Positions 1 to 64,000 of a DNA stretch of 64,000 bases are shown here, one piece after another. The translations under genes and the position numbers were made by a program. A model generated the notes under the pieces. That model saw only the letters and a program-made list of their open reading frames with translations. It ran no database searches and was not told the origin of the DNA. The first letter of the stretch is position 1. The number at the start of each line of letters is the position of its first letter. The stretch lies in NCBI GenBank assembly GCA_030295235.1, contig AP026138.1:496001-560000 (forward strand), given 5' to 3'. This stretch comes from Fistulifera solaris. Lineage: Eukaryota.

Positions 1-2
1 CG

Positions 3-710
3 ACGATACTCACACCCTCGGATTCGGCGGCCGACGACTTTTTCGGTGGGTCCGTGTCCATCCATGATGATATAATTGTCGTCGGTGCCCGAGGGAAAGA
101 TATGACTGTCACGGACTCCGGTGCAGTTTATGTATTTACGCGTGACGCGTTGAATGTATGGACCGAAGAAACCATGTTGACGGCCACGACGGAAAACCAC
201 GGATACGGTGTAGCTACCGCCACGGATGGTACAACGATTGTCGTGGGCGCCATTCGCGATGGTACGCTCGGTACCAACGCGGGCGCCGTCTACGTTTATT
301 CTCGCAACAATGGCGACTGGACCCTAAATGCCAAGCTGGTGGCCGGTGATGGAACAGCGGGCGATCAGTTTGGAATCGCTGTTGCCGTGGACGGCAATTT
401 GATTGTCGTGGGTGCCCATTTCGATGACGTCGCAGACTTATCCAATGTCGGGTCAGCCTACGTTTTTCGAAAAGTCAACGGTTTTTGGAGCGAAGAGCGA
501 AAGCTCACGGCTTGTGACCGAAGTCCCGGAGATGGTTATGGATTTTCGGTGGACGTGGACAGAGACCAAATTGTTGTGGGCTCTTTCGCAAGTGATATTA
601 TGCATCACTTTGGACGAGATGCGGGTGTAGGGTATGTATATAAATACGACCGTAAACGAAGGAGGCTTCGTTCACGAAGATGCCGGCGAAGGAATTCCGA
701 CGGTAACTAA
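3..710 (+). CDS. FG-GAP repeat (integrin-alpha beta-propeller-like) protein, 5'-truncated by the window edge
   Basis: Repeated FG-x-x-V...IVVGA...GAVYVF/GSAYVF units. The frame is open from base 3 (TILTPSDSAADDFFGGSVSIHD). Ends in a very basic tail RKRRRLRSRRCRRR. Confidence 0.85.
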   Translation, partial: TILTPSDSAADDFFGGSVSIHDDIIVVGARGKDMTVTDSGAVYVFTRDALNVWTEETMLTATTENHGYGVATATDGTTIVVGAIRDGTLGTNAGAVYVYSRNNGDWTLNAKLVAGDGTAGDQFGIAVAVDGNLIVVGAHFDDVADLSNVGSAYVFRKVNGFWSEERKLTACDRSPGDGYGFSVDVDRDQIVVGSFASDIMHHFGRDAGVGYVYKYDRKRRRLRSRRCRRRNSDGN

Positions 711-728
711 GCTGCTCTAAATTTAAAG

Positions 729-1823
729 CTATCTGTACATTTCATTCCATGTTCGAAGCCCACTAGAAACGCCTTCACTTCCGGCATGTGTTCGCTGCGT
801 CCGTAATCGCTCTTGCTCGTAAGCTGCATCGTCCGTCGGCAGCTCTCGCCGACAATAGGGACATGTATTGTGGGCTTTGAGCCACACCAACGCACAAGAC
901 TCGTGAAAAATATGCCCGCATTCGGGAAGACGTACAATCGTTTGCGACAACTGAAAATCATCGGTACAAATAACACATTCCTTCGCCTGTTTCTGAATTT
1001 TGAACTGACAGAGCAAGGGTGCCGAAGACTGACGGCACGCGTCCAAAAGTGCACGTGCATCCGCCTGCTTGATCATGACCACCGGAATTGTCAGATTTTC
1101 TCGTTCCGCCTCTTTCGTCGAATCTCGCATCACGTACGGCCACGGCTCCGCCAGATGGTTGCCGATAATGACAGCTTGGGCGCCAGTTTGCTGCGCGACC
1201 AGTGCCTTTCTGGCAAAACTCACACTATCTCCGCGTTCCATGTACAACACGGAAGGTTGTTGTCGAATAGCTTGCTGTGTATTGGCGGATAACTTGTTGC
1301 CTTTGGCAGTTTTCGGTTCAGCTATTGTTAAAGCAGCATTTTCGATACAACACGGCTGAGCGGATCCAAATTCACCAGGAATAGCTTCGCACCGTAACAC
1401 AACACGCTCCGAGTTTCGCAATTCAATCGTCGATGGATGCAAGAAAAGTGTATTTTCCAACACAATTCGCGGTAAGTGTTCCAAAGCTTTTCCCGCCGTG
1501 GCTCGCTGATTGGATGTAGGAGTTTGTTGTATGATTTCGCCTCGTAACATTTCCAAAGATTCCATCAACTCTTGCTGAGCTTGTTGTGTGTCGACTACAC
1601 TTTGTTGCACATGTCGCAACAAATGAGACAAATGCCGGGCATTTTGACGGACATCTTCGACGAGTTCTTCCGGTACGAGTGAATACGGACGGCTTTGTTG
1701 TTGAGTGGCTTGATGTGCCGGAGGACTCGTGAGAGTCGTGCCACAAACCGTGCAGATCGAAGGATGATCGTGGCAGACTTCTTGACAGGAGGGGCAGTAA
1801 ATGTTGCCGGCAGGGATCGTCAT
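729..1823 (-). CDS. RING-H2 E3 ubiquitin ligase, RNF115/RNF126-like, with an internal PA domain
   Basis: ATG at 1823 (MTIPAGNIYCPSC...CTVCG zinc ribbon). PA-like segment ERGDSVSFARKALVAQQTGAQAVIIGN...IPVVMIK. RING-H2 CVIC...LPECGHIFHESCALVWLKAHNTCPYCR. Confidence 0.85.
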   Translation of the reverse strand: MTIPAGNIYCPSCQEVCHDHPSICTVCGTTLTSPPAHQATQQQSRPYSLVPEELVEDVRQNARHLSHLLRHVQQSVVDTQQAQQELMESLEMLRGEIIQQTPTSNQRATAGKALEHLPRIVLENTLFLHPSTIELRNSERVVLRCEAIPGEFGSAQPCCIENAALTIAEPKTAKGNKLSANTQQAIRQQPSVLYMERGDSVSFARKALVAQQTGAQAVIIGNHLAEPWPYVMRDSTKEAERENLTIPVVMIKQADARALLDACRQSSAPLLCQFKIQKQAKECVICTDDFQLSQTIVRLPECGHIFHESCALVWLKAHNTCPYCRRELPTDDAAYEQERLRTQRTHAGSEGVSSGLRTWNEMYR

Positions 1824-2288
1824 GTGAATTGAGCAATAATGCACCACCAAATTGTAAAAGACTAATGCAACGATATTGCTATAATCTAATTGAATAATGG
1901 GATTGCGAGAAGAAAAGACGATGCGAGAACCACAACGAACAGTAGTATAGTCCTTCAGACCCACCGGCACTCGGCTATGTCTAGGGTCGGAACACAAAAA
2001 GTAACCGAGTACAAGTTCAAAGCGGCACTTTATGAAAGATGAGAGCATCTATTGACTATGAAAAAGTTGTTATTGACGATGTAAGCGTCTACGGATTGTA
2101 TGGCACTAAGTGACCGAAGCATCAATCTTCAACCAGTGTTATCCGGAGCGACATATGAAAAAAAGCACACGATGCCACATCAACATGCTAGCTCGCACAT
2201 CAAGATATAATTGAGTAACAAGCAGGTTATTTGGTTACATTATTAATTCATAATTTTGTCATGGGTTTTGTTGGGTCGAGTGTTCGCC

Positions 2289-3777
2289 TTAAAATTTCTT
2301 TCCTTTGCTTCCCTTGCCACTTTTTCTTTCCTTTGCTGGAAGTCTCTTCTTCGTCGTCATGACCGTGGTCGTCGTGGTCACCGTGGCCGACACCAAGCTC
2401 GCGCTTTCCCTTTCCGCTCTTGCTTCCTTTGCTTCCCTTTCCTTTGCTGGAGGCCTCTTCTACTTCCTCTTCGTCATCGTGTCCATGGTCGCGATCATGT
2501 CCGTGGCCAAGTCCGAGCTCGCGATCTCCCTTTCCACCCTTTCCGGATTTCTTGCCGGCCTTGCCTTTGCTGGAAACTTCCTCTTCGTCGTCATGTCCAT
2601 GGCCAACACCGAGTTCACGCTTTCCCTTTCCGGACTTCTTGCCGGCCTTGCCTTTGCTAGAGGCTTCTTCTTCTTCATCGTCATGTCCATGATCTCCATG
2701 TCCAACACCGAGTTCGCGCTTGCCCTTTCCGGACTTCTTTCCGGCCTTGCCCTTGCTGGAAGCCTCTTCCTCGTCATCGTGTCCGTGGTCTCCATGGCCA
2801 ACACCGAGTTCGCGTTTGCCCTTTCCGGACTTCTTGCCGGCCTTGCCTTTGCTCGAAGCTTCTTCCTCGTCGTCATGACCGTGATCATCATGGTCGCCAT
2901 GTCCAACACCGAGTTCGCGTTTGCCCTTTCCGGACTTCTTTCCGGCCTTGCCCTTGCTGGAAGCCTCTTCCTCGTCATCGTGTCCGTGGTCACCGTGGCC
3001 GACACCAAGCTCGCGCTTTCCCTTTCCGCTCTTGCTTCCTTTGCTTCCCTTTCCTTTGCTGGAGGCCTCTTCTACTTCCTCTTCGTCATCGTGTCCATGG
3101 TCGCGATCATGTCCGTGGCCAAGTCCGAGCTCGCGATCTCCCTTTCCACCCTTTCCGGATTTCTTGCCGGCCTTGCCTTTGCTGGAAACTTCCTCTTCGT
3201 CGTCATGTCCATGGCCAACACCGAGTTCACGCTTTCCCTTTCCGGACTTCTTGCCGGCCTTGCCTTTGCTAGAGGCTTCTTCCTCATCGTCATGTCCATG
3301 ATCTCCATGTCCAACACCGAGTTCGCGCTTGCCCTTTCCGGACTTCTTTCCGGCCTTGCCCTTGCTGGAAGCCTCTTCCTCGTCATCGTGTCCGTGGTCT
3401 CCATGGCCAACACCGAGTTCGCGTTTGCCCTTTCCGGACTTCTTGCCGGCCTTGCCTTTGCTCGAAGCTTCTTCCTCGTCATCGTGTCCGTGGTCTCCAT
3501 GGCCAACACCGAGTTCGCGTTTGCCTTTTCCAGACTTCTTGCCGCCCTTGCCCTTGCTGGAAGCCTCTTCCTCGTCGTCATGATGTCCATGATTACGATC
3601 ATGTCCGTGACCGAGACCCAAACGTCGGAGACCGCCAGCGTTGATAAGGACGTTTGCGTCAGCCGACTCAACTTGAGAAGCGGACAATTCGGACTTTCCA
3701 ATTGCACGGATAGATCCGCCAACAATCGCGCACATGACAAGGGCAGCGGATGCGGTTTTAGCAGCAGTGTACTTCAT
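2289..3777 (-). CDS. Secreted silaffin-like RXL polyprotein with 13 His/acidic/Lys-Ser repeats
   Basis: Hydrophobic N-terminus MKYTAAKTASAALVMCAIVGG. One RRL plus 12 REL sites, each followed by GVGHGDHGHDDEEEASSKGKAGKKSGKGK-type units with KxxK motifs. Removing one A from the run near 2321-2325 gives the repeat-like end KKSGKGSKGKKF* (stop 2289-2291); as assembled the ORF ends at 2248. Confidence 0.8.
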
Positions 3778-3854
3778 CTAAACACACAAGAGGAATTATG
3801 TTAGATACCTATGAACACCACTCATCCGATGTTACCCCGTTATAGGATGCTTAC
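3778..3854 (-). other. Probable 77-bp 5'UTR intron ending immediately before the ATG of the silaffin-like gene
   Basis: Minus strand reads AAG|GTAAGC ... pyrimidine-rich TTCCTCTTGTGTGTTTAG|ATG. Length matches other introns in the window. Confidence 0.6.
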
Positions 3855-4406
3855 CTTGTTTTTGTTGTTATGAAAGACTTCGTTCAGAGTTTCGAAGAAA
3901 AGATTTTATGGCAGATGTTGACAAAGTTCAAAAGTTGGCTCGATAGAATGAATCGTTCAAGCATTGAGCTAAAGAAATTTTTGAATGCAATAAAATTTGT
4001 TCCTACCTAGCGTTGGATTCCAATTTTTACAGGCGTCTGTCGTGTTTTCACTAGTGTTCTCATTTTTAGTACTTTAGGCCTTAGTGTTCAGTACCGGTTC
4101 GTCAACCCGGTACAATAATTATGAGCCACTCCGTTCCACTAAATTTCATCCGTTAACAAGTGGCTCTGCGACATACGTAGAAACCGTACCAGAGCAAATT
4201 TTGTTAACAAGATCTGAAAAATTGGAAGCTGGGACCATCGCCAGGATCAAAACGCATTCTTCATCCCACGTTCGAATTTGTCCATCCGCGGGACAACAAA
4301 CTACAGCTATGTGCTTCAATGAAAACCTAGATGATCTTGACTGTACACTGATGGCAACGAACACCGTATATCGTATACCTGGTAGAGAAAAACGAGTATA
4401 CTATTA

Positions 4407-5867
4407 TTAAAAGTCACCTGTGATAGCTGCTTTCTGTTCTGCTGCATCCCGCTGCTTCCGACGAATCTCTTTCATCAATGGATTCAGGAAAGAATTTTCA
4501 AACCCCTGAAAGTAATCCTTTAGACTTGTTTGCTTCCAATCCGCGGATGCGTCAAGCTTGATTAGCTCTTGTTCTAATTCAGGTAAGGTTGGCACGGTAA
4601 AGGGGTTGAACGAGTCCACATCTACAATGGGGACACAAACGCGCCCAGTCTTTGGGTGAACGCAGAATGGCGACTTCAGCAAGTGATTACGAGCTTTGGA
4701 TACATTGACATCCAGGCGAGGGTAGCCATGACGAAAAACCATTTCCACGGGCCAGTTCTCCAATCGATTTCGCTCTTTGGTTGACATATTTTTGGCGGCT
4801 TTGGCTACTCCTTTCTTGGCCGACAAGAAGGCTGACAGATGCTCTTTGATGGACTCCCACTTTTCCGCAGGGGTGGTGTTATTGAATTTAGATGATGTCC
4901 AGTGAGGGAGAAGTTTCTCGCGAACAGGTGCGGCGGCTTCAGGCAATTCATCTAAAAAGGCTTGACAATTCTCCGGTGTAGCCAAAAGACCGTGTCCGGT
5001 TGCCGGTAGAACTTGTTCAACAAACATGGGTTCCAACAGTTCATAGGCCCGAGCTAACATGGGATGGAGTGGATTGGCAAGTTGAACTTCCTTGTTATTC
5101 TCCGAGCCAAGATTAACCTTTTCACGATCACCAAAGTATCAAAATAAAGATTAGCAACAAAATTAGCAGCTTTTTGTATATTACAACACGACTTACCTCA
5201 AAATACCCCGCAATGGCATGTCGCGCTTCGTCCGTCAGAGATTTCGCTACTTCATCGCACACCCACGCGTGCACACCACGTCGTCCGGAGTAAAACCAAG
5301 CAATGTGTTCAAAGCCAAAATCTTCGCGCAATGCCTGATCCATGACTTTTACGGCCATGGGCATGAAGCCCCAGCAAACGCGACAAATCTGCGCTCCCGT
5401 GCAGCCGCACTTGCGGACGCCATCGTAATCGGTCAAATCGACATCAAAGACGAGTTCGCGCAGTTCGGGTTTCAGTTGCCCCGATTGCAACGTATCTTTT
5501 TCTTTCGGTGAATGCGAGAATACAGCGCCGATATCGATCTTTTGGGGCAGCGCTTGACAATGGCTTGTGCCAATTCTTCCTGGGTTGTGAAACTTTGGTA
5601 ACGAATGTAGATTTCCTCGTCGGGAACGGGTTCGATTGTGAACGAAAACTCGCGCTTGGAAAAGATCGAAGTGTTACTTCCGTAGCTGAGCCAGTCGTAC
5701 AACAAGGAAAACGGAAAGAGTCGAGAATAATACATTTTCAAGAGTTCCGGAGTGCATGTCGCCGCTTTCGAGGCGGGGGCCGGAGATACGACGGCCGCTT
5801 CGACCGAAGCCGTATTTGGTGCGTCCTCATCCTCGGCAAAGGATGTTTCTAATTCCATTTCGGTCAT
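4407..5867 (-). CDS. PRIM1: DNA primase small (catalytic) subunit; intron 5118-5196; 1-nt frameshift near 5540
   Basis: Motifs YYSRLFPF, KREFSFT, (K)IDIGAVFS after restoring one A, RELVFDVDLTDY, YSGRRGVHAWVCD, YPRLDVNVSK, HLLKSPFCVHPKTGRVCVP. The GT-AG intron joins the exons in frame. Confidence 0.95.
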
Positions 5868-6019
5868 GATTCGTGAACGATAGAATTTTATTTTAACAAA
5901 AAGTAACAAGTGGAAACAGAGTAACCGCAACACTCTTCGGACTTGTCATTTTTGTGCGAAGAATGAAACTCTCGCGTGCATTTCGCACTTCGCACCGACT
6001 TTTTTCTCCACCGTGTAGC

Positions 6020-6079
6020 GCGGGAAAGCGCGTGCCGGCGCCGAATTCAAATTGCAGATAGCCAACGAAACGCGCGAAA
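6020..6079 (-). promoter_or_regulatory. Two E2F consensus sites upstream of PRIM1
   Basis: Minus-strand TTTCCCGC (6020-6027) and TTTCGCGC (6072-6079) match TTTSSCGC, 150-210 bp upstream of a DNA replication gene. Confidence 0.5.
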
Positions 6080-6381
6080 TGATTACTGTCAACTGGAATG
6101 TAGATTACCTTTTCATTCCCTGTCTCACGTGACTCCTCCTCGGGGTTGACACCCGCAGAAGGATGAATAGTTAGAAAGATGCCAACAACATTATAGTATC
6201 TTTTATCAACAATAAATAGACCCATCGTGCAGCATCGTACTAGTACAACCAAGTTAACGTTCATTACAAGCAGACCTGCATCATTTTTCGCAAAAATCCT
6301 GTCCTATCTCTATGAATTTGCAAGAACATCATTGGACTCCTTGTATGATAAAGGCCTCGGAATGCAAATAGTTCGTCCGCT

Positions 6382-6947
6382 TCACCCCTCAAATACGCTG
6401 AATCTGAATTTTATTATTGTAAATTGCATGACAAGGCACGACTTTAAATGAGAAACCTCGAATCCTTCAAGTTCATAGAAGATACACAAGAACGGCACAT
6501 CGCTGTAAAGTACTTTTGTAAACAAAACACAGAACGACTCGTGCGCCCTTAGCGCTGGCCTTGTCTCATGAGATCCAAACGAAACATTCGCGACAGTGGA
6601 ATTCCCGTTTCCACGCAAAAGTTGACAATCTCCGAATAAGATTGAGCTCCACTTTGTTGAATCATCTGTCGACGGAAGTGTCAGAGGAAAAAGCATTCCG
6701 ATCGACAGCTCGTTCCAGTCGCACATACCTCTATCAAAACATCATCTTGTGAAAGCAGCGATGATTCCGATAATGGTGTCTCTACTTCCATGGCGTTATT
6801 TCTAGAGGCATCACGCCTTCGTTTGACAGCCGGATACTCGGCCATTTCGTCGTCCGAGACCGCCCGAGGAATGCCGATGCTCGACATCGGCGATACGTCC
6901 CTGCTCGCATTTTTGAACTGTCGGTTTATCATATCATTGCTGGACAT
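6382..6947 (-). CDS. Hypothetical protein (frameshifted; ends uncertain)
   Basis: Overlapping ORFs 6681-7061 and 6382-6726 join at a homopolymer run. NLS-like VKRRR. No family recognised. Confidence 0.3.
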
Positions 6948-7613
6948 GCTATTATTGGTGCAAGAAGGTATATTGTAGCAGTTGAAGAAGAAGAGTGACA
7001 CGGATACGGCGGAATTTTTCGCAGAACTGCGCGGAAGATCGGAAAAACGCCGCCGATGCAAAAATTGGCGAAGTGACCGAAAACCGAACTCAAATTTCAG
7101 TACTGGGAGACACGGGAACGCACCTCTGCTTGGTACATTTTTCTACGGGGGCCTACGTGAGTGTACACTTTTTCCCGAACCTTCCTGTAGGTAACTACAC
7201 TCGCGGTGTGACGTACATGCCCGCGTTAAAGAAACGATGTCTTGCGTATTTACTATAGATCGAAGTGTTGTCCGTATTCGCCACGACTGGACTTCAGCCA
7301 TGAATCAAATTCTTTTGAGCGACAATGTTACCTCCAATTGGTTCGTTTAGCGAATTTACTTGAGCTCCATTTGTCGTTGTTACAATCCAACAGTCTTAGC
7401 ATCGTTTTGATTACACGACATTATACTTTACATCGAAGAGCTTTGCAAAACGTTGTCTTTTCTTAATTCACTATAGACCAAAGTGTGGATTCAAGGGAAC
7501 CGTGACTGCATTTCAGTCATGAGGCCGTTAGTCCGAGCCAGATTGTCAGCTCACCCACATTTTCCTTTTTCTACTGTCTTATAATACAAAAGGCTATAAC
7601 GTAGGTTTGAAAT

Positions 7614-8974
7614 CTATTGAGTGTCACTAGTCGACTCCTTCACTTTTTGTACAAAGGCAGCCAAGCGGCCCATTAAATCGTCAACGCCCTCCTTTTCCTT
7701 TGCGCTCATCCACAGCATACGTGAATGTGGCATCACTTCCTTCAACCTTTGTTCCAGTTCCTCTTTCGTAAACTTAACCCGTAAACCTTCTTCCCACTCT
7801 TCGCCACTCCCTTCTTCGTAGACATCCATTTTATTGACTACCACTACCTGTGGCATTCGAGCGAGTTGACCCGTTCCGTAGGCGACCATTTCGCGATTGA
7901 GCATTTCATAGTCCGCAACGGGGTCGTTGGAGGTGGCATCTACCAAGTGCAATATCACATGACAACGGTCGACGTGTCGTAGAAATGCGTGTCCCAGTCC
8001 GACACCTCGTGCGGCGCCTTCAATCAATCCGGGAACATCGCACAAGATCAGTCCCCTACTGCCGGGCGACGGCGGATTCCACACACCCAAATTGGGAACG
8101 ACCGTCGTGAACGGATAATTGGCAATCTTCGGTTGCGCCCGTGTGACGGCCGCCAGCAGTGTCGACTTTCCCGCGTTGGGGACTCCCACCAAGGCCACGT
8201 CGGCAATGAGTTCCAACGTCAATTCCAACACTTTACGTTCCCCTTTGGTGGGTGGATTGCGGGGTCGTAGGACACCTCTCGTGTTACCGGTCACTCCGGA
8301 ACCTTCTCCTCCGACTCCTCCCTGTGCTACCACCAATTCTTCCTGGGGTACGGTGAGACGACCCAACCATTGTTGTTCCCCATCTTCCAGCACTTCGTGT
8401 ACGACGGTCCCCAGAGGCACACGAATGACCGCATTCGTCCCCGACTTGCCACTCTGAAACGAATACGCCCCGTCGTGTCCCTTTTCGGCTCTCACAAACC
8501 GCCGCTGGAGACTCGCCAATGTATTCATGGAAGCATCCGCCAGAATCACCACGTGTCCTCCGCGTCCCCGTTCCCTCCATCCGGTGGTCCCTGTTGTCCT
8601 CCCTTGGTGCGTTTGTACGTACTCGCACCTTGTCCTCCACTCCCCGCTTGTACGGTCACCGTGGTTTGATCGAAAAGGAATATTCGTCTTCAGACGACGA
8701 CGTCGTACTATTGCGAATGTGACGATGGCCCAACGGTACATTGGGTGAAAAGTAGGTCGTTTCTTCTGGTTCGACGGATGTAAATATAAGAAGTGGATTG
8801 TGTTGATGGTGAATGGAAGGATGTGACAGCAGAGGCGACGTAGGAAGAAAAACTCGCGTGTGTCAAAGACAGGAACGTCCACAGAGAACAAAAATAAATA
8901 AATGTCGAAACATACTTTCGGCGCAATTTCCGACTTCTTCTGTCTTTAAATGCAAAAGATGACAAGGATGGCAT
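7614..8974 (-). CDS. obg: Obg/CgtA GTPase, organellar (start uncertain, frameshifts in the 5' part)
   Basis: Gly-rich Obg fold (FDQTTVTVQAGSGGQG...DGGNG, IRVPLGTVV), G1 ALVGVPNAGKSTLL, G2 KIANYPFTT, G3 DVPGLIEGA, GLGHAFLRHVDRC, G4 NKMD. N-terminal extension present. Confidence 0.9.
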
Positions 8975-9352
8975 TCTTGTATCAGAGGTGACATGAAAAG
9001 GGACGATCTTGTAGTCTTTTTCATTCAAATAATGCGTCGATGTTATGTCGGTTGATGTTTTATTCCTCGTTCCTTATTTTTCTGTTTATTGGCGTGCAGC
9101 GTGCAGGTTACCGGATCACAGACAGGCGAGTACTACTTTCTCCACTAAAGCGTCCCATCTACTTTAGAGGGTATAGATCACAATCGTTCCACGTGACATG
9201 AAAATCACTCCGACACGAACGTCTTTCGAGAAACGACTTCAACCACCATCAAAATCATCAACACAAATAATACCAACATCGGAAAACTCCGTCAATATTA
9301 TTTCGTGTCGTTCACTTCACTGTTTTGAAAAAAGCCGATCGCTGCAATCATC

Positions 9353-12157
<2,805 letters not shown>

Positions 12158-12453
12158 ACAGCAATAAGAACGACGATCAAACTATGTGTTACTTGGCTAA
12201 ATTCGTTTGTTGAGGGTGCCAGAGCTTCTTGGAAACTTTCGAAGTGTTTCGCAGAATTACCAATCGTTGTTTTTTTCCACGGAAACCTTGCAGTAGACTA
12301 TATTAGGATGTCGTGATCACTCACCGCCTGATGAGGTTCCTCGAGTTAAAGTTTCCGCACCTTACTCATACCCTGTTACAGCATTAACTTCAATAGCATC
12401 AAGTTGGTGAATACCGCGTCCTGTTGTCGAATACAGCGTCGAATTCTGATCTG

Positions 12454-12741
12454 GTAAGATCTTATTACAGAGACGTTGTAAATGCATGTTTTGATTTCGA
12501 TCGACTACTATAATTTTTATGACTACTTGCCATTTTCAACATCTTGTTCTTTTAGAAACCTCGCAACAAAGGATCAACCGTTGCAATGGTGACGTCGATG
12601 TCAGAAAATGGAGACGTCGACTACGAGGCAACCCCAAACTTATTGCAATGGCACATCGATCAAAACACCAATAAATTGTGTAAGCTAGGGACGACAGGAG
12701 AATGGGCATCATCAATTTTATGGCAAATGGTAAAAATGTAA
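12454..12741 (+). pseudogene. dapA: Truncated dihydrodipicolinate synthase fragment with a retained intron (12454-12555)
   Basis: 12556-12741 translates KPRNKGSTVAMVTSMSENGDVDYEATPNLLQWHIDQNTNKLCKLGTTGEWASSILWQMVKM*, i.e. the DHDPS N-terminus with GTTGE. The rest of the TIM barrel is absent before the next gene. Confidence 0.7.
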
Positions 12742-12786
12742 GAATTGGTCCAGCTATGGGGCATTCGTTCTTTTAGTTTGTTAATT

Positions 12787-13545
12787 TCATGGATTCAGTA
12801 ATTTCCGCTTGGAAACTTCCTTATTACCCATTGTTCGGCGCGACGGGATATCTCTTTGGATTAAGTGAGCTTCGATGGCATCCATTTCAGCCAGCTGACG
12901 CGCCTTATTCACCGCTCCAGCTGATGCCAAAGCATACATGGCCATGTCATTGTGTTCCAAAACCGACTTTTTTGCAAACTCTGATCTGCTCTCCTTGCTT
13001 AGGATGAAATGCTCTAGTCCTCTTGAGCTTATCTCGGAGAAATCGTCAAATGGGCCCACCCGTTTGGTCGCATCGGCGATGAGTATGGCTTCTTGGCGCA
13101 TGGCAATGAATTCTTCTTTTGAAAACCAAAGCGAGTTTTTATGCGATTGAGCAATATTTTCAACGAACTTTCCTTCTATTGATCCAAAAGAAACCGTTCG
13201 TTTTATTTGGTGAGCAGGGTCTCGGTGTCTGTCTCCACTGCGTAATTGTCCGTTTGACAAACAGCTGCGTGTGCGACACGGCAGACGTCGAGCAGGGGTA
13301 GGCTGAATCTTTTTGAGGTTCTCTCCTCGATTGGAGGCAATATATGCTTGCTGAAATCCATGTGGAATACGTGTACGTATAATAGGAGCGATAACATTCT
13401 TGGAGTAACTCTCTGTTGCCGATCGCCGAATGCTTTCCGTTCGTTTCAAAGTGCGCGTCCGGTCTTCAACGGTAGAATGGAGCAGTTTGTCGCCTTTGAT
13501 GCTTCCTTGAAGCGAACAAGGACAAGTGCTTTGCAACATTGTCAT
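12787..13545 (-). CDS. Hypothetical protein with VSF...LWFSKEE...RGLE motif series
   Basis: Open 252-codon frame. The motif order KRTVSFG / SLWFSKEEF / SSRGLEH / ARQLAEMDA is one I associate with expanded diatom hypothetical families. Confidence 0.65.
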   Translation of the reverse strand: MTMLQSTCPCSLQGSIKGDKLLHSTVEDRTRTLKRTESIRRSATESYSKNVIAPIIRTRIPHGFQQAYIASNRGENLKKIQPTPARRLPCRTRSCLSNGQLRSGDRHRDPAHQIKRTVSFGSIEGKFVENIAQSHKNSLWFSKEEFIAMRQEAILIADATKRVGPFDDFSEISSRGLEHFILSKESRSEFAKKSVLEHNDMAMYALASAGAVNKARQLAEMDAIEAHLIQRDIPSRRTMGNKEVSKRKLLNP

Positions 13546-15753
13546 GTTTTTTGATGAAATCGAAGTGATATGTGCGATGATGATGATTCGAAGCACGGGT
13601 GTGAAGCTCCATACAAAATGGATTATCTGTTTCACTGTTACCGAAAAACCCGAGTTCGGGTTTTCATTATTGCCCTGGGGCTGTTCAAATTGTGAACTAA
13701 TAACTAATCACTAGTCACTAGTCACTAGAGACGCTTCGCTCCTGAAAATCCTTCATCCTTCCCCTGTTACTATGGATTTGGCAGAAATTGTGTATCAGCT
13801 GTGAGGCTGTGATGGACAGCTTGTTCTCTGGATATCCCTATGACCCTATGATCCTATGATAGTATGATAGTGTAAAATACATATAATGACTCAATCCTAA
13901 ATATTTATTCCTAACTTTCCTGAAATGCGGATGCTTTTTCGACATTTGACTGAATTTTCCACTGGGTTTTCTCTTTTGTCACAAATATCGTTTTTTCTTT
14001 CTTTCAGAAACTCCGATTTCTGAGTCATTGTACCACGGTTAGTAGTAAAGCGACAAGTGAAATGCATTTTATTGTCATCGGTCATCGACGTTTGACGTTT
14101 GGGCATATGGTCATTGGTCATTGGTCCAAGATACTTTTCAAGCTAGGGTATATACTGGATCTGCGTTCTTCTGGTTTTCCATGCGCCATTTGCCATTTTT
14201 TCAACGAAGGTGTGGAAAAAATGTTTCAAGTTACAAGTCCGTCTCATAGAGGCTCCTCTAGGACCTAGGAGGGCCAACGTGAATTTACACAATTTTTCCG
14301 CACCTTCCCAGGCGACTTTTGTTCTTGTGTTCTGCTGATCGTCGAGCGTCGAGCATCATGCATACTTTGCTGCTTCCTGGCAATACCAGTCATTTCCGAC
14401 ACCTGAATTATTTTTTTGCGTCCTAGCTTTTAGATTTGAACAGCTTCATTTGCTAAAGATTTTCACAACGCTGTTAACAGTTGGTCTTAGGCCAACGTCC
14501 AAGTTCAAGTTCAGCCGGGTACATAGTAGGCAGAATGGTCAGGAAAAGTCATACTGGAAGCAATCCTATCGATTCTTGAGAAGAAATCAACGTTCCATCC
14601 TCTTCCTCATCTGACTATGACAGCACACTGCTTTCTTGCCTCCTCTTGGTAAGCCCTTCTCACCTGTTTGACTCAATATTGGCAACAGCAAGCAGCTCGA
14701 TAGCAAAGACAGATTTTCTACTTTTATTTGTAGTACCTACATTGTCTTCACGCCCCCATATTACATGATTCGTAGTGTTTTTACATCTCTCCGACTTGGA
14801 GCTGATAAAATCAGTTTTACATCGGATTTTGTGTCCTCTAGGAGAACTTTGGCGCAGCCCAAAGAACGCATGATTGAATAAAAATTCATTTATGCTGCTC
14901 TCATTTGCCTGCCATCACCAAGATCTTTCAACATCAATGCAATTGTTTACTGTGAAATGAATAAGCCAAAAGGTTAGAATAAGATTAGTTTGCACATATG
15001 GCGGAGTCCACCTTCCATGAAACCGAGAGTCCTCAAAGGCAATTCTCTTCAACACCTTACGAGCTTGTTGTTTTGAGCTTACCATGCCACAGAGTAATGA
15101 GACCACATCACTTTCGTGTTCAACCTATTTCTATTATATTTATCTACTATTGTGCGAAAAAAGTGATGTAATCTGAGCTAAAATGATGATGTTTGATGAC
15201 TTTCATTACAACGTTGCCTACTTTTCTCGTGCTTTTGTGCGAAAAGAATTTGAATTTGGTGCTGAGTACCGTTTTCTTTATTCGTGAATAAATTGCAGTC
15301 ATGAGCTGAGATGTTAGTACTGAACCTGTGTACCATAGAATCGGTACGTGATTCGGAATGACGGTTACGGACGTTATTTTTGTTCCATGTTCGATTTCCC
15401 TCGTCACGTTCATTCAGTCTTATTTAGAGGAAAAATCTGGGTCCCAAAAATCGTCGGTACTGAAACGGTCGGTCAATTTTTCGTACTTTGACGCAGAAAG
15501 TACAAGCAATCCGGCACTGAAAGTTACTTAGGGAGCGTGAATGGATATTTCGCGCACTCCGTGCCAAAAGTGATCCGTTTCTCGCCTATCGTTTCCTAAT
15601 TTTCTCCTCCGTTGGTCGAAATACATCCGCCGTGCGCAAATGACAACGTCGTGAGAGTGTTTGTATTTTGCCCCTTCTATTCTTTCATTTCTTTGTGCGG
15701 TGAGTGGGCTCCGTGGTTGTAGAAAAAGAGATTGCTTGTTTTATCCTTTCAAC

Positions 15754-17124
15754 ATGACGAAGAATCAATTATCACTCTCCGCTTTAATAACGATCCTTTG
15801 TGCCGGAGCAATCGATGCGGCGAATCAAGAATGGAAGAGGAACATTCCCGATCCTCCGATTGCTTCGATTCGAAAGAATCGCTTTCCTTCACCCGAAGAG
15901 CTTTTAAAAGTTTACATGTCCAACTGGTACGTTCCGCCGTGCGCGGGATTCTTCCGAGGACACGTTCATTACGAATATTACAACGATGATGATGAAAGTG
16001 AATGGCCTCGTTTGCGCGTCCAATCGACCGATCGAAATCGAACCATTTTGGAAATGTCGAGCCTCATTACACCCGACACGACCTTCTTTCTCGATACCGG
16101 AACGGTATTTGATTGTCTGTTGCCGGAACCGGAATCAAAATACAAGCATCGCGTGGAATTTCGTAAAAACATGAACATGTATTGCGTCGATGCGGCGACT
16201 TCGGTATTGACAACGATTCAACACGTCAATACCGAACAAAACTCCACGATTCCCACCATTGTACAGTTTGGGGATTTGAAGCATTCGCACATTTTTGGGA
16301 ATGTTACGATTCCTCACCTCAAAAAGTTTCGCTCGGCATCCCAGTCACCCGAGAGTCTCCGGCAGGTCGTCGAGGCGCAGTGTTACGGTGACGATCGTCC
16401 GGTGCTAGAAACCATCCATCAGTTGGATTACATGCAACCCATTGTTTGGAAATTAGCATCGCGTCGTCATTTTGGCAATCTCGAAAAGGTGCATCGGGAA
16501 GACACGGCGTGGGAACACAAGAAGGATATGGCGATTTGGCGCGGACAATTGACGGGATCGCGGGACGGTGGCTTTGATAAGGATTTACCCGCCGAAACCA
16601 ACTGTATGAGACTGAAACGCTGTCGGTTGGTCTACAAACACTCCAAGAGTCACCTCATTCATGCGCGCTTGACGTCGACACGGAAACGTCTGCCGGATGT
16701 CTTGAATGGAGTACCGTTGCTCGCGCCCGCGACGACGATTCGTCGATTGCTCGAATATAAAGGTATTATCATGTTGGAAGGAAATGATGTGGCGTCGGGC
16801 TTGAAATGGGCTTTATTGTCGCAATCGGTAGTTCTCATGCCGCCCCCGAAACATACCTCCTGGGCCATGGAGGAGCTTCTCGAACCATGGATTCACTACG
16901 TGCCCTTGAATGAGGATGCCACGGATGTGGAAGAAAAGATGCAGTGGGTGGTAGACAATGATGATATGGCACGAAGGATTGCCGAACGAGGATCGTTGTG
17001 GATGGAAGATTTAGTGTTTCATCCGGATGCTGCCGAAGAAGACCGATGGATTCAAGAAGAAATCATTCGGAGATATCGAAAGCACTTTGTACAGGGCATC
17101 GAGTTAACCAGTGCCGTCGAGTAA
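15754..17124 (+). CDS. Glycosyltransferase family 90 (CAP10 domain) protein
   Basis: Signal peptide MTKNQLSLSALITILCAGAIDA. Motifs WEHKKDMAIWRG, YKGIIMLEGNDVASGLKWALLSQSVVLM, LEPWIHYVPL, ARRIAERG. Confidence 0.85.
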   Translation: MTKNQLSLSALITILCAGAIDAANQEWKRNIPDPPIASIRKNRFPSPEELLKVYMSNWYVPPCAGFFRGHVHYEYYNDDDESEWPRLRVQSTDRNRTILEMSSLITPDTTFFLDTGTVFDCLLPEPESKYKHRVEFRKNMNMYCVDAATSVLTTIQHVNTEQNSTIPTIVQFGDLKHSHIFGNVTIPHLKKFRSASQSPESLRQVVEAQCYGDDRPVLETIHQLDYMQPIVWKLASRRHFGNLEKVHREDTAWEHKKDMAIWRGQLTGSRDGGFDKDLPAETNCMRLKRCRLVYKHSKSHLIHARLTSTRKRLPDVLNGVPLLAPATTIRRLLEYKGIIMLEGNDVASGLKWALLSQSVVLMPPPKHTSWAMEELLEPWIHYVPLNEDATDVEEKMQWVVDNDDMARRIAERGSLWMEDLVFHPDAAEEDRWIQEEIIRRYRKHFVQGIELTSAVE

Positions 17125-17536
17125 TCTACAAGTTACTCTATATCGACCTAATCTGCTATTCTTTTGCGATACAGTCATAAAACAAACCTACTTGAATATG
17201 AATACATTACATTCTTTATGAAAGCAGAATATAAAGTCAGTCTAAGATACAAGCTGTGTTATGCACTTTGTATTTAATGAAGAGTGTTGAGTGAAGACTT
17301 GGTCACCAATAACTTACTCGTGTCGACACGTGAGCCGAAGAAGCTTAATAAACCGCACCGACGCATGGCGGACAGCAAAACAAATAAACAGGACGGAGAG
17401 GGAGACCCGGAAAATCACGTACTCGAACACGAAAAAAAGGTCGGCAACCATGAGAAACATCAACTTGATTGTCGTTCCATTTTCACAAAGTGCTTTTATT
17501 ATATTGCTTTCTGGATCGAGTTGGCGGATACCTGTC

Positions 17537-18651
17537 ATGAGAATATCAGCTTTATCAATTTATTTCTTAATATCCCAGGTTGTAGCGGCCTTTACAGGTC
17601 CGCAACGCCACGTCTCGCACGTCGACCGACTCTTCTCCGCCGTTTCTCAGGAAACGGCAACGACCACCGCAAATCTTCACTCTCTGACGCTCTTTAGTCC
17701 TTGCAAAATCAATCTCTTTTTACGAATCATTCGTAAGCGACCGGATGGATACCATGATTTGGCGAGTCTTTTCCAAGCCATCGGATTCGGTGATACACTC
17801 GAGTTGTCTGTTTTGGGTGACGATGCTACCGAAGATGAGTTTACCTGCAATATGCCGGGTGTGCCGGTTGACTCGTCGAACTTGGTGTTGCGGGCCTTGG
17901 CTTTGATGCGAGAAAAGACACAAGTCGCGACCTATTTCAAGGCCAATTTGATCAAGCAAGTACCGGCGCAGGCGGGTTTGGGAGGAGGATCGGCAAATGC
18001 CGCTACGGCTTTGTGGGGCGCCAATCAACTCATGGGAGAGCCTGCTACATTAGAAGAGGTACGTTGATAGTGTCGAAATGCATGTGTTCGGTTGTGTCGC
18101 TCACAAAAGCAACGACGCAGATGGTGGAATGGTCCGGAGCCTTGGGCAGTGATATCACGTTTTTCTTGAGTCGGGGGACGGCTTACTGTACCGGGAGAGG
18201 AGAAGTCATGTCGTCCATTGACCCACCGTTGCCGTCCGGGACGCCCGTTTGTATTGTGAAACCCAATGTGGGACTCTCCACGCCGCAGGTATTTAAGGCC
18301 CTCGAATACGACAAATTGAGTACGGTGGATGCGGATCAGGTGTTACTGCCAACTTTCCTCAAAGGTATTGAAAAGGTACCGGATGAGATGTTTATCAATG
18401 ATTTGGAGTTTCCCGCTTTTAAGTGTTTGCCCGAGCTTAAGAAGCTGAAAGAAGAACTCTTGCAAGTGGAAGGATTTGAGCATGTAATGATGTCGGGCAG
18501 CGGCACGAGCATTTTCTGTTTAGGTGCACCCAAGGACAAAGTCGCTTTTGAAAACAAGTTTAAGAGTCGTGAAGATTTACAAGTCTTCTACTCGGAATTT
18601 ATCAGCAGATCAGAGGGACAGTGGTTCGAAGCTCCACGGTCTAGCACATAA
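17537..18651 (+). CDS. ispE: 4-diphosphocytidyl-2-C-methyl-D-erythritol kinase, plastid-targeted; intron 18059-18120
   Basis: SPCKINLFLRI, DGYHDLASLFQ, KQVPAQAGLGGGSANAA, LGSDITFF, INDLE, MMSGSGTSIF. Presequence ...SQVVAA-FTGP. Confidence 0.95.
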
Positions 18652-18714
18652 GAATAGCTATGAGCACTATGGAAATAAACTGTTCTTTAGTGGAGCTTAT
18701 GTTTGAGTTGTGAA

Positions 18715-21700
18715 TCACCGCAATACATTTACACTACGTTCGCCTAGGTTCGGCCGGAGAGTTTGGTTAGAGCTTCCTCCTTTCTTAATCGTATTGCGTT
18801 CCTGCGCAGCTGCTGCAAGGTCACGCCATTTTCGAGCTTGTACAGGGGTCTTCTGAAGTGGAGAAAGAGTTAGAAGGCCAGGAGTAGAGTGCACAGCCTG
18901 TTCGGTTGGTTTCACAGGAGCATTCTTTCGGAATGGGAGAGACGGCTGTTGCCATTTCAATATATTGGATGAATTGGTGCTAGCAATCGAGAAGCGGTTT
19001 TGCTTGATAGTTGAAACAGTGTCTCCAGTTGCAGATGACGCAACGCTTGCGCCCCCAGCGGACATACGATAGCTGGCGTACTGGCTGCCGAACCGTTTGC
19101 TACGATCTTGCCGGATGGTTGAGACTGTCTCGTCATCGACGGTTGATTCTTCAGAAAAATCTTGTTGGTAGTTTAACATGTTCTCAAAATCATCGGCATC
19201 ATCGTCGCTCAGACTCTCATCATCGTTGGAAGCCTCTATGTTCGCTTTGTGTGTCTTGAAAAGATCTCTCAGCGACTCTCCACCTGAAGAAACAACAGAG
19301 TAGTTATCCGCCAAAGGATTTGTGGTGAGGTTATCTCCGCTGTCAGACATAACTTCCAAGGAATGGTGACCTTCATGCCGGGTGGATGATGCCTTGGATG
19401 ATCCAGAGTTTGTTTCGGGCTTCTCATTTGATCCAACAAAGCTTCCGTTGATGAGAGTCGGAGAGCGTTCTGTATATTCACCGACTTGGACGGGTGGCTG
19501 GCGCCAAATACTACTGGCCGACTTATCCAGGATCTTCGACGAGTAGGACTGAGTGCTCTTGGTCTTGCTGGTCTTTTCTTCCATTTCCGCGATTCTGGCA
19601 GAGACAATGCTTCCCTTACTCCTCAACCCTAGCGCACGGGTCGTTTCGCTGATAGGGATCGCCTCAAAACTATTGTTTGAGACTCCTCCTGAAAATTTGG
19701 TCTTTGCCTCTTGGAAACGCAAAAGTGGAGAAGCGGTGGCGTGTGTAGAAGTCCGTCCGCTACGAAAAGGCGTGACACCGTTACCCAAGTCAGAATCATG
19801 CGCATATGCCCATCGCGATTGTAATGTTCGCTCTGGGATCTGGTGGCTCAAGTAAGCCACATGAGTAGATTCTTCGGGAATCGGAGCAATACTTTCGCGA
19901 ATCGATGAAATGCTGGGACGGTATGGTTCGAGACCGGTAGTGTCTGATAAGTCCGAAAGTTTGTGACGGATTGGTGGCAACTCAACGGATGATGGCTTCG
20001 GCATCGGTCCAGGTTCTACGTTCATGATGTCGGAAAAACGAACTCGCTTTTCACTTTGCTTCGAGGCAGCATCTGTCTCCGGATTTGAGACTTGACGGGA
20101 GGGATCGTCACTGGATCCCGTGACACAACAGAGAGCGTGCGGCCACGTGACCCCAGAGTGTTGATGGAGACGGCCCCATTCTCTGTCGGGTGCGGACGAA
20201 TTGCTTGGGCTTTACCAGTAACCTCTGTGCCATCAAGATAGCTCGGAGAGAATAGTAACGCAGCGTTGCCCAGCACTTGACTAGATAGCATGGGGATGCT
20301 CTCGACTGAAATGCAAGGACTAGGCTGTGTGCTGGACACTGGAACTCTTTCAGTAGAGCGCAAAACAGCACCGGGAGCTCGTACAACATCAGTCGTCAGC
20401 CCTTGCCTGATCGATTCCGCTTCACGGAGCTGAGCAAAGAAAGGGTAGGACTGTCGTAGCATATCGGCTGCAGTTGCACCTTTTGGTGCTCTCGTCATCG
20501 GTAACGGATCAGATTGTCTCTTCAGTTCTAATTGGAGATGATTCGCTTCGTCACCACCAGCCTCATTCAACATGACATTTTCCGCATTATTGAGTTCTGC
20601 AAGATTGCTCTCCTGCTTTGCTTCGGCATGGGAGGAAACCGAATTTTTCCAACCGGCAATTTGTAAAAGCGCAGGAAGTTGCAATGAGTCACGACCGATG
20701 AGAGAAGAACGACGCGACGTCTTCGAAGATGGACGAAGACTTGCTCGTCCCACAGAGGGCTCTGTCGTTGCTTTGTTCTTATCTTTCGCATAATGAGGAA
20801 GGGTACTTGGCTGAGCAGATCCTTCTGATTGCTTCGATAGTCTACGGTCATTTCCGTCAGGCAATTCAATACTTTCAGCATTTTTCCATGATTCACGGAC
20901 CATCTCCTTGGTCGTCGCTTGTGCAGTGCATACATTCTCAGATTCAACGGGTTGAAATGGTTCAGAAGGGACTGATGCTTCGTGAGAATTTTCTTTTGAA
21001 CTTGTCATGCTGATTTGAGTTTCTCCGCCGGTACGCAAAGGCACTGCTTCAGATGAAATGACAGTGTTTGACGTCTTTTGGCTGTCCAAGGAGTTCTTTT
21101 TGCAGCGGCAAAGTTGTACGCGCTGAGAGGCAAATTGACTGCATGAATGACGGTTCTGCGACTTCCCTGACTATCCATTGATTTCTTGGCTGGATTATCG
21201 TTCGCGCTTGAAATGGAAAAGTCAGACACTCTTGCAGCGGTTTCTTGACTTTTATAAGCTGTCGGAAGAGTTTGCTCCGTTCCTTGGCTCTCCATTGAAG
21301 CTCTTGTTACGGTGTACACGTGCGTTAGCTCCTCCTGCTCAATCTCGGATCCATTGTCAGTGAAAAGGCCGGTAGGCAAGGTTTTTGTTCGCTTCCGTAC
21401 AACTCGACGAGAGAATTCATATCGGAATAAAGACCAGACGAAACACGCGGACGATAGTCGTCATCCTCATCACGAGCGAAGAGAGCTGCGACGGGGCTGT
21501 TGAGCTCATCTACTGCGTCTTGTAGATGCATCTTCAGCAAAGCCGACGAGTCTGCCAGCAACGTGCTCTGTGTTAAATGGGTTGTTTCACTAGCTTCCGA
21601 CCGGCGTCCGTTACGAGAACTATCTTGCATACTTGAAGAGTCCGCATCATAAGAGGCACGAGACGATCCGATACTTTTCTTGAAACTCGTTTTGTCACCC

Positions 21701-22671
21701 GTAAACTTTTTTGCAAGCTTCTTGACCTCGGACTCATTCTTGGTTTGTTTCTCCTTGCTGTCTAAGCGGTACACCGAATGTAACCGTGCAACTGACTCCA
21801 TCTTGTTTCTTGCATGCAAGACATCATCGCTCTCCATGGATCCAGCGCTGCTATTCGTGCCCGCATTTGACTTTTCTAGCAAGACCGAATCATCCGTGTT
21901 GTTTCTGCGAATATCGTCAGAGGAATCGCCGCGGCTTTCTGGAGGAGACACAGTAGACGGGCCGTGGAATTGAAGATAAGGTTCCATGGACTTATCAATG
22001 TTGTGTTGACGTACGGCAGGGAAGTCGCTAAAGGCCGTGATCTTGGCATGTCGAGTGCTTGCACCAAAGTACTTTTCATTGACCGAAAGCCCCACGATCG
22101 GATCCAACTCGTCACCGGTTTCACTTAAACTGTCATTCAAAACTTGCTGATGATGTTTCTTCACGTTTTTACTGTAGGCAGGGTTTGATGCGCCAAGCGT
22201 CTGTGGGTTTTGAACGTGATTTATCACCTGCTCGGGATTGCAGCAGCCCATGGCCTCGATCTGCTTCTTTGCCTCGTGGCATTTGGCTGTCAAGCGACGC
22301 TTGTAGACCTTCCAGCGAGTAGAGCGAACTGGATGATGAGATGGACGGGGCTGTGCTTTTGAAGGCTGTTCGGGGAAGTAGAATCGATCGGGAGGATTCA
22401 GAACTTTGCCGGATTGACGTTTGCGCGCTGGAGTTTTCCCAACGACCTTGCTCGTTCGTCGAGTGCTGCTGACATAAATAGTTGGAGGTGCCACAACTTC
22501 TCCTGGTTTCAACCGATGACGAAACTGAGAAGGATTCGACACATCAGACACAGGTGATATTGGGTGAAATTGTTCGTTTTCGTCGTTGGACCACCCAGCC
22601 GGTGGCTTGATGTTCGGGGACCCAATCGCAGCTTCGCGCCGATCGACGGGCAGCGAGGCAGCTTGTCCCAT
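18715..22671 (-). CDS. Large Ser-rich, probably disordered hypothetical protein (~1300 aa; four abutting ORFs joined by frameshifts)
   Basis: ORFs 21325-22671, 21005-21379, 20022-21089 and 18715-20025 overlap head-to-tail on one strand with similar composition. N-terminus MGQAAS fits the myristoylation consensus MGxxxS. Confidence 0.65.
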
Positions 22672-23282
22672 GGATACGCTTTCCTTGTAATGGACACCTA
22701 TTCAGTTACAAACAGAACGAATGCTGGTGGTTTGCAATTTGCAATGCGCAATCGTTTTGTTTAGCGATGATTTTTTTTTGGAAAAATGTGTGACGAGTGA
22801 CGGCTTTCTTATTTGGCCGGTTCGCGGCACAGTCACTTCCCTAATAGAAAATTATATAGGTATACAAGTATGAATACAATTCAAAGTTTTCTGTCATAAT
22901 TAGTGTTTTTGTTATGCGCACCTTTGGAAAATACTTAAGCATTTATTTGTGACAGACGTTTTATATTTAAAAGTATACTTTCTTTTTTTTACCAGAGCCA
23001 GTGCGACATTCGAACCTCATTGCGCATTGCGCATCCACAAAATGGCGCCCCGACGACAGCAAGACGCCCCTATAGCTCTGCGGCGGCGCGGTTTCCCGCT
23101 CCAGCCTCCAGCATCCAGCAATCCATTCCTGCTACTGTATAGAGACGCCATTCTTCTCCTTGCCCTTATAATATCCTTTTGAACGCTGCGCTTCTTCGAA
23201 ACTTCATTCAAAAGGGAGCTATAGGCGATTGATAAAAGTTTCGAAGCGCCAGCACTGCAATTAGCGCGAACGGTCTTGCACA

Positions 23283-26200
23283 ATGACAGAAGAGAGCGAC
23301 TCTAGCAAGCCCCCGTCTCGCTGGGGTAACCTTGTTAGCTTGTTTAGCCCGGGAGCCTCTAAACAAAAAACTATTCCAGAATTATCGCGAAAGCCTTCGA
23401 CTGAGAACGGGGAACTGCGCCTTCATGGCACTGGTGAACCTACCCCGAAACGCCGACACATGAACCCCAAATACAACCTTCAACCGAGCCATTGGAATTC
23501 CCCGGCAGTGAATCAGAGCCTTATTCAGAGTAAAACGGAGGAAAGTGGTGGTTCAAAACCTTCTACGAGTCTCATTGCTCCTCGTGATTCTGCCGCAAAG
23601 AGTGAACAAAAACCCTTACCGTCATCCACACCGGGCCGTCGAATTGTGCGAGCAAGACATACTCCGAGTAGATTCCTTTCAGCAGATATCAAAATCAATA
23701 ACTCGGCTTTAATAGCGGGAGAGAGGAAGCTATGGAAGGATCTTTCCGAGAAAACCAGTTTTGCAAAACCCAGATCGGACGACGCGAAGCACGTAGGATT
23801 CGTACAAGGGCAAATTATGCCGGAAGCCAACCGTCTTTACAAGAAACGCGTGATGATCAAAAGGCCCCATCTCACGGAGCCCGATGAAAGCAAAGACGAA
23901 AGTGCATCTAGTCCAACATCTCCCAAGTCTAAACGAACACGTGTTTCATTCAATGCAGACGCTTTTTACGGCCGTGAAAGAGACGATCATTCTCGAGCGC
24001 CCAATGTTGATTATGGCAGTCGGAGTACCCACGAGTCAGATGGGAGATCATTCATCGAAACTGAGGTGCCATTGAAGTCCATTTCTACCTATCCCATTGT
24101 TCTTCGTGAATATAAAGGCTATCGAGATAACAGAGTTGCAGTGTATGGTGATCCGATGGATGATTACAAGGAGATCAAGAAAGCAGCTTCTGCTGCACCG
24201 AAACCAGTTGCCCCAGAAGACGAATCCCCGCCGTGGGAATGTAAGAAATGCAAACATATGAATCCAAACGACGAGTCGTTGTGTGTCAAATGCAAAGATC
24301 CCCGGTCGCATAAAACAGACGCTGAAGGCTGGGGAGATTTGTTCGCGGAACAAAAAGATAAGTGGAAATGTAGTGGTTGTTCCCTCTATAACAACAAGGA
24401 TGCCGTCAAATGTGTGGCATGCGAAGCAGAGAAACCGGGTGGATCCAGTTCCAGTGTCAATGGCGATGCTAGCAGTAGCACAAAGGCGACAGGCTTTGCC
24501 AGTGAGACTACCGCAAAAACATCAGGCCCCGTTGGCACGCCGTTTACCTTCGGCTCCGAGGGATCAAAAGTTACAGAGGCCAAGACCGCACCAGCTAAGT
24601 TTACCTTTGGCGCACCATCGACGGAAGCCACTACAGCATCAGGGTCGCAGCCCTTTGCTTTCGGAAACGTTTCGTCGGAGGCAGCAAATAAAACTCCATC
24701 AATTTCTTTTGGAAGTACTTCAGTACCAGCCAACGCTACTCCATCGAAGCCGCCGTCATTTTCATTCGGTAGCGCTCCCGCGTCATCTGAGACGTCATCA
24801 AAGACCCCGTCGTTTTCTTTTGGTAATGCTGCGGTTCCATCTGACTCTTCATCGAAGACCCCGTCGTTTTCATTCGGTCAGGCTGCCGCCCCATCTGAAG
24901 CTTCATCGAAGCCTCCGTCGTTCTCATTCGGTCAATCTGCTGCCCCATCCGAACCTCAATCGAAGTCTGAAGATGATGAAACGTCAACACCCCCTTTGGC
25001 TAATTTCGGTGGTACATCTACAACGACAGAATCTTTGGCAAAACCGTTTTCTTTCGGAGGCACTTCCGCTACGTCTGAAACTACGGAAAAATCAGTAAAG
25101 TTTGATGGCAGTTTAGACACCAAAGAGACGTCCAATAACATGCCGTTCGGCGCCAGCTCAATCAATGCGGACACCCCAGCAAAATCATTCACTTTCGGTA
25201 AGATTTCGTCCACATCAGACACTCCGGCAGATTCTCTCTCTTTTGGCGGTGCTGGTTACTCCGTCGCATCGGAATCTTCCCAGAAGCCTTCATTTTCGTT
25301 CAGTCCTGCAGCTCCATCGGCATTTTCAAGTATTCCTCCCAAGGATTCAAGTGATGAAAACAAGTTAGATTTGAATGAGAAAGAAAGCTTGAACGTAGTA
25401 GCCCCATCGCCGGCCCCTTTTGTATTTGGAAGTAGCCAAGCTGGTAACGCTCAGGCTGCCGATACAGCAAGCTTTGGACAGAATAGCACCTTGGTTGCCG
25501 CGCCACAGCTAACTCAGCAAGGAGATACCCAGCCTTTTAAGCTTGGCGCCGCAACAGAAGCCCAGGAAGACGGTGATTCCTCTAGAAAAAGACTAAACAA
25601 TCATTTGGCTTCAGTGGCGGCAACAATTCAACTTCGTTATCGGAAGATTCCAACGCATTTGGTTCGGCGGCACCGTCAATGTTTGGCCAAGATAAAGACA
25701 ACGCCTTATCAGGGAACGGGTCGTTTGCTGGCCCTGGCAATGCGAGTGAGACAAACTCATCAGGGTTTGTATTCGGTGCCAGCCAAACATCATTAACGTC
25801 GAATACAAAAGCCTTAGAGACTCCCGCTAGCTTTGGTCAGCCTTTTGGAACGTCATCTACGTTCAGTGGTGGTTTCGGAGCGACGTCTGTCCAAAGTGAT
25901 ACAAATACCGCTGTTGGTAACAACGTCCCTAATTTTGGGACGAGTGTATCTACCTCAAACGGCTTTGGGACATCTTCCAATTCATCAACATTTGGCAACG
26001 CTGCTCAAGCTCCAGCGACATTCGGAGCACCCGCACCACCTGCATTCGGAACGTCTACTCCGGCTTTCGGCGCGCCTACCGCATTTGGCGCAGCCCCAAC
26101 TCCCGCTTTTGGCAATCCTGCATCTGCACCTGCTAACACGGCCCCAATATTTGGTGCAGCTCCCACTCCATCATCTTCAGCACCAGCATTTGGAAATCCT

Positions 26201-26530
26201 ACTTTTGGTGCTCCGAATCCTTTTAATTCCACTGCGTCAAATCAAACGGCGTTCGGGATGAATCCTGCTCCAGCACCCGCGGCTCCGACTTTTGGCGGCT
26301 TCAATCCGGCTCCTGCCTTTGGTCAGACTGGACAAGCTCCCGGCTTTGGCGCACCAGCAGTTTCATCTTCTTTCGGACAACCTCCCCAACAGCAACCATC
26401 TTTTGGTGCCCCTCAGGGTTTTGGGGGACAAGCACCTTCGTTCGGTGCTGGTGCAGCCGATGGTGGTTTCAGCTTGGGATCAGGGGGTGCGGCTCCGAAA
26501 AGGAGAATCGTTCGAGCGCGTCGCAAATAA
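23283..26530 (+). CDS. FG nucleoporin, Nup153/Nup1-like, with two RanBP2-type zinc fingers (frameshift ~25590)
   Basis: WECKKCKHMN...CVKC and WKCSGCSLYN...CVAC fingers. Many FSFG/FTFG/PAFG repeats. C-terminal GFSLG...KRRIVRARRK. Confidence 0.85.
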
Positions 26531-27903
26531 GCAAGTATACAACATTAGTAGATACACTGTCACATCCTCTATTGTAGATTTTGAAAAGAAGTGATAATGA
26601 CATCACTGTGTCTTTCTTCAATCGATAAGGATCTTACAAGTTGAACTCAACTATGATTAAAATAATGGCCGGTGATAATAACTCGCTTTTTACTGCGTTA
26701 ACTGCAAGGATATTTCCTTGTAAACGCTACTTCTGTTGATTGAGTGCTATGGCAATTCATTCCAGAGAAGGAACTTACATGAGATGGTAGCTCTTCTTTT
26801 CCTAGATATCGCCATTGCTGTCATGAATTTGTAAAAGTCTTTGCGGAGACTCTTTGTGTTGAGTGCTTTCGACACTGGATGACTTTTTCTTTCGCAATCG
26901 CGCCGATCAGTCGAGCGGGAAAAAACCTACTCAACCCTGTTGATGTGTAATGTAATATCACCAGAGGAGACCGCTCTTCCCCTTGTGAGTGGATCGAGCT
27001 GTAGGAAGGAATCGTCTGGATGACACCATCGTCGTCAAAGCTATTTTCCGATCCATTGGACAGAAACTGACGACTGGTTCGTTGCCCCACTGGCAGAGTA
27101 CTTCGAGGAAGTCCGATAGTCTCGTTTGTGGTTGAGAAAGACCAAATACTTGAAAACATGGTGGTGGTTAGTCGAGCGGATTTCTTTATATGTGCTGCGC
27201 GAGGATCAAGAATTTTAATGAGATAATGATTGTCAATGCACCTTTTGCGTGCAAATAATGAAGCCGAAGCGCCAAGGCAAATGCCAAAATTACTGTAACG
27301 TAAAATGTAGGCGTGCCGCACTGTTTCTGGAATGGATCGTGTTTTCCGTTCCAAGATTGCTCTGTTCGGCTTTTGCACGGATAGTACATTTTGCGTAATA
27401 GTGACTGGATCGCTGAACACGACAGGAAGGTGAAGAACGTGTTCTTGTCGCTGAAACGAGAAAATAGTATCAAGATCCGTCATATTACACGTTGCGACAT
27501 GTAACGAGCAGTTGCTGTTTTTGCTCGTTTTTATAGCGCAAGAATAAGCGACGACGATGATGGTCGCAGCACCTCCGTCTCCGACTGTCAACACTTTCGA
27601 GCCTTTCTCATTTGATCGATTACCATTATTTGATCGAGAGGAAAGCGTCAAATCAGTCTTGATTTAATCATTGCTCAGAAAGATTGAAAGGCGCATTCGT
27701 TATTGCAAGCGTCATTGTCAACAACAATAGGACGTTCTTCTCCGTGACTCAAACACACACGGAGCAACACTTTGCCGTGGTTTCGAAGCAACGGCAAAAT
27801 TTCAAACACATCCAGTTCGGTACGTCCTCGCCGGACGGCTCCTCGAGATAATATCAAGTGGGAAGAAACTGCTGTAAGATACGGAAACGAAGAAGAGGGT
27901 GAC

Positions 27904-28701
27904 ATGTCGGGGAGTTTCGAGTCCGTCAAGCGTGAAGCCGTGCAATTAGAGCGTCAATTGGAGGACAAGATTGCTCGTTTTCAGCAGGTAAGAACGTATC
28001 GATTTTCCTCGCTACAGTCAACCCGGGTCGCAATCGTACTTAACCGTTTTCTGCTGTCCTTCTTTCTGTGACTCGTCCTCAAAGTTAACACAAAATGGAG
28101 CGCCGCGACACACAGCACCGATTTAGGAAATAGCTTGAGTCGAGCCGAGTTAGGACTCACGGAAAATTCTTCCGAAGCGATTGCTTCGTTACAGATAGAA
28201 ATTCCGCGTTTGTTCTCTCAATTGCACGATGTCATTCACGGCCGTCTCATTCCGGCCGGAACACTCCCGTCCCAACGAGCCGTCGGCAACCGCTATCGCG
28301 ACATTTTGCAGGATCTTCGGACCGATTACGATAAATCGTTGGCTGTGCTGCGACGCGCGAAAGAACGACACGAACTGTTGGCGGGTGCGGCGGCCTCGTC
28401 CTCGGACGATGGACGTGACCCCGGCATGGAGAGTTTGTTGCGGGAACGCAATCACATCAACAACTCCATGAATGCGGCAGCGTCGGTGATAGGTCAAGCC
28501 GAAAGTGTTCGACAAGATCTGCGCTGGCAAGGAAGATCCTTGCGTTCGGCGGGGACTTTGATTAACGCCATCACTACAAATATCCCTGGATTGAATGGTT
28601 TGGTGGAACAGATTCGACGACGACGATCTCGAGACGATCAAATTGTAGCAGGCGTGATCGCTTCATGTATTGTGTTTACCCTGTGGTACTTGTTTGGCTA
28701 A
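27904..28701 (+). CDS. GOS1: Golgi Qb-SNARE GOS1/GOSR1; intron 27988-28084; 1-nt frameshift ~28094
   Basis: FESVKREAVQLERQLEDKIARF, RYRDILQD, LLRERNHINNS, IPGLNGLVEQIRRRRSRD, then a C-terminal TM helix. Confidence 0.85.
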
Positions 28702-28865
28702 ACGAGAGCGTTTGTGAAACGAGGAACTCCAAGGCTTTGTTGCATCTGCATTGTTTTCCTCTTGTAATTGGTTATTAAATTCTTTAAACCTATGAAAACT
28801 CTAGTGTAAGTCACGAAATCCACGAAAAACTATCTTTCAACTCTACTTTGCATTAGGAAACTGCT

Positions 28866-29750
28866 CTAAGAAAAAGACTTTAGTTTCTTGGCGTGAAAAT
28901 CGATATGATCAGCAACGCATGCTGCGATGAAATAATACGAATGGTCCATTCCTTCGTGACGACGAATCGTAACAGTTTGACCAACGGACGTTGCAGTGGT
29001 TTCAAAATCGTCCAAACAAAGTTGATCTTTCAGAAACTCATCGTCCAAACCTTGATCGATCAATATGTCGTCGTACAACAACGACTTTTTCGCAAGTTGT
29101 TTCAACAATTCCGTCGCATCGTGCGCCAAGCCATCTTCCACCGACCCAAAATAGTTTTCGAAGGCCTTCTTGCCCCACGGACATGCCGTCGGATGACAAA
29201 TGGGTGCAAAAACCGAAACGCTCTTCCAATCGGTCTCACCCGAAAGCTTTGACTTAAAGGCTAACGTCAGAGCACCATGTCCTCCCATAGAATGTCCGGT
29301 AATCGACTTGAGCGCAGGGTTGATTCCGGGAAAGTTCTCGTTGATAACGACAGGCAACTCCTTCTGAATGTAGCTTTCCATTTGAAAGTGCGCTTTCCAT
29401 GGTTCTTGGGTCGCATTGATGTAAAAGCCCGCACCTTGACCAAGATCATACGCGTCATCGTTGGCGACGCCGTCCCCCCGCGGAGACGTATCGGGCAGCA
29501 CGAGCGCCAAATCGGCGGCATCCGCGTGCGGAAAGGCCCCGGCTTTTTGCGAGCAGTTTTGATCGTTGCAAGTCAAGCCACTCAAATAGTAGAGTGCTGG
29601 CGTCGTCGCCGACGATTCGTCGTACGAATGCGGCAAAAAAATGGCAAAGATCATGTCACACGCGGTGCTCCTCGACTGGTGTTGACAGCGGTGCAACATT
29701 CCCCCTTGGCGCGTCACGCGTGTGCTTGAAAGGATCTTGAAGGTTGACAT
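28866..29750 (-). CDS. ESD: S-formylglutathione hydrolase (esterase D)
   Basis: LYYLSGLTC, PDTSPRG, GQGAGFYINATQEPW, GHSMGGHGAL, ILIDQG, DHSYYFI. Confidence 0.95.
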   Translation of the reverse strand: MSTFKILSSTRVTRQGGMLHRCQHQSRSTACDMIFAIFLPHSYDESSATTPALYYLSGLTCNDQNCSQKAGAFPHADAADLALVLPDTSPRGDGVANDDAYDLGQGAGFYINATQEPWKAHFQMESYIQKELPVVINENFPGINPALKSITGHSMGGHGALTLAFKSKLSGETDWKSVSVFAPICHPTACPWGKKAFENYFGSVEDGLAHDATELLKQLAKKSLLYDDILIDQGLDDEFLKDQLCLDDFETTATSVGQTVTIRRHEGMDHSYYFIAACVADHIDFHAKKLKSFS

Positions 29751-30042
29751 ATTGAATGGAAAACAACACAGAATGATTTAAATTGCAAACAAGGCAGCAA
29801 TAAAAAAACTCGAATCGCCGCGCTCTTCGTCGCACCTTTATTATTGCGACTCCTCGATAAAAGCCGGTAAGACAACAATACCGTCATACCGGTAAAAAGG
29901 GACCTTATTAGACTTAGACTGAACCCAGACTTCACCTCGTTGGTATCGAATGAGAAATAAAGAGTAAACTCTGCAATGTATCGGAAGAAAGCCAATCGAT
30001 CACATTATGAACGAAATGATTGAGTGTAGACTTCATTAGAGA

Positions 30043-30651
30043 TTATTTATGTGCATTAAATGAAGAAGGATCGACCTTGTACCCTTTCTCCTCGATGGGC
30101 ATGTGCGAAAAATCTTCCAGTACTTGCGCCAGTAATTCGGTCGTTTTCTTATGATTATTCAAGCTTTTTCGTTCCTTGCTCGGTTCCGTTTCCAGGAGGC
30201 ATTGCTGACTAATTTGGCGAATCGGAATGCGCAGGCCTTGACTTTGGTCGAGCTGCTTCCGTTGACTACTGAATTGCCGTGCCGGAATAACAAGGGGAGA
30301 TACGGGAGCCGAACTTATTTTCTTGGGAAGCAAGGAAGTGTCGTACATGTCCCGTCGGCTGCTCTGTCGAACCGGCAGGCGGATGGCCTGTGCTCCGAGA
30401 GCCATCCTCTTATCCCAATCATTTTTCACAAACTTTTCGTCACGAGAACTCGTCAATGTGGGCATATTCTTTTGTTGTTTCGTTCGTGGTGTGGTGGTGC
30501 TCGACCACCGGTTGGTGGCTTTCGAATCGCGTTGGTCGAGCCGGGGCCGCTTGGCAAACGATTTGGCGTAGACAGGACTGCGTGCATTGTCGGAGACCAA
30601 TTGCACCCAATGGATGGCGGGTAGTATCTGATGCAAAGGTAAAATTGTCAT
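30043..30651 (-). CDS. Hypothetical protein with three PxRQxS motifs
   Basis: 202-aa ORF containing RLPVRQSS, VIPARQFS and RIPIRQIS. Confidence 0.6.
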   Translation of the reverse strand: MTILPLHQILPAIHWVQLVSDNARSPVYAKSFAKRPRLDQRDSKATNRWSSTTTPRTKQQKNMPTLTSSRDEKFVKNDWDKRMALGAQAIRLPVRQSSRRDMYDTSLLPKKISSAPVSPLVIPARQFSSQRKQLDQSQGLRIPIRQISQQCLLETEPSKERKSLNNHKKTTELLAQVLEDFSHMPIEEKGYKVDPSSFNAHK

Positions 30652-31978
30652 TGTAAGAAAGATGGACTCGAAGTTGGCTAATGGGAAGAAATAGATGATT
30701 GTCGCGACGATAATGTGTTAGACGTTATCTCCAAAACGGAAGAGGCGAGAAGTCGCTTTTGCTTATGCATTATGCAACAACGCGACAACTCGCGGCTGTG
30801 CGCGCTGCCGCTGCCGCTGGAGTTTGAATTATTTCTCCGAGGTGAGAAAAAGAGAAAATGGTACAGTACACTGTAAACTACAGTGATGACAGGTGGCCCG
30901 GGACACTAAATGTTTATTTCTCCGAATCGAGAATACGTAGCACATAGTGGAATACTTTGTACTTTGTACTGTAGTCTACACCGTCAACCTAGAGCTAGAA
31001 AAAACAGAAAAAAAAAAAAAGGACCAAAGACAAAGACCAAAGAGAAGGACTAATAAAGACAAAAGATAGAAGATAGGTGACAGGTACAGTAAAAGCGAGC
31101 ATTCAAAATTCAAAAGCAAGAAGCAAGAAGCAAAAAAGAAGCAAGAAGGAAGGTAAAAGGAGAACGTAGCACGTATCACGTAAGCACGAGTAGCGAGTAG
31201 GTAGTAGGTCCTACTAGGGACCGAGCACCGAGCACCGAGGAAGACGGACGACGAATGCGAAGGGCGCTGAGCGTTTGAGTGCCGAGTGCCGAGCGCTGAC
31301 GCTTGACGCTGAATGAGCCAAAGAGTTTATTAAAACCGAAGGCCGAAGTGTTTCTGGCTTCTTGCTTCTTGGTTCTTGGCATCTCTAATCTCTAATCTCT
31401 ATACTTGGACGCTTGTTGTCTCTTAGATCGTGAACCGTGAATCGTAGAATCGTATAGAAAACTAGGTAGTAAATTACGTGCGTTAGACACCAAAAACTCT
31501 GACTTTGAACATGGAAATCTTGCGTACAGTACCTGGTATCACGTATCACTACTCACCACCCACCACTCACCACTGACACAGACAGCGGACACCGGACAAC
31601 ACCTTGGACAACGAACAAAATACACTTGTAACTTTTTCGTTTTTTGTTGCACGGGATGTGGGACCAGAGACTAGGGACTCAGAAATATCTAGCTAGTTAG
31701 CTAGACTCATGAGACTACAAACTATTTTGGTACCCAATTAGAGAAATCATGACAAACTAATGTTGTCAACAGTCTACCGTATGCGCATCACATATCACAT
31801 GACAATAACACGCCTTCAATCTACGGGTAAGTTTTCGACCTTCGTCCTCTCTTAATCTGGCAGCGAATAATTAGACTGCTAGGAATTCCTCGCACAAGTC
31901 TATCGAAGATTCCACTAGATATGGATTTAATGGATGCTCACTTACTGATAGATCGAAACCAATGTAGGGGTGTTAACT

Positions 31979-34785
31979 TTAAGCTAAGAGAGAAACCTTT
32001 CGGTTACGCACACTTTCTAGATGTTTGATCAGAGACTCACTTGTTTGTTCTAGCTTTGAATCGCTCCCTGACAAGCAGACTGCTTGGAGTGCTTCTAGAA
32101 GAATGTCAGCATCTGCGTGCACGCGCTCGAGCATTGTATCATTCTGCAACAGATTGTGTATCATGTCGATTGTCTTCGCTTGCTCAGCACTGTCCATAGC
32201 ACCCAAGCTCGCACATTGCGAATGGAAAAATTGATTAAAAAGTTCGCTCTCAGATACAAATAGCACAAAGACGGGTTTCATCCACGATTCCAAATTTGTG
32301 AGCTGATGCTGTAGACTGTGCTGAACAAACCTTCCCAGTGCAACCATGAGCAACTCCACCATATGTTCAGGGAGTAACCTAACGAGGGTAATGGAAGAGT
32401 CATCTCGAATTATATCCATCGAGAATGCAGCTAGGACAGACACCGCGGCACGAATCCAGAGAGCTTCGGAAGTATTGCACAATGCATCCCCAGGTTCCAT
32501 TAATTTGCTCAGTAAAGTGTGAAGGGTTGGCAACACTTTCTTTGATCCGCATTGCATCAAGCATGTCACTACATTCGCCAGAGCGCTATCCAAAGTTAGC
32601 AGCTTTTCTGATTTGACGACGTGGCCGGGATTGTTATCATCCCACCACTTCTCATTGCCGATCTCCAGCAAACCAGTCGAGTCTACTAAAAAGCAAATGT
32701 AAGACTGCATTCTAATCGTCCTTCGCGAACCATGTATCGACCAGACAATAAAAGCAGCAAAATCTGGACTCAGCAGTGGGCCATCACTCCTGTGAAGACT
32801 CCGTGCACATGAGTTTGCAAGACCTTTGATGATGAGTTCCGTCGGAGGACCAAGAGTGAGTATCAATGAAATAGCCAGGTGTTGCACAATGGGGGACATA
32901 GTTTCAAAAATAGAGTTTCCGCTAGGAGTGTGTGAGTCAACGAAAAGGGGTTCCACTGCCTGACGAATTGACTGTAAGAGAGTACTTCCTCCATTACCGC
33001 TTCGCTGTGCGATTTGCAGCAGGAAAGATAACACAGAAAAACTTTCCCTTTCAAAATCGCTCTTCCAGGCATTGAGATAGCGCGGAAGAACCTCGATTGT
33101 TTTCGACGTCTCGTTGGACCATGTCATATCGAAGTTCTCCGAACCATAGCTTTGTTCAATTAATGCGATTGCGAGAATAGCAGCCGCCCTTCCGACTTTT
33201 GACCTTGTGGTGTTTTCATCAAACATTTCCTTATCACTGAAGAAGGTAGTGTGAAAGAGTGTCCTTAGCTGATCAATGACCGCTCTACCTGAACCCCAAA
33301 GACTTTCCCCGTCTAAAAGAAGAATCGATAAAACTCGAATAGTGGGCGCCGAAATAATATCTTGAGACGACTCCGTGTTGTCTGTGCCGTTCAGTCGCAT
33401 CTTCAGCTGGGAATGAACATACTTGGTAACTTGTTCGATCGATGTAGATCCCTTGTGAAAGTCGCATACGCCACGAAGCGAAGTACACATGCACAAAACG
33501 GTGGAACATACTTCAAAGTTGGCGTCTTTTGCCTTACTATTGGGCGAGGCGTCATCGTAGAAAGGGAAGTGTTCGAGTATCAAGTTCAAAAGCTGACCGC
33601 ATTGTTTCTTGAATCGAGCTGCTTCCTCACCACCAGTAACCAAAGCAGAAGCAATCGACTTGCCATATGTTTTCCAAAATAGATTCATGCAGCGCAACAG
33701 TCGGTAAGCGATTAGGAGATCTTCCCACGACAATCGGTAGGCTTCTTCATTGAACATAAATCCTTTTGCGTCACTTCAACAAACTTGTCTCGAAGCTTGG
33801 ACACGAATTCCTTTGCAAAGTCCAGCGAGATTGTTTGATGGTGTGTGCTGCTCGCATCATCACTCATTGACCTCGAGGAATGGAGCAGATCACGAGAAAA
33901 ATTTACCGGACCGATTCTATGCTGCGCATTTGATTTGGAAATAAACAACGAATTGGTCGACATTGGTTGATGCTCAGAAGTCATGCGATACCGTTTGGGA
34001 ATCGAGAGAAAATCTTCATCCTCGTCGTCCTTGCCAGCGGCAGCCTCCAACAACAAAAGAAGAGCTTCCAAAATAACCGATTGCTGCCCATTTGCGGATT
34101 GCTGTGTTGTTTTTCCAGCATTTCGTTTTCGCTTCTTGGCTTTCGATTCACTCGTATCGCTGCTCTGTGATGTTCGTTGAGTAGTGACACGGTAGTCGAC
34201 AAGAATTCGAACAAAGGCCGGTAACAATTTGGTCGAAATGTACGGCCGCACCAAATGCGGGACGTATCGACTCAATAGCGCTACCGCATCCGCGCCATCA
34301 CGCCGCGTGGACTTGTCCAGACTGTTGAGTGTCGATGATACAAAGACGATGATGAACCCCGAGAGCGGAACTAAATCATTACTGTTTACTAACTGTAGCA
34401 GCAAATGCTTGAGCATGGCCAAACTGAGAGTCCTGACTTCATCTTCTTCATCCACCAGGCATTTGGAGCAAATGTTGACCCACAATGAGATATTTTGACG
34501 CACACTGGAATTCTCCTGAATGTGACTTAGAATGTCTCGCAAACCTTTCGCCGCCGAAATTCGTACCGCTCGAGCGGGATGCTGCAACTGAGTAGAGAGC
34601 TCGGAAATAGAGCGACCTCGGGACGAAATCAATGCATCGTCGTGCTTTTCTACTTGAACAGCTTGCTCTCGCAGTGACAGTGATGCCGCGCGGAAGCTTG
34701 TCTCGGTCAGATTCAGCTGTTTCGGCGCTCTTTTACCGACCTTTGCTTTGATTTTCTTGAAGTCTGGTGGTGGCTTTGGCGGCAT
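31979..34785 (-). CDS. TEX10: Pre-rRNA processing protein IPI1/TEX10 (frameshift ~33765)
   Basis: N-terminus DFKKIKAKVGKRAPKQLNLTETSF...LREQ, LQHPARAVRISAAKGL, helical HEAT-like body. Two overlapping ORFs. Confidence 0.8.
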
Positions 34786-35384
34786 GGTACTGCTCTGTTT
34801 ACTTCGGTGATGAAAAGATTGAATGAATGAAAGGAAATGAAGCTGGGGCATTTCATTTTGGAAAAAAGAAAAGAAAGAGGCGGCGGAGAAAATAACGGAG
34901 GAATGGTTTACGAGAAGTGACGGGCAAAGGACAAACGTCGCAGTTTCGTGACTCATCCTACATAAATCAGTTATATTCCTGGGTTACTATCGCTAGTAGT
35001 GTATAGCAACTTTACCACGACTGCTTTTCAGTCATGAATCAAAATTCTTTCGAGACAAACTGGTTTCATTTTTGGAGTTTCAGTTGCGCTTCAGCTAAAT
35101 TACGTTCATATATTGAACCCTTGCTATCTACGTCGATAAACACTCATGCCGTCTAAGATTAAGAACACTTTTAGTTAAAAAGAGCGACTAATATCCATAT
35201 CTGTTATCCCTAACCCTTGGCGACATCACCTTCGCCGTCTGGCAGGCGTCCGCTACAACAAAAATAACGACCAACGAAAAGATAGAAACAACAAAACCAT
35301 TTCGCTCGATATTTCTTCGTAGTCTAGTGTCTCTAGACTCTTGCTGCTTTCTCGCCTGCAAATACAAATTGTAGAATACCAGCA

Positions 35385-37154
35385 ATGGCGACGTTGTTTG
35401 GAAAATCGACACGAAAGCGCGTGCGAACGGATGATGCGCTTCCTTCCGAGTCGGAAAACCCCCCCACGAGTAGCGCGGAAGACTCGTCTACAACACATGC
35501 TGTCGAAACGAAAAAGCCCCTTTCAACGTACGCCACATTCGAGGATTTAGGCCTCGCCGATCCATTGATCAAAACGTGTCGAGAATTAGGCTTTCGTAAA
35601 CCCACGCCAGTACAGCGCGTCGTCATCCCCTTCTTGTTGCAGCAACGACATTCCCATCTCATGGCGTTGGCGAGTACTGGCTCCGGAAAAACGGCAGCCT
35701 TCTGTCTACCCATTTTACAACATTTATCCGAAGATCCTTACGGAATATACACTGTCGTACTAACACCGACGCGTGAACTCGCCAAGCAGATTCATCAGCA
35801 AGTGGTCGCTCTCGGTAGTTCGTACCGCGTCCAATCCGCTTTGGTCGTCGGTGGATTGGATAGTGTACGACAGTCTTGCGAATTGGATCAGCGGCCGCAT
35901 TTCTGTGTCGCTACGCCGGGACGATTGGCGACCTTGTTGCGGGGTCCGCAGCCGCCCAAATTGGGACAAGTGCAATATCTGGTGTTGGATGAAGCCGATC
36001 GTTTGTTGACGCCCCACAGTGGCTTTGAGCGGGATGTCGCCGAGTTGTTACTCCATTGTACCTCCAACAAAACACGAAGGATGCCGTGTCAAACGCTTCT
36101 TTTTAGTGCCACCATGACGAAGAGTTTGGAGAGTTTACAGGACATTGCGGGGTCAGGATTGGGTCGGCTGCCTCTGGAAAAGTTTATGATTCAGGATCAC
36201 GCGGTAGAGAATGCCGATAGCGCGAAACTCAACCAGACGAACAAAAGTAGCAGCGAGGAAGATATCAACGACGAAAGCGGTGGAGAGTCATCTGGAAAGC
36301 AAATGAAGCACGAGTCAAACAGTGGCGAAGGCGACGACGAACCTGATGAAGGAGGAAAGACTATTCCAAAGATTCCTGAAGGATTGAGTCAGCAATATAT
36401 CTTCATGCCCTCCAGGGTGCGCGATGCTTACTTACTTGCCGCTGTACGCACGCTTATGGCGTACGGCGGAAGATCCCCCGATCAAGTAGTCGCTGAAGCA
36501 AAGAAACTCAAACGCGACAAACACAACAAATTCTCCAAACAAAGCAAGGACGAATATGATCACGAAAAGGAAGCAACGAAGGCACGATCTGCTATTATAT
36601 TTGTCTCAACTTGTGAGAGAGCCGCGCTTGTCTCCGGAATTCTTTCTCATGTCGGTGTTGAGAATGTTGCCTTGCATTCTCTTTTGTCTCAAAATCGTCG
36701 CCTTGCCTCACTGGGAAAGTTCAAGTCGCAGCAAGTTCGAGTGTTAGTGGCAACGGATGTTGCGTCACGGGGACTGGACATTCCGACTGTTGACTTGGTC
36801 ATCAACTCGGAACTTCCACGCAGTGCCTTTTGTTATGTGCACCGGGTGGGCCGCACCGCCCGAGCGGGTCGACGAGGAAAAGCCATTTCCCTGGTGGCCG
36901 AGTCCGAAGTAGCCCTCGTGCATGCCGCCGAACGCGTTTCGGGTCGAGCACTCGAAAAGTGTACCGACGTGACCGATGATATTGCGATTCAACTGCTGGG
37001 ATCTGTGACCAAAGCGGCGCGTTTGACGAAAATGAAACTCATGGAAATTGGCTTTGACGAGTTGGTGGAGAAATTCAAGGAGCGTAAAGCACGTGACGCG
37101 AAGGAGCGCGAGCGAATCGAGAAGGCACTGAAGAAAATGGGAAATAGAGGGTGA
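35385..37154 (+). CDS. DBP8: DEAD-box RNA helicase DBP8/DDX49
   Basis: Q motif, ASTGSGKTAAF, LSEDPYGI (DBP8-type), PTRELA, DEADR, FSAT, LHSLLSQNRRLASLGKFKS, ASRGLDIP, HRVGRTARAGR. Confidence 0.92.
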   Translation: MATLFGKSTRKRVRTDDALPSESENPPTSSAEDSSTTHAVETKKPLSTYATFEDLGLADPLIKTCRELGFRKPTPVQRVVIPFLLQQRHSHLMALASTGSGKTAAFCLPILQHLSEDPYGIYTVVLTPTRELAKQIHQQVVALGSSYRVQSALVVGGLDSVRQSCELDQRPHFCVATPGRLATLLRGPQPPKLGQVQYLVLDEADRLLTPHSGFERDVAELLLHCTSNKTRRMPCQTLLFSATMTKSLESLQDIAGSGLGRLPLEKFMIQDHAVENADSAKLNQTNKSSSEEDINDESGGESSGKQMKHESNSGEGDDEPDEGGKTIPKIPEGLSQQYIFMPSRVRDAYLLAAVRTLMAYGGRSPDQVVAEAKKLKRDKHNKFSKQSKDEYDHEKEATKARSAIIFVSTCERAALVSGILSHVGVENVALHSLLSQNRRLASLGKFKSQQVRVLVATDVASRGLDIPTVDLVINSELPRSAFCYVHRVGRTARAGRRGKAISLVAESEVALVHAAERVSGRALEKCTDVTDDIAIQLLGSVTKAARLTKMKLMEIGFDELVEKFKERKARDAKERERIEKALKKMGNRG

Positions 37155-37203
37155 TAGTTAGCTAAATAAAAATTAGGTCGATTTAGTCTATAGAGATAGT
37201 CTA

Positions 37204-39114
37204 CGGTGTCCACAATTTCTGGAACGTGCAAAGCATTTTGGTAGGCTCGAAAAACTGGTCCAGAATTTCTGAATTTCTGTATGATCAGAAATAACGTATT
37301 CAGAATATCTGGAACATGCCCCTTCTTTCGTTATGATCAAAACCTGGTTTCCAAAATTTCTGGTAAGCGCACATTCTTTCGTCATGATCCAAAACACCCT
37401 GTCCACAATTTTTGGGACGTGCACAGCATTTTGGTAGGATCGAAAAATTGGTCCAGAATTTCTGGACCACCATAGAATTTCTGTATGAGCAGCAATAACT
37501 TGTCCAGAATATCTGGAACATGCCCCTTCTTTCGTTATGATCAAAACCTGGTTTCCAGAATTTCTGGTAAGCGCACATTCTTTCGTCATGATCCAAAACA
37601 CCCTGTCCATTAATTTTTGGGACGTGCACAGCACTTTGGTAGGATCGAAAAACTGGTCCAGAATTTCTGGACCACCACAGAATTTCTGTATGAGCAGCAA
37701 TAACTTATCCAGAATATCTGGAACATGCCCTTTCTTTCGTTATGATCAAAACCAGGTTTCCAAAATTTCTGGAACGCGCACATTCTTTCGTCATGATCCA
37801 AATCACCGTGTCCACAATTTTTGGGACGTGCACAGCACTTTGGTAGGATCGAAAAATTGGTCCAGAATTTCTGGACCACCACAGAATTTCTGTATGAGCA
37901 GCAATAACTTATCCAGAATCTCTGGAACATGCCCTTTCTTTCGTTATGATCAAAACCTGGTTTCCAGAATTTCTGGTAAGCGCACATTCTTTCGTCATGA
38001 TCCAAAACACCCTGTCCACAATTTTTGGGACGTGCACAGCACTTTGGTAGGATCGAAAAAACTGGTCCAGAATTTCTGGACCACCACAGAATTTCTGTAT
38101 GAGCAGCAATAACTTATCCAGAATCTCTGGAACATGCCCCTTCTTTCGTTATGATCAAAACCTGGTTTCCAAAATTTCTGGTAAGCGCACATTCTTTCGT
38201 CATGATCCAAAACACCCTGTCCACAATTTTTGGGACGTGCACAGCACTTTGGTAGGATCGAAAAACTGGTCCAGAATTTCTGGACCACCACAGAATTTCT
38301 GTATGAGCAGCAATAACTTGTCCAGAATATCTGGAACATGCCCCTTCTTTCGTTATGATCAAAACCTGGTTTCCAAAATTTCTGGTAAGCGCACATTCTT
38401 TCGTCATGATCCAAAACACCCTGTCCACAATTTTTGGGACGTGCACAGCACTTTGGTAGGATCGAAAAAACTGGTCCAGAATTTCTGGACCACCACAGAA
38501 TTTCTGTATGAGCAGCAATAACTTATCCAGAATCTCTGGAACATGCCCTTTCTTTCGTTATGATCAAAACCTGGTTTCCAAAATTTCTGGTAAGCGCACA
38601 TTCTTTCGTCATGATCCAAATCACCGTGTCCATTAATTTTTGGGACGTGCACAGCACTTTGGTAGGATCGAAAAACTGGTCCAGAATTTCTGGACCACCA
38701 CAGAATTTCTGTATGAGCAGCAATAACTTATCCAGAATATCTGGAACATGCCCTTTCTTTCGTTATGATCAAAACCTGGTTTCCAAAATTTCTGGAACGC
38801 GCTCTTTCTTTCGTCATGATCCAAAACACCATGTCCACAATTTTTGGGACGTGCACAGCACTTTGGTAGGATCGAAAAAACTGGTCCAGAATTTCTGGAC
38901 CACCACAGAATTTCTGTATGAGCAGCAATAACTTATCCAGAATATCTGGAACATGCCCTTTCTTTCGTTATGATCAAAACCTGGTTTCCAAAATTTCTGG
39001 AACGCGCTCTTTCTTTCGTCATGATCCAAAACACCGTGTCCATGATTTCTGGAACATTCCCAGAATTTCTGGACCACCACAGAATTTCTGTATGATCAGA
39101 ATTTCTGGAACCGG
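37204..39114. repeat. Tandem array of ~9.3 units of 204-205 bp, bounded by imperfect inverted ends and TA dinucleotides
   Basis: Marker GTATGAGCAGC at 37483, 37688, 37892, 38097, 38301, 38506, 38711 and 38916; variant GTATGATCAG at 37279 and 39090. TA at 37202-37203 and 39115-39116. Confidence 0.95.
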
Positions 39115-39300
39115 TAGACCTATTATACTGTAGGTTCAAGGTTTTTGTCAAAATCCGGACAGATTTTTCTCATGAGTCACGAATGACTATCTTTTTGAAT
39201 CAATTTTGGCTCATTATGTTGTTGGCCATCAGCCATCAGTTTGCTCACTTTGAGGGTAATAGAACACACGCTTCTCTCTACGCTACGTTTTATTTTCGTC

Positions 39301-40011
39301 ATGCATCGTACCCGGCACCTCATCCCCTTGGCACTGTACGTTTCCTATGGCTGCGCATTCCAATTCACCCAGGTCGACCGACGATGGCATGTTTGGGAAC
39401 GTCGTGCCACTTCCGACTGGATCGATATCACAGAAGATGGAGGAGTGCTACTGAAAGAAAAGAGTCATCTCGCAGATGCGAGTTTATTCCGGGACGAAGA
39501 CGAGTTTCTATCACTGCAATACACTGGTACCATCGCTCCCTCGACTTGGACCGTCGATGAGACCATTCACTGTTGGCTGAACGAGCAACAAGGACTTTCT
39601 GACCTAGCCGATGCATTCCGAGAACACCAGATTGATGAGGAAAAGCTTCTCAGCGAAAATGTGTTCAATGAAGCGTTTGTGACCAACGAGTTGGGCGTGT
39701 CTGCCAAGATTAAGGCCAAGAAGTTGGTGATGGCGGCGAAACGATTAAGTACGGTCCGCCAAGAATTTGCCCCTGGGCTGGAATTTGATTCCAAACATTC
39801 ATTTGAAGTGCCCATTCGCGGCGCAAAACTGATTCAGGGAATGACCCGAGGACTAACTTATATGGTACAAGCCAAGGTAGCTCATGCTGAAATTTTGTGT
39901 CGTTCGGATTATGCCTACGGAGCCGAAGGTTACCGCAAAGCAAGCGGAGATGTATTGGTTCCGCCCTTTGCTTCTCTTTGCTTTGATGTCAAAATTGTGA
40001 GCTCCCATTAA
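39301..40011 (+). CDS. FKBP-type peptidyl-prolyl isomerase-like protein with an inserted SAM-like domain, probably plastid-targeted
   Basis: Presequence MHRTRHLIPLALYVSYGCA-FQF. FKBP motifs DITEDGGV, YTGTI, EFDS, LIQGM, SDYAYGAEG, VPPFASLCFDVKI. Insert WTVDETIHCWL...LADAFREHQIDEEKLL...ELGV...KAKKL. Confidence 0.75.
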   Translation: MHRTRHLIPLALYVSYGCAFQFTQVDRRWHVWERRATSDWIDITEDGGVLLKEKSHLADASLFRDEDEFLSLQYTGTIAPSTWTVDETIHCWLNEQQGLSDLADAFREHQIDEEKLLSENVFNEAFVTNELGVSAKIKAKKLVMAAKRLSTVRQEFAPGLEFDSKHSFEVPIRGAKLIQGMTRGLTYMVQAKVAHAEILCRSDYAYGAEGYRKASGDVLVPPFASLCFDVKIVSSH

Positions 40012-40484
40012 CATACATGAAGCCATCTCAAATTTCATCCGTACGACAGTGGCGATGATACTTCGAGGCTATGCTATTGTAGCTGATGCAGTCAATCATA
40101 AACAGGTTGCAATATGTAAATATTCATAGAATCTTTTTCAAGGCGGTGATAGGAGTTTTTGTACTATGAAAACGCAAGGTTAAGCGTCCTTGCTTTACAA
40201 TCCAAGACACCATAAACCTTAGTTCTTCCAAAAACTAGTATGGAGTCAGTCGTACCGTGACTAATTCCTCGTCCTTCCTAACCTTACTTCCAGGTGGAAC
40301 AAGTCGTGCGAATTGATGACTGAAAGCGCTCTTCAAAACTTCAACTTGCGGTGGATGATCTCATATCTCATCGCATCGCAGCAAAAACATCGGTTGTCGC
40401 GAAAGAGAAAAGGACACATTTGCGACCCAAAAATTGCCAAGAGCAGCGTCTTTTTAGACAGTATTACTACTTTAATCTCTTAAA

Positions 40485-41775
40485 ATGAAACTCTATACCG
40501 CCGCCACCATCCTTTCGCTGACTTTGGCCAGTTCTTCGGCCTTTACCGCCGCTCCTCCAGCACGCCCAGCGACGCGTTTGGCTTCGTCGGCACCGGCCAC
40601 CGCCACAGCGGCTGCAGCGGATGGGAAGAAAACGCAGGATCCGCTGTTGATTCGTGCGGCTCGCGGTGAAAAGGTGGAACGCACGCCCGTATGGATGATG
40701 CGACAAGCGGGACGCCACATTAAAGAGTATCGCGATCTCTGCAAAAAGTACCCGACATTCCGAGAACGATCGGAGATCCCCGAAGTTGCCGTGGAAGTGT
40801 CGCTGCAGCCCTGGAGAAACTATCAAACGGATGGTTGCATTCTATTTTCGGATATTTTGACTCCACTTCCGGGTATTGGATGCGAGTTCGTGATTGACGA
40901 GAAAGTCGGACCGATCATGACGCCCATTCGAAGTTACGACGAGGCCAAGAAGGTTCGTACAAAGTCTCTAAAGAGAAGCATAGTTACTGCAAACAACTCT
41001 CATACTTTTTACTTTCTTGACTTTCGCACAGATGCACAAGCTAGACCCCACCGTGTCGACACCATTTGTCGCCGAAGCGCTCCAAGCACTGCGCGAGGCC
41101 GTCGGACCCGAGACGGCCGTTTTGGGCTTTGTGGGTTGCCCGTACACTCTCGCGACGTATATTGTGGAAGGAAAGACTTCCAAGGAGTACTTGGAAATCA
41201 AGAAGATGGCCATGACCGAGCCCAAGCTCTTGCACACCATCTTGCAGACTTTGGCGGATAACATTGGTGATTATGCGTTATATCAAATTGAAAGCGGTGC
41301 TCAACTCATTCAAATCTTTGATTCGTGGGCGGGTCATTTGTCTCCTCGGGATTATGATGAGTTTGCGGCTCCGTATCAGAAGCAGATCTTGGATAAGATC
41401 AAGGCGAACTATCCTGACATTCCGACGGTTACTTATATCAAGCATTCGGGGGCTCTTGTAGAACGCATTGCTGGAACTGGCGTGGATGTGGTGTCTTTGG
41501 ATTGGACGGTTGATATGGCGGAAGGTCGGGATCGCGTGGCGGCTGGAAGAAAGGCGGCCGGTTTATCGGGTCGGGGTGGTGTGCAGGGCAACTTGGACCC
41601 CGCCGTTTTGTTGTGCGACAACCACGATGTCATCAAGGAGCGTACCCACGAAATTTTGAAGAAAGCCGGTCCCACCGGACATGTTATGAATCTTGGACAC
41701 GGAATTGAAGCCATTACACCGGAAGAGAACGCCCATTTCTTCATTGAAACCGTAAGAAACTACCGTCACGAGTAA
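40485..41775 (+). CDS. hemE: Uroporphyrinogen decarboxylase, plastid-targeted; intron 40953-41031
   Basis: [50 protein letters not shown]. Presequence ...[10 protein letters not shown]. Confidence 0.96.
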
Positions 41776-41891
41776 GTGCATTGCGGGATTGAGTAAAATA
41801 AAAATTTACATACAAGACCATGACATCTCTGCATGAAACCGTGAAATATGAAATATATGAAACGTCAAGAAAGAGCCCCAAGGAAAGCGGT

Positions 41892-43326
41892 CTACGTCAG
41901 TAACCGCTTTTCATTGTCCTCTCCCTTCACACCTTCCCCTGCGTCCTCGGCATGGTAATCCTCAGGCCACTTCTTCGTATTCTCCAGCGCATCTACGTAC
42001 TCTTCAGCCGTAGAATGTTTATGAAATCGTAATGTACGGAACCCAGGTGACACCGTTTCTGATGCAAATTGAAAAGCGTTGGCATTCCACTCCTTATCAG
42101 CGCCCTGCCGCAGTCGAATGCAGTGCCCCACATGACAAAATCCTTGGCTTCCCCTTTGACCTTGGTTTTCCATCCGTAATACTTGCAAATTAGGTTGCGA
42201 GTGCACCGCCATTCGAAAGTCCTGTAAACCGATCCGAGGTGCGCCGGTCAAGTACGCGCTAACGCGCTGGCTCATTCGTGTGTGCGAATACAAATACGAT
42301 ACCAGGAGAGCAAGCCCGGCGCCTGTTCCATGACCCGCAAACACAAAGTCGGAGAAAGGACTCTCCTCAGAGAGTTCATCCAATCGATGGAACAGTTTTG
42401 GTGTAAGTGGCTGTGCTAATTCAAAATACGCCTTGGCAACGGTCACTTTGTGATGGTCGTTGAGTGCGTAGGGTTGCCTTTTTAATCGAGTCGTTTCGGT
42501 CCGATGAAAAGCTACCAAAAATTGATTCTTCTGGCGTTCAATAATCAGAGCTTCCCCACCTTCCAATCCAAAGTATCCTTTTACCTCAATTAGATCCGGA
42601 CAAGCGTAGAGCAGCATTTCCACAACTGCTCTATGACAGTTGAGCAAAGACTTGCAGCTTTCCCGATCTCCCATGGCAAACGATTGCAGTTCCCTTCTCG
42701 GATAGCCTTGTAACGTCGAAAGGTCCATGGCGAGTTGTTGCGACCGATATGTTGCTAAGAAAGAAACGGTACGCGCTGCAACAAGGACGTCTTCTTGAGG
42801 CGGCAAAGTGAGTTGGAAAGAAGACGGATCCACCTCGCTCGTCCGAACGTCATCGTCCTCTGTTTTCAGCAATGACGTAGGACGTGGTTTTGTCAAGCTT
42901 GGAAGGAATAATGAATTGACGCTGTCAGCCTTTTTCGAATTCTTCTCTAACAATGAAGATTGCTTACTTGGCTCATTGTTGATTCCCAAATCCGTGGGAG
43001 AGTTTGTGATTGTGGATGCATCAACAGGGATCGCTTCTTTCACTTCTTTCCAGAGACGCTTGTTCTCGATCAATGAGCGACTCTTTCTGTGCTGAAGAAA
43101 CTTGACAATGTCCATCGATCCCCTTTCCATCTACCGATTTGGGAGAAACAGTATCGACCATAGGATGCTTCGTATCCTTTGTCTTCTTCCACGATGCCAG
43201 ATTTGTAGGCGATGTTTGTTTCGCTTCATTGTTGCTATTTGAAAATGAAAAAGGAGGATATCTATCGAGATCGCTTCCTGAAGGGGGAATCCGGCTCGCG
43301 CTCACGTGTTGCGTCCATGCGATCAT
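41892..43326 (-). CDS. Lipase class 3-like protein lacking the nucleophile Ser (frameshift ~43135)
   Basis: FLVAFH, FVFAGHGTGAGLA (GHSxG position), LTGAPRIG..DF, FCHVGHCI. Confidence 0.6.
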
Positions 43327-43893
43327 CGTTCGGCGAATTCGGAACACGGTGATTCGTTGTTTGAGGGATGACACTGGGCTTCGAATCCGGCAATATGGGA
43401 GAAAAAGGATCAAAGTTTATCAGCGACTGGTTCCTATTGTGCTGAGTGGACCCTGCATTCGAATTCACCATTTTATTCGAAAAAGGAATGATACGGAAGC
43501 AAGCTTATGTTTAGGAAGTGATGATTGATTCACAGATTTTGAAATGAAAAAAGATGAGAAAAAATTGGAAACGTGCACATCTTTTTCAAACCCGTCGTTC
43601 AATCGTACACATTGCTTGTTCTTTTCCGGCTATTGTCGACGTTTTCGATAACGCTAAGTAGTGATAGCACATAAATTATTATAGTAACTCTTATCCGGTA
43701 TTAATGATATGGGGTAGAATGTTGTCTTAGCCTGATGACAAGATCGTACCGGGTTTCACAATGCCGTGACCGTTGCAAAAAAGGTGGAGCGGCAAAGGGC
43801 CAAGGCGACAAAAGACTGTCGTGTGCTTGGTCAACAACAGACTGAGAGTGCAAGCTAACAAGGCTTCGTTTTTTTATTTAATAAAAAGCAACA

Positions 43894-44457
43894 ATGGATT
43901 CCCCAAGTTGGTTAGCAGAAGATACACAGGCCCCCTCAGCTTCCACGACAGGTGCGCCGGCACCTGCTGTCGCCGCTAGAGCCACGGCAACGACACTCGC
44001 AGCCACAGATGCATCGTCTACCGAAGACAAGAACGCAGCACTTCGTGCGAAAGTGATGAAGCGATTTGTCAACATGCTGGTTGCTTCCGTGTGCGCTGCC
44101 CGGTCGATTTTGCTGATCCTCACCATTCCGGATGGAATTTCTGAGTTCGTCATTGCTGTATATTCGGCCGTCCTTTGCGCATTCGTCTTTTTGTCGGAAA
44201 TGACAGAGCTAGCGTTCATGAAATGGATTTTGATGAATCATGGTTACCTTTACAGTCCCACTTGGCGCTTTATGTTTTACCTTTTACTGGCATCGATGCA
44301 GTGGTCGTTGGGTGGAATTTGGAGTTACGCGAACGGGGGTGCTCTCGTGTTTGTCGCATTCTGCAACGCTTATTGGCTGCTTAAGTATCCCAGTCTTCGA
44401 TCGAACAAAGGTTCGGCACGTCCCAAGCCGGCTGCCGCTGCCGATCCGGCTCTATAA
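43894..44457 (+). CDS. Small multi-pass membrane protein, COPI-associated-like
   Basis: Four hydrophobic helices and NHGYLYSPTWRFMFY, resembling the NFGFLY..GR..FY motif. Confidence 0.6.
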   Translation: MDSPSWLAEDTQAPSASTTGAPAPAVAARATATTLAATDASSTEDKNAALRAKVMKRFVNMLVASVCAARSILLILTIPDGISEFVIAVYSAVLCAFVFLSEMTELAFMKWILMNHGYLYSPTWRFMFYLLLASMQWSLGGIWSYANGGALVFVAFCNAYWLLKYPSLRSNKGSARPKPAAAADPAL

Positions 44458-45116
44458 CCTCTCGCGTTGCTTGATTTCTTGGAGTCCTATAAAATCAAAT
44501 TAGGAATCGAATTACAAAAGTTGTTAGTTGTTTGAGTAAAGTCATCTTACTTTAGAATGGTCTGTTCATACGCCTATGTAATCAGTTACTGGAGGAGACA
44601 ACGAGTACTGGAAATAATCTTGTTCATTGCGCATACCGTATACGCGATCACGATGACGTGTTAATTTTACTAAAAATAAAAACAATCTAATTAACATATC
44701 ATCTACGCCAACAATAGAGGATCACATCAACGAAGCCTACAGACTGCTCGAGTTATTAATTGGTGGATGTATTCCTGATCCTTCTGGCAACCCTTTTTCT
44801 CTTGGTCAAATAAGAGAAAAACGGAGGAATAATGGTTACGGGACTGAAATCCGGTTAAGTCGTTGAGTATGTCGCCTACATATTATTGTATAGTAAAAGT
44901 AGTCATGAATGACGAATGACCTTACCGCGGTCTGTCATCCAACGGACGAGCGTCACTGGGCGAAAAAAGTCGCGCGTGGTAAAAAAGCAGACCGTTGACA
45001 AAAAGCAACAAGCCGCAAAAAAGGAGGTGCTTCGGTTGTATCATTGACGATAGATCCCTACTACGTACAACAGCGATCAATTATTTCAATAGTAGCCTTC
45101 ACATTATCGTCTCATT

Positions 45117-48100
45117 ATGCAAGGCGATCGATATCCTGCAACACCCATGGCTTTGAAGCCACCGCAGTCTCCCGTGAGCGTCGACTCCTCGAGAGCCTCG
45201 GGGCCCACCGCTGGCTTCCATACGGCAAAACCTCGCTCGGCGAACCGTTTTAAGCTACCGCCGGGAAGAGGTGTGCCCACTACGAGTCGAAACACACCCT
45301 CTCCGTTGCCGGTTTCGCATGCTCCGAGTTCAATGAAACCACGATTCGCGACCCCTCAAACCTCGCACGTGATTTCGCGCAGCCGGAGCAATTCCATTAC
45401 CAGCACTTCTTCTTCGATAGGTGGCGGTTGGTCGAAGCAAATTGATTCAGCTTCCGGCAAAGTCTATTATTTTCATGCCGAAAAGGGTATTACTCAATGG
45501 GACGCACCGGTCGACGTTTCTCAACCGTTGCCAGCTGTCGTTGCCGTCGATTCTTTGGTGGAATCACATGGAACGCTGGTAGTACAACAACAGGAACCCG
45601 AAACGAGTTCGAACACTGTTGTTGAGATGCAAGGATGGCAACAGCTCACGGATCAGGCGTCTGGAAAGCCTTACTATTACAATGCTGCGACAGGCGAATC
45701 GCGATGGGAGAAGCCTGTACAACTCGACACATTAGAGAATGACAGGCAGCACATGGGTGAGCAGACATCAGGTATCATCGATCCGCCTACCACTTCTGTA
45801 GAAGTCAGTGAGCGAAGCGACATTGCTGAGTATCAACAGGATTTCGAAGTTCCTTCCGAAGGGATTCTACCAACGGAAGTAGAATGCGCGCAGCAAATCG
45901 CCATTCCTGAGGAGTCACATGGAACAGTCGTAGAGCAAAGTCAATCATTGGTACAATCTAATTCGGGCAGCGCTGATGAGATGCAAGGATGGCAACAGCT
46001 CACGGATGAAGCTTCTGGGCTGCCTTATTATTACAATGCCGTGACAGGCGAATCGCAATGGGAGAAGCCTTTGCAACTTGACATACCCGACAACGATACG
46101 ACATACCCCAATGAGCCAATTTCTGATGCCATGGATCAGCCTACCGCTGCTGCAGAAGTCAGTGAGCGAAGCGACGCTGCTGAGCTTTTGTCAACTGACA
46201 TGGAAGTAGAAACCTCACCGCAACTGATTACTTCCGAGTCACAGGGAACGATCGTCGAACAAAATGATACTTTGCCACAAAAAAGTTCGGACAGTGTCGA
46301 TGAGAAGCAAGGATGGCAACAGCTTACGGATAAAGCTTCTGGTAAGCTGTATTATTACAATGCCGCGACAGGCGAGTCGCAATGGGAGAAGCCTTTGCAA
46401 CTCGATAATTTGGAGAGTGAACAGCAACACGCCAATGAACCAACTTCTGATGTCTTGGACCAGCCTCAAACTGCTGTAGAGTTCGGTGAACGAAGCGAAA
46501 CCCCCGAGAATCAATATGACGTTCCGAATGATCTGAATAATAGTCCCGAGGACGCGCATCCAATGGCAATGCCTTCAACTGTGACGTTGGAGGATGAAGA
46601 TTTGGTAGCTAGGGGCACAAACGAGTTTACCGATGATCTTCCCAAAGGATGGCGAACTGCCACAGATCCTTCCGCGGGAACATATTATCTCAATGGAATG
46701 ACTGGAGAGACAAGCTGGGAATTTCCAAAGGCCGCGGAAAGTTCACGAGGCGAAGAACTTACTGACACACCGACGAATCCGGTTCTACCTGAGGGGTGGA
46801 CACAAATTGTGGATCCTACTTCCGGTAGTTGCTATTTTTACAACGAAGAGACAGGTGAAACTTCATGGGATTTTCCAGCGTCAGGGATCAGTAATGGTAT
46901 TATTTCACAAGAGAAAGATTCAATTGAAAATGACGTAATACATTTTGAAAACGATGATGTGAATTCTGTTCTTTCTGGCAGTCAAAAACCCCATACGCAA
47001 GACGACGATGGATTAGTCATAGAAGAGAAAGATGATACAGGCAGAGTTATTCCTCCTGGTTGGGCTAAAGTAGAGGACGAGACGACTTTGGAAACCTATT
47101 TCTACAACGAAATAACCGGCGAGACCGCGTGGACGTTACCTTCTGAAAATGTTCCTGTCAACGACGAGCTTCAAGCTGCTTTAGATTCCATCACAAACGA
47201 GACTTTAGATGAAGCTAGCGGACCGCTAGCTGATGGTTGGAGTAGAAAGATTGACCAATCGTCCGGCCAGGTATACTATTGTAATGATATTACTGGCGAA
47301 AGTTCTTGGAATGCGCCTCCTGTAGCTGCGATGACACTGGAAGGCGAAACCTGCGCCATGGATAATGACGAGCCTTCTACAGACGACCGAGTGGACACTG
47401 ATGCACACGACGTCCGCCTTTCCTCGGAGCATCAGAACATACAGGAAACCTCGGACACTATGAACGTTCAGGCATCGTCTACAGAAAAGGAAATAGCGGG
47501 TATCGCTACTTCCGTCATTGAGAGCACGCAACTGCCAATCCGGTATTGACGACCGACCACGAAACCCACAATTTTCATGATCCGTCATCTGATATTGATT
47601 GCTGGGAAAAGTTAAAAGATGAGTCGACGGGTAACCATTATTATTTAAACACAGCCACAGGGGAAGCTACATGGGATCCCCCCTGAGAGGATGAGCAAGA
47701 ACATGAGCGAAGGTGAAAGCGCTGGCAACTCTGAAAATGTCGAGATTGAACCTACACAAAAACCAGGAATAGACAATAGCCCCTCTTTGATGGAAAATGA
47801 AAGTTTTCCATTTGCACCACCTCTCACGCTTCAATCTTCGGAAATAACAACAAGCGCTCATCCTCTGCCAGCGGGCTGGGAGATGTTGATTGATCCGGGG
47901 TCTGGAGACTCCTATTACTATAATGAGGAACGAGGAGAAACATCATGGGAACTACCAATCGCTACGCGGGAAGAACTTACTTTTCCTGCAAATGAGACTT
48001 TGTTGAATTCGGGTAGTTTTGCCAAACCAGACTCAACTGAGCCAGAATGCAGTTTGTCGCTTGCTGCTGGTTGGGTATCAGTAGAGGATCCTTCATCGGG

Positions 48101-51100
48101 TGATGTTTACTTCTACAACAAGCAAACTGGAGAGACTTCGTGGGAACCACCAAGCGGGACAGAGAGGCCAGTGGTTACAGCGACCGGCGATGAAGCCTCT
48201 CAAACATCGTTTGATAAAAGGAGCCGTCTCACGTTCATGATTCATCTGGAGAGTTGCGTCTTAGTGGAGAAATGGAAGACCTCCCACACGGTCGTCGGAG
48301 CGATAGCCAAGTGCTTAACGAGCCTGAAATCGGTAGAGTTTATGATGGTGATGCTACTTATTCCACAGTTTCGGCTTCTTCGACGAAGAAAGAAACGTCC
48401 ACATCGCACCACATCGACTCGAGGCAGACAAATTCAATCTCAAGTGACAGACAGAAAGAAAAAGATGAAAGCAACGTCAAAAAGTATTACTCGAGGAAGA
48501 ACTCCAGCGTAATGCGAATGGCGTAGAATTTTCAACTCTGAATGAAGCCAGTAGCGAAGGTGTGGTGAACGACAGAAATCTATCTGTGGTTACTAAGACT
48601 GTTACATCCTCCAATACAGAGGTTGAGTTGAACAAAACTAGCCAATCACAAGTCATTTTGCCGCCATTACATGGTTGGGAACAAATTGTAGATGAGTCTT
48701 CTGGTAATGCTTATTTTTTAAACAAAAACACGGGCGAAACATCTTGGGAACTCCCCGTTGTGCTGACTTCGACAGATGGTTCAGTACAGCCGGGTCGTGA
48801 TCTTCGAAATCCATCTACAAGTGGCGATAGTCTACCTTCAGGATGGGAGAAGCTATTCGATACGACGTCTGGAAGACCTTATTATTACAATAGCGTGCAA
48901 AATACAACGTCCTGGGATCCTCCTTCCGACTCGAGTGATGACTGGATAAAGGTTGCTCATCCTACACCGTCCGAATCATCAGCTGAATCATTGAAGTCGG
49001 CCCGAGATAGTCATCTAGTGGGAAGACGCGGACCAGTCGCTTGTTTTGGATTTGGCGGCCGTGTGTGCGTCTCGAACAGTCCACCAGGCACGATCGCGGT
49101 TCATAGTGTGTCATCGTTATTGACATCGCACGTTATCATGGTTACTGAACGTACGAAGCGAGAAGCTGGTTTTTCAGGTCCCTTGATTGCGACAGAGAAT
49201 CAGAATGTAATGGCTTATTTCGAAAGAAAAGCTCAGAAACAGTCCGATTTGATATGGAACCTTTGTCTAATTGCCTCGCACTCTAGGGGGGTGCCTCCGT
49301 AGCGACGACAGGGTAAATGAATTGAACAGACCGGAGCCTGCTATAGTCGATCTTCTTTTAACTAATACGAACGAGAACGAAACCTCGGAGGCTGAAGTAC
49401 TTGTGGAAAAACAAATGGTCACAAATTTCAATGGTTTGGAAGAAATTCAGTTTCTTCTTTTGCAAGGGAAAAGAGAGGAAGCAATAGAATGCGCTTTGGC
49501 AAATGAACAATTTGCGCTTGCTTTTCTCGTGGCCAGCATGTGCAGTAGAGCGACATATTTTGAAGTTGCGAAAAGTTACACGGAGAGCGTTCTCTGCAAA
49601 GGCTCCCCCTTGCATACTGCTGCTGAGTTATTTTGTTCAGAGCTTCAGATCCCCGAATTGAGGATGGGCGTAAACCCGGCAATATGGAGTGATAACAATA
49701 TCAACTTGAAACATACATGGAAGAAACATCTCGCAGCAATTATCAGCAATCGAACTGCTGGATGGGATGATTTAGCTATAGCTCTCGGTGACCGTCTCAA
49801 AGAACTCGGTGAAGTCGTACCTGCCCATGTCTGTTACATGGTGTGCGGATGTTCTTTTTCACCCCCTGCCCGTAAGAATGCGAAATTCAGTCTATTGGGG
49901 TGCGAAGTCGACGTCGCTGAGTTGCTTCTCTTGACGAATGACTCTGTGGAGTCATTTTGCCGAGCTGAAGCGTATGAGTGGGCGAAACGACGTGGCAATA
50001 GAAATGCAGCTATTCAATGCATTCAAGGGTTCAAACTTCAATACGCACTCCTTTTAAGTGACCTAGGGCTTGTTGAAGAAGCCAAGATGTACATCGCGAG
50101 CATAAAGGAATGTCTTGATTTCAACGAAGCAATGGACTTGAAACGAGAAAGTTTGCACCCTTTAACAGTTTCCATTATGACAGCTGACCGCCCGGGAATT
50201 TTGCATCAAGTTCTTGAACTTGAATCTCGATACGCTGGAACGTCTGTTTATAATCTGAAAATCAGAGAGGGTTTTTACAGAGACAGTTTGTCGGTTACTC
50301 ACGATGCATCCCCCGAACCCGCAACAAGAAATTTGACAGTTGATGGACGCAAAAAGTAAATGATGAAACGAAGAAGCGTTTGTCGTCGCCGGCTATGCTT
50401 CGGAAGAATCTGCACGAGGAAGACGGAAGTCTCGATAAGGTTTCAACAAGTAAGGAAACTTTATCCAAGGTGCAACCTCCGCTACCATCTATAACCAACG
50501 CTACAACAAAGAAGACGTCAGACAAGTCGGCTAATGTCACCAAGAACGAAAAGTTTATACCTCCTACGCTCGCCACACCCGAACGAACGACTATTGATGA
50601 TAAGCCACATCTGTCAGATCACGCGGAGACTAGCAAGAGAAAGATTTCAAAGCCAGAACAGGCACCTCGATCAGCGCCACCCAACTTGCAGTCACCTAGT
50701 TTTGGTAAGCAGCTGTCCGTTCTCTCATTCGCTTAGTATTGTCTTTTAGGATATCGCGACTAACAATTCGTTTTCGGAAAGGTTTTATGAACAAAATAAA
50801 GGATCGCATCATAAAGTGGCAAAATCCCGACGCTCATATTGCTAATCCAGGAGAAGAAATGCAAGCTTATTATGACAAAGAAAGAAAAGTATGGGTCTTC
50901 CCGGGCGAAGATCCTGACGAAGTGGCGAAGCCTATAGGACCACCACCTTCAATGTCCACGCCGTCAGCAAATCAAGCTCCTCCGCCGCCAAGTAATGATC
51001 CACTTGCGGCGATGATGGCCCCACCGCAGCGTGCTCCGTCTGCTTTACGTGGACGGCCTCCTTTAACGCCGTCTCCTGCATCTCTACCACCATACACACC

Positions 51101-51203
51101 ACTCGCGGCTAGCGCCACATCGAATCAATCACCGCCGCAATTCATGGTTTTTAAACCCGTTACGAAACCTGTCATCGAAAACCAAGAAGACGAAAGCACG
51201 TAG
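45117..51203 (+). CDS. SEC16: Sec16-like ER exit site scaffold with 13 N-terminal WW domains; intron 50705-50781; several frameshifts
   Basis: PVACFGFGGRV; LLLQGKREEAIECAL...AFLVAS; WKKHLAAIISNRT; LGDRL...AHVCY; FKLQYALLLSDLG; C-terminal GEEMQAYYDKERKVWV...PPP. 13 W...YY.N..TGE..W..P modules. Confidence 0.85.
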
Positions 51204-53006
51204 CCGCCCCGTAGTTAATGCAGAGCATTCGCATCGTTAGAGTAGCTTTTGCCGCTGCCTTTGGATTTAGCTGTTGCCTAAAATCAGACAGGCTAAGCGA
51301 GGCGACAATCGACAATGAACGAGTGTCCTTTCAAATGATGAGGCAGCCTTTTGGAATGGTCTGTAGTGCTTTGTCACGTGTATCGTGTATTCTTGTTCTT
51401 GTCTTCCTTCACCTTCACGTCAGCTTGTATCAACTACTGTATCAGCAAAGAGGAGTACTAAATACCAAGACGTGAATAAAATAACTCGCTCTTACTTCTC
51501 CCTTCTAAATCTAAGCCTGAAAAAAGCGTACAGCGTACGTCGAAAGTGAAGGGAACACGGAACAACAATGATGTCAAAGAAATTGTACCATAGGATGATA
51601 AGAATCTTATTGCTAATCGCAGGAATAGAGCGACCGGTGGCAAGGTGGAGACTTGGCATTTGGCAAATTTACATTGTGGGAATAAGAAATAGAAGGTCGA
51701 CAGAGTAGCCCGTCATACTGCGTCCGCTCCAATAATGTTCTTGGCCTTGGGACTTCTTACTTTTTACAACAGAGCACGCGAGATGGAACACAGACTTTTA
51801 TTGGTCTGGCGTCGTAACGTCTTGATCACGAGCTTACGAGCCCTCTAACCTAACGCCTAACGCATGGCAGTCGGCAGTCAAGAGTCAAGAGTCCGGAACA
51901 TCTATCTTTGATGTGTGATGTTTTCATTTTTCATAATGATTCAGAGAATCATCCTACATACAGAGTCTGCACTAAGATCCGGAGAGCTGGAGAGCAGAAA
52001 GTAGAGAAGTGCTAAGAAGCTATAATGTGCATGGTGCATGCTTTTCTACGATCTACGATCCCTTGACGACTCTTAAGTTCGTCGGCTTATCCTTCTAAAA
52101 TTTAGCCGCAAAACCGCAAACCAAACTGCTGTTGCATGTTGCGTTGATGCGATGCGATGATTTCATCGCGGTGGTCTATCCTTCGTACGGTTGGGACGTG
52201 GCACGTCTCATATTCAATACAGTACGACACAACTTCGTACTGTATGTCTATACAATCATGATGATCGCCCCTCGGGATTCGGGATCCTTGCTCGGGATAT
52301 AGCGATGTCAAACACGCATCTGGTAAAAGGACGTATTAGCTGTTATGGACGTACTTTTTACTATCATCATCACTTTGCCAGGTTTTCGGAGATTCTATTG
52401 TTCTTTAAGATGTACTGGGAAGTGGTTCTTTTGTTCGTCATCAGTATTCCTAATCAACAATAGTGAGTTATGACTCAATAAAGTTTTAATGACTGGAATT
52501 TAGTCCATAATGTTTCACGAATACATAGTCCGCATTCTCGTCGCTTGTGTCGCGTGTGATTTTTCAAGTAGCTAAATCATCCTAAAGATAACCAGTAAAT
52601 ACAGTAGTACAGTCGTGACTACCTGAAAAAGTACATTAATACTTATAGTAAAGTTTTAAAAATTGCCCATTTGACTTTTGGTCAACGGCGATTTTTCTTG
52701 CCCTCATGCTCTTCCTACTTCTTTGAAAGGATTAGAGAGTACAGTTCGCGCGTCAGAATGTACTCGGAAAATTCTTAAAGTTACTCCGGCGGTCACTCTC
52801 CCCCCTTCCCCTGCTTCCGCTTCCCTCCCATTCAAAAAAAAGTCCGTCGATAAAGTCAAAAATTGTTGTTACTCCGTAATTGCAACACCAGCAAAGCTCT
52901 CGACACTCTTACTTTATCGAGCTTTACCTCTTTGCACAACTTCCACGCTGTCTTGTTCACAACTTTAGCCAAAGCTATAAGGATTGAAACGACTTTGCGA
53001 TTGAAT

Positions 53007-54048
53007 ATGGACAACAATTACACTTCTCTGTTTCCCGACGGTAATGCGATTGATGATGAAACGTACTTTAAAATGCAACAGCAGCGACAACAGCTTGCAG
53101 GCCTCCAGAATATTGGGGGCATGGATTACCCTTTGGTCAATTTCAGCAGCAGCAGACCAATAACGCATTTGTCGGCTCAAATATACTGTCTTCGAATCAC
53201 TTGGAACTTCCCCAGCTTCCTATGTTCTCAGGCGCCAGCGGCCAAGCTATGCAGAATATGCAATCCCAAATTGGCCACCGACAAATGAGCAACCCAAACT
53301 TCGCCGGCATAAACCAAAACTTATCGTCGGTTCTTCCGCAAGGACACAACTTCCTTGATTCGGGTGTCAACATGGGAAATTACTCGTCAAACATGATGCT
53401 TCAACAGCTATTGCTTCAGCAGGCCCAACAAGACAACTCCTTATTTCAATCATCCTACGGAGGAAGCGGATTCGGTAATGATGCCTTTAATGTGTCCTCC
53501 TTTTCACATCCCCAAGCCAGTGGCGATCAAATAAGTTTTCAACCTCAAGCTCACGAGCGTCCAATGGACATGCCTGCTTTCGATCAGCAACAATGTCAGC
53601 CCCTACTAGGCCTGATGACACTTCAATCGCTCGATGCTTCGGATTTCCCAGTGGAGAAGCGCCGTAAAACGACCAAAAACAAACGTGACAAGAACCGTCC
53701 CAAGCAGCCATTATCTGCTTATAATATCTTTTCAAAGACCAGCGAGCCAAGATGCTTTTGGAAATTAAGGGCGGTGAGGCCGAAACCCAAGAAGGAAACC
53801 CCGCGGGCGACGAATTGAAATCTGGACGGAAGCGCCTTCGCGAGGCTTCGACGGGAAAAATTGGTTTTGAAAAGATGGCGAAGACTATCGCTCGAAAGTG
53901 GAAGGAAATCGGAAAGGAAGAGCTGAAAACATATGAAGCTAGGGCCGCCGACGACCAGAAAAGATACAAAGCAGAGTTGGCTGTGTACTTAGAAAAGAAA
54001 CGCGAAGAGGCTTTAACTGACAGCGACCTAAAGGTGAAGAAAGAATGA
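53007..54048 (+). CDS. HMG-box protein with Gln-rich N-terminus (frameshifts ~53150-53200 and ~53730)
   Basis: RPKQPLSAYNIF(F), GKIGFEKMAKTIARKWK, YEARAADDQKRYKAELAVY. Confidence 0.85.
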
Positions 54049-54357
54049 GGCCTTGTCAGCCCTCGTTGGTGTTGTTAGATTGTTGTGACTTCGTGGACAT
54101 TCAAGTGTAATTGCTATCGCATATTTGCATAACTTTTCTTTAGAAAAGATTACTCCGTATAACTTTATCTGTTTAACAAAGACGCGTACGATTATTATTT
54201 TTGAGGTTCGCATTTCGCATTGGTCAAAGTCACTTTCACCCGTCATTAGAGTTAAGGTTGTAGTGCAATTTCATTCAAAAACAGCGAAAAAATCTGAAAC
54301 CCGAAGGCTTGTCTTCTTCCGGCACTTTGCAGCGAAACTAGGAGTGCAATTACATCC

Positions 54358-54511
54358 AAAAGCCGATACTGGTTGAGGCTAGCAATGAACAAGCGGGAAG
54401 GGCAGAGTGGGCTCTGCCTCTGCCGGGGTTACAGTGGTTTCGGCCCGCCCCTAAGGCTCTGCATGCCTCTACTCTTCCCGGAGCCCGTTAACCAACCAAC
54501 CTAGTATAATC
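54358..54511. ncRNA. Candidate structured non-coding RNA, family not recognised
   Basis: GC-rich island with nested complementarity: ATACT-GGTTG/CAACC-TAGTAT, CGGGAAG/CTTCCCG, GGCAGAG-TGGG-CTCTGCC, GGT-TTCG-GCC within GGGG/CCCC, AGGC-TCTGCAT-GCCT. Confidence 0.4.
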
Positions 54512-54848
54512 ACAAATTTATTCGCATATAGGTAGCACTGTAATTAGACCAGCACACTTTCCAACACAACCTCGATGCAAAGCGAAAAGCCTGCCTTTTG
54601 TCGCAGTTCTTCACCATGTGGCAATTTTCTATTCTTCGTTTTCACGGGGACAATCTTTCTTTTCATTCTCTTTCTGACATCTGAGAAGACACCTGGCGGA
54701 ATGCTCCCTGGTTTTTGATAACAAGCGATAACTTCTTGTTAGGTTTTAAATACGTTTTGGTGATGCTCTAGAGCTTGCCTCCATCTAGTAAACGCTCAGC
54801 GCTCACTCACGACGACTCACGATTGATGTCAAGTGGAAGGACTTGTTA

Positions 54849-56879
54849 CCATTCGGGTCAAATGAGTTTCTGAGTACTATAAAATATATAGGACACGATT
54901 ACTATATACATAAGTGTGTTTCTACGACAGAAATCGTATACCGTTTGAAGCGACACCTTGCCTTTCCCACTGAACACATTTTTTCTTCACGACATTATCG
55001 CGCAAAAAATGCATCCGACCATGGCGACTTCGACGACGCAGCAGTGAAATCAATTCTAGGCGAGCTTGTGTTGTTTTGCACTATTCAAACAAGCGACGAA
55101 GGAGTGATAGATCGGTGCAAAACAACACAAGCAGAGCCCCGGAGTGCGAAGATATTTGGTCGGTTGTCGTGGCATTGTTTCGCCATGCCACTCCCGGTAT
55201 CTGGTGGCGATTATTGCCAGAAAACAATAAAAACGATGATATTTCCTACGCAACTTCAGTCGATTGGGAGAACACATGTCCGTTATTGATTTATGTCAAA
55301 ATTTTGGAGAAGAAAGTGGTTTTGGGAGTCGAAAAACTTTTTGTGATGAAAGAAGCTTGATACACTCGTGGACAAGATGGGACGAAAGAAAATTCATATT
55401 TCCATCTATCGTCCACCACACAGCAAGCAGGCTTTCTACTTTTGTGTTGGGCAACCTTTGTATTCTAAGGTCAAGGAATGTGCCCGTATGGTTGCTTCTG
55501 AGTTAGCTCCGGGACCTCCCGGGATGACCGATGACAAGCTCCGCAAAAATGCCGCCTTGCTTCAGACGTACTCCGCGAACACCAAATCGAGCATGTACGA
55601 CCAGCAAATGAACAAGAAAATCTGCACTTACTAGCTAACGCTGTTCTTGAACAAGAACAAGAACAAGAAATCTTTGCTGTGCCACTATCGAGAGAAGATG
55701 AGATCGAAAACGCCATCACATATGCACTGGCGCTTGCATTCGAAAGGGTTCCGCGCTACGTTCGTCAATCGGACGACAAAATCACCTTGGCGTTGTTGCA
55801 AGGCCCAAGAAGTCGAAAGATTTTGACGGAAGAGTCTTTATGAAAAGGGTTAGTAAAGAGAAAGAGTACAGCCGAGCAACACCAAGTTACAAGTTTCACG
55901 ACAGCATTTCGATCAACAACGAGATCAAGAACGGCTCTTGGAGAGCCCTTTACAATGATTTGAAAGACATCTGCGGTGATATGACAGTGGGCGAGTTTTT
56001 CGATGCACTTTCCGATTTCTATGAGCTTCAGCGACGAAGTGGCTGCAGTCCTGCAATTTCGCAACACAGTCACAAAGAGACCTTTAGACGAGGATGATCA
56101 GCTGTGTGACTTCGACATCAAAGAGCTTGAAGTTCGTTGCTATTACCCGGCAGGGCATAAAGTCGAGGTGGACATTTCCTGTGATTCTTCCTTCATGCTG
56201 AGCATTATGCACCAAGTCGGTCAAGCACTTCGAGAAAAATTTCACTGGGTGGACAAGAACGAGAAAATTTATCTGGTGATGGATAACGCAGGAGGACACG
56301 GAACACAGCTAGCCAAAGAAGAATACAGACGAAAATTGAGAGCGAATACAACGTTGAGATTGTCTGGCAAGTTCCTCGGTCGCCCGAAACAAACATGCTT
56401 GATCTCGGAGTCTGGATGAGCATTCAAAACAAGGTCGAAAAGGTTCATCACGGAAAACGACCCGATTGCGATGCGCTTGCAAGATCAATTGAAGAGGCAT
56501 GGGAGCACCATCTTTCACCTCAAGCATTTCTAAACGTGTGGAAGCGATTGCGGCGTGTTTTGAAATTGATTGTGGACGACAAAGGCGGCAACAATCTGGT
56601 CGAGTCGGAACGAGGCAAACTCTTCAGAGACCCAACGATTGACGATTTGCTGAACGCCCACAACGACACAAACGACGAAGATCAAGAGAACAACAGCGAA
56701 AATGAGAATGACGAAGCAAGCGGCGAAGAGAATGACAACGAGTAACAATCAAATGAATGGTTTGAAGAGCTTTATTTAATCTTGCTGCGATCGGCATTTC
56801 ATGGTTTTCTACGTGCTTTTACGTGACGGCAAAGAGTATAGACCTAAAGAGTACTTAGAAACTCATTTGACCCGAATGG
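54849..56879 (+). mobile_element. Tc1/mariner-superfamily DNA transposon (DD39D-type), degenerate, 2031 bp
   Basis: 30-bp TIRs CCATTCGGGTCAAATGAGTTTCT(G/A)AGTACT at 54849-54878 and 56850-56879 (one mismatch). TA on both sides. Transposase motifs GVVARP...FDGR, MDNAGGHG and, after a 1-nt correction, QVPRSPETNMLDLGVW. Confidence 0.9.
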
Positions 56880-57289
56880 TAAATTTTCGGCGACTACAAG
56901 ATTTGAAAGGGGCGATCTATACATTCATTGCCAAAAGTTTTGAGTTGATTAGAAGGATCTAATCCCATACTGACGTTGTCGAGTATCTCTTCGAATGTAC
57001 ATTTCTGAACTTGTACTTTCACTTAGGTGGAAACAGTGATACTTAGCCTAAGAAATAACTCTTACGAGTAATTTACCGTTAAGGGAACCGTTTACTCGCA
57101 CGGATTCTTCTCTAAAAATGGACGCGCAAACTTTTAGCGGTTTTACATCGGTTCGACATAACCGTCACAATTTCTCTTCAACAGGAAAAAGGTTAAAAGC
57201 CGTTTCGCTAAAACGAAAAGGAAGTTAAAAGCCGTTGTATTCAAATCGAAAAGTGACATTCCACCTCACCGCCCAACCTAACTGCTATC

Positions 57290-58787
57290 ATGTCAGCAAC
57301 TCCAGATTCCTTTCAAGTCGAGCCGGCGAAGTTTGATGAGGGCAACACTTCTCCCTCGTCGGGCATCATTACTGACGAAGAAGCACCCGAACAGCGAGGT
57401 TCGATGACAATGCAGCTTCACAAGAGAACTTGAAAAATGGACATCACACATTTGCCACTTTGTTCAAGTACTCATATTCGCTGGTGCTATTACTCTTCTC
57501 GATCGTCGCCGTTACCGCCACTATTTTCACAGATCAGACGAAAATGGCAGCAGACGTCAACGCAGCCGTTGCTTTCATTCTTCTTTGGGTTCTTACGCTT
57601 TGGCTGGCCGTCATGGAAGGAGGACAAGGCTGTCTCGTTGGGTTGCAGCCTGTGGACAAGACGCTCACGAAAGTCGCACCTGAAAGCGTTGAAGGTGACG
57701 AAATTGGCTCACGAAGGAAACAACTTGGAACGCTTTATCGTCGGTAGGCAGTTCCTTGTTGTGCTTGTCATCTTGTCATCAACATGTGTGGATCGGCATT
57801 GAAAGGCTCCAGCGTTCTTAACATGCCCGACTTTATGGTGGAGATTTTCATCAACTCGGGCGTCGCCTTGATTTTGATGACGACCATTCTTGGACAATTG
57901 ACCGCACAAGTGAACGCCGCCGACTGCATGCTCGACTTCATTAACAACTACATTATGTTGATCACAACGCACGTTTTCTCTTTTCATCGAAATGTCCGGT
58001 TTGCTCCATTCGGTCTACCTTGTTCAGATAATTTTTGCCAAGATCACCGGCAAGTCCTCAGATTCCCAGCCAGAACGCACCATCTCGCAAGCTATCTTCT
58101 TCTGGCTACGAATTATGTTCTCAGTGGCCGTCTTGTCCTTCTCCTTGGCAGTCACCTTAGTTGCGCTCTTCGACGGCAAGACTACAATGTACAGCGGTGT
58201 CCCAGAGCCTGTGTCAGTAACCCTTCTATTCGCTTTGATGGCGTTTTGTTGGTATGATGGAAGGTATGCAAATCGCTCTCTTCGCCGTCATCAACCTGCC
58301 CAAGGACGAGCTACAGAAACATCCTCAAGCAGCCAAGGTATGCGAGTTGGTCTTTTCTAGATCACATTTACAAGCTTTCTTGATCGGTCGTCAGATCTGT
58401 GTCACGTGTTGCATGTTCATCCTTGCCCGGCGTCGCCACCTGCAGCGTCGAGGGCGAGTTGACGATTTTCGGTGTCAGTGCGGGCATTCAAAATTTCTTC
58501 AATACGGGTCTTCTGGGTGCTATCATCACAACCATCATTGGATCTTTAGCTTGGCGCATCATTGCCTCGGCTTTCCCGGTGGCCTTTTGTCCAACCCGCT
58601 CATCTATTTGATCATTCGTCTGTGCTTGTTTCTCGAGGCGTCGGGTGTTTGCTCGGCGGCATGGGTCGTCGCACGGGTGCACCGCAAGGTGGCTCGTTTT
58701 GAACCGGATGTCGAGTATCTTGGTACCCCGGAATCGAGAGAATCGAGCAAACAAATCGCCGACGATCTTGAGTTGCAGGAAAACTAG
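57290..58787 (+). CDS. SIT: Silicon transporter (at least 7 small indels as assembled)
   Basis: GXQ motifs EGGQG, IVGRQF, EGMQI and IGRQI, plus GQLTAQVNAADCMLDFIN and FFNTGLLGAIITTIIGSLAWRIIASAFP. About 10 hydrophobic helices across the joined frames. Confidence 0.92.
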
Positions 58788-59891
58788 AATGCTACGTAGC
58801 TGAATGTCAATAGTGACGAATGGTCAACTCGATCGAAATAAATGTAACATTGATGATTCAAGGCACTAATAATATCAAAACAATCATAAAAAATAGGTGT
58901 TCTAGTTTGTTGTTTGGTTTAGATTTTACGGTACGTTGGTTGACGCACGCGTCGGTCATGTTCGTGCAAATAATTCAGCGTCCAGTCTAAGATGGATGAT
59001 GCGATCGATCCATTTCATCTAAATTTTCATCTTTTGACAGAGTTGTCTTACAGACGATTTTTGCGCACGATTTTTTAGAAAACAAAGTGCGATTGTGAAT
59101 CTAGGGATAGTACTGTATTGCATTCAAATCTAGAAGAAGCGCCGATCCTCGTACCTAGTCGAGTACCGGTGCGCATGATGGAACATGCGCACGCCGTCGA
59201 ATAACCTACGTCACTCATGGGCTTACGTCAAGCCGATACAATTGAGAGCACAGTGTCACACCATCTGGTACTGAATGTCTATCTAAATGATCACTGAAAA
59301 TTTTCTTGGAACTTCGATCTCCACACTTCCTTTCTGTGCGATAGTCATTGGACACGAACAGCATCGATACACGAAAGTACGTTAGCTATTTTAGAGTACT
59401 CTTGACTGGAATTTGGCTACTCGTATCTCGTATCCTTCGGATTTGGGTGGCCGGCTCGCTCCATTTTCCGATGCATTGTTTCTGCCATTTGAGCGCGTGT
59501 CCAACCTCCTCCTCTATCAAATCCTCCGACCTTGGTGGGAGATTCTTTTTCAAGCGTCCACTCCGATGAATGAATAATTCATCCCACATGACGGGAAGTA
59601 TTGGTGGAGAGAAGCCAAAAGCAAAACGTCTACAAGAGAGAGCATTAGTTACTCCGTATTTTTTTTTTATTATTTGAAAGCAAACGGACGTCTTTACACA
59701 TTACGTCTCTCAAGTGCTGCTCATTATTACTCATTGCAGTAACAAGAAGAGCACCGTCGCCTTTCAACGCAAGCTAAAAAGCATCCTACACAAACAATCA
59801 CCAATCCATACGGCATTGGCACCTCCAAAGGCTTTCGATTGAAAAAGAAGACAACACACATTCGATTATTACCCGCGCCGCACATCGTAGT

Positions 59892-61121
59892 ATGTCTACA
59901 GTTGATCTCTCGCCGCCGGCTGTGTCTCCCAAGGTATCTGCGTACATACAACACTTGGCCGACAAGAAATCATCACCCACCTTGCGATCTTCGTACACAC
60001 AATCCGCTTTAGAACGACGCCGCCGTCGGGCTGCTCGGTTGCGTCATCAGCGAGCCGAGGATCCTCCTGCATCATCGTCGGGTCCCTTTGACGAACCGAG
60101 TTACGTTTCCTCTTCTTCCGAAAGTAGCGAAACAAATTCTCCCAAAGCCAGCCAACAGAATCATCATCTTTACGTTCCGCCACTTTCTCATCCCATGGAT
60201 CATCAATCGGTGGTATCGGCGCTCTCGGAAGATCATCTGGCGTCTTATCCGATGCCCGTGACATCGGAAGTGGCGGCGGCGTGGGTGTCACAGACGACAA
60301 CCATCCCCGCCATTCCGGAAGAAAATACGTTGCTGCAGGCCGATTACTTGTCCAGCAACAACTTTATTGATGCCTTGATTGCCGAAAGTTCGCAACGATG
60401 GAAATCGGTGCGAGAAGAAGTGGTAGGAAATACGACGACGGGCAAGTTGCTCCGACAAAAAAGTGACGAGACGGCCATGACGCACAATCTCTTTTCGTCT
60501 TTGACATTGAATGAACAAGAACCGAATTTGTTTCAGCAGCAGCAAGCCGAACTAGAGAACTTTCGAAACAGTCTGCTGCAAGGAAATTCTCCGTGCTCGG
60601 ACATACTGGATACTACCGCCGAACAGATTGATCACATTCCGGTCGAGCATGTCGAAGTCCCTTCGGCCGAAGCGCAAGCGCCCGCCGATGATTTGACGGT
60701 TTGGTCCGGATGGACCCAGCATCCGGTGCGTCGACCGCAGACGCCGTTCGAAGACTTCCCTCCCGTCCAAGGTCGTCGTCCCGATATTGATGAAGCATCG
60801 GAATGCGCCATACCGACCAATCGTCGTGTGCGAGATCTGCCGCTCACCATGACGGCGGCGAATGGGACGGTCCGCAAGGCTCTGTATTCGGGGTCCTTGA
60901 CCGAACGGGGTCAAGTGACGGGTGTCGGCGTGTTGAAATTCCCTGAAACCGGAGATCTGTATTGTGGTGAAATTGTGGATGGAAAGATGCACGGTCAGGG
61001 AACGTACACATTCGCATCGTCCAAGAAACGCAAGGCGGGCAGGGTGTTAAAAGGCCAGTTCGATCACAATGTGTACGTTGGTTGGGTAGTGCACCACGAA
61101 GCTGATATCAGTGAAATATAG
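59892..61121 (+). CDS. Protein with disordered N-terminus and C-terminal MORN repeats
   Basis: YSGSLTERGQVTGVGVLKF, YCGEIVDGKMHGQGTYTF. Confidence 0.75.
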   Translation: MSTVDLSPPAVSPKVSAYIQHLADKKSSPTLRSSYTQSALERRRRRAARLRHQRAEDPPASSSGPFDEPSYVSSSSESSETNSPKASQQNHHLYVPPLSHPMDHQSVVSALSEDHLASYPMPVTSEVAAAWVSQTTTIPAIPEENTLLQADYLSSNNFIDALIAESSQRWKSVREEVVGNTTTGKLLRQKSDETAMTHNLFSSLTLNEQEPNLFQQQQAELENFRNSLLQGNSPCSDILDTTAEQIDHIPVEHVEVPSAEAQAPADDLTVWSGWTQHPVRRPQTPFEDFPPVQGRRPDIDEASECAIPTNRRVRDLPLTMTAANGTVRKALYSGSLTERGQVTGVGVLKFPETGDLYCGEIVDGKMHGQGTYTFASSKKRKAGRVLKGQFDHNVYVGWVVHHEADISEI

Positions 61122-61521
61122 GATACATTGTATAAGTTTAGTGACGAATGTTTAGTTTAAGAAAACATCCTGCGTTGTTGGTTAGATCATTGGGTTAGAT
61201 AGGTCTAGGTGACTAGAACCTTAGCTTGACTACTGTAGTAGGATAGGAAATACTACAAGTACGGGGTAGGATAGGAATGGGGATGTAATCGTACGTCGTG
61301 CGACCGGGAAGTCGTAGTAAATGAGGTTTTTCTAAAAATTTCGCTGGTATAGTGTATAAAGTGTGGCTTGGGTGCGCGAGCCGAGCGTGCCGATGCCAAT
61401 CTAATTCGCCATGTGATCGCCAACTATCATCGGCATGACAAAACCAGAACACGAAAAAGAGAAATATGAACCATTCTATTGATACTGTAGTGAAGTCCGA
61501 TTCGAAAGACTAGCAAGAGAA

Positions 61522-64000
61522 ATGAATGGAAACTACTTTTTCGACGAGAATTCGTCGACAGGATCGGCTGATCCTCCTTTGCCACTTGAATCGCCTACCA
61601 ACACATCGGTCGTGAATGAGGTAGAATCGGCGCCATCATTCTATCAACAAATGCAAAATGAAATACAGCTTCTGCGCAACAAAGTTGATAAACAACTGTC
61701 GGATATGGTTCTTTCTAGTACGCTTGAACTAAAGACGCTGACCGATCAAATGAAGATAATGAAGGAAAAGGATTCAGGTACTCCGACTCGACAATCTTCG
61801 CCTTTACGTCAAACTGTGCACCCGAACTCGCCAGGATCTTTACGAGATCTAGCAAGTCCGAGAAATCGACTTCCACAGTCAGTGTGCCATAAGTCTCACT
61901 CCAATGCGCTATCCGTCACATCGTCTGCGTCATCTCGTCTACGAGAAGATTTTTCTCGTGATATTACGGAGCCAACCACGAATTTATCCCGTCATGCTTC
62001 TCGTCAACAACGTCGTCGAGCTCAGTTTGAATCGCGTTCAACATCGTCGTCGACTTCATCGCGTCTGAACGAAGTAGTCTCTCATGATATCACCGAGCCA
62101 GTCGCGAATTTGACCCGCTATGCCAACCGTCGACAACGTGAAATGTTGCACGTACAAACGAGCGAACCAAGGACAGCAGTATCCTCCATGTCAGGTTCAG
62201 ACTCTTCTCCCATTTGTAAGGAAATAGTAATATCTTCGCGGAATAAGCCACCAGCTTTGCAGAGTCTGGCCAGTTCTCCGACTGAAAGGGTGTCGCACTC
62301 GCAAACGACCGCTTGGGACAAATTAATGAAGAGGAGAATGAAGATGAGAGTCTTGTTGAGCAGAGCGATCCAATGGAGTATCAAGAGATTCATGAAGTAA
62401 CACGGAAACAACAAAAAGGGCCCAAAAGGAAAAACAAAGAGCCGCTTTCCCAACCACCGAATGAAACATACCCATCGACGAGACGAGGGGCGGCTTACGA
62501 TAAATATCGGACTCTCAACAAGGAGACTCTTCTTCGTCCTTGGAGACAGAAAAAGAATAACCAACGCGATAATAGAAATGGCGGACAAGACGATGACATT
62601 GAGCCGGTGTCGCACATACAAAAGGACCATCACCAGAATACCAATTACGGACTACCCTTGGTTCAAATGGTGTCATCTGATGACGTATCCAATCCGCTTC
62701 CAGAAGAAACCCATGATCCGTCTCGTTCTTTGTCTCCAATTTATGACAAAGCACGAATTTCAGAGCAGTATATAGTTCCACCCGACAGTTCCAAAGAGCT
62801 CGACCAAAACGCAAATCTTGATAGTGGTCCGCTGTCTCCTGGTGAAAAGGTCTATCGCCAACACGAAAACACAACAGAGAGCGGACTAGGGGCACATTGG
62901 AGTTTATTCAGCATGGGAAAACGAAAATCGGAACCTTCGTTGGTGAATTATGAAGAAGAACTGGATCAATCGAAGGATGGGAGTCCGATCGGGTCAAAGG
63001 ATCAACGGTTGACTTCTCCAACATCACAGGCGAGACAAGAGTCCTCATCACCGTCCATCATCAAGAGGAACTCGCCAGAGCCGACCATGATGAATGAGAC
63101 TGCTCCACGACACAGTCTTTCTCCAAGTCAAAGCCCTGTAAGAAAAGATGCATCACCGTGGCAATCAGCTATACATGAGAGGGTATCAGCACCGATGCAA
63201 ACTCTGTTATGTGGAACAGGCTCGCTACCAATTTCTTCAGCGAATCAACTAGTAGTTTCACCCCGACAAACAATGGCATACCAGCTGCCGAGACAAGCTG
63301 CTGTAAGCAACAACTATTCCGAACCAGGGAGACAACTCAATGATCCACCCGATGCAAAGGTTTACGACCATGTGCTGCCTTCGACACAGTATGACCCGCC
63401 ACCCACTTCCATCAAAGGAGCAACCAAACGTTGCCGAACGCCAACCTGCTGCGCGCTGCCATGGCAACGTCCGAACAATGTGCTATAACCATATATCCTT
63501 CTACTGGTACGTATCATGACGCCATTGTTTTGAAAACATACAATGAAGAGAAGAAAGAAGAGGAATCGACTCTTGCGTTTCGATCCAAGGGTGAAAGGAG
63601 GGTTCGATTGGAGCAAGTGGAAACCAAAACAGTGCAGGATCCGTATGGTGACTATGGTGTGTACACGGGGCTACTTCTGAAAGGTCTGCCTTATGGACAA
63701 GGTACGATGGCGTACGCCGATGGACGTACCTATGTAGGTGAATGGAAGAGTGGTCGATGGCACGGCCAGGGGAAAACCACATTTAGTAACGGTGACGTTT
63801 ATATTGGCCAATACTATATGGATAAACGACACGGTTTTGGTCGTTATGAGTGGGTCGACGGTCGCATTTATGACGGTGAATTTAGAAATGATCAAAGGGA
63901 AGGAAAAGGAACATATAGTTTTCCAGATTCGTCGGTGTATTCCGGAGATTTCCACAAGGGATTGCGACATGGACAAGGGTGTTACAAATTTGCGGACTCG
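61522..64000 (+). CDS. MORN-repeat protein, frameshifted, 3'-truncated by the window edge
   Basis: Long Ser/Pro-rich ORFs, then from ~63640 DPYGDYGVYTG...LPYGQGTMAYADGRTYVGEWKSGRWHGQGKTTFSNGDVYIGQYYMDKRHGFGRYEWVDGRIYDGEF. Confidence 0.8.

Follow-up and report, generated by a model that had tools for sequence, protein, structure and literature searches.

A 13-unit R-x-L polyprotein gene in the pennate diatom Fistulifera solaris, a candidate silaffin-1-type precursor of biosilica peptides

Introduction

Pennate diatoms have so far yielded few silica-forming peptides, and a repeat-bearing gene of Fistulifera solaris raises the question of whether it encodes a precursor of such peptides. The gene lies in a 64,000-nucleotide stretch of contig AP026138.1 (assembly GCA_030295235.1, positions 496,001 to 560,000), here called the window. 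Sil1p of Cylindrotheca fusiformis is cut into peptides that lose RRIL or RRNL, and repeats also end in RXL in frustulins, cingulins and silacidins (PMC4557024). In Sin1 and other biosilica proteins, an RXL domain likewise follows the signal peptide (PMC5525289). The RXL protease is still unidentified (PMC4557024, PMC5525289), RXL processing has been judged unproven (PMC5647440), and motifs similar to RXL are reportedly cleaved in secreted proteins of oomycetes and apicomplexans. The silica deposition vesicle is acidic (PMC5525289), and silaffin R5, when unmodified, shows no activity below pH 6 (PMC4557024).

Results

A secreted precursor in which R-x-L closes each unit

From the ATG at 3777, the minus-strand frame runs through a hydrophobic N-terminus and a 28-residue pro-region closed by RRL into 13 units, which are bounded in the translated frame by one RRL (residues 51-53) and 12 REL (Table 1). 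An earlier note on this DNA, made from the letters alone, had described this short pro-region, the RRL with 12 REL and the 13 units, all of which were recovered from the translation. The signal peptide that it predicted agrees with family conservation (see below) and with hydropathy: Kyte-Doolittle means over 11 residues were highest (2.5) at residues 9-19, while every window past residue 55 was at or below -0.65, with no second hydrophobic segment. The product is a secreted, fully hydrophilic polyprotein with an R-x-L closing each unit. The first 485 residues, upstream of a frame break, hold 13 R-x-L motifs against a mean of 0.74 and a maximum of 5 in 10,000 shuffles, a test that overstates the significance because repeats are not independent, so that the family comparison is the better evidence. 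Beyond residue 50, R-x-L accounts for 13 of 16 Leu and 13 of 17 Arg.

Each unit opens with G-V/L-G-H-G and continues with a stretch of His, Asp and Gly, a run of Asp/Glu and a closing Ser-Ser-Lys-Gly tail. This is the block pattern given in the earlier note, present here in units that vary: the cores measure 29-37 residues, and three complete units start with GLGHG. All 12 complete units contain exactly six Lys and two or three KxxK, and the protein has 15 matches to [KS]G[KS]G. Gly-Lys-Arg stands at ten of the 12 REL sites; in two units Gly-Asp precedes REL, which leaves these sites without a dibasic pair. Ser is absent from the acidic block and makes up 3 of 29 residues in the unit (3-5 per unit). 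The units contain neither Tyr nor Trp, the single Tyr being in the signal peptide and the lone Trp in the frame-shifted tail (see below). His and Asp together account for 90 of the 509 residues (17.7%) of the protein as assembled. The tandem array was detected by TRF at 2537-3582 with a period of 96.

Lys plus Arg minus acids equals zero in seven of the 12 complete window units (range +1 to -2) and in 14 of the 18 units of the homeolog. Balanced window units pair Lys and Asp/Glu at 6:6 and contain two to five His per unit, and because Lys and Asp/Glu cancel, the net charge is set by His. The computed charge of the commonest 29-mer (2.9 kDa) is -0.8 at pH 8, 0.0 at pH 7 and +2.6 at pH 5.5, a curve that holds for the unmodified peptide only and would move with phosphorylation, polyamines or removal of the last Lys.

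Table 1 Features of the precursor gene in the window.
Feature	Positions	Strand	Basis
5' untranslated exon	3855..3888 (upper end approximate)	-	X4 contig, 26 letters past joint 3862; donor site in window sequence
77-nt GT..AG intron abutting ATG	3778..3854	-	Sequence; X4 joint; GT..AG stretch in 10/10 family genes
Predicted ER signal peptide, residues 1 to ~21-25	3703..3777	-	Hydropathy; family conservation; cleavage site inferred
Pro-region ending RRL, 'RXL domain' arrangement	3619..3702	-	Translation; likeness to Sin1 and other biosilica proteins
Unit 1, 33-residue core + REL	3511..3618	-	Translation
Units 2-7, five 29-residue cores and one 37-residue core, each + REL	2911..3510	-	Translation; TRF
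Units 8-12	2395..2910	-	Translation; 9, 11, 12 DNA-identical to 3, 5, 6
Unit 13 + TAA (2289-2291), last residues Gly-Lys-Lys-Phe	2289..2394	-	Translation; run contigs
Five-T run with one extra base	2321..2325	.	X1, X2, X3 contigs; homeolog
Probable 3' untranslated region	2238..2288	-	X3 contig end, weak hint, one study

Stop codon, splicing and transcript

As assembled, the frame continues past 2289 to 2248 and yields 509 amino acids. Contigs of three public runs (X1, X2 and X3) omit one T of the five-T run, where the fourth (X4) has no cover, and the homeolog terminates in the alternative frame, which is intact across the corresponding site. The extra T is an assembly error that shifts the frame within unit 13. 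Because the T is omitted in the X1-X3 contigs and the homeolog uses the alternative frame, the TAA is the true stop and the protein has 495 amino acids. The earlier note had correctly ended the gene at 2289, which the assembled frame overshoots through the extra T; the assembled 24-residue C-terminal tail, including its RTL, was discarded as an artefact of this base on the evidence of the run contigs. The number of 13 units rests on the assembly, as no single run contig spans the array. A 499-residue hydrophobic frame on the plus strand (2305-3804) was rejected as a mirror image of the repeat, since it runs across the intron and the synonymous variation tracks the minus-strand frame. Single-base assembly errors are also likely at 2158, where X1 and X2 omit the base, and at 4407-5933, where a primase small-subunit gene is spread over several frames.

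The X4 contig joins 3779 to 3862 with two letters between them and shows 13 differences from the window over 3566-3779, which makes it of homeolog type. The joint fits the intron plus a 3-nt difference between the homeologs and so matches removal of the 77-nt intron. A spliced transcript of homeolog type exists. The earlier note had named the lack of a transcript as evidence against its reading, and it is this X4 contig, from a run classed as RNA by guess, that speaks to the point. X2 and X3 were classed as RNA by guess as well, none of the runs with this sequence being recorded as RNA; X2 covers the intron and flanks in a DNA-like manner, and X3 and X4 belong to one study. Cover in X3 and X4 is confined to 2238 to about 3888, while X1 and X2 extend into the flanks; correspondingly, the X3 contig ends at 2238 without a loose end and X1 and X2 continue beyond. 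Both junctions downstream of the long unit are present in run contigs (X4, 2962-3265; X3, 2238-2653), so the block duplication in the array is real, and units 9, 11 and 12 stem from this recent event.

Homeolog and gene family

The genome (51.7 Mb, 62 contigs) is organized in paired contigs, and contig C24 carries a syntenic copy of the locus with 82% DNA identity across about 4.9 kb. This homeolog encodes 649 residues with one RRL, 17 REL and 18 units. Between the homeologs, the prepro region (53 codons) shows seven synonymous versus one non-synonymous change. The 32-codon units give a pS of 0.43 versus a pN of 0.017 over 70 unit pairs, which are not independent and combine five of the 12 window with 14 of the 17 homeolog REL-closed units, picked for equal length and start. 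Synonymous codons differ at the R-x-L positions (four Arg and five Leu codons). Judged by these codon comparisons, the gene pair is under strong purifying selection. The neighbouring genes (PA-RING ligase, FG-GAP protein, primase, Obg GTPase) are uninformative on function.

Searches of the genome itself revealed at least ten related genes in five homeologous pairs. One pair consists of the window gene (contig C23) and its C24 homeolog; contigs C3 and C4 each carry two tandem polyproteins, with 6 and 9 and with 7 and 12 long units, and C40 and C41 two single-unit genes each. The second C3 polyprotein gene has frame breaks in the signal region. The signal peptide is conserved in all nine aligned family proteins, with M1, K2, Y3, L13 and A17 invariant. 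A GT..AG stretch ends directly at the ATG in all ten genes, and an intron abutting the start codon, at 3778-3854 in the window, is conserved in the nine paralogues. The family shares a HDRDHGH-type His block, an acidic hinge and an S-S-(G)-K-G-K tail. The 99 family R-x-L sites were chosen by the pattern, so what counts is that each boundary carries one; their middle residue is D (32), E (29), S (19), N (11), T (4), R (2) or L (2). In the C3/C4 genes, four-residue acidic spacers are flanked by pairs of sites, for example RSL-EEEE-RDL. Gly-Lys-(Arg/Lys)-X-stop terminates all ten genes and Gly-Lys-Arg occurs at 56 of 59 tail-end sites, which suggests that all family peptides would be trimmed to one common C-terminus.

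The 'A' units of the C3/C4 genes hold 12 Lys plus Arg against seven acids, with the EEEE spacers separate, and are not charge-balanced. Because these paralogues are unbalanced and a diverged relative, P0002 (see below), lacks the acidic block, the pH switch would be specific to the C23/C24 pair. The long C40/C41 single-unit paralogues reach 26-30% Ser and 30-31% Lys, above published Ser/Lys thresholds, and are the two among 12 family or cassette-bearing proteins that pass this composition screen.

Further secreted and membrane proteins with similar elements were noted in the genome. A C3/C4 pair (L043:1393-1815 and L044:1390-1809, both on the minus strand) encodes predicted secreted proteins of 140 residues with two R-x-L, His and Asp blocks and KGG repeats, in which Pfam recognized no family. 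On C38 and C39 (L081:2173-4218, plus strand, and L082), a 681-residue type-I membrane protein combines a signal peptide and five R-x-L with PSD(V/M) repeats, a domain of six Cys, a transmembrane helix and a short tail, and carries the cassette in its lumenal part ahead of an RKL site. Its layout resembles that of the silicalemma proteins SAP and Sin1, but homology was not found. A tandem neighbour has the Cys domain and lacks the His/acid/Lys-Gly cassette.

Relatives outside the genome

Two relatives were found outside the genome, P0001 and P0002 (source labels 'ncbi' and 'lgn'). P0001 is a 73-residue piece of the C24-type N-terminus. P0002, from a Logan contig, is a 78-residue single-unit protein (E 2.9e-4), 38% identical to the first query row, with an RVL, a His block and a Lys tail, in which a Pro-Thr stretch replaces the acidic block. 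Two matches occurred among the 8000 near-length candidates listed and one in 1.84 billion representatives. The whole window protein gave none at E<=0.001 among the 8000 candidates listed, and the profile of alignment A2 none among the 7997 longer ones listed. A described silaffin was likewise not matched in these protein searches, in which about 8000 candidates were listed each and low-complexity queries weaken the detection of homology. Pfam assigned no family to the window protein, and its matches in paralogues were weak or composition-driven; two ESM Atlas queries returned no usable match, a PDB sequence search nothing significant, and an exact look-up in protein clusters none of seven proteins. 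Metagenome scans gave 597 pattern matches of which none was confirmed, one His-motif match being an unrelated His-rich tail from a bacterium, read on the other strand. The earlier note had been unable to name a family, in agreement with the Pfam, protein and ESM Atlas searches. In public protein sets the gene is present only as the 73-residue fragment, so proteomic searches would miss it.

In the literature covered, largely papers outside subscription and exclusive of silicome supplements, neither the window protein nor any His-rich diatom silaffin is described; it included PMC5501833, PMC10328945, PMC9650480, PMC5649158 and PMC11151724.

Comparison with silaffin features

The window protein shows several silaffin-type features: an N-terminal signal peptide (by hydropathy), RXL after the pro-region and per repeat, and clustered KxxK. 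Silica proteomes are enriched in GKA.K, SKS.K and KSGK, plain K..K being enriched three-fold only, and two K..K within 10 residues confer partial silica targeting (bioRxiv 10.1101/2021.09.18.460806). GKA.K occurs nine times in the window protein, KSGK 12 times and SKS.K twice. The pattern of two K..K within 10 residues matched 13 times and a stricter K[SG][SG]K pair (PMC5501833) twice. The best 100 residues reached 12.6% Ser and 17.5% Lys and thus failed a screen for at least 18% Ser and 10% Lys per 100 residues (PMC3478156). The pentalysine pattern K..K..K.{1,2}K..K, which is found in only 29% of silica-proteome proteins (bioRxiv 10.1101/2021.09.18.460806), had no match, whereas a looser form with five non-adjacent Lys in 12-14 residues matched in four windows. 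The silaffin-like block of the earlier note therefore stands as to KxxK variants and RXL layout, but not as to Ser content and pentalysine. We take the window gene to work like a silaffin-1 precursor and do not file it as a silaffin, two published screen features being absent.

From the same genus, G7408 is frustule-localised (PMC4712521); it and the Ser/Lys-screen proteins of Fistulifera were compared by description, without the G7408 sequence. The words G7408, silaffin and RXL were absent from the available supplement text of PMC4712521. The Ser/Lys proteins of that screen could include the long C40/C41 paralogues. Nemoto 2014 is said to give an 'XGXG' motif for G7408, and its screen reportedly used an 18% Ser threshold, by which the window protein would have been missed and the long C40/C41 paralogues would pass.

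Discussion

We lean somewhat towards the view that the window gene encodes a silaffin-1-type precursor of cell-wall (biosilica) peptides that assemble in a pH-dependent manner and promote silica formation; we infer the steps from cleavage to the silica role. The precursor would be imported into the ER, cut after each R-x-L and, with spacer trimming as in Sil1p, released as 13 peptides of about 3 kDa starting G-V/L-G-H-G. Two KxxK per tail would direct these peptides to the silica deposition vesicle, and their Lys may be methylated or polyaminated and their Ser phosphorylated. As Lys cancels Asp/Glu, two to five His would set a net charge of about 0 at pH 7 and +2.6 at pH 5.5. Such a block polyampholyte would alter its self-association in the acidic vesicle, where the His/Asp block may promote the condensation of silica, much as glassin's HD domain does. 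This silica reading is favoured by a layout that matches Sil1p and other RXL precursors, by KxxK variants that match silica proteomes, by purifying selection, by the spliced transcript, by a ten-gene family with R-x-L and a shared C-terminus and by the two long single-unit paralogues above the Ser/Lys thresholds. KG repeats also occur in the pennate wall protein AC3362 (PMC4220933). Against it stand the failed Ser screen and pentalysine pattern, the unbalanced paralogues, P0002 with its missing acidic block and the lack of a His-rich diatom silaffin in the literature covered.

Among known systems, Sil1p shares with the window protein a signal peptide with RXL behind it, tandem RXL-closed units, KxxK Lys clusters with Ser and Gly, and the predicted release of short peptides (PMC4557024). 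The window units differ in their added His/Asp and Asp/Glu blocks, in having about 10% Ser and in being neutral when unmodified, whereas Sil1p has strongly basic repeats and carries its acidic part apart from them, in an N-terminal domain; the likeness is one of layout, and the searches listed no homologous match. Silacidins of Thalassiosira pseudonana similarly derive from a repetitive RXL precursor and are peptides of about 2.9 kDa with Asp/Glu runs, but are wholly anionic phosphoserine peptides whose homologues, in the available text of these sources, are reported from centric species only (PMC4557024, PMC11733937, PMC5649158). The acidic block of the window units is Ser-free and offset by six Lys. 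The 'silacidin-like' block of the earlier note is thus apt in charge and not in Ser, which is missing from the block and makes up 3 of 29 residues per unit; identity with silacidins was rejected, since the units are charge-balanced rather than wholly acidic and the acidic run lacks Ser. Cingulin identity was rejected for want of the KxxK/Trp-Tyr alternation (PMC4557024).

Glassin of hexactinellid sponges likewise has tandem His/Asp repeats, and its HD domain is crucial for silica formation; as described, it has neither Lys tail nor RXL, which leaves an analogy only (PMC10772126, PMC11733937). Identity with glassin was discarded, as the window protein has no Pro-rich or His/Thr domain and contains 17.7% His plus Asp versus more than 30%. 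Siliplant1 (Slp1) of sorghum is secreted, precipitates silica and combines repeats of His/Asp and Lys-/acid-rich blocks with RXL; unlike the window protein, it contains 20% Pro and three RXL in seven repeats and is a plant protein without homology (bioRxiv 10.1101/518332). The earlier note had proposed a zwitterionic biosilica peptide outside the named families it could match: the units are indeed charge-balanced, but silaffins are already zwitterionic, and the combination of His/Asp, Lys and RXL has been published for Slp1.

A block polyampholyte with a His switch might also be stored in an acidic secretory vesicle, where it would be soluble and cationic, and condense at seawater pH 8 with His-metal cross-links. 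The peptides would then form coacervates for an organic wall layer, mucilage or an adhesive trail and have no role in silica, which we consider unlikely. Coacervation of zwitterionic KG-repeat proteins has been proposed for adhesion in the pennate Amphora, but the one such protein localised there is a biosilica-associated wall component (PMC4220933). Low Ser and the absent pentalysine pattern would suit coacervates, whereas silica proteomes share these specific KxxK variants and the units lack Tyr and Trp. Quite unlikely, in our view, are multi-copy secreted metal-binding, defence or signal peptides, in which His would chelate Zn, Cu, Ni or Fe, the cationic tail would bind membranes or polyanions and the acids would neutralise the precursor. 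The His block is retained in the diverged P0002, and Arg/His-rich paralogues have free acidic spacers, as is reminiscent of antimicrobial precursors; moreover, the tail-end sites and C-termini with Gly-Lys-Arg/Lys carry a textbook amidation signal. The window peptide, however, is neutral at pH 7-8 without a hydrophobic face, and two REL sites lack the dibasic pair. PF01082 matched all three candidates in the genome, each with an upstream DOMON (Pfam-checked at two of the three loci, the third being the homeolog of one of them), and these are not of the amidating type; a non-exhaustive genome search revealed no PHM type. Within this search, an amidated, PAM-dependent precursor was set aside despite its Gly-Lys-Arg ends.

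We regard it as very improbable that cutting is limited to the first RRL, which would remove the pro-peptide, or is partial, to leave a long disordered wall scaffold in which the internal REL are passengers of tandem duplication. Single-unit paralogues are consistent with a repeat that arose by duplicating a single-unit gene including its RXL, any motif would recur in homogenised units, and silaffins show alternative processing (PMC4557024). Yet paralogues retain R and L at each boundary while the middle residue differs, the C3/C4 sites are paired around acidic spacers, and the codons at R-x-L positions vary synonymously.

A broader form of the silica reading is conceivable, though we hold it to be doubtful: an undescribed pennate-diatom biosilica family whose sequence itself encodes what silaffin-1 owes to modification, with an exactly balanced acid/Lys polyampholyte and a His/Asp switch for assembly and condensation at vesicle pH, convergent with glassin, whose cassette is reused in single peptides, spacer polyproteins and a type-I membrane protein. 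If true, the toolkit would be modular, and each chain would supply 13-18 clean substrates in the search for the RXL protease. The precursor is in any case a good substrate for that enzyme. A 29-residue peptide with a His-set charge would be cheap to synthesise and would show whether a His/Asp block can stand in for polyamine modification at vesicle pH. It also bears on a possible convergence of diatoms, sponges and grasses on His/Asp chemistry.

Other features of the window and genome

The copper type II monooxygenases encoded at the PF01082 loci (L101:2568-4164, L102 and L103:4011-6088) are MOXD1/DBH-like, carry DOMON and have a hydrophobic C-terminus; in T. pseudonana, silicon induces DOMON proteins (PMC5501833). 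A repeat-like stretch also lies at L102 ~5850-6970. The window itself contains a tandem array at 37271-39042 with a 205-bp unit, 8.7 copies, 96% matches and stops in six frames, which is probably a satellite. An FG-repeat protein with a RanBP2-type zinc finger, Nup153-like, is encoded in two frames at 23283-26530 (plus strand). At 45117-50359 (plus strand), many WW domains (eight matched stretches in the first frame) are followed by a Sec16 Sec23-binding domain; the frames probably belong to a single Sec16-like gene that has an unusually long WW array and is interrupted by introns or assembly errors.
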